This document shows positions 1-32,000 of a DNA stretch of 32,000 bases, in pieces. Below the pieces are notes generated by a model. The model worked only from the letters and a program-made list of their open reading frames with translations. It was not told where the DNA came from and ran no database searches. The stretch is from Candidatus Lokiarchaeum ossiferum. Lineage in GTDB: Archaea > Asgardarchaeota > Lokiarchaeia > Sigyniarchaeales > Promethearchaeaceae. The position numbers and the translations under genes are program-made. The first letter of the stretch is position 1; every line of letters begins with the position of its first letter. The stretch spans positions 1,170,001 through 1,202,000 of the forward strand of contig CP104013.1 in the NCBI GenBank assembly GCA_025839675.1. The letters run 5' to 3'.

Positions 1-9
1 TCATGGTTA

Positions 10-684
10 TTAACTCCAAATGAGGGTTTCTTCAAAATTAGGTAAGTATTCGGGAGCATATTTGTGGAAAAAGGCAACAATGACTGTGGTTATCAACCCT
101 TCTCCTAAAGCAATCAGTAGATGATATCCCAACATAGTCGGAACAGTATATTTCAATCCAAATGGAAAGGAACTGGACAATCCGACTTCGATACCACAAA
201 TCGTTGCAGCTAAAACTACAGAAATATAAGCACCCACAAAAGTGGCAATGAGCAAATTTTGCGTATATTTTTTATCTTCTGTATTAGCTTTTGATTTTTT
301 TCGAATAGACCAATACGCAAAATAACCAGGTAATGTGGCAATGCCCATGTTAAAGATATTGGCGCCAAGAGCAATTATTCCTCCATCAGCAAAAATAAAG
401 GCTTGAATAATAAGAACCACAGAAATCATAATAAAAGCAGCTGATGGTGAAATTAAGATAGCCATCAGAATAAATCCAAGAAAATGGCCACTCGTCCCAG
501 CAGCAATTGGGAAATTGAGCATTTGTAAAGCAAAGACCATTGCGGTGATAACAGAGATAATTGCAATTTGATCTTCCTTAATCGTTTTTTTTATTTTAAA
601 TAAGGAAAGCGATCCATACCCAATCGTAACAATCCATAGGGGGATGACAATCCATAAATCCAACAAACCTTCTGGGATGTGCAT
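10..684 (-). CDS. cbiM: ECF-type cobalt/nickel transporter membrane subunit CbiM/NikM
   Basis: ORF 10..693 (227 aa) is a polytopic membrane protein. From its internal Met it reads MHIPEGLL, the Met-His-x-x-(D/E)-G N-terminus that is the hallmark of CbiM/NikM, where the N-terminal amine and His2 ligate the metal. Other family-like blocks are FALQMLNFPIAAGTSGHFLG and ADGGIIALGANIFNMG. I place the start at the ATG at 684 (complement of cat 682-684), not the GTG at 693 used by the ORF track. Confidence 0.8.
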   Translation of the reverse strand: MHIPEGLLDLWIVIPLWIVTIGYGSLSLFKIKKTIKEDQIAIISVITAMVFALQMLNFPIAAGTSGHFLGFILMAILISPSAAFIMISVVLIIQAFIFADGGIIALGANIFNMGIATLPGYFAYWSIRKKSKANTEDKKYTQNLLIATFVGAYISVVLAATICGIEVGLSSSFPFGLKYTVPTMLGYHLLIALGEGLITTVIVAFFHKYAPEYLPNFEETLIWS

Positions 685-961
685 AATAATCACAATTGAT
701 ATTTTCAGTTGAGTAATACTGATTTATCAACAAATAATATTTGATCATATTCGTTTTAAAATTTTTCATATTGTAATTATAATTCAATTCCAATGATTCT
801 GCTATTCATGAAAACTTAAGTTCATTATCCTTCTATGCCTCTTCAATTATATCTGAATAGTATTGAAAGACCGAATTATCCACTGAAAAACACTATTGTG
901 GACAATCCAAGATGATAAATTAAATGAAGTTTTTTAAATAAATTACACAAACTATCAAGGG

Positions 962-1771
962 ATGACTTTAGATAAAAAAAAAGGAATTTCTGTAGATATT
1001 GTTATAATTCTAACAATTATGTTACTACTATTCTTCAGCTTCTTCATAGTGGATTGGGTAATATATTTTAAGGAGTTAGAAAATGTATATTATGCAGGTA
1101 TAGCTAAGCCTACATTAACATTTCTATGCTTTCTATTGGTTATTTATATCAAACCTATAGCTTTGGATAAAAAGGACTGGTTTCTTTTATTCTTTGCATT
1201 TTTATGCATGGTACCAACGGATATTCTGATGAGTATTTATGGATTAAGCCCAAATATAGCTGCAGATTCACCCCTATTTATGATAGGAGGAATTCTTTCT
1301 ATTGTTGCCCATGGAATATTTGCAATCCGTCATGGGAAAGGTTTTCCTTATTGGAAGAAATCACATGAATTTGTAACATTAGAGCAAAAATCAAGTGCCA
1401 AAAAATTTATTGATAAATTTTGGATAGGATTATCAATATTTGGAACAGGTATTATAATAGTAATAATATTGTGGACAGATATAGTTAGGATTGGACACAC
1501 AATTATTGCTCCAATTTATCTTGCATTTTTCTGTATGTCAACATGGATTTCTTGGGAAGCAGTGCGATATAAATTATATCCTAAAAAAAATGGCATATTA
1601 CTTGCAATAGGAATGACAGCTTGGTTTTTAACAGAAGTTGTTGGAGAAATTTATAACATTGGAATTGGAAATCCTTCCGAAATTGCATTCCGATTTGTGT
1701 GGGTATTTTATAGCACAACGATTATATGTTTGTCATTAAGTGGATTAGATTGGACTAAAAAAAGACAATAA
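962..1771 (+). CDS. polytopic membrane protein, possible YhhN/TMEM86 (lysoplasmalogenase-like) family
   Basis: 269-aa ORF with about 8 hydrophobic helices. Segments GIAKPTLTFLCFLLV, FLCMVPTDILMS and MIGGILSIVAHGIFAI resemble, from memory, the KP, GD.L and G..F..H..Y blocks of E. coli YhhN. The family call is not verified by any search. Confidence 0.6.
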   Translation: MTLDKKKGISVDIVIILTIMLLLFFSFFIVDWVIYFKELENVYYAGIAKPTLTFLCFLLVIYIKPIALDKKDWFLLFFAFLCMVPTDILMSIYGLSPNIAADSPLFMIGGILSIVAHGIFAIRHGKGFPYWKKSHEFVTLEQKSSAKKFIDKFWIGLSIFGTGIIIVIILWTDIVRIGHTIIAPIYLAFFCMSTWISWEAVRYKLYPKKNGILLAIGMTAWFLTEVVGEIYNIGIGNPSEIAFRFVWVFYSTTIICLSLSGLDWTKKRQ

Positions 1772-2001
1772 TCACATTTTTTTATAATATTCCATCAAAT
1801 TTCTTCAAAATTGAGATTTTGATATTAGTTAATTGTTCTAATTCATATAACAATATATTAGATGCATGTAAAAATAATTAATGAGAATTCCTATGCAAGA
1901 ATGGCACAAAAACAACTATTGATATGAAGAAGAATCATCACTCTCAATTTTTAATTTTTTCTGTTAGCTTTTTAAACAACTTATTAACTGACTCTTTACT
2001 C

Positions 2002-2021
2002 TTATATATGGTATTTAAATA
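2002..2021 (+). promoter_or_regulatory. candidate archaeal TATA-box promoter of tbp
   Basis: TTATATAT at 2002-2009 and TATTTAAATA at 2012-2021 lie 20-40 nt upstream of the tbp ATG at 2042. This spacing implies a leaderless or very short-leader mRNA. There is no experimental transcription start site. Confidence 0.35.
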
Positions 2022-2041
2022 AAAAAAAAAAAGTGATTTCT

Positions 2042-2650
2042 ATGTCCGAAGAAGAAAAATTTACGTATAAGATAGAAAACGTTGTAGCGACAGTTGTAGC
2101 CGATATTGAAGAAAAAATGGATTTAAATGTGATAGCCCGTAAATATTCGGATGTTGAGTATAACCCTGAACGATTTCCTGGATTAGTCATGCGAATTGTT
2201 GAACCTAAGGCAACAATATTAGTCTTCTCAACAGGTAAAATGGTCGTAACGGGAATGAGAAGAGCTGATGAAGCAGAAACTGTAGTAAATGATGTAATTA
2301 AACGGATTTCAGATTGTAAAATTAAGATTTCCAATCCAGTGATTATTATTCAAAATATCGTTGCCAGTGGGGACCTCAAATGTTCCATCGATTTAAATAT
2401 GGCTGCTGTTGTAATGGAAAATAGTATGTATGAGCCAGAAGTATTTCCAGGATTAATATTTCGGATGAAAGAACCCAAAACTGTGTTTTTAATTTTTTCT
2501 ACGGGAAAAATTGTGTGTACGGGTGGAAAAACTAAAGAAATAGTGAGGGATGCGTGCGAAAAATTGTATTACGCAGTCCGAGAATATGATGTTGCTCGCG
2601 AACCTGGCGAGGAACCAGTTTATGAAGAAGAAGAAATGTCATTTCTCTAA
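2042..2650 (+). CDS. tbp: TATA-box binding protein (TBP)
   Basis: Two direct TBP repeats are visible: IENVVATV...EYNPERFPGLVMRIVEPKATILVFSTGKMVVTG and IQNIVASGDL...MYEPEVFPGLIFRMKEPKTVFLIFSTGKIVCTGGK. An acidic C-terminal tail (EEPVYEEEEMSFL) is typical of archaeal TBPs. The ORF track starts at the GTG at 2033; the first ATG is at 2042. Confidence 0.93.
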   Translation: MSEEEKFTYKIENVVATVVADIEEKMDLNVIARKYSDVEYNPERFPGLVMRIVEPKATILVFSTGKMVVTGMRRADEAETVVNDVIKRISDCKIKISNPVIIIQNIVASGDLKCSIDLNMAAVVMENSMYEPEVFPGLIFRMKEPKTVFLIFSTGKIVCTGGKTKEIVRDACEKLYYAVREYDVAREPGEEPVYEEEEMSFL

Positions 2651-2911
2651 TAATTTTTTATCCTTTTTTTACTTAAGTTTGTTCCAAATCTTTCATTCCA
2701 ATTGTAATCTTAAGTAATGATTTTGAGTATGTTGTAGAAATCTTGTGTTAAAATTCTTTGAATAACTTTATGAGAAGATGTAGTAATAGAAATAAAATAA
2801 TAATTCACTTTAATGAAACGTGAAGTGATAAGGAAGGAAATATATCTGAAAATGTGAGTATCTCCAAAATCTTTATTTATTTCCTTAATAAAATGTTTAT
2901 CGTGAATAATA

Positions 2912-5900
2912 ATGGGACGATCAAAAGAAATTTTTAGAATTCCCAATATACTCCGTCGAAATGTTCTCACAGGGCATGATTCTCCTGTGGAAGCAATTAT
3001 TGTGCGAGAAAAATATATTTTCTCTGCTTCTCGGTTTGGGAAAATTATTATTTGGGATTTACATACGGGAGAAATCATAAAATCATTAGAAGGTCATACA
3101 AGTAGTGTAAATTGTCTTGATTTTCAAAAAGGGCAGTTAATTTCAGGGAGTAATGATAAAACAATCCGAATTTGGTCATGTGACTCAGGAGAGTGTATAA
3201 AAATTCTCCACGGTCATACTGCAGCAATTCTTTCTGTTAGTATACAAGACAATTATATTGCATCTGGATCAGACGATTCAACAATCAAAATTTGGAAATT
3301 AGACTCGGGAGAATTAATCCAGACAATAGAGGCACACTCTCGTAGTGTTTCTGGGGTTAAATTTTGTGAAGATAAATTATTTACCGTTTCATGGGATCAC
3401 TTTTTGAAAATTTGGGATATAAATTCTTGGCAATGTGTAGGATCCTATGAAGAACATTTTGATGCCATTGCTGCCATGGATGTATCCAGTAAATTTATTG
3501 TAACTGGGGATCAAACAGGATATTTCAATGTTTGGGATTCAAAAACCTATGAGCTTCTACATCATTTAAAACATCATCGATTATCAGTGATGGGAATAAA
3601 AATTGATGGAAATTATCTATATTCAACTTCAAAAGATAAAACTATCTTGATTACCGATCTCTCTACTGGAGTGATGGTAAAAAAACTAGAAGGCCACCAA
3701 GATGCAACAGTTGGAATCGATAAACTAGGAAATTTAGTTGTTACATCATCTGCTGATAAAACAATTAGTATTTGGGATGATTTTTCTTTGCACAGTCAAT
3801 ATAGAATCAAAGCTCATGATGGATTGATCTTAGGAACAAAAGCACAAAATAATACATTAGTTACAGCGAGTATTGACAATCTCTTGAAAATTTGGAATGT
3901 AAAAAAAGGAGAATTGATCAAAACCATCGCTCTTGAAGAAAATAGTTGGGTGTGGGGGTTGGCTTTTAGTAATAACCAAATTCTCGCTTCATCAGATGAA
4001 GGAGTTTATAGATTGTATGATCTGAATACGGGTCAAAAATTACTGGAACTAAAAGGACATGAAGGAAAAGTTTATCGTGCAATGATGCGCAATAATAAAG
4101 CGATTACTTCGGGTTGGGATACTACTTCTCGAGTTTGGGATTTAACCACGGGAGAATGCTTACATGTGCTTCGAGGACACACATATGCAGTTTATTCTTC
4201 TGTTATTACTGAAGATGGGATGTATGTTACCGGCTCATCGGATGGAACAATAAGAGTATGGGATTCTGATGGTCATTTAAAACATATTATTAACTATCAT
4301 CAAGATGAAGTATTTCATCTCGAGACTCAAGGGAATTTGGTAGCTTCTGCTTCAGGTGATGGAATATGTGGAGTTTTTAACTATAAAACGGGGGAAACAA
4401 TTGCCGAATTCGATGATCACACCGATCAAGTCTGGTGTGTTTTAATTCACAACGATATTGTGATTTCTGGATCTGCTGATAATAGTATTAAAGTTTGGAG
4501 TCTAAAAACCAAAGAATGTTTGGACACTCTTGAAGGTCATACCGATAATGTTAAGGATTTAGCTTTGAGTGGTAATTTTTTAATCTCAGGCTCATTAGAC
4601 TCAATCATCCGAATTTGGGATATTAGTAAATATTTTGATGAAAAATTGGAAATCGATGAGACTATTACGCAGGATTTTGATGTTTTGGGAGCACAAATTC
4701 AAATGGCGCGCACTTATGATTTAGTGCCTGCAGAATTAGGTTCGCCTGGAATAATTCGGATTCTCTATGGTATGAAACCACTCAGTCCTGATACTTCCTG
4801 TGACCATGAGAAATTTGTCTTAGTATTAAAGAAATCTGCAAAAACGTGGTATAATTTAGGAAAATTAGGGTATGCACCATGGTTATCAGATATTCCACGA
4901 GGAATTGAAGGAGGGACAATCCCAATTGGAGAAACAGAGACATTGGGTATTGTTCTGGAAGAATTTATGAAAGGATTTCGAGATAATGGAGATCTTTTTT
5001 GGATGGGATTACTAAGACGGTTTGGCAACAAAATCGAAACATTGTTACCCGAAAAATGGTCCTTTGATTTGAATTTTTCTGGGCAAGGACCTAATCCAAT
5101 TGAAGGCTACAAGTGGCATCATTTAGGTCCGCGCATTAATGAAGTGGAGTTAAAAGATCGGGAAGAAACTGCACTCATCTTTCAATTACGGTTAAAAAAC
5201 ATTAATGAATGGATATTACCATTAGTTAAAGCCTTTGAAATTCAAGTTAAAGACGATCGTGGGGATGTGGATTACATTAACTTTAGCAATTTCCGTCCAG
5301 ATAAAGATGGAAACTGGTGCTCTACAGCAATGTTCAAAATTGATGCAGGTTATAAAATGGAGCCAAAAGCCATCATCTTCTTCACAGATGTGAATGTAAT
5401 TTATGAAAGTTTATTAGCTCCCAGTTTTCAAGGGACTAATATTTTGAAGCAATTATCACTCCTTCGGCATGATAATGAAGATTTACGGGTGAAAGTTGAT
5501 ACTATACAACAACAATTTTTGCTACTCTCCGAAAAAATATCAACAACTAATACCAGCAAGATTGTTCCAAAGAAAAAGAACGATTTAGTCCCAAAAACCA
5601 TCCTCCCAGGATATCAGTTGCAAAATTTATATACATGCCCCAAAGGGAAGAAAATTTTCAAGCGAATTGAGAAACAATATCAAGAACCAGCCATTGGAAC
5701 GTTGAATGTGAATATTGGAGGATACTTCAATAAATTTCTTGAACACATTCAGCCAAAATTTATCCTCTTCACATCTGCTTCAAGTATTACTGCCGCTTTG
5801 ATTATTATTTTACTCTATATCCAAGGAATATTCCAGATCAATTTCTTAGGAACCTCCATTGAAATTGCTGGTAACGAGATACAGTGGGCTGAAATTATTC

Positions 5901-6004
5901 TGAATCTTCTAATTTATTTTGTTCTAATATTTGTGTTGGTTATTAGCATCTCCAATTGGATTCGCTTCCAGCATAAAAAGAAAAAACGCAGATCATTTAA
6001 TTAA
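2912..6004 (+). CDS. membrane-anchored WD40 repeat protein (two predicted 7-bladed beta-propellers, unknown central domain, 2 C-terminal TM helices)
   Basis: 1030-aa ORF. Residues ~20-570 (nt ~2969-4622) hold 14 recognisable WD40 units, for example GHTSSVNCLDF...SGSNDKTIRIWS, GHTAAILSVSI...SGSDDSTIKIWK and GHTDNVKDLAL...SGSLDSIIRIWD. Residues ~575-905 have no motif I recognise. Two hydrophobic helices sit near the C-terminus (FILFTSASSITAALIIILLYIQGIF and WAEIILNLLIYFVLIFVLVISISNWI), followed by a basic HKKKKRR tail. Confidence 0.85.
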   Translation: MGRSKEIFRIPNILRRNVLTGHDSPVEAIIVREKYIFSASRFGKIIIWDLHTGEIIKSLEGHTSSVNCLDFQKGQLISGSNDKTIRIWSCDSGECIKILHGHTAAILSVSIQDNYIASGSDDSTIKIWKLDSGELIQTIEAHSRSVSGVKFCEDKLFTVSWDHFLKIWDINSWQCVGSYEEHFDAIAAMDVSSKFIVTGDQTGYFNVWDSKTYELLHHLKHHRLSVMGIKIDGNYLYSTSKDKTILITDLSTGVMVKKLEGHQDATVGIDKLGNLVVTSSADKTISIWDDFSLHSQYRIKAHDGLILGTKAQNNTLVTASIDNLLKIWNVKKGELIKTIALEENSWVWGLAFSNNQILASSDEGVYRLYDLNTGQKLLELKGHEGKVYRAMMRNNKAITSGWDTTSRVWDLTTGECLHVLRGHTYAVYSSVITEDGMYVTGSSDGTIRVWDSDGHLKHIINYHQDEVFHLETQGNLVASASGDGICGVFNYKTGETIAEFDDHTDQVWCVLIHNDIVISGSADNSIKVWSLKTKECLDTLEGHTDNVKDLALSGNFLISGSLDSIIRIWDISKYFDEKLEIDETITQDFDVLGAQIQMARTYDLVPAELGSPGIIRILYGMKPLSPDTSCDHEKFVLVLKKSAKTWYNLGKLGYAPWLSDIPRGIEGGTIPIGETETLGIVLEEFMKGFRDNGDLFWMGLLRRFGNKIETLLPEKWSFDLNFSGQGPNPIEGYKWHHLGPRINEVELKDREETALIFQLRLKNINEWILPLVKAFEIQVKDDRGDVDYINFSNFRPDKDGNWCSTAMFKIDAGYKMEPKAIIFFTDVNVIYESLLAPSFQGTNILKQLSLLRHDNEDLRVKVDTIQQQFLLLSEKISTTNTSKIVPKKKNDLVPKTILPGYQLQNLYTCPKGKKIFKRIEKQYQEPAIGTLNVNIGGYFNKFLEHIQPKFILFTSASSITAALIIILLYIQGIFQINFLGTSIEIAGNEIQWAEIILNLLIYFVLIFVLVISISNWIRFQHKKKKRRSFN

Positions 6005-6065
6005 ATGATGCAAAAATACTGAAAAATCATTTTTTTTTATTTACCAAGCAATAGAAGAAAATTTA

Positions 6066-6758
6066 ATGAAAAATAGCAAAGATGAACATATAATGGAAAC
6101 GGAATTTTTTCGAACACATAATCCTGAAGATGCAAAATTTATTTATAAGATCGGTCAAAATTTGTTATTTACTCCAAAGATGTACAGCACTGCAATACCA
6201 GAAGAACGAAAACGGTATGCAAATTCAGGTTTCGTTATTGGAAATCATGAAATTCAAGTAGTTGAAAACTGGATTAAAGACAAACGCAATGTAATTATTT
6301 TAGGTAACTACAAAAATACTCCCACCCAGCCAAATATATTTGCATATAGTTTACTTTTAGGCGATGATAAAATCATTGACCAAGTTCAAAAATACGCTGA
6401 GGACATTTCATTTTGTAGTGAAAAAGCCCGAACGGTTATTAATTCTCGAGACTTCATGTATTTAATCCAGATTGGTATTTCTCCTTCTTATCACAACTTA
6501 GGATATGGGTCACAACTATTTCAAGCGGGATTTTCTAGTACATCGTGTCCAATTATTTCATTTGTGATTAAATCCCCCATTCATAACTACCCTTCCCTCT
6601 ATGCCCATTTAAAAAATGGATATGAATATATGGGGGATTATACGGGAAAATATGACCAATTCGACAACTATCGTTCTGTGGGGCTCATATATTATCCAAA
6701 TTCTACTCTTCCGACAAAAGAGGAACTAAAAATAAAATTTCAAAAAGCCTTACTTTAA
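6066..6758 (+). CDS. hypothetical protein, possible GNAT-family N-acetyltransferase
   Basis: 230-aa ORF. The segment FMYLIQIGISPSYHNLGYGSQLFQAGF resembles GNAT motif A (beta4-alpha3 with an x-x-G-x-G/A acetyl-CoA pyrophosphate loop). No other motif is recognised, and the start could be the internal Met at 6093. Confidence 0.5.
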   Translation: MKNSKDEHIMETEFFRTHNPEDAKFIYKIGQNLLFTPKMYSTAIPEERKRYANSGFVIGNHEIQVVENWIKDKRNVIILGNYKNTPTQPNIFAYSLLLGDDKIIDQVQKYAEDISFCSEKARTVINSRDFMYLIQIGISPSYHNLGYGSQLFQAGFSSTSCPIISFVIKSPIHNYPSLYAHLKNGYEYMGDYTGKYDQFDNYRSVGLIYYPNSTLPTKEELKIKFQKALL

Positions 6759-6824
6759 AATATACGTTGGATTGATATTCGTCCTTATCGCCCCTAAAAC
6801 CATAAAAAAAAGTTGAATCTCTAT

Positions 6825-8558
6825 TTAAGGCTTCATCTCATAGAGATCTTTTAATTTAAAGACATGATCCTTCCAAATCTTTTCAAAACGAGGTTTATTC
6901 ACTTTAGGTTTCTTTAACATTCGCTTACTAAACCATCGTTGTAATCCTGTGGCTTGAGGTTTGGAATAGAGTTGTAATGAGAATTTAGAAAAGTCTCGCA
7001 CAATAAAATCGAAGATTTGATCTAACAAATCATCTTCAATAGCGTAGATTTTAGCATTCTCAATAATGAGCTGACCATAAACAATGAGTGTGAACATTTC
7101 ACCCATAATTAATAGAAAATCTATATCTTTCGCTTGTTCTTTAGTTGGACGGGCAGCCATCAACATAAGTTTAAACATTCGAATTTGTTTTTTGAATATT
7201 TTGACATTACTGAGGTCCACAGAGCCATACACTTTGCTATAATCATGGAAACGAATTTTACTTAAACCTTTAGTTGAACCTTGGTCAAATAGAAAATCAT
7301 CATTTTGTGGATCCATTTGTTTGGCGACTTCTGGGAATTCCGCATGTTTGAAGAAATAATTCGCCATAAATTTGATGATTAAAGCCATATTGACGTGAAC
7401 CGTCCCCTCCAACTTGGGTAAAGCCCGAATATCTCGACCAGCAACAGAAAAGTACATATTTTTCTCAAAACCTTTCGCTGCAATGATATCCCAGAGAAGA
7501 TTGACCACTTCTTCCCCTTGGGTGGTAACTTTCATTTTGACCATAGGATCGTAAAGAAGGTAACGGCGATCATTTTTAGATGCCGTCCGCATGTAATCCG
7601 AACCCCGAAGAGCAAAAAGTTTCATAGCCACCAACCGGCAATAGGAATCCATAAAGAGTTGCCGAATGTGAGGAAAATCGGTCACATAATGATTGAAGAG
7701 ATTTCGATGGGAAGCGTGATTGATAGCTTCATATAAACAATGGGTACAAATTCCGATGGAAGCCCAGCCTAAATTAAATTTGCCGATGTTCACGGTATTC
7801 AAGGTCATATCCCATGCTTCGCGTCCGGTTGCTAAAATGTCCGCGTCGGTTATAGGATAATCATGGAGAGTATATTCGGCCACATAGGAACTAGTAGCAA
7901 TCAAATTTTGGACACATTCATACTTCTCATGCTGACTGTTTACCGCAAAGAAAACATAATTTCCATATTTTTCATCTTTAGGATCTAAGCTTGGTTCTGT
8001 TTTCCCAAAAATGGACACTAAAGCCGCTTTATTCCCATTTCCAATATAATACTTACTTCCCCGTGCAGTATATTTACCCTCTTCAATTTGTTTGAGGATC
8101 ATATCTGTGGAATAGATATCAGCCCCGTGATCTTGCTCTGACAAACCAAAAGCAAAAATTCCTCCTTCTTCCAAGAGCTTGGCGGTTTTTTTCTTGATTT
8201 CTTCATTTTTACTGATCCAAATGGGACCTAAACCTAATATTGACACTTGCCAAGTATACCAGTATTGCAACCCATAGAAACCCAAAATTTCATTGAATTC
8301 ACAATTTCGATAAGTATCCCAGCGGGTTTTGCCTCCCCCATATTGTGTAGGAGTAAGTAGAGTTGAGAAGATTTTATTTTCTTTGACAAAATCCAGAAAA
8401 TCTTGATACCAGACTCGATCGAAATCATCTTGTAAAAGCTTGACTTTTCCACGATCTTCAAAAAACTTAATAGTTTTTAACATAATTTCACGGGATTCAT
8501 CATCTGGATATTCCCGTGTATGATTATTCGGATTTAATAATAACATTTCATTCACCAT
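6825..8558 (-). CDS. acyl-CoA dehydrogenase family protein (long form, 577 aa)
   Basis: ACAD-like blocks include GLSEQDHGADIYSTDM (compare TEPxAGSD), the middle beta-domain YYIGNGNKAALVSIFGK, and the C-terminal helical domain with LPKLEGTVHVNMALI (compare the catalytic-base region YEGT). Roughly 150 aa of extra C-terminal helical sequence follows. Confidence 0.8.
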   Translation of the reverse strand: MVNEMLLLNPNNHTREYPDDESREIMLKTIKFFEDRGKVKLLQDDFDRVWYQDFLDFVKENKIFSTLLTPTQYGGGKTRWDTYRNCEFNEILGFYGLQYWYTWQVSILGLGPIWISKNEEIKKKTAKLLEEGGIFAFGLSEQDHGADIYSTDMILKQIEEGKYTARGSKYYIGNGNKAALVSIFGKTEPSLDPKDEKYGNYVFFAVNSQHEKYECVQNLIATSSYVAEYTLHDYPITDADILATGREAWDMTLNTVNIGKFNLGWASIGICTHCLYEAINHASHRNLFNHYVTDFPHIRQLFMDSYCRLVAMKLFALRGSDYMRTASKNDRRYLLYDPMVKMKVTTQGEEVVNLLWDIIAAKGFEKNMYFSVAGRDIRALPKLEGTVHVNMALIIKFMANYFFKHAEFPEVAKQMDPQNDDFLFDQGSTKGLSKIRFHDYSKVYGSVDLSNVKIFKKQIRMFKLMLMAARPTKEQAKDIDFLLIMGEMFTLIVYGQLIIENAKIYAIEDDLLDQIFDFIVRDFSKFSLQLYSKPQATGLQRWFSKRMLKKPKVNKPRFEKIWKDHVFKLKDLYEMKP

Positions 8559-8609
8559 TTAATTTATTCAAAATCTATTTCTTGGGCTAAATAAATGTTT
8601 AGACTTCAT

Positions 8610-8651
8610 TTTCCGAAAAATAAATGGATTTAGGGATCATTTTTTCGGAAA
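8610..8651. promoter_or_regulatory. inverted repeat TTCCGAAAAA-N20-TTTTTCGGAA in the divergent acd / HEAT-protein intergenic region
   Basis: The arms 8611-8620 and 8641-8650 are perfect reverse complements, extended by one pair at 8610/8651. The repeat lies 52-93 nt upstream of the acyl-CoA dehydrogenase start (8558, minus) and ~91 nt upstream of the 8742 start. It is a candidate operator or leader hairpin, but it is not statistically compelling alone in AT-rich DNA. Confidence 0.25.
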
Positions 8652-8741
8652 TTTGATCAATTCACAATCGTTTTTGTGATATCCATGATCACCGTTAATT
8701 TATTAAGTTTAAAGAAAGAAACTCCAACTTAGGGATTAATT

Positions 8742-11700
8742 ATGTTATTGCAAAACTTTCCATGGCCACAAGTTATCAATTATAGCCTTACAGCGTTATA
8801 TTCACTCATAGCAATACTTATATTCGTAAAGATGTTGAAATATATTCGAAATGAGTTAAAAACTGCACCGAAATATACTTTTCGCCAAAAATTTACCAAC
8901 TTCAGCTCAGGAGTAATATTTAGCTTAATGACATCTCTTTCGATAATGTTTGTTCTGGCTTTGATCTCATCTGCTATTAGTAAAAATGGTCAAATTATTT
9001 TAAATTCGGATCAAATCGATACAGACATTTCCAAAATTTTCTTGAATGAGATATTAGAAGCATTCGCTTTTCCTAGATATTTACCAATTATCCTCATTAT
9101 CATCGCAATTTTTTCGTTGTTCTATCCACTCTATGAATATTTGAAACTTGCAAGTCCTGGACAACAAGGTGCCACAGAAATACAACGGCATTTGGAATCA
9201 AGATATATCGACCGATTTAATCCACCTTGGAGTTATATTGCAGCAATAGTTCTTTTCTTCTTCATTGTTTTACTCGCCCCAATAATCACTTCGATAATTG
9301 CAACAAACCAATGGAATATTCCAGAAAATATCACTGATAGTTGGGCGATTCGTCTAATTTTCTTTGTATGGTTATTGTTAGGACCAATGTTTTACTTGAG
9401 TTATTACTCAAATATTGGAGCAGTTCAAACATTCTTTAGAGGACGAAGAGTAAATTTAAAAAATGATAAAAAATTGGCAATATTTTATGGGGTAGCAATT
9501 CTAACCTTCATTTCTTCGGTCTGGTCCTTTTTCCAATATATTATTCCCATCATAACAAATACTTATCCTAAACCAGGTATAGATTTTTTTGAATCTCAAA
9601 CTGATTTTGTAAACACATTGTTTGATATCTTTGATTTTTTAAAAATAGTCGATAAAGAAGGGCAAAGACCTAAAATAAGATTATTCTTTGCTGTTTTTCC
9701 CATTGATTTTCTTGGATTTATTTTAACCACAGCTGGTTTTGGTCTTATTGGAATATATTCCAAATTTATCAGTAAGGAACCATTAAATTCCCCCAAAATG
9801 GTATTATTCGCAGCGTATATTATTTGCGGTATAGCATTTTCCATCTTTGTTACCGCTATGGTAAAATGGCCCTGGATTTTTCCCGATGAAAATCTCCAAA
9901 AAATTGGATTAGATTTGATTTTATCTCCCGATGCTCGAAACCCAGAATGGACTGCAGAAAGGATGTGGGCAGATCAGGAAACAGTAGTTCGTTTATTTAG
10001 TACCGCAATTTTAGTGCAAAAAATATTGAATCTCATATTTTTAGGCAATTTTCTTTTCCATCGTAAAGAATTACGTCAAGAAGCGGATGAATGGGCACTA
10101 AATAAAGCCATATTAGAAAATGATTTTGAAACAATCAACAAATATAAGGTACATGAAAGTGTAGAAATGCGTAAAATTGTGGCTAATTCAGTTATTCGCT
10201 ATGTTAAAATGAAAGACAATCTCAATGTTGAATCTTCCGAGCAAATCTCAAAAATTATGGAGGAACTTCTTTCCGATGAAAATACAGAGATTACATCTAT
10301 CATTAAAGCACATCAATATGAAATCATGTTGAAATTAGATGAAGATTCAATCATCGCATCCATAATTAATTTGCTTAAGTCTGAGGATGCAAATAAAACA
10401 AAACAAGCCATAAAACTAACCCGACAAGTAGGAAAACGAAATATCGTAAATTTAAGTAAAATTATAGAAGAATTGAAACAAAAACAAATTCCAGATGTTG
10501 CTTTGAATAAGATTTTTAATGTAATAGCCGAATTTGATAGAGAAAATCATGAATATCTACGTGATTTGATTATACCACTTCTATCGGATGATTATGAACC
10601 TTTCATTCTTGCTTCGTTCCAGATTTTAAATGCCGCAACAAAGAATTTTCAAAAGAATTTGGATGTACTAACACCTTATTTTCATACTCTTCTTCAACAT
10701 CACAGCTCAAAAATCGTTGCCAGGACCTTAGATACATATTCAACTTTGGCATCTTCAAATCAAAATGCCGTTGCTACTTTGATGACTGAATTTAATCATA
10801 TTGATCGAACTGAGAATAACATTATTCAGGAAAAAATTGCCACAATCGTGAAATTTTGCATGATTCAAACGAAATGGTTTGAAAACTTATTTGATTACAT
10901 GGAAATCTATTTGAAAAGCACAGAAAATCAAGTGATTAGTGACGCAGCCATCGGTTTAGGTAGTCTTTCCAGTAATATCAGTCCCGAAGAGTTTTTCAAC
11001 CGAATTTTTCCCCATTTCAAACAATTAGTTCAACATTCTTCAACAGAAGTGAAGAAAGCAACTTTAGCATCTTTGGTGATTATTGCCCAAACTCGCCCAG
11101 AGATCTATAAAGATGAAAGATTTCAACATTTGTTCAGTGTACTAATCATTGATGAGGATGTGGATATTCGTCATCAAGTTTATCGCTTCTTTATTGAGGG
11201 CGATCCACACATTTTCATCAACGATATAGTTGCCATTCTTTCAGCACCATTATCAATTCAGATTCGGATCGATTTAATGAACATTTTGGCAATTGTGGCA
11301 GAAAAAATAGTTCCCTACATGGACGAAGTGTTATTATTTGAAGTTCTGAAGAAACAAGAGTTTATCCAGTCAAAAACACTATTTGGGTCAGAATTAAAAT
11401 CACTTCAAGAAGATAACTCAAAAATATTTGGCTTCCACCGAAATTTTGAAGAAATCAACTTGATGGGAGCAACTGTGGCATTAATTTATGATTTATTATA
11501 TTTTGCTCCGAATAAAATGCCTCAAATCGAAGATTTCTTAAATGAAAATGTTAAACATGGGGGAGATCTGGCCCTTGCTAAAAAATTCGAATTTTATTGC
11601 AAACAATCTTTAGATCATCTTGATGGAAAAACATTTATTGGTCAATTTGTTGATGTGAAAGAAACACTTTCCATTTTGGACAAGAACATCTATATAGTCA

Positions 11701-13208
11701 AACCTTTAGCACAAAAAGTTGTCGTGGAATTTTTATGGCAAGTATTTAAAAAAGATGTAAATTATCATAAGGAAATCCTTGTTTTACTTGTAGCAATTAG
11801 CTTGCAAAAAGATATGCCAGATGCTAATACTCGAAAAATGACACTTATATGCATGGCATCCATTTTTGCTCAATTTCCAGATATATATTTTGGGGAGATC
11901 CAATTCCAAAATTTAACCAACTTAAAAACTGCAACCGTAAATCCTTTTGAAAAGTATTTCAAACCCTATTTGCTAAAAAATATGGATTCAAATCAAAAAG
12001 AAGTACAAGATGGAATCACAACAGCCCTATATAAAATTTTGGAGGCTACAGATCAAGAAAAATTTATTCGGAAGCTTTTAATTGAAGCCATTAATCAATC
12101 CAAAGGAATAAATGCGAAAATAACAGCAATGAAAGCTATTGTTTCACTTCCGATCAAAATTGATGATAAAGAAACCACAGCAACATTGCTTCGGCAACAA
12201 TCCTCTAAAAATATCGAAGTCAGAGCTCAAGCAATACGATCGTTAGGACAAATTATCCGAACGTATCCATCATATACAACCCGAAAACATTCCCGCCAGA
12301 TTAGATCCTTGAAATCATTGATCTATCGAGTTTTATTCAACCCATATAAACCCAATGCACCGATCGAGATAAAAAAAGCAATATTGGAACATTTAGGGAC
12401 AATAACTCTCATTCAACCAAATATTCCAGTTTGTTTATCCACAATTGAGGCCATTGGCCTTGATCCTGATCCAAAGATTGCCATACAAGCCGTGGAGATC
12501 TTCTTCCAATATGTTGATTTATATCCTGATAAAATGGCAGAAATTATGGTGGTCTTCCGTCGGCTTTCAAATTCACCTTTTGTGGAAATAAATCGGTTAA
12601 TTGTCCAAAAATTGCTAGATCTTCAGCAATCCGGGATGAAAATGACTGCATTATATTCAAGTTTAATCAAACTGGCCACTTCACCTTCAAAAGAGATCCG
12701 AATTATCAGTTTACAAGCATTCTATGATATTTCAATTAAAGTTCCTGAACAGTTTGACTTCTTTATAGGTATTATAATGCAGTTATCAACCAACCGCCAG
12801 CCTGAAGTACGCCAAGATGCATGTAACTTCTTATTCAAATTTGCTTATTTGAAAGGAAATGAACTCAAGCCCCTTATCAAGATTTTAGCACGTCTCCAGA
12901 ATCTTGCTGGGGATCCAGATATAGGTGTGCGAATTCAGCTATCTAAAAATCTTCAACAAATGGTAGACCATCTGCCCCAACAAATTAATGATGTGCTTCA
13001 AATCATCTATACTTTGATCCGGGGAAGCGGAAATCACAATGAAATTATTCAAAATTTAGCTTTGACCTTAAAAGGTATATGGAATACCCATCCAGATTTA
13101 AATGAAGAAATGTTAGCCAAACTCCAACGGTTTTATAAAAAATCCCAAAATGCTATCTTGTATACTTTAGTTAATGATTTAAAATCTGGAAAAGTCACAA
13201 TTAAATAA
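8742..13208 (+). CDS. giant polytopic membrane protein with ~1000-aa HEAT/ARM-like alpha-solenoid
   Basis: 1488-aa ORF. Residues ~10-400 (nt ~8769-9950) contain about 10 hydrophobic helices. From ~residue 455 (nt ~10104) onward it is all-helical, with many HEAT-type signatures: HESVEMRKIVANSVIRY, HSSTEVKKATLASLVII, DEDVDIRHQVYRFF, SSKNIEVRAQAIRSLGQI, SPSKEIRIISLQAFYDI, NRQPEVRQDACNFLFKF and DPDIGVRIQLSKNLQQM. Confidence 0.85.
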   Translation: MLLQNFPWPQVINYSLTALYSLIAILIFVKMLKYIRNELKTAPKYTFRQKFTNFSSGVIFSLMTSLSIMFVLALISSAISKNGQIILNSDQIDTDISKIFLNEILEAFAFPRYLPIILIIIAIFSLFYPLYEYLKLASPGQQGATEIQRHLESRYIDRFNPPWSYIAAIVLFFFIVLLAPIITSIIATNQWNIPENITDSWAIRLIFFVWLLLGPMFYLSYYSNIGAVQTFFRGRRVNLKNDKKLAIFYGVAILTFISSVWSFFQYIIPIITNTYPKPGIDFFESQTDFVNTLFDIFDFLKIVDKEGQRPKIRLFFAVFPIDFLGFILTTAGFGLIGIYSKFISKEPLNSPKMVLFAAYIICGIAFSIFVTAMVKWPWIFPDENLQKIGLDLILSPDARNPEWTAERMWADQETVVRLFSTAILVQKILNLIFLGNFLFHRKELRQEADEWALNKAILENDFETINKYKVHESVEMRKIVANSVIRYVKMKDNLNVESSEQISKIMEELLSDENTEITSIIKAHQYEIMLKLDEDSIIASIINLLKSEDANKTKQAIKLTRQVGKRNIVNLSKIIEELKQKQIPDVALNKIFNVIAEFDRENHEYLRDLIIPLLSDDYEPFILASFQILNAATKNFQKNLDVLTPYFHTLLQHHSSKIVARTLDTYSTLASSNQNAVATLMTEFNHIDRTENNIIQEKIATIVKFCMIQTKWFENLFDYMEIYLKSTENQVISDAAIGLGSLSSNISPEEFFNRIFPHFKQLVQHSSTEVKKATLASLVIIAQTRPEIYKDERFQHLFSVLIIDEDVDIRHQVYRFFIEGDPHIFINDIVAILSAPLSIQIRIDLMNILAIVAEKIVPYMDEVLLFEVLKKQEFIQSKTLFGSELKSLQEDNSKIFGFHRNFEEINLMGATVALIYDLLYFAPNKMPQIEDFLNENVKHGGDLALAKKFEFYCKQSLDHLDGKTFIGQFVDVKETLSILDKNIYIVKPLAQKVVVEFLWQVFKKDVNYHKEILVLLVAISLQKDMPDANTRKMTLICMASIFAQFPDIYFGEIQFQNLTNLKTATVNPFEKYFKPYLLKNMDSNQKEVQDGITTALYKILEATDQEKFIRKLLIEAINQSKGINAKITAMKAIVSLPIKIDDKETTATLLRQQSSKNIEVRAQAIRSLGQIIRTYPSYTTRKHSRQIRSLKSLIYRVLFNPYKPNAPIEIKKAILEHLGTITLIQPNIPVCLSTIEAIGLDPDPKIAIQAVEIFFQYVDLYPDKMAEIMVVFRRLSNSPFVEINRLIVQKLLDLQQSGMKMTALYSSLIKLATSPSKEIRIISLQAFYDISIKVPEQFDFFIGIIMQLSTNRQPEVRQDACNFLFKFAYLKGNELKPLIKILARLQNLAGDPDIGVRIQLSKNLQQMVDHLPQQINDVLQIIYTLIRGSGNHNEIIQNLALTLKGIWNTHPDLNEEMLAKLQRFYKKSQNAILYTLVNDLKSGKVTIK

Positions 13209-13399
13209 TTTTAACTCGATTGATTTTATTTGGTTTTTTTTACTTTTTCTTTTATTCCTATCGCATTAATCCGTTCAGCTTTATCTTATACGAATAGTTT
13301 TCAAGTATCATTGGTATTTTTCATAAAAAGTACTTTATTCACAGATAACAGGAACATTGGTATAAATTAGGAAAAAAAAATTAAGAAGAGGAATTAGCA

Positions 13400-15856
13400 T
13401 TAGATTCGTTTTATTTCTTCAAACAGACGATTTGAAGCGGCACTAAGTTCTTCGGCAGCAGCGGTCATCTCTTCGAGCGTTGAAGCCATTTCTTCAGTTG
13501 ACGAGGAGAGTTCTTCGGCAGTACTGGAACTTTCTTCGATCACGCCATTTATGTTTTCTACATTAGTCACAATTTGTGTAATTTGACCATCTTGAGTATT
13601 GACATTTACGATGGTGTCACGAATTCCAACATCCGTTTCATTGATCACAGTAAAAAGAGCGTCGAGTTGCAATTTTGTTTGATCAATGGCTTTGAATCCT
13701 TGTTTAGTAGATTCGACCGTTAAATCCGTAGCGCTCACTGCATCTTGCACTTCCTTCTGAATCATATTGATTAAATCATTGATTTGATCTGCTGCTTGCT
13801 TGGAATCTTCGGCAAGTTTTCGCACTTGTTCTGCTACAACAGCAAAACCTTTTCCAGCATCTCCCGCACGAGCCGCTTCAATTGCTGCATTAAGTGCAAG
13901 TAAATTGGTTTCTGTGGCAATCCCAGAGATCACATCTACAATTTTATTAATTTCTTTACTTTTTTGAGATAAAGAACCCATTGTATCAGAGACTCGTTCG
14001 GCACCGTTGTTAATTTCTTGAATTCGGAGTAATAAATCATCAGTCAAAGCTTTTCCTTTCTGTGCCATCCCTTGTCCTTCCTTTGATTTCACAGCAATTT
14101 CTCCGGTTCTATTCACAATATTATCACTTAAACTTTTGATTTGAGTCACAGCATCAGAAATCTGCATGACCTGCTGACTTTGACTTTGAGCCCCACGGGC
14201 GACTTCCTGGGATCCCCCTGTCACTTCTTGAACCGAAATATTGATTTGATTTGAAGATTCAGAGATTTGCTCGGCCATGGAATTCACTTCACTTGCTATT
14301 GTTTCCACATTTTCGATTAGACCTCTAATAGTAGTCATATCAACAAAAGTAGTCAGATTTCCAATATGCACTCCATTAGAAGTATAAAGAGATTTAACAA
14401 ATGTATTCACAATGATTTTTTTATTCTTGGCATTTGTGAGTTCATATTCAAAATCGGAAAATCCACCATCCCGATTGAATATCTGAACAGCTTCGTCACA
14501 ACGTTTCGGATCTACAAAAAACACATCAGGATTACGACCTAATATATCTTTTTCTTGGAATCCAGTTAATTCGAGGAATGATTTTCCAACCATTGTGATT
14601 GTTAAATTTTCATCCATAACCACTAAGGGAGATGAAGAAGAATCGACGATGCTTTTATTCATATCCATAAGAATTTTCGTTTTACTGACCATATCTTGTA
14701 TATTGGAAGTCAATCCCATAATCTCATCATCATTTGATTTAGCATTAACTTCAATATTATAGTTACCATCTGCAACAACTTTAGCTTGTTTTTGTAATTC
14801 TTCAATGGGATTTGTAATGGAACGACTTAAATAGATTCCAATTATTGCAATGGCAACTATAAAACCTAAACTAATCAATACTGATTGTAATATACTGCTA
14901 TTAATCATCTGCGTAATAGTTTCTTCCCGACTTAGAGCATCAATCACAAAATCCCAGTCATCCAATTGAGAATATGCAACTGTAGATACGCTTACTGTTG
15001 AAGAAACGGTTTTTATGCCTGCATTTATCCTTGATGACGTTCCAAAAATAGCAAGAAAATCATCGTTTTGTTTTTCGCCAGCGGGTAAAATATCAGCTAA
15101 ATTTTCACCAATTAATTCTTCAAGGTTGTGAGAGACAATTAAACCATCCAAATCAGTAATAATTATTTCTATTCCATCGGCAGCCATATCCCCATTAACT
15201 ATATCTCCCAAAATGGAAAAATCCAAGCCAGCTTTAATCATACCACCAAAGGACCCATTTGCCAAAGTTATGGAATAAACAAAATTCATCAAGAATAAAG
15301 ATCCATCTAATTCAAAATCGATTGTTGAACCACCCGCAGTTTCTGCTGCAGTCCACCAACCTTCATCAACTTGTTGAAAATCTCCAGGAATCCCTCCTGC
15401 ACAAGCATAGACATAACCTCGAGCATCGGTAACAAAAATATCAAGGAGTTCATTAGATTCTACAAAAAAATCCAGATATGCAGAAAAAGCAGGGTCTATA
15501 TCATTGGTAAGGTCCAACGTCTTTTCAGTTTTAATTGTATTTTCGGATTCAGCAACATCATTATCAAAACTTCCACCTTCATAAGCATCCCATAGAGTAT
15601 CAACAGATACGCCTCCTGCTGTCGCCGCAGATGATTTTGTCGAAGGATTATTTACGAGTTCCTCAATAGCATCTTCAGCTTCCGATAGGAAGGTATTAAT
15701 GTAAATTCCCACAGAATCACGTTGAGCCGTCAAAGCCTTATTATTTTCACTCCGAATATTAGATGTGGTCTGAATAGTGGAGATGATGCTGAGTGAAGCC
15801 ATAGGAACTATAGCTATTGCAAGAATAATTACCAGCAATTTAATTTTTAATTTCAT
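13400..15856 (-). CDS. methyl-accepting chemotaxis protein (TM, extracytoplasmic sensor, TM, HAMP, PAS-like, MA domain)
   Basis: 818 aa. It has an N-terminal TM helix ([20 protein letters not shown]), a ~300-aa sensor region, a second TM helix ([22 protein letters not shown]), a HAMP-like linker, and a PAS-like segment ([36 protein letters not shown]). The canonical signalling hairpin tip is present: [37 protein letters not shown]. Confidence 0.92.
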
Positions 15857-16298
15857 TTTTTATACTTCCATCATTAATTTTTTTAAAAATTATATTCATT
15901 TTAGTAAATATCAACAACAAGATTAATACTAAATTATCAGAAAACTTAGAAAATTGATCTAGAAAATTTCTTCAAATTGAGGGTATAAAAGGAATTGGAA
16001 AATTTCCAAGAGATAAATAACATTTATACGAAAATCATGGACAGATAATATTTTTGGATGGTAATAAATGCAGTATTGTTTGAATCGAAAAAAAAAATTT
16101 AGATTCAATAAAATAATGCCATCTTTCTTAATGGTTCAACGCTAGATCGTGTTGGTAAAAATTTGGGTATTGAATATAAGCGATAAAACAATTCAGAAAA
16201 TGAAATTTTTTTTTTTGATTTAATTTTCAATTAATTTCTCTTTACTTACTTTTTATTTTTTTCCCACAGTATTAAACTGAGGAAAAATTCTCAATTTC

Positions 16299-16790
16299 AT
16301 GGCAAAAATTTTAGCGATTTATGGATCAAAATATGGTTCAACTAAGGAAATTGTGGAAACATTAGCAAAAGAATTAGAAAATCTCAAATTGATAACGCCT
16401 GCAGAATTTGTTAGAGAAGATAAAGATTATGAATGCGTTCTTATTGCTTCAGGAATTTACGCTGAAGAAATCCACCCTGAAATTGTAAATTTTGTGGATA
16501 AAAATGAACGATGGTTGAAGCAAAAAAAAATAATTCTTCTAGGTGTATGTTTAGCGGGGCAACGAGGGATAAGTTATTTGGATAAACTTAAGAAAAAATT
16601 GGGATCGTGCATCATTTGGGTAGGAATGGCTAAGGGAAGATTGATTCTTAATCGTTTAGGGGAAGAAGATTTTACAATGATGAAAATATTTGCAAACAAG
16701 GTGAAAATGCCATTTATTGATCGAGATTTCATAGATCCTGAAGAATTATTAGATATTTCCAGCCAAATTAACACAATTATGAAAGTTTAA
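16299..16790 (+). CDS. flavodoxin-fold protein (HemG/Flavodoxin_5-like)
   Basis: 163 aa. The N-terminus KILAIYGSKYGSTKEIVETLAKEL matches the flavodoxin phosphate-binding loop pattern (I-x-Y-x-S-x-x-G-x-T). Its size and layout resemble the short flavodoxin-domain proteins related to HemG. Confidence 0.6.
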   Translation: MAKILAIYGSKYGSTKEIVETLAKELENLKLITPAEFVREDKDYECVLIASGIYAEEIHPEIVNFVDKNERWLKQKKIILLGVCLAGQRGISYLDKLKKKLGSCIIWVGMAKGRLILNRLGEEDFTMMKIFANKVKMPFIDRDFIDPEELLDISSQINTIMKV

Positions 16791-17212
16791 AAATTTTTTT
16801 TTCATTCAAGAAATGATATCTTGGTAAGCAAATACTTTTTTTGTATCTATAAAATATTTCAAATTTGAAGACATTGAAAGGAAATTGTCGGCTCAAAGGT
16901 AATTTTGAGTAAATTTATTGCCTAAATCAGGACAAATATTATTTTCAGCAAGAGCGAATTATTTAAAAGAATTTGGGGATATTCTATTGGAATCCTTCTA
17001 AAAATTAAAAAAATGACCCATCTCAAAAAAAATGGCTTTTTGACCATTTTAGAGCACTTTAATGTATATCATTTGCTTGATATTTATAGAGATTATTGAA
17101 TTCTGATCCTAAAAAATAATATTTTTTATGATAATTCTTTAGAATTTTTGTCAAAATATGCCTTTTAGTTAGAGTCTTTCTTTTCAAAGAATATAATACG
17201 GGGAAAAAAAAA

Positions 17213-17656
17213 ATGCCTAAACAAAGAGTACCGACGCGAAAAGTATCAATTGACCTTCCGATGGATTTATGGGAACGATATCAAGAGCTTGGAGGATCAT
17301 ACGGAATGAAAATCAAAGAATTCGTTCTTGGAGCCTTTGAAGCGGCGGATTTTTTAGATAAATTCTTGTCTGAAACTTTAAATGAAGATCAGCTTCGTAA
17401 TATTAGCCCACTTCTACGATCCAACTTGGAAAAATATGAAACCTTATATTGTGGAAAAACGCGTTCCAGAAATTTGGATCAACCCCACAAAATCTACTTT
17501 GATAAACGTAATGAATTACACCAGGATTCTACCTTAGCAATTCGAACTCACGATATAGTGAAAGAATTCAATAAGCAGGATCAATTTTCATTGGATCTTC
17601 TAAATGATAAAAGCCGAAAGTATAATAAGGTCATTGAAGAACTCATTATCCGATAA
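17213..17656 (+). CDS. hypothetical protein, possible N-terminal ribbon-helix-helix DNA-binding domain
   Basis: 147 aa. RKVSIDLPMDLWERYQELGGSYGMKIKEFVLGAFEAA has the strand-helix-helix pattern of CopG/Arc-type RHH domains. The remainder is unrecognised. Confidence 0.45.
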   Translation: MPKQRVPTRKVSIDLPMDLWERYQELGGSYGMKIKEFVLGAFEAADFLDKFLSETLNEDQLRNISPLLRSNLEKYETLYCGKTRSRNLDQPHKIYFDKRNELHQDSTLAIRTHDIVKEFNKQDQFSLDLLNDKSRKYNKVIEELIIR

Positions 17657-17691
17657 AAAGAAGAAAAGTTAAAAAAAGATTAGTCTTTAGG

Positions 17692-17871
17692 TTAGTTTTT
17701 AAATGTTTTTTTATGAACACGCGCCCGTAACACTTCATCATATATGTTTTCCAGGAATGATATGTAATTTTCTTTTGATAAATCATCGAGATCAAATTCA
17801 TTAAGACTCCGATCTCTGAAACGACCCACTTTCACTTTCTCTTTCGACAAAAACACAAGATTATCTGTCAT
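17692..17871 (-). CDS. unlisted small ORF (59 aa), hypothetical
   Basis: I translated this by hand: MTDNLVFLSKEKVKVGRFRDRSLNEFDLDDLSKENYISFLENIYDEVLRARVHKKTFKN. The ATG is the complement of cat 17869-17871 and the stop is the complement of tta 17692-17694. It is just under the 60-aa cutoff of the ORF track and fills an otherwise empty 447-nt gap. No homology is recognised. Confidence 0.25.
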   Translation of the reverse strand: MTDNLVFLSKEKVKVGRFRDRSLNEFDLDDLSKENYISFLENIYDEVLRARVHKKTFKN

Positions 17872-18103
17872 TTCATTTTCACCAACTTACTTAATCCAAC
17901 TCACCCTTAAAAACATTGGTACCAATATCTTTTTGTTTAATATTCTTTAGCGTAATTTTTGTTAATTGGCAATTTTGTATTTTTTATGATCAAAAATAAA
18001 CATATTTATTAAAGAGCCCCCTTTTTGATGGAAGAACCAATTACTACAAAAAACAAAGGTAAATTATCAAATAATTTTTATTCTATTACCACTACAAAAA
18101 CTT

Positions 18104-19777
18104 ATGGCCCATATATTCTACGCTGATAAACGAAATTTACGGTCTGATCAGCAACAAGGAGTGAACAAGGGAAATTTTCGGAAAAAGGAAGAAAACCAAA
18201 GTTGGGGATCTAGTATGAAAGGTATTTTTCGGTTTATTGCTTGGATCGGTCGCTATCGGATTTATCGCCCAAATAAGTTTTTGCCTTTATCTAATTTAAA
18301 TGCGTGGGGACATCTAATAGGCAAGTTTCTTTTTGGGTCTTCTCGTTCGGTTCAAAAAAAAGCAAGAGCCAGCCTTAAAGCACTGTATCCTTCAATTTCA
18401 GAAAAAAAACTGACGAAATGGGTTGATGCCTTTGCAAAATATATGGGAATGCTATTTATCGATATCGGGTTTCGGTTACCTCTTACCAGCGATTTACCAA
18501 TATCAACTTACTATGATTATGAAAATATCGAAAAACTTGATGAAGCACTCGCCTTAGGTAAAGGTGTGATTATTCCAACTTTACATATTGGACAACACCT
18601 TCATGTTCCTTCCATGTTATTTCAACATCCTAAGCACTACACAGTTACGAGTGTAATCTCAATCGCAAATATGACTATGTATGAAAATGGGAATCGAAAG
18701 GAATTCGATAACTTGTATTGTTATGCAAGTACAAAATTTTCTAAAATATCTCCTTATTTGAAGCGTCATTTAGAATCCAACCATATTTTATTAATGTATC
18801 ACGATTATTCGACCAAAGGTCAATTAAAAGTGCCATTTATCCAGGGAAAATTTCCTTTTCTAATCAATGCCCCCCAAAGTTATATTAAACTTCACAGATT
18901 GACAGGTGCAATTATACTCCCCGCTATAGCAGTCCCCGATCAAACATTTGGCAAATCTCGTTTGATTTTTCTGGATAATTCTTCCATTATGAAAATATCG
19001 AAAGATTATCAAAATTCGACAACTCAAGAATTCCATGGAAGATTGTCCACGGAAATAAATAGGGTTTTATACCCCTTCGCTAGGAAATATGCTCATGTTT
19101 GGGAAGAATTAATGAGATTACCTACTCGGAGATGTAAAGACGAGTTGCGTTTCGAAAGCAATTCAACAATTGCAAATATAATTGAAAAATCGAAGCAAAA
19201 AATGATCTCTATCCTTGAAGATAGTTTTGAACCTGAACGAAATGATAAAGAAATTAAAAAAGTAATCCTAAAATTTTTCAATAAAATTGAATCTGATTTA
19301 AGTGATCCACAGAAAAACTTTCGAAATCATAAAACCAAGATCGATCTTAGTATTAGGGATTCATTATCAGAAATGTGTAAAATTTGTCAAGTATTGAACA
19401 ATGAGCTTTCAAAATTAACAGAATTAAAAGCAGCTACTTCTTTTTCAGAGTTAGAAATAAAATTGAGTAATATTTATTTTCTTAAAGATCCTGAGGAAAT
19501 ACCGTTGCAATTCATTGATGATTTTGAAGAAGCCTATAATCTGTGTGTTAGTCAGCAGAATTTTATATCGGAGTGGAAATCCAAAATATGGAGAGTTATG
19601 AAGCGGTATATTTTGGAAAATAGAGTAACACTTCAGATGGAAGCATATAGGACGAATATAATCAACAATATTAAGATTTTGCACAATTGTATCAGTAAAA
19701 ACACGATGATATCAGAAGATGAACTTTATTTATCACTGAAAGACCAAACCAAGACCGGAAATGCAGTGCAAGTATAA
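18104..19777 (+). CDS. LpxL/HtrB-type (lipid A biosynthesis / lysophospholipid) acyltransferase family protein with ~215-aa helical C-terminal extension
   Basis: 557 aa. Blocks are alignable from memory to E. coli LpxL. KKARASLKALYPSISEKKL matches A..NL..CFPE.S. GKGVIIPTLHIGQHLHV matches the GILLVGIHF..LE catalytic H-x4-D/E region. LLMYHDYSTKG matches YAPDHDYG, and YAHVWEELMRL matches EQYMWLHRRFK. The true start may be the internal Met at 18215 (MKGIFRF). Residues ~345-557 are an unrecognised helical extension. Confidence 0.65.
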   Translation: MAHIFYADKRNLRSDQQQGVNKGNFRKKEENQSWGSSMKGIFRFIAWIGRYRIYRPNKFLPLSNLNAWGHLIGKFLFGSSRSVQKKARASLKALYPSISEKKLTKWVDAFAKYMGMLFIDIGFRLPLTSDLPISTYYDYENIEKLDEALALGKGVIIPTLHIGQHLHVPSMLFQHPKHYTVTSVISIANMTMYENGNRKEFDNLYCYASTKFSKISPYLKRHLESNHILLMYHDYSTKGQLKVPFIQGKFPFLINAPQSYIKLHRLTGAIILPAIAVPDQTFGKSRLIFLDNSSIMKISKDYQNSTTQEFHGRLSTEINRVLYPFARKYAHVWEELMRLPTRRCKDELRFESNSTIANIIEKSKQKMISILEDSFEPERNDKEIKKVILKFFNKIESDLSDPQKNFRNHKTKIDLSIRDSLSEMCKICQVLNNELSKLTELKAATSFSELEIKLSNIYFLKDPEEIPLQFIDDFEEAYNLCVSQQNFISEWKSKIWRVMKRYILENRVTLQMEAYRTNIINNIKILHNCISKNTMISEDELYLSLKDQTKTGNAVQV

Positions 19778-19924
19778 ATTCATTTTTAAAAAATTTTTTT
19801 TTAATTTTGAAGAATTCTGTCGCAATTAACTAAGAGTTGATCATCACGAAAATTAGGGTGAGAATATTCATTAATCGGTTTTCATTTTATTTATTGTAGC
19901 AAAATTACAAGTGGTTTTAGAAAA

Positions 19925-20266
19925 ATGTCCATTGAACGCGAAAACGATTTAACAGAGAAATCTGAAGAACAATCCAATGTTGACAAATCTTCAGATCAGG
20001 ATACGAATGAAGAAAATTCTATTCCAGATGAGGTTCTTGAAAAACGTATTTTTTTCTACGGTTTTGGAATTACAGCAGCCCTTTGGCTATACATAATAAT
20101 TTGGGGAGGATCAGCATTATACTTCATCCTTCCTGCGATTTTTATGACACTTGTTGTAGGCTTTCTTTTCATTCGATTTCAAAAGCGCAAAGCGAGTCAA
20201 AAATGGGTGGAATATTCATTTAGCGAATATAAAGAATCCCAAAAAAAGAAACGCCCTGAAGTCTAA
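19925..20266 (+). CDS. small membrane protein (acidic N-terminus, 2 TM helices)
   Basis: 113 aa. The N-terminal 40 residues are rich in Glu/Asp/Ser, followed by FFYGFGITAALWLYIIIWGG and LYFILPAIFMTLVVGFLFI. No family is recognised. Confidence 0.5.
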   Translation: MSIERENDLTEKSEEQSNVDKSSDQDTNEENSIPDEVLEKRIFFYGFGITAALWLYIIIWGGSALYFILPAIFMTLVVGFLFIRFQKRKASQKWVEYSFSEYKESQKKKRPEV

Positions 20267-20395
20267 TTTCATGGGGTTTTGAAGCCTTAGTATATTTTTT
20301 TTCTAAAGTTTTTAAATTCTATTATCGGAGAACTGCAAACTTATAGGGTTCGGAAATGAGCATTTAAATTCCATAGGTTTATATATCTTAAGTTT

Positions 20396-20605
20396 ATGAA
20401 GATGAATGAGGGAGATTGCATGAAACTTAAAGAGCTTATTCTTCTAGGAGTCATTTTAACTGTTATTGTTGGTTTGCTATTTTGGTACAATCCTATTGCT
20501 GGGGGATTTTTGGGTTTTTATCTTCTGTTTTTTTTGGGATTCCAATTATTATCTAAACGAAAAACACCTCAAATTCACTCACAAACATTATTTACCAATC
20601 AATAA
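20396..20605 (+). CDS. small membrane protein (2 TM helices)
   Basis: 69 aa, with hydrophobic segments LILLGVILTVIVGLLFW and GGFLGFYLLFFLGFQLL. No family is recognised, and it could be spurious. Confidence 0.35.
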   Translation: MKMNEGDCMKLKELILLGVILTVIVGLLFWYNPIAGGFLGFYLLFFLGFQLLSKRKTPQIHSQTLFTNQ

Positions 20606-20660
20606 CACATTTTTTTTTTATTTCTATAAAATTCCAAAACTTATTTTTCCATACATTTTT

Positions 20661-20688
20661 TTTCTACATTTTTGTCATTATGTAGAAA
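20661..20688 (+). other. 9-bp perfect inverted repeat (TTTCTACAT / ATGTAGAAA, 10-nt loop) after T-runs, possible 3'-end hairpin
   Basis: Arms 20661-20669 and 20680-20688 are perfect complements. T10 and T8 tracts precede it at 20611-20620 and 20656-20663, downstream of the 20605 stop. Archaeal termination mainly uses oligo-T, so the hairpin may be incidental. Confidence 0.25.
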
Positions 20689-21177
20689 TGTAAGAAAAAG
20701 AAGTCAAAATTGCACTATTTTGAATTTTCGAATTAGTATAAACTACTTATACTCTATTTCCCATAAATAGTTAAGAGCAAAGAAAAATTATCTCGAAGAT
20801 ATTGTTAATATTTTGTTTTTAGATGATAAGATAAAATAATAGAGATTTTTGCAAAAAATTTTTTAAATTATTTCTATTACAAACGGTTCTATCTTGAGGA
20901 AAAACTCCAGTACTTCAAGAGCTTATTATAAAATTTATAAGACATTTTTCAATGTCTTCAACCATTTTAAGATTGGAATGATTCGTATTATTTTTTATTA
21001 TTTTGTATCCCAGATCAATCAATTTTTTTTTTGATCCTTTAGATGAGACGAAAGTGTCAAAATCAAAATAATACGATTTCCTATTTTTTACCCAAAAAGA
21101 ATACTTCTTAGGGTAGAATAAGATTCGATCCTATAAAGTATTCCGAATTCCTTCAATAATTCTTCTAATCATCGATT

Positions 21178-21192
21178 CCAAAGGTATAAGTA
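21178..21192 (+). promoter_or_regulatory. candidate BRE/TATA (CCAAAGG-TATAAGTA) for the structured RNA
   Basis: TATAAGTA at 21185-21192 is centred ~27 nt upstream of 21215, where the GC-rich structured segment begins. A second T/A-rich box, TTTATTATTATTA (21203-21215), is an alternative. There is no experimental support. Confidence 0.3.
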
Positions 21193-21214
21193 ATTAGAAC
21201 ACTTTATTATTATT

Positions 21215-21440
21215 AGCCAGCAAGGAAACCTACGTTTGTCAGGTATCATTTGATCTGAAAGGGACTCGCCATCCCGCAACCCCTGGTGTTTTATCGGGGG
21301 TTGCATCTTGGCAAGTCCCGGACGGAACAAATTACATAGATCAAACACGAACAATATGGTGGCTCATATTGAAAACATATGGTGGCACATATGGTGGCAA
21401 GGACCCTGGCAAGGGCCTGTCAAACGTAGGAAAATCCTTT
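21215..21440 (+). ncRNA. structured RNA candidate of unassigned family (stand-alone ncRNA or 5' leader of tfb)
   Basis: G+C is ~47% by hand count over 21221-21440, against ~25% in 21061-21120. No credible ORF exists on either strand. The helices are nested and mutually compatible. The closing stem is 21222-21226/21435-21439 plus 21229-21243/21416-21430 (14 WC pairs plus one U-U). Next is 21249-21256/21338-21345 (8 bp). An interrupted hairpin runs 21261-21266/21314-21319, 21268-21271/21309-21312 and 21276-21284/21296-21304. Two hairpins lie at 21352-21358/21365-21371 and 21376-21381/21388-21393, and a short CCC/GGG stem at 21404-21406/21413-21415. The strand call rests only on the upstream TATA-like box. 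Confidence 0.55.
21353..21399 (+). repeat. three copies of ATATGGTGGC, including a perfect tandem 12-mer CATATGGTGGCA x2
   Basis: The copies are at 21354-21363, 21377-21386 and 21389-21398. The tandem unit occupies 21376-21387 and 21388-21399. Confidence 0.9.
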
Positions 21441-21521
21441 CGGTAAACACGAAAAGTGATAGCAATGACTGAAACAATTGGAAACTACCACAAAAAGAAA
21501 CACCTTGGCGCAACCTTCGTC

Positions 21522-21576
21522 CATGACCCATCAACCGGATCAGATCATATCCCGATGGATTCGATTGATGGGCATG
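21522..21576 (+). promoter_or_regulatory. 18-bp interrupted hairpin enclosing a candidate tfb start codon
   Basis: CAUG(A)CCCAUCAA at 21522-21534 pairs with UUGAUGGGCAUG at 21565-21576, giving 12 bp with A21526 bulged. After a C/A mismatch, CGGAUC at 21536-21541 pairs with GAUUCG at 21558-21563 (6 bp, one G-U). The 16-nt loop at 21542-21557 ends with the in-frame ATG at 21555-21557. Confidence 0.45.
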
Positions 21577-22502
21577 TGACACCTTCTGACACCTGTGAAT
21601 CAAAACGACAATACAAAAAGAAGGATCGTTCACGACAAATTGGAAAAGTTGAAATTGATAGAATCGATTGCACCGATTGCGGATCTGAAGAACTTATTCA
21701 AGATGATGTGACAGGAGATTTAATTTGCACAAGTTGTGGTATGGTCGTAGAATCACATATGTTTTTCACAGATAAATCTGCTATCAGTTTTACCAATTAT
21801 GATGATGAAATAATTAAAAAAAACTCAGTATCTGCCAAACGCAAAGATCCTATTAGTGAAAAATTATTCCAAAAGCTAAAAAAAGCAGAAAAATGGACTC
21901 ACACATGGGCAGACATTCATCAAATTATTATGAAGAAAGAAATTAATAGATATATTTACCAATTAGAATTACCTGAATACATTGGAGAAAGTGCTGGAAA
22001 TCTGTACGCGAAAATTTATCGCAAAAATGCAATTCAAGGAAGAGGAATAAAAGCAATGGTCGCTGCCACGGTGTATACCACTTGTAGACAACACCAAATT
22101 CCGGTGTTCTTCCAAGATATTGAGAAAGTTAGCAAACAAGAACATTCAACCATCCGAAAATGCTTTACTTATATCATGGATAATTTCCAAATTACACTTC
22201 CTGTTTTAAGTGCGAGACAATTTATTCCGCAATTGGTAGCTAAACTCCAATTTTCGGATTTATTGGAAAAAGTGGCCACAAAAGTCTTAACTCGATTAGA
22301 ATCAAGCCAAATTGGAGATTCAATTAATAATCCAAAACATTTGGCATCCATATCCATCTTTTTTGCCTACAACATTATGAAAAGGGCAAATAAGCTGAAT
22401 GTGAGTATCACCCAAAAAGATTTTTCCAATAAAGTCGGCATGAGTGAAACAACTCTCCGAAAATACAAAAGAATATTCCAACAAGCAATCACAGTAAGAT
22501 AA
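21555..22502 (+). CDS. tfb: transcription initiation factor TFB (TFIIB family), divergent paralog
   Basis: A zinc ribbon (CTDCGSEELIQDDVTGDLICTSCG) is followed by two cyclin-fold repeats (GRGIKAMVAATVYTTCRQHQIPVFFQDIEKVSK...IRKCF and PKHLASISIFFAYNIM...TQKDFSNKVGMSETTLRKYKRIF). The ORF is open from the GTG at 21456 (ATG at 21465), but that stretch overlaps GC-rich structured sequence. Starting at the ATG at 21555 gives 315 aa with the ribbon ~40 residues in, closer to typical TFBs. The in-frame GTG at 21576 is another option. The stop and reading frame are secure; the start is not. Confidence 0.85.
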   Translation: MDSIDGHVTPSDTCESKRQYKKKDRSRQIGKVEIDRIDCTDCGSEELIQDDVTGDLICTSCGMVVESHMFFTDKSAISFTNYDDEIIKKNSVSAKRKDPISEKLFQKLKKAEKWTHTWADIHQIIMKKEINRYIYQLELPEYIGESAGNLYAKIYRKNAIQGRGIKAMVAATVYTTCRQHQIPVFFQDIEKVSKQEHSTIRKCFTYIMDNFQITLPVLSARQFIPQLVAKLQFSDLLEKVATKVLTRLESSQIGDSINNPKHLASISIFFAYNIMKRANKLNVSITQKDFSNKVGMSETTLRKYKRIFQQAITVR

Positions 22503-22719
22503 TTACAATTTTATTTTGTTTTTTCCCAATTTTTATTCAGATTTTGTTATACAATAAAATTTCAGCTGATTTTACATTTTTACAGATAATTCTTCCCAAT
22601 TCATGAAATCATCGATAAATGTTAATATTGGGAGAATAATAAAATATTTTTTAAATTTTCAAGATGAGTAAATAGCATACTTATCACCAAGATGATCAAA
22701 GATTAATTAGGATATTTCA

Positions 22720-23019
22720 ATGACCGCAAAATCTAATCCCGTAAAAAATTCTCGAATATCTTTTAGTCAAAAAAAATTGGATGAGGAACTCCAAAAGACA
22801 TACCATTTACAAATGAAATGGATTCAGGAAGAATCTAACATTCAGTTAAATCATATAATCGATCAATTCACCCAAAAATCTGCTAAGAGGATTGAAAATC
22901 TTTCGATTAACTTGCTTCCCTATTTTAAAGAACAATTAAACTCAGATAATGCCCAAATTCGGGAATTAGCGGCCCGTGGTTTAGAAGAAATCAAAAAAAA
23001 TTCCCCTCATTTAGTTTGA
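22720..23019 (+). CDS. hypothetical helical protein (99 aa)
   Basis: An all-helical, charged ORF. The C-terminal DNAQIRELAARGLEEIKK resembles a single HEAT-like turn. No family is recognised. Confidence 0.4.
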   Translation: MTAKSNPVKNSRISFSQKKLDEELQKTYHLQMKWIQEESNIQLNHIIDQFTQKSAKRIENLSINLLPYFKEQLNSDNAQIRELAARGLEEIKKNSPHLV

Positions 23020-23056
23020 AAGTTGTTTTTACCAAAAATAAAAAAAGAAGATTATT

Positions 23057-26000
23057 TTAAACACCAGATACTCGTTTTAAAAACTCAAAAAGCAGGGTAA
23101 GTTTTTCAGAAAGTGAAACCAACTGTTCACCAAGATAATTGAAATGTTCTTCATTATTTTCAGTGATTTTTAGTAATTTAAAAAGAAATTTATTCATAGT
23201 GTCTTGATCAGTCTGAATTTTCAATATTTCATCCCGTTTGGCAAAGTTATTCAAAACTTCCATCACAGCTTCGTGGTTTGAGATCAGAGTATCCTGCTTA
23301 GCTGAAGCATTTATACTTGGCTTAAGACTTTCTTCTAAGGGATTTTTGATCTGTGAAACCATAATTTCTGCAAGATTGATTAGATTTTCCTGAGTTGCAG
23401 TATTTCCAATGAGATCTTGGACCGTACCTAATTTTGTTTGATTGACGAGTATTTTTTGTTTCATGTCTTCCGATAAACCCAGAAGATCATTATGTTGCCG
23501 CTCAAAGTAGTGTTTAAAACTATTTAGAGATTCTTCTTTAGCAAGCCTGTTTAAAGGCATCTTGATTTGATCCAAATACCGATCCCAGGCACCTTCCGAT
23601 ACATTCTCATAGATTGAATTTAAGGATGTGGTTGTGAATTCTGAAAATTTGTCAAATACCTTTGAATATTGTTCAAAATCTTCCCGGTTGGCTTTTGTTG
23701 TATCTTGTACAAGAGTCTGAATCGCAAATAATTCTTTCAAGTCCGCACGAACTTCAGCTTTCATTTTATCTAGAGAATCTTCCTTGGCGGTTAAGAGCAA
23801 GGCTTCTTCAATGATTTCAGGCAAACGTTCTTTCACAAGTAAATCGATCGATCTTTGAAAACTGGAAAATTCTTCGTGATTGGGTAAATTTGAAACGACT
23901 TTGCGAGTGTCTTGAGCCACCGACATCAAATTAGTGTGATTTTCATGTGTTTTTCCAATATTTGCAAGAATTTGATTAATGGAAATAGCAAAATCATGAG
24001 ATATTGAATCCAAAACTTGTTTTTGTGCTAAAGGTTCGGTACACGAACGAACCACAGGTAATATAGCATTTTTTATTTCACCTAGAAATTCTTTATACCA
24101 TTCGGGAGAAGTATTCTTTTTAATCTCAACCATGGTACTCTCTAAAGCAACTTTTCCATTCAGATTGTTAAGTGTTTTTTCGATATTTGTTGTATTTTCT
24201 AAGGACCGACTGGAAAATTGACTTAAATCTTGCTTTCCTTGATTTACTTGAGCATATAAATCTTTTGTGACGAATTGTACTAATTCAGGAACTTTTTGTG
24301 TACTTTTATTCAGATTTCCAAGTTCTTCTTGGGTTTTTGATAGGAGTTGAAAATGTTGTAGATGTTCCTTCTCAAGTTTACCAATTTCCCCCATAATTTC
24401 GGTTTTAATAGTAGGAAAACTTTTTTCATAGAGTAGTCGAAATTCATTTAAATTTTGATTTTTAGCAACAGTATTGAGTTGTGTATTAACTTGATTTAGT
24501 TTTTCACTCTGTTTAATCAGTAATTCTTTGTTAGCAGAAGAAACGGTGAAATTTTCCTTAGAAGCGCTTAAAACTTGTTTTGTATCTTGTTCCAAGCGGT
24601 TAGGTATAATTGTATCGGTATTTTGCCGTATTTTTTCAATTATTCCTTGGTTAGGCAGTTTTGCGACATCTTGACTAATTCTCAAGGTTTTTTCGGAGAG
24701 ATCTTTTACTTCTTTTTGGGTAGCTAAGGGAGAAATCAATTTTTGAACTTCGGGAATCAAAGTTTTGACAATTGGAGTCGGATCTTGTTTTTGGATAGTC
24801 TTTTCCAATTGTTTCAAACTGCTTTCCAGACTTAATTGAGCCACTTGGGAGGATAATTGAGCTAAAGTTTTTTGAATGCTAACAACTTGGGCATCTTTGG
24901 GTGCTGTTTCAACATATTTAGCCAAATTTTTCTGTAATTTGTTGATTTCAGGGAGAGCGTTAATCAAATCCAAATCTTTTCGGAGTTTTTCTAAATCAAC
25001 TGCTTTACTAGTTTTCGATATCTCTGATTGGAGAACACCTAGGCCTTCTCGGATCGAATTAATACTTTTTTCTTTTCCTAAAGCTGCTGTTGTCTGTAAT
25101 ATGGATGTATCAATATACTTCCCCAACTTAGAATTATTTTCTGAAATAGATTTTGTAACTTGAGAAACTAAGGGAGTGAAAAACGCAGGTGATTCGACTT
25201 TTCGAATATGATCTTCCATTCTTTGATTCGATTTGAGTAAAGTATTCTTTTCCAAGGAAACAAGCCGTTGATCAACATTTTGAATCATTTGTGGAATCGG
25301 AGAATTTTCAATTTTATTTGAAAGAAGTGCAGTATTTTTGTTAAGCTCCTTTCCAAATTCGATTTGTAGTTCACGCACCATATTTGGAACTGGAGATTCA
25401 TTAATCTTTTGTTCAATTTGACCGACTTTTCGTGTAATATCTGTCCCAATCTGTTTCTGTAAAGATTCTAACATAGTAGGAAGTGGAGAAGATTCTATCT
25501 TCCGATAAATAGATTCCAGTTTTTGGACAAGCGATTCATACAAATTTTTTTGAAGATTTTTAACAAGATCTGCTGAGGCTAAGATTTTTTGGCCAGCTAA
25601 TAATTCTGTGGTACTTAATTCCATTTTATTATGGAGTTTATCAGAGATATCGAGAAGCATCTTATTAAATTCTGCAATAAATTTCGCAAATTGCTCCTTA
25701 CCTAACAAACTTTGTAAGGGAGCCAAAGAATTTAAAATGGTTTTTGTATCGTTTTCTAAAGTTTTAAGAATTTTCTTTGAACTTTGTTCTATTTCAGATG
25801 AATTTAAGTGAGATACATTGGAAGCAAACTTTTGAAGATGGGTTTGAAAATCATCAAAACCTTCACCAACAGTCTTAATTAAATCTCCAAGCACTTCAGT
25901 CTGGTTTTTATTCGCATTTTCAACCCCTTTGGAAAATTTGGATATTTCCAGCTTTACATTCTCCAAAACCAGTTTGTTTTCTTTATGGGCGAGGTTTAAA

Positions 26001-26143
26001 TCGTCAAGCTCATCATTAAATTTCTCTTGAGTTTTTAAATATGCTTTTTGTTTTGGGAGTTCTCTAATAATTTCCTCCTTTAATTGTTCCATAATCTTGA
26101 CTATTTCTGCGGAATCACTTTTTACCCGCCCATTTTCCATCAT
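23057..26143 (-). CDS. giant all-alpha-helical repeat protein (1028 aa), no TM, no recognised domain
   Basis: Composition is rich in Lys/Glu/Gln/Leu/Asn/Ser throughout, with no hydrophobic helices. Clear internal repeats occur at residues 215-333 (nt 25145-25501): RKIESSPLPTMLESLQKQIG, QKINESPVPNMVRELQIEFG, NKIENSPIPQMIQNVDQRLV and RKVESPAFFTPLVSQVTKSI, spaced ~30-38 residues apart. Degenerate Pro-initiated helices continue downstream. Confidence 0.8.
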   Translation of the reverse strand: MMENGRVKSDSAEIVKIMEQLKEEIIRELPKQKAYLKTQEKFNDELDDLNLAHKENKLVLENVKLEISKFSKGVENANKNQTEVLGDLIKTVGEGFDDFQTHLQKFASNVSHLNSSEIEQSSKKILKTLENDTKTILNSLAPLQSLLGKEQFAKFIAEFNKMLLDISDKLHNKMELSTTELLAGQKILASADLVKNLQKNLYESLVQKLESIYRKIESSPLPTMLESLQKQIGTDITRKVGQIEQKINESPVPNMVRELQIEFGKELNKNTALLSNKIENSPIPQMIQNVDQRLVSLEKNTLLKSNQRMEDHIRKVESPAFFTPLVSQVTKSISENNSKLGKYIDTSILQTTAALGKEKSINSIREGLGVLQSEISKTSKAVDLEKLRKDLDLINALPEINKLQKNLAKYVETAPKDAQVVSIQKTLAQLSSQVAQLSLESSLKQLEKTIQKQDPTPIVKTLIPEVQKLISPLATQKEVKDLSEKTLRISQDVAKLPNQGIIEKIRQNTDTIIPNRLEQDTKQVLSASKENFTVSSANKELLIKQSEKLNQVNTQLNTVAKNQNLNEFRLLYEKSFPTIKTEIMGEIGKLEKEHLQHFQLLSKTQEELGNLNKSTQKVPELVQFVTKDLYAQVNQGKQDLSQFSSRSLENTTNIEKTLNNLNGKVALESTMVEIKKNTSPEWYKEFLGEIKNAILPVVRSCTEPLAQKQVLDSISHDFAISINQILANIGKTHENHTNLMSVAQDTRKVVSNLPNHEEFSSFQRSIDLLVKERLPEIIEEALLLTAKEDSLDKMKAEVRADLKELFAIQTLVQDTTKANREDFEQYSKVFDKFSEFTTTSLNSIYENVSEGAWDRYLDQIKMPLNRLAKEESLNSFKHYFERQHNDLLGLSEDMKQKILVNQTKLGTVQDLIGNTATQENLINLAEIMVSQIKNPLEESLKPSINASAKQDTLISNHEAVMEVLNNFAKRDEILKIQTDQDTMNKFLFKLLKITENNEEHFNYLGEQLVSLSEKLTLLFEFLKRVSGV

Positions 26144-26439
26144 AATCTACTCCACAATCTGCATTACACTTTTAGAAGAGTTCATATATGTAACTCTTTC
26201 TTAAGTATGAAATACCAAATTGATTATATAATCAGTTCGTGTTAGGAAGTTTTTCAGAAGATTTGTGAAGAATCGATGGTTTTTGACTTCCAAATATTAA
26301 AAAATTAGATTTTTTTCAATAAAATTTTGCATTTTTTTTAACCATTTAAATATTAATGGCAAAAATGCACTCCTAATACTATAGAAACTATTTTCTTTTG
26401 TTCAAATCAAAAAAAATAATCTCGAAGGTAAGCTGACCA

Positions 26440-27054
26440 ATGCAAATCGGAGAAATGGAAATATCGGCGTTACAAGAAATTGGAAATATTGGAGCATCGC
26501 ACGCAACCACAGCATTGTCAGACATGTTAGATTCGATTGTATTGCCTACCCCGACTAGACCACCTGTGATAACAATGGCTCAAATTCCAGAGATCATTGC
26601 TCAGAGAGGAAAAGTCGTAACTATTTATGAGGAAGTATTAGGCACGGTAGAAGCAGGAATTTTAATGGTGATTCCGTATTTCTTTACCAACGTAGTAGTA
26701 GATAATGTTCTAGGGATGCCGATAGAACGAGAAGATCCAAATACCATTTCAAAACTCGGAGAAATGGATGAAAGTGCCATGACAGAAATTGGTAGCATTC
26801 TCAATGGGCATTACGTCACCAGTATCAGTGATTTTATTTCAGTCTCCATGGTATGCACCCCCCCCAAAATTGGATTTGGCACATTTCAAAATGTTAATCT
26901 ACGCTCAAAAATTCAATACGCCCTGGTTATTCATAATGAACTAAAAATGGAAGGCGTGGATGCCATCTTGGGTGATTTCTTTTTCTTGCCCGACAAGGCC
27001 GCCATCGATTATATGATGAAAGCTTTGGGATTGGATATGATGTTAGCAATGTAA
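26440..27054 (+). CDS. cheC: CheC-like protein (CheC/CheX/FliY phosphatase family)
   Basis: 204 aa with the duplicated CheC signature. Site 1 is S-ALQ-E-IG-N-IGASHATTALSDML...P, with E and N conserved. Site 2 is S-AMT-E-IG-S-ILNGHYVTSISDF...P, where the catalytic Asn position is Ser. Compare B. subtilis CheC EVGNIGAGNAATALS / EIGNILAGSYLTALS, recalled from memory. Confidence 0.75.
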   Translation: MQIGEMEISALQEIGNIGASHATTALSDMLDSIVLPTPTRPPVITMAQIPEIIAQRGKVVTIYEEVLGTVEAGILMVIPYFFTNVVVDNVLGMPIEREDPNTISKLGEMDESAMTEIGSILNGHYVTSISDFISVSMVCTPPKIGFGTFQNVNLRSKIQYALVIHNELKMEGVDAILGDFFFLPDKAAIDYMMKALGLDMMLAM

Positions 27055-27072
27055 TTAATAAAAAAAAGAATA

Positions 27073-27342
27073 TTATTTTTTTAAAGTCTGTAACAATTCA
27101 AAATAGAGATGTTTGTATAAGGCAAGATCGTGCTGTGATTTTTCAAGTTTTGCCTGTAAGGTCTCGATTTCTTCTTTTAACTGAGAAACTTCGTCATTTT
27201 TTTCCATTATTTTTTGAAAAGTGGTATTCGACATACCAGACCCAAAGGTTTTTTGCAAAATTTTTTGCACATCACGTTGGGGCATGCCAGCTTCCAATAA
27301 TTTTTTCGCGAGATTAACTTTAGCTTCACTGGATTTTGGCAT
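27073..27342 (-). CDS. small helix-turn-helix plus leucine-zipper/coiled-coil protein
   Basis: 89 aa. The N-terminal AKKLLEAGMPQRDVQKILQKTFGSGMSNTTFQKI is HTH-like. The C-terminal QLKEEIETLQAKLEKSQHDLALYKHLYFELLQTL is coiled coil. Its start lies 7 nt after the stop of the upstream gene (27350), so the two are probably co-transcribed. Confidence 0.6.
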   Translation of the reverse strand: MPKSSEAKVNLAKKLLEAGMPQRDVQKILQKTFGSGMSNTTFQKIMEKNDEVSQLKEEIETLQAKLEKSQHDLALYKHLYFELLQTLKK

Positions 27343-27349
27343 TAAACCA

Positions 27350-29830
27350 TCACTTTCCTTTATGTTGAGTCAAATTTTGTTGATGAAATCGAGAATTAAT
27401 TGCATCATTCGAGTTTGTATTTTCTTCTGACATTTTAATTCGTTTACTTTCAACATCCTCCAAAATTTTCCTATGCTCAAAAATTAAAGAATTAAATGAT
27501 GGTTCTAAAATTTCATTAAGGGATACTTTTTCCCGACAATTAGGACAGAAGAGATACTCTTGTTCCTGCAAAATTTCGATTTCTTTGGCAGTAAATTCTA
27601 ACATTTCCTTACAAATGGGACACATGTATTCAGCTTTTTCCTTAGGAAAGGAGCTTCCTTTCTGAGGAATACTTGTATTTTGGTCTTGAATCGAATTATA
27701 ATAAAACTCATTTTGCTCTTGTCTTAGTTTTTCTTGTTGATATTTTAGTTCTTCTTGTTTTAGATCCAATTCTTCTTGCTTTACCTTCAATTTATTTTGT
27801 CGGAGAAGACTTCTGTTAATTTTTTTATTGTGCCTTATTTTATCATAGTTTTCTAACCAAAGATTCATTTCTCCAGAAATCGGCTTGAAAAAACCTTCTG
27901 AATAAATTTTAATATTAAAATATTGAATTTGGAAAATAACACCAGATAAACTTAATACTATAACTCCAAAAATGATCGATAAGACTTGTAAAAATTCCCA
28001 ACCTTGCATATTTAATAAGATTGAAAAAAATATAAGACCAAAAGAGATTATAAAGTCAGAAATCAGAAAGTATTTCCCATCATTCCATCCAATTTTTATA
28101 AAGAGAAAAGCAGATTGAAGGAGAACGAAAATCAGAAAAGAGATTAGATGCAAAATGAATTGATTGGGATAAATCATTGTGTTGAAGATTATAACGGGCC
28201 ATATAATTAATCGAATACCATGAATTAAATCAAATAGAGGAGATTCAATTTTCTGTGCTTGCTTTTGTTTCTTTTGTAGTTGAGCACTCATAAATGGATT
28301 GATTAAGTAAATTTCAATGATAATTAGAACTATTCCGATTGGTGGAAATATAATAGAAAAAGCGATATTTAAAACAACACTGGATAGAAAAATCAAGAGG
28401 CTATAGTCTTTTTTACCATTCTTGAAGTAATCTTTGAGAGAATTCGGATGTGTTGGTATGAACAAGATAATTAGAGTAAAAATGGTAATTAATCCAACTG
28501 GAATGTAAGCAAAAGGAAGAATCCCCCAATTGAAGCGATTTAATCCCAAAAAGGTGATATAAAGAAATGACATACTTGCTAAAATAGAGATAGCAAGGGA
28601 AGAAAGCCAGGATCCATTGAATAGATAGTGAATATAATTTTTCATATTAATTTCAGCGGTTCCGATTTCTATATTTTGATCGCCTTTCTTACTGGTTTTG
28701 TTATCTAAGCTAGAGTCTTCAATAAATGCGGTCTTTGGGAGTGGAATAGAAAATAATTTTGAGATAGATTTAGAATTTTGACTTTTCACAAATCGTTTTT
28801 CTTCTTTAATCAATGATTCTTCAATTTTTCGCAATTCTTGATATTTTTGATAATCAGCCCGATCATAACCTGAAAATAAAGTGTAAGGAGGTTTAACAGT
28901 ACGATCAGACCTCAAGGGAATTTCTTTTTCAGATTTCGATGTTGCATACATCCGCATTGCTTTCTTCTCTAATCTTTTAAGTTTACGATCAAAACGGGAA
29001 TTAGTGATAACTGCGGGAATTTCGCTTATGATACAACCAATCTGAAGTGTTATCAAAAAGACAAGGCAGATAATCTGAATATAAAACACTTCAGAGAATT
29101 GTTTGAAAAAAGCAGAATAGTTAACATATCTTCCATAGGCTGGGTTATGCATAGCAGGAATTTGCAATCCAAAAATTCCAATAAATGTAAATATACATAA
29201 TTCGATTATGAAATCTAATAAAATAGCTTTTATGAAATGAAAATCCTGAATTAACAACAAAAAAAAAATTATTGAACTTAAAATCAAAATAGTTGACGCT
29301 CCATCCTCAAAAATGGTATAACTTTGATCATTAAAGTAATAAACAACACATCCTATCAAAATAGCAGGTGTTAGAATAGAATAAGGTTTATAAATCTGTT
29401 TCAATTTAGAAATGAAGGCGTTTTGATCTTCATCATCCATTTTAGCACGAATTCGTTTCTGTGAAGAATAATAAATACCAGTTAAAATTCCGATGAAAAT
29501 AGAATAGATCATTTCAGGAATAGTTAATCGAAAAACGATGTAGTCTATCAAAAAATGTCTATTTCCAAATTCTGGAATAAAGAAACCAACAATATAGAAC
29601 AAAGTTATCATAAAAAAACTTGTAATGGAAGAATTATCGATTTTCAAAATGAGATAAGGAAGCACAAACACCCCCCACCATAATGCCCATATAATTCGGG
29701 TAGAAATACCGCTTTTAAATAATTGCGAATAAATTTGACCTTCAGCGGAGGTAATACTATAAGTAAGCGTAGTCCCAATTCCAACTAATAATGATTGAAG
29801 CATGAATTTTTTTTGTGTCTTTTGAGTCAT
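27350..29830 (-). CDS. large polytopic membrane protein with C-terminal coiled coil and zinc ribbon
   Basis: 826 aa. Two bundles of hydrophobic helices (residues ~10-290 and ~410-640) are separated by a charged ~120-aa loop. A Lys/Glu/Gln-rich coiled coil follows (LKVKQEELDLKQEELKYQQEKLRQEQ), then the ribbon CPICKEM...x19...CPNC (nt 27533-27622). No family is recognised. Confidence 0.75.
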   Translation of the reverse strand: MTQKTQKKFMLQSLLVGIGTTLTYSITSAEGQIYSQLFKSGISTRIIWALWWGVFVLPYLILKIDNSSITSFFMITLFYIVGFFIPEFGNRHFLIDYIVFRLTIPEMIYSIFIGILTGIYYSSQKRIRAKMDDEDQNAFISKLKQIYKPYSILTPAILIGCVVYYFNDQSYTIFEDGASTILILSSIIFFLLLIQDFHFIKAILLDFIIELCIFTFIGIFGLQIPAMHNPAYGRYVNYSAFFKQFSEVFYIQIICLVFLITLQIGCIISEIPAVITNSRFDRKLKRLEKKAMRMYATSKSEKEIPLRSDRTVKPPYTLFSGYDRADYQKYQELRKIEESLIKEEKRFVKSQNSKSISKLFSIPLPKTAFIEDSSLDNKTSKKGDQNIEIGTAEINMKNYIHYLFNGSWLSSLAISILASMSFLYITFLGLNRFNWGILPFAYIPVGLITIFTLIILFIPTHPNSLKDYFKNGKKDYSLLIFLSSVVLNIAFSIIFPPIGIVLIIIEIYLINPFMSAQLQKKQKQAQKIESPLFDLIHGIRLIIWPVIIFNTMIYPNQFILHLISFLIFVLLQSAFLFIKIGWNDGKYFLISDFIISFGLIFFSILLNMQGWEFLQVLSIIFGVIVLSLSGVIFQIQYFNIKIYSEGFFKPISGEMNLWLENYDKIRHNKKINRSLLRQNKLKVKQEELDLKQEELKYQQEKLRQEQNEFYYNSIQDQNTSIPQKGSSFPKEKAEYMCPICKEMLEFTAKEIEILQEQEYLFCPNCREKVSLNEILEPSFNSLIFEHRKILEDVESKRIKMSEENTNSNDAINSRFHQQNLTQHKGK

Positions 29831-30060
29831 TTAATTTCACTCCTATGATGGAATAATAGATAACATTGCTATTTAATTGTTATTATTTGCTATCTTTCTT
29901 GAAAAAAAAATATACAAATAAGTCATTAACTAAGCAATAATAATTTGATGTGGAAAATTGAAATGGACTTTATAGATTAATTGTCTATTCATTGCAAATA
30001 CAGATAAAAAGTGAAGATATTAAAATATTGATGCTCAAGTCAAGACAAAATTTCTTACAA

Positions 30061-31011
30061 TTAATCAGAATCTTGAATATTGGATTCCCAAATCGGTTTG
30101 AAATTCATCATTTTTTCCATGGAACATTTGGGACATTGAAAGAGATCCGCCGAGGTCTCATAGTACATCGTGGATCGTAAAAAACGCATTTTGGTTCCAC
30201 ATTCACGACATATTTCATGATCTGCTTTCTGATTCTGCACATTAGACTCATTCTCCATAATTGGTGTGGTCATGGGAACAAGTTCATGAGTATCATCAAT
30301 CACAAAAAAACTATAAGTTGCTGAAGGATTAAGATTCAATTCTAGAGGTACTTCAACGAGCTGACGTTTTTTTTCCAAACCTTGCACTTCAAACGAAAGT
30401 TCTTTAACCTGTCCCTTAAACTTTTGATGGAGAGATTGAATAATTTCCATAGGATAAGGTATTTCCTTGGAAAAATAATTGTGGATGAGAAAGTCACGAA
30501 TTTCTTGCCCTTTGATTAAAACTGAGTGGCATTGATCACAAAGAGAAAAATCAATACTTTTCTCGAGGGTCTGACATGAAGAACAATAACTAAATTGAGA
30601 CACATCGATTAAATCTAAGACTTCCACCATGTTCTTTTTTATTTCTTGAAAATTTTCTTGTAACTCATTCAATTTAGAAACGGAGGAAATGATTTTTGGG
30701 AGATCTTCTTCTCCAAAATCAGTAATTTTATTCAATGAAGAATTAGTCTGGAAGATGGAGGCTTTTATTAGCAAGATTAAATGATTTATATGAGATTCTG
30801 CTTGAGAATACGATACATTTTTAGGTTTATTGGAAGTATCTACTTGAGTAAAAATAGGAAATGACGCAGAAATTTGACCTACAATTTGAATAATTTGAGC
30901 AACCCAATGATCAATCAAATTTTTCGGTGAAGTTTTTTGCTCAGACATAGAAATTTGACTCTCGGGAAAATCTTCAATGGAATTTATCTGAGTATTTTTT
31001 TGGGGTGCCAT
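30061..31011 (-). CDS. hypothetical protein with two Cys4 zinc-ribbon-like motifs
   Basis: 316 aa. The motifs are CSSC-x12-CDQC in the middle and CREC-x21-CPKC near the C-terminus. The N-terminal half is helical, and no family is recognised. Confidence 0.6.
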   Translation of the reverse strand: MAPQKNTQINSIEDFPESQISMSEQKTSPKNLIDHWVAQIIQIVGQISASFPIFTQVDTSNKPKNVSYSQAESHINHLILLIKASIFQTNSSLNKITDFGEEDLPKIISSVSKLNELQENFQEIKKNMVEVLDLIDVSQFSYCSSCQTLEKSIDFSLCDQCHSVLIKGQEIRDFLIHNYFSKEIPYPMEIIQSLHQKFKGQVKELSFEVQGLEKKRQLVEVPLELNLNPSATYSFFVIDDTHELVPMTTPIMENESNVQNQKADHEICRECGTKMRFLRSTMYYETSADLFQCPKCSMEKMMNFKPIWESNIQDSD

Positions 31012-31090
31012 AGCCTATCACAGGATAATTTAAAAAAAAGAAAAAAATGGGGGAATTTCAACCAAATTCATCCCATCATTAAATTCTTTG

Positions 31091-31110
31091 GTGAATTCTG
31101 ACGAATTCAC
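31091..31110. other. perfect 8-bp inverted repeat GTGAATTC-TGAC-GAATTCAC
   Basis: Read directly from the sequence. It lies between the stop of 31135..31341 (minus) and the start of 30061..31011 (minus), so it could be an intercistronic hairpin. Confidence 0.3.
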
Positions 31111-31134
31111 AGCATTTTGGTAATAGTTTGGGGA

Positions 31135-31341
31135 CTAAATATAATATTGTGGTTTTCGTTTGTTTATTTCGATTATTTTTTGTAATCGAACCAATTTTTT
31201 AAATTCACGTATTTCTTCTTCCAATAAACTTTCTACGACAAAGTCATCAAGTTCTTCAATTTCATCCCAATGTGAGGATTCATCGTAGCACGTGAGATCA
31301 TTAGAATTTTGATTATTCTCCTTGCGCAACAGAAGACACAT
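31135..31341 (-). CDS. small acidic hypothetical protein (68 aa)
   Basis: It has an ORF with an acidic core (WDEIEELDDFVVESLLEEEIREF) and is on the same strand as the three downstream genes. No family is recognised. Confidence 0.35.
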   Translation of the reverse strand: MCLLLRKENNQNSNDLTCYDESSHWDEIEELDDFVVESLLEEEIREFKKLVRLQKIIEINKRKPQYYI

Positions 31342-31687
31342 CCTAATAGCTCAATCAATGATTTTGTGAATTCTCATGATTTAACTGCTAAATATGATTG
31401 AAGAATTTTTTTACTTATGGGAGATTATTAAGAATAATTCCAAGAAATATTTTCTATCAATTCACCAAAAAGTCAAAAGAAGAGATTACGGATTACAACA
31501 ACGGAAAACACATTTTCAACGGGCAAAATTTGTAAAAAGAAAATTTAATTCAGAATTTATCAATGTTTTTCCTCAAGGTTAAATTATTTTCTTACATAAA
31601 AGGTTGAACGGGTTCCGTAGAGTGTTTTGATAACAAAAATTGCAAAAAGAATAAAAAAACTTTAATGTAGATGACTTTTAATAAAAT

Positions 31688-32000
31688 ATGAGAAATTTGG
31701 TTGAAATCTATGAATTTTCCGATGATGGTGCTTGGTGTTGGTTTCAAGATCCCAGAGCAATCTTTATTAGAGGCATTTTTACCAAAACCTATGCTCAATG
31801 GATGACTCGAAAGGGAAAATTGCAATGTGGATCTTTCAACCATGAAACTAAAGAGATTAAAACTTTCACTTTAAAAAAAAACTGGGATAGAGACGATCAT
31901 AATGTTGGATCGTTTCTGATTCTTCCTGATAATCGAATTATGGCCTTCTATGCCCGTCATGACAAACCGGGATTATATTCGCGTACTACCGTGAATCCAG
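31688..32000 (+). CDS. BNR_4-like (BNR repeat-containing family) protein, N-terminal fragment running off the window
   Basis: I translated this by hand from the ATG at 31688, which is preceded by an in-frame TAA: MRNLVEIYEFSDDGAWCWFQDPRAIFIRG...NWDRDDHNVGSFLILPDNRIMAFYARHDKPGLYSRTTVNP. No stop occurs before 32000. The DDGAWCWFQDPRA and DDHN..(A/S)..(L/I)LPDGR...FY.RH blocks match my recollection of Pfam BNR_4 proteins. It supersedes the antisense ORF 31592..31843. Confidence 0.55.
   Translation, partial: MRNLVEIYEFSDDGAWCWFQDPRAIFIRGIFTKTYAQWMTRKGKLQCGSFNHETKEIKTFTLKKNWDRDDHNVGSFLILPDNRIMAFYARHDKPGLYSRTTVNP

Follow-up and report, generated by a model that had tools for sequence, protein, structure and literature searches.

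A conserved structured RNA domain as candidate 5' leader of a divergent TFB-like gene in Candidatus Lokiarchaeum ossiferum

In Candidatus Lokiarchaeum ossiferum B-35, an Asgard archaeon, a ~230-nt RNA domain separates a conserved promoter from a divergent TFB-like gene; what is its function? The domain is part of a 32,000-nt stretch of DNA, referred to below as the window. A sequence-only reading of the window had described it as a GC-enriched segment (~47% by hand count) folding into nested helices of unassigned family. When recomputed, the G+C content of 21215-21445 was 48%, compared with 21-28% in the upstream spacer. The MFE of this segment was -95.6 kcal/mol, against -64.0 ± 4.8 kcal/mol in 200 dinucleotide shuffles (z = -6.56), and none of the 200 shuffles folded as well. 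Five homologous loci (L006-L010) were compared with it. The six known loci represent four independent lineages, and the window, L006 and L007 form a close clade. The diverged leaders of L008, L009 and L010 also folded better than their shuffles, with z-scores of -4.49, -5.13 and -5.92, respectively.

All helices listed by the sequence-only reading were found at their assigned positions, and the features of the locus are collected in Table 1. In the closing stem P1, AAGGA (21222-21226) pairs with UCCUU (21435-21439). The arms of P2, CCUACGUUUGUCAGG and CCUGUCAAACGUAGG, are 93% complementary, with 14 Watson-Crick pairs and one U-U. The helices GGGACU/AGUCCC, GCCA/UGGC and GCAACCCCU/GGGGGUUGC, the two AU-rich hairpins and the CCC/GGG stem were all confirmed, and two details were revised. 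The complementary strands of P3, UUUGAUCU and AGAUCAAA, are both present, but the single-sequence MFE fold of the window forms AUUUG/CAAAU plus UCUG/CGGA instead. This alternative is broken by substitutions in L007, whose own MFE fold uses P3, and neither P3 strand varies among the three close relatives. The apical helix of the long hairpin was present as described, but it can gain four pairs (GGUG/UAUC), which leaves a UUU loop.

Table 1. Features of the domain, its promoter region and the downstream gene (window coordinates).
Feature	Position	Strand	Remarks
Distal upstream block	21043..21090	+	Small palindrome GACGAAAGTGTC, then AAAATAATACGATTTCCTATTTTTT; AAAATAATA invariant in 6/6 loci (alignment)
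Core promoter	21178..21196	+	CCAAAGGTATAAGTAATTA: purine-rich BRE-like stretch and TATA element
Predicted transcription start	21215..21216	+	Purine after T, ~26-27 nt downstream of TATA centre
P1 5' strand, GCC.G.AAGGA	21216..21226	+	Closing stem sequestering the 5' end; pair probabilities 0.66-0.99
P2 5' strand, CCUACGUUUGUCAGG	21229..21243	+	Inverted-repeat pairing, fold
P3 5' strand, UUUGAUCU	21249..21256	+	Base of hairpin A; L007 MFE; both strands invariant
Hairpin A core	21261..21319	+	GGGACU-C-GCCA-UCCC-GCAACCCCU...GGGGGUUGC-AUCU-UGGC-A-AGUCCC
GGAACAAA motif	21324..21331	+	In four of four lineages (GGGAACAAA, at most one mismatch), in differing structural contexts
P3 3' strand, AGAUCAAA	21338..21345	+	Pairs with P3 5' strand
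Hairpin B1	21352..21371	+	CAAUAUG-GUGGCU-CAUAUUG; 7-bp stem, GUGGYW hexaloop
Hairpin B2	21376..21393	+	CAUAUG-GUGGCA-CAUAUG; 6-bp stem, GUGGYW hexaloop
Third GUGGCA copy	21394..21399	+	No stem of its own; belongs to threefold AUAUGGUGGC repeat (21354, 21377, 21389)
Small hairpin CCCU-GGCA-AGGG	21404..21415	+	Fold; weakly conserved in L007
P2 3' strand, CCUGUCAAACGUAGG	21416..21430	+	Pairs with P2 5' strand
P1 3' strand, UCCUU.CGGU	21435..21444	+	Fold; compensatory changes
A-rich single-stranded linker	21445..21464	+	SD-like GUGAU at 21456-21460, 9 nt before AUG
Divergent TFB/TFIIB-like protein gene, NEF87_000967 (UYP44682.1)	21465..22502	+	345 aa, 65-aa basic N-terminal extension

The domain did not belong to a known RNA family. 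Rfam 15 gave no match at the gathering score in the whole 32-kb window or in L006-L010, and a permissive scan of 21100-21560 returned only noise (E of at least 0.9), none of it on the domain as a unit. These results agreed with the unassigned status given to it before. No tRNA or tmRNA was found in the search, and inspection of the domain revealed no K-turn, C/D, H/ACA or bulge-helix-bulge motif. A C/D box sRNA was rejected on the absence of RUGAUGA from 21215-21445. An H/ACA sRNA was also rejected: despite an ACA after hairpin A, the internal loop measures 4 nt vs 18 nt and there is no K-turn.

The closing stem P1 occurs in the same register in all lineages and ends 17-24 nt before the AUG. 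Pairs form in 85% of its pair cells, and 4 of the 10 pairs were changed on both sides. Counted from 21214, these are position 4 (C-G/G-C), position 5 (C-G/A-U), position 7 (G-C/A-U/U-A) and position 11 (G-C/G-U/A-U), the change at position 4 being confined to L008, in whose MFE fold the base is bulged. P1 scored 0.41 for covariation, compared with 0.18 in shuffles (0/500 as high), a statistic that is weak because just six loci in four independent lineages contribute to it, and biased towards pairing by an alignment built from individually predicted structures. In each lineage, few of the dinucleotide shuffles (9-37 of 300) matched the observed number of bases at the 5' end that pair with the 50 nt immediately preceding the AUG. 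The earlier reading had held that homologous loci free of compensatory substitutions would speak against an RNA structure; such substitutions were seen in P1 and in the GUGGYW hairpin.

Similar changes were found in the interior helices. In P2, L010 keeps UGUCAA/UUGACA with G-C to A-U changes, and a C to U change opposite G in the 3' strand of L006 and L007 gives a G-U pair. Hairpin A has a counterpart in L010, GGUCU-A-GCCAA-CCC-CAACCCCA...UGGGGUUG-UA-UUGGU-C-GGAUC. When the two were aligned by hand from the predicted folds (MAFFT misaligned the 5' half), the 18 comparable pairs included 2 two-sided changes, 3 compatible one-sided changes and no broken pair. In the close clade no pair had changed on both sides, and of its 75 predicted pairs 8 were broken in one sequence. 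P1, the linker and the short motifs are common to all lineages; the helix content is otherwise lineage-dependent. Hairpin A is restricted to the window clade and L010, the GUGGYW hairpins are absent from L010, and a CUGGGAA helix is restricted to L008-L010.

The identity of the domain to that of L006 and L007 was 94.4 and 88.3%, compared with 68 and 54% for the third codon positions of tfb and 45-59% for the flanking intergenic DNA. These values indicate that purifying selection is stronger on the domain than on the tfb coding sequence. Among the close relatives the 5' half of the domain is almost invariant and the 3' half drifts, a difference for which structure alone does not account. The plus-strand MFE was lower than the minus-strand MFE in 6/6 loci. 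Moreover, the one-sided substitutions were G-C to G-U or U-A to U-G, which are wobble-compatible on the plus strand only. Both results favour the plus strand as the RNA strand, as had been proposed.

The domain could also be explained at the level of DNA, as a domesticated or decaying MITE-like insertion with the 15-bp arms as TIRs, or as an operator array of ATATGGTGGC repeats, the RNA fold being a by-product. The near-perfect 15-bp inverted arms flanked by A-runs, the threefold direct repeats and a 5' half that is invariant without compensatory evolution fit this explanation, to which we nevertheless attach very little weight. The many copies that had been suggested as a sign of a MITE were not seen in the sequence searched: the 32-kb window and ~50 kb from related loci contained no second copy of the domain, and the matches in the viral collection were isolated 15-mers to one arm. 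No convincing target-site duplication was found at the domain, where the flanks are A-runs that continue as an inverted (AAGGA/UCCUU), not a direct, repeat. The pairing extends beyond the supposed TIRs into P1, the arms covary with L010, and in every locus the plus strand has the better fold, with G-U-compatible changes. The hairpin loop is invariant and the stems vary, which is the opposite of a palindromic operator.

The GUGGYW hairpins are located ~70-110 nt from the AUG, inside the larger closed domain, and have stems of 5-7 continuous pairs without a bulge. In their alignment 100% of the cells were paired, 3 of the 6 pairs covaried and the loop was invariant. Within the 422 kb scanned, the hairpin was confined to these leaders apart from one chance 5-bp match, and it was not found in viral contigs. 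A T-box-like pairing of UGGUGGC with the tRNA 3' end GCCACCA was rejected, because the UG sits in the stem and three nucleotides would need to invade the acceptor stem.

The same segments might be read as control by uORFs, with the AUGGUGGC repeats as start codons of short uORFs that gate access to the tfb AUG. An AUG (UUG in L008) followed by GUGGC is kept in 5/6 leaders, and the uORF of the window, MVAHIENIWWHIWWQGPW... at 21356-21472, contains five Trp codons and stops at a UGA overlapping the tfb start. Its tandem UGG codons recall attenuation leader peptides. However, the peptides, frames and stops are not conserved: the L006 and L007 uORFs stop elsewhere, a 1-nt indel in L006 shifts the frames, the IWW frame of L009 lacks a start, and L010 lacks the motif. 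No SD-like motif precedes the upstream AUGs, and the covariation of the GUGGYW flanks is that of a hairpin, for which a uORF has no need. We consider this form of control highly improbable. Other coding explanations were also rejected, since plus-strand uORFs, an upstream-extended tfb frame and the minus-strand ORFs were unconserved in frame or peptide. The minus-strand ORFs 21169-21354 and 21364-21633, dismissed as junk in the earlier reading, do exist and are not conserved as proteins beyond near-identical relatives.

The TATA-like box noted upstream of the domain is present at 21184-21196, ~30 nt ahead of it. The element, GTATAAGTAWTTA, is invariant in 6/6 loci, and this site is its sole exact match in the window, so that the motif is not generic there. 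It is followed after exactly 24 nt by CRAGRA, the start of the closing stem, in 6/6 loci, and a U-R-R is fixed at the predicted start position in all six. From standard archaeal promoter geometry and this fixed TATA-CRAGRA spacing, we infer that transcription starts at ~21215. The distal upstream block can tentatively be regarded as a candidate operator/UAS or distal promoter belonging to the same regulatory region. This conserved AT-rich block, ~140 nt further upstream, could serve as an alternative promoter. A search for more homologues by the promoter-plus-CRAGRA pattern gave 69 matches in metagenome contigs, none of which adjoined a TFB, and all were attributed to chance. Searches of genome contigs with an exact 23-mer and with a TFB peptide found no match.

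The linkers of all loci are 17-24 nt long and contain GUGAU or GUGAA. In the window the SD-like GUGAU stands at -9 of tfb, as it does at tbp (2042 in the window), but its role is uncertain because Lokiarchaea reportedly make little use of Shine-Dalgarno sequences (PMC12993045). The tbp gene of the window has no similar structured leader and an ordinary short leader instead. Ordinary short leaders were seen at neighbouring genes such as tbp. Between the domain and the tfb AUG, the window sequence contains no TATA-like sequence, and no plus-strand terminator-like site was found before the tfb coding sequence. As had been noticed before, there is no oligo-T tract, with no run of at least 5 T from the TATA box to position 21762. 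The lack of an intervening promoter or terminator signal suggests that the domain is co-transcribed with tfb, as the sequence-only reading had thought possible.

These observations also bear on the possibility of an independent or processed stable small RNA of ~230 nt, which would be released from the start of the tfb transcript, or terminate ahead of tfb, and act in trans, for example as a partner or decoy of the transcription machinery, with tfb expressed by read-through. Many stable RNAs have paired 5' and 3' ends, as this self-contained domain has, and stable structured RNAs typically stand out by their G+C content when the genome is AT-rich. The conservation of the domain above the coding sequence, with its nearly invariant 5' half, would fit as well. 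On the other hand, neither a terminator nor a T-run follows the domain, tfb lacks a separate promoter, and in all loci the domain ends at a short distance (17-24 nt) from the AUG. In the sequence searched, the element was found solely in front of this gene family. A separate small RNA seems unlikely.

In the six loci the ribosome-binding region had a mean P(unpaired) of 0.55-0.66, with GUGAU and the AUG outside the domain. The domain does not mask this region, and a simple on/off switch was not apparent. Masking of the SD or an anti-SD was rejected, as the 5-nt complementarities were at chance level and at non-homologous positions and the RBS is predicted to be open. An RNA thermometer was likewise rejected: GUGAU and the AUG are not masked, and the domain is very stable.

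A riboswitch would use the junction as a ligand-binding aptamer, and its occupancy would stabilise P1 and change the translation or decay of the tfb-like mRNA. A multi-stem junction closed by P1 directly upstream of the ribosome-binding site, the very high nucleotide conservation in close relatives, and repeated UGGCAAG and AUAUGGUGGC segments that allow alternative pairings are compatible with it. But the aptamer core of a riboswitch is normally what is conserved best, and the internal architecture differs here between lineages (hairpin A, the GUGGYW hairpins and the CUGGGAA helix), which argues against an aptamer. No riboswitch match was obtained from Rfam, and no expression platform is present, with the RBS open and no terminator. 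We regard a riboswitch as very unlikely.

The downstream gene encodes a very divergent TFB/TFIIB paralogue with five known relatives. Its product scored 121 bits against NCBIfam NF001658 (cut-off 384), Pfam recognised a Zn ribbon and one TFIIB repeat, and human TFIIB aligned over residues 64-339 at 1e-17. Judged by these matches, the protein is a divergent paralogue within the TFB fold family. The next-closest TFBs are 22-25% identical to the subfamily, and a profile search with the six TFBs recovered TFBs at this level only and no further members. The N-terminal extension is lineage-specific and basic, with an invariant KRxYxKKDRS patch.

Among the known loci, the structured leader and this TFB-like subfamily occur only together. 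This co-occurrence, the constraint on the 5' half beyond structure, and the resemblance of the loops to protein-recognition sites led us to consider that the TFB-like protein might use its own leader as an RNA operator for autoregulation, or as an RNA partner; its basic N-terminal extension would bind the GUGGYW loops and the 5' half. Such autoregulation is rather improbable. If true, the closest cultured relatives of eukaryotes would possess a paralogue of a general transcription factor that is controlled by, or associated with, RNA.

The explanation that we favour, with moderate confidence, is that the domain forms a ~250-nt 5' untranslated leader of the mRNA for the lineage-specific TFB-like protein and acts in cis post-transcriptionally. 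Transcription would begin ~26 nt downstream of the conserved TATA element, and the first nucleotides of the transcript would pair with a segment ~20 nt upstream of the start codon, first in P1 and then in P2. This closure would yield a stable multi-helix domain that includes hairpin A, which is long and imperfect, together with one or two short GUGGYW-loop hairpins, to be followed by the open A-rich linker with its GUGAU and by the AUG. The closed 5' end may protect the tfb mRNA from 5'-end-dependent decay, and the conserved loops and near-invariant 5' half may be bound by a protein or RNA acting in trans, which would tune the translation or decay of the TFB-like mRNA. Such cis control of mRNA stability or translation would probably be exerted through a factor on the GUGGYW hairpins.

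A new, lineage-restricted structured 5' leader is the best reading of the domain. The literature search found no paper on UTRs, start sites or ncRNAs of Lokiarchaeum, and no Asgard cis-regulatory or structured non-coding RNA beyond the universal RNAs. No known organisms are closer to eukaryotes than the Asgard archaea, which gives their gene regulation its interest, and the candidate is open to experiment because it sits in a cultured strain, L. ossiferum B-35. It offers a promoter, a predicted start, a helix map and conserved loop motifs, as well as an alignment from which a new RNA family can be seeded. The leader could reveal post-transcriptional regulation of alternative general transcription factors in this lineage. 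If it merely stabilises the mRNA, it would be a modest addition to a known class.

Several known systems share features with the Lokiarchaeum domain. Klein, Misulovin and Eddy reportedly described in 2002 G+C-rich structured ncRNAs (Hgc RNAs) in AT-rich archaeal genomes. The domain resembles them as a G+C island with a strong fold in an AT-rich genome, but it has no Rfam Hgc match, its host is a mesophile, and it does not form a gene by itself but is physically attached to a coding sequence. Like MITEs, it is ~200 nt long and non-coding and has 15-bp inverted arms; unlike them, it is single-copy in the sequence searched and orthologously placed in six species, and its arms covary. The iron-responsive element (IRE) carries a CAGUGN hexaloop and, five pairs beneath it, a bulged C. 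Hairpins in a 5' UTR with an invariant hexaloop and covarying stems as protein sites would, as a hypothesis, parallel the IRE/IRP system, but the loop here is GUGGYW and the stems lack a bulged C, so an IRE was rejected and the hairpins are not members of that family. With riboswitches the leader shares a P1-closed multi-helix junction adjoining the RBS, but it differs in having no Rfam match, conserved junction core or recognisable expression platform.

Other parallels are mRNA-stabilising and structured leaders. The bacterial ompA and cspA 5' UTRs have a paired 5' terminus, an open ribosome-binding region and action in cis (the latter proposed here), but they belong to another domain of life with other decay machinery, and the Lokiarchaeum element is much larger and multi-helical; no temperature-dependent alternative fold was identified in it. 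The statement of the sequence-only reading that long structured leaders are uncommon in archaea was too general, since many Methanolobus and Methanosarcina mRNAs have long 5' UTRs (PMC5378194). Stabilisation of mRNAs by long 5' UTRs has been documented in methanogenic archaea (mtaA/mtaC of cold-adapted methanogens and a survey of Methanolobus psychrophilus; PMC5378194), a role that is hypothetical for the leader described here. Both are archaeal, longer than 150 nt and structured, and both are proposed to act on stability or translation, not on transcription. The Lokiarchaeum leader comes from another phylum, the Asgard archaea, and has no sequence or structure homology to the methanoarchaeal leaders; in contrast to them, it locks its own 5' end, is more conserved than the coding sequence that follows, and precedes the gene of a general-transcription-factor paralogue.

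Every helix listed by the sequence-only reading was found in the RNA domain upstream of the tfb-like gene (see the table), and its G+C enrichment was confirmed at 48%, against 21-28% in the spacer before it. The 231-nt domain has a minimum free energy of -95.6 kcal/mol compared to -64.0 ± 4.8 kcal/mol for dinucleotide shuffles (z = -6.56), and none of the 200 shuffles folded as well. The reverse strand gave a weaker fold of -87.4 kcal/mol. The comparison set comprised six loci, the window and five related loci, of which L006 and L007 are close to it (the window clade) and L008, L009, and L010 are diverged. The plus strand folded better than the minus strand in all six, and the diverged leaders also folded exceptionally, with z-scores of -4.49, -5.13, and -5.92, respectively. 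The window-clade leader exceeds those of L008-L010 in length by 60-90 nt. Each of the three UGGCAAG copies in the domain is able to pair with GGGACUCGCCA, and they are possibly alternative pairings or remnants of an internal duplication.

Features of the RNA domain and its surroundings in window coordinates
Feature	Position	Detail
WD40 beta-propeller protein	2912-6004	1030 aa
HEAT-repeat protein	8742-13208	1488 aa
Distal conserved block	21043-21090	palindrome GAC(N6)GTC, then AAAATAATACGATTT...
Inverted repeat	21099-21143	21-nt arms, 81% complementary
RNA domain	21215-21445 (+)	
P1 (closing stem)	21222-26/21435-39	AAGGA/UCCUU
P2 (inner stem)	21229-43/21416-30	14 Watson-Crick pairs and one U-U (inverted-repeat search)
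P3 (inner stem)	21249-56/21338-45	UUUGAUCU/AGAUCAAA
Hairpin A (long interrupted hairpin)		GGGACU/AGUCCC, GCCA/UGGC, GCAACCCCU/GGGGGUUGC
Further helices		two AU-rich hairpins, CCC/GGG stem
UGGCAAG copies	~21310, ~21395, ~21408	partner at 21261-21271
uORF	21356-21472	MVAHIENIWWHIWWQGPWQGPVKRRKILSVNTKSDSND
tfb-like ORF	21465-22502 (+)	ATG start; TFIIB zinc ribbon and TFIIB cyclin repeat
Small ORF	22720-23019 (+)	99 aa
Convergent gene	23057-26143 (-)	1028 aa

The closing stem forms in every lineage between the first 3-13 nt of the predicted transcript and a segment whose end lies 17-24 nt upstream of the AUG, with pair probabilities mostly above 0.9. Only 9-37 of 300 dinucleotide shuffles per lineage matched the observed number of 5'-end bases paired to the 50 nt preceding the AUG. 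In line with the earlier claim of a structured RNA, compensatory changes across the homologous loci were present in P1, the GUGGYW-hexaloop hairpin, and hairpin A. In a register-fixed alignment of P1, whose 3' strands were picked from individually predicted folds, 85% of the cells were paired, four of the ten pairs changed on both sides (G-C/A-U/U-A, C-G/A-U, G-C/G-U/A-U, and, from L008 alone, C-G/G-C), and covariation was 0.41 compared to 0.18 in shuffles, with 0/500 as high and all slid controls far lower. The GUGGYW hairpin is present in two copies in the window clade and in a single copy in both L008 and L009; its loop is invariant, its stems are 100% paired, and 3/6 pairs are compensated (AUAUG/CAUAU vs AAUUG/CAAUU). 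Within the 422 kb scanned, it was found in these leaders only, plus one 5-bp chance match. Hairpin A has an identical three-helix layout in the window clade and in L010; by hand alignment, two pairs changed on both sides, three changed compatibly on one side, and none was broken. A MITE or a DNA operator is very unlikely. The domain is not visibly a MITE: no second copy was found in the 32-kb window and the related loci searched, pairing extends beyond the 15-bp arms, and these arms show covariation. Matches in viral collections were isolated 15-mers.

The domain is 94.4% identical to that of L006 and 88.3% to that of L007; identity is 68 and 54%, respectively, at tfb third codon positions and 45-59% in flanking intergenic DNA. 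This comparison of sequences indicates purifying selection on the domain. Within the window, L006, and L007, no double-sided changes were found, and 5/7 of the stem substitutions tallied either allow a wobble pair or add a pair on the plus strand. Nearly all changes fall in the 3' half; the first 94 nt, the 5' half, are almost invariant, which suggests constraint on the sequence itself in addition to pairing.

The element GTATAAGTAWTTA is invariant in all six loci, with CRAGRA exactly 24 nt downstream; it is unique in the window and thus does not represent a general promoter consensus. By standard archaeal geometry, transcription would start at purine 21215/21216, and U-R-R occupies the predicted position in 6/6 loci. 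The TATA-to-AUG gap is long in every locus (189-282 nt); the tbp leader (ATG 2042) is ~12 nt, since its TATA box lies ~35 nt upstream. No TATA-like sequence was seen between the domain and the AUG, and a search for a plus-strand terminator-like site found none. As noted earlier, no oligo-T tract follows the domain (no T run of at least 5 before 21762), and T6 runs lie downstream of the tfb stop. Given the conserved TATA and the lack of promoter or terminator signals before tfb, the domain is most simply read as the 5' leader of the tfb-like mRNA; a processed or independent sRNA is a less likely, minority reading. An SD-like GUGAU lies at -9 of the tfb-like gene, as at tbp; with cbiM and ORF 30061-31011, these are the only 4 of 19 long ORFs that have it at -9/-10, which agrees with the reported rarity of SD motifs in Lokiarchaea (PMC12993045).

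Further upstream, the distal block holds the same position in L006-L010, ~125-170 nt before the predicted start, with AAAATAATA invariant in 6/6 loci, and could be a transcription-factor operator/UAS or distal promoter. Between it and the TATA box lies the inverted repeat, of which only TAGGGTAGAATAAGAT...ATCCTA is kept in L006/L007.

The family remained unassigned, as first described: Rfam gave no match at any threshold worth considering in the window and L006-L010 (a spurious mir-384 match, E = 0.93, arose from the inverted repeat), and no tRNA was found. Hairpin A, the GUGGYW hairpins, and the CUGGGAA helix each occur in some lineages only. The ribosome-binding site is predicted to be open (P(unpaired) 0.55-0.66), so no expression platform is visible and an RNA thermometer was rejected. 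With interior helices that vary by lineage, the domain is probably not a riboswitch, and we consider that reading improbable. The minus-strand ORFs, which the sequence-only reading called junk, were not conserved past the promoter nucleotides. On the plus strand, the uORF would encode a Trp-rich peptide (MVAHIENIWWHIWW...) with five UGG codons, due to AUAUGGUGGC repeats, and ends in a stop overlapping the tfb AUG. This uORF is open in L006 and L007 with different ends and is not conserved in L008-L010. Across loci, uORF peptides vary in frame, length, and sequence, and L006 carries a frame-shifting 1-nt indel; coding was therefore rejected, and uORF control of tfb has little chance of being correct.

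The tfb-like product matches UYP44682.1 (NEF87_000967, Candidatus Lokiarchaeum ossiferum B-35) exactly and, judged by sequence, is a strongly divergent TFB paralogue; its first GenBank annotation was hypothetical protein. It scored 121 bits against the NCBIfam TFB model (cut-off 384), and its best solved-structure relative is human TFIIB (1e-17, residues 64-339). Only five relatives were found in 5.8 billion protein clusters (92, 85, 67, 63, and 58% identity), with TFBs beyond these at 22-25% identity. The protein carries a 65-aa N-terminal extension with an invariant basic patch, KRxYxKKDRS. The small ORF and the convergent gene, syntenic with it, had no Pfam or NCBIfam match; the former has counterparts in L006 and L007 (87 aa in L007), the latter in L006, L009 (1110 aa), and L010, with a truncated copy in L007. 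L009 (logan SRR22273277_1270), whose 63%-identical tfb-like locus has its own leader version, shares its sequencing sample with the window contig and is absent from NCBI sources, which suggests a second Lokiarchaeum-like organism there. Other window genes encode TBP, a WD40 giant, HEAT-repeat proteins, and chemotaxis proteins; the WD40 and HEAT-repeat giants represent eukaryote-like domain repertoires typical of Asgard genomes.

We hold with high confidence that the domain is a plus-strand RNA structure under selection and co-transcribed with tfb, and somewhat favor a cis-acting leader of the tfb-like mRNA. The very stable closed 5' domain would lock the mRNA 5' terminus, directly followed by an open A-rich linker with the ribosome-binding site. 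The leader may set mRNA lifetime and might offer docking sites for a trans-acting factor modulating translation or decay of the specialized TFB paralogue. The closed-domain/open-linker layout, the invariant hairpin loops, the conserved GGAACAAA motif, and the frozen 5' half fit such a leader; our confidence in factor docking is much lower than in the selected, co-transcribed structure. A literature search found no description of Lokiarchaeum UTRs, start sites, or non-coding RNAs. So far, the leader is known from six Lokiarchaeum-like lineages only, always together with a single divergent TFB subfamily, and is a good experimental target because its host is in culture. The domain constitutes a new RNA family within a general kind already known, the structured mRNA leader, and long stabilizing 5' UTRs have a precedent in methanogenic archaea (PMC5378194).
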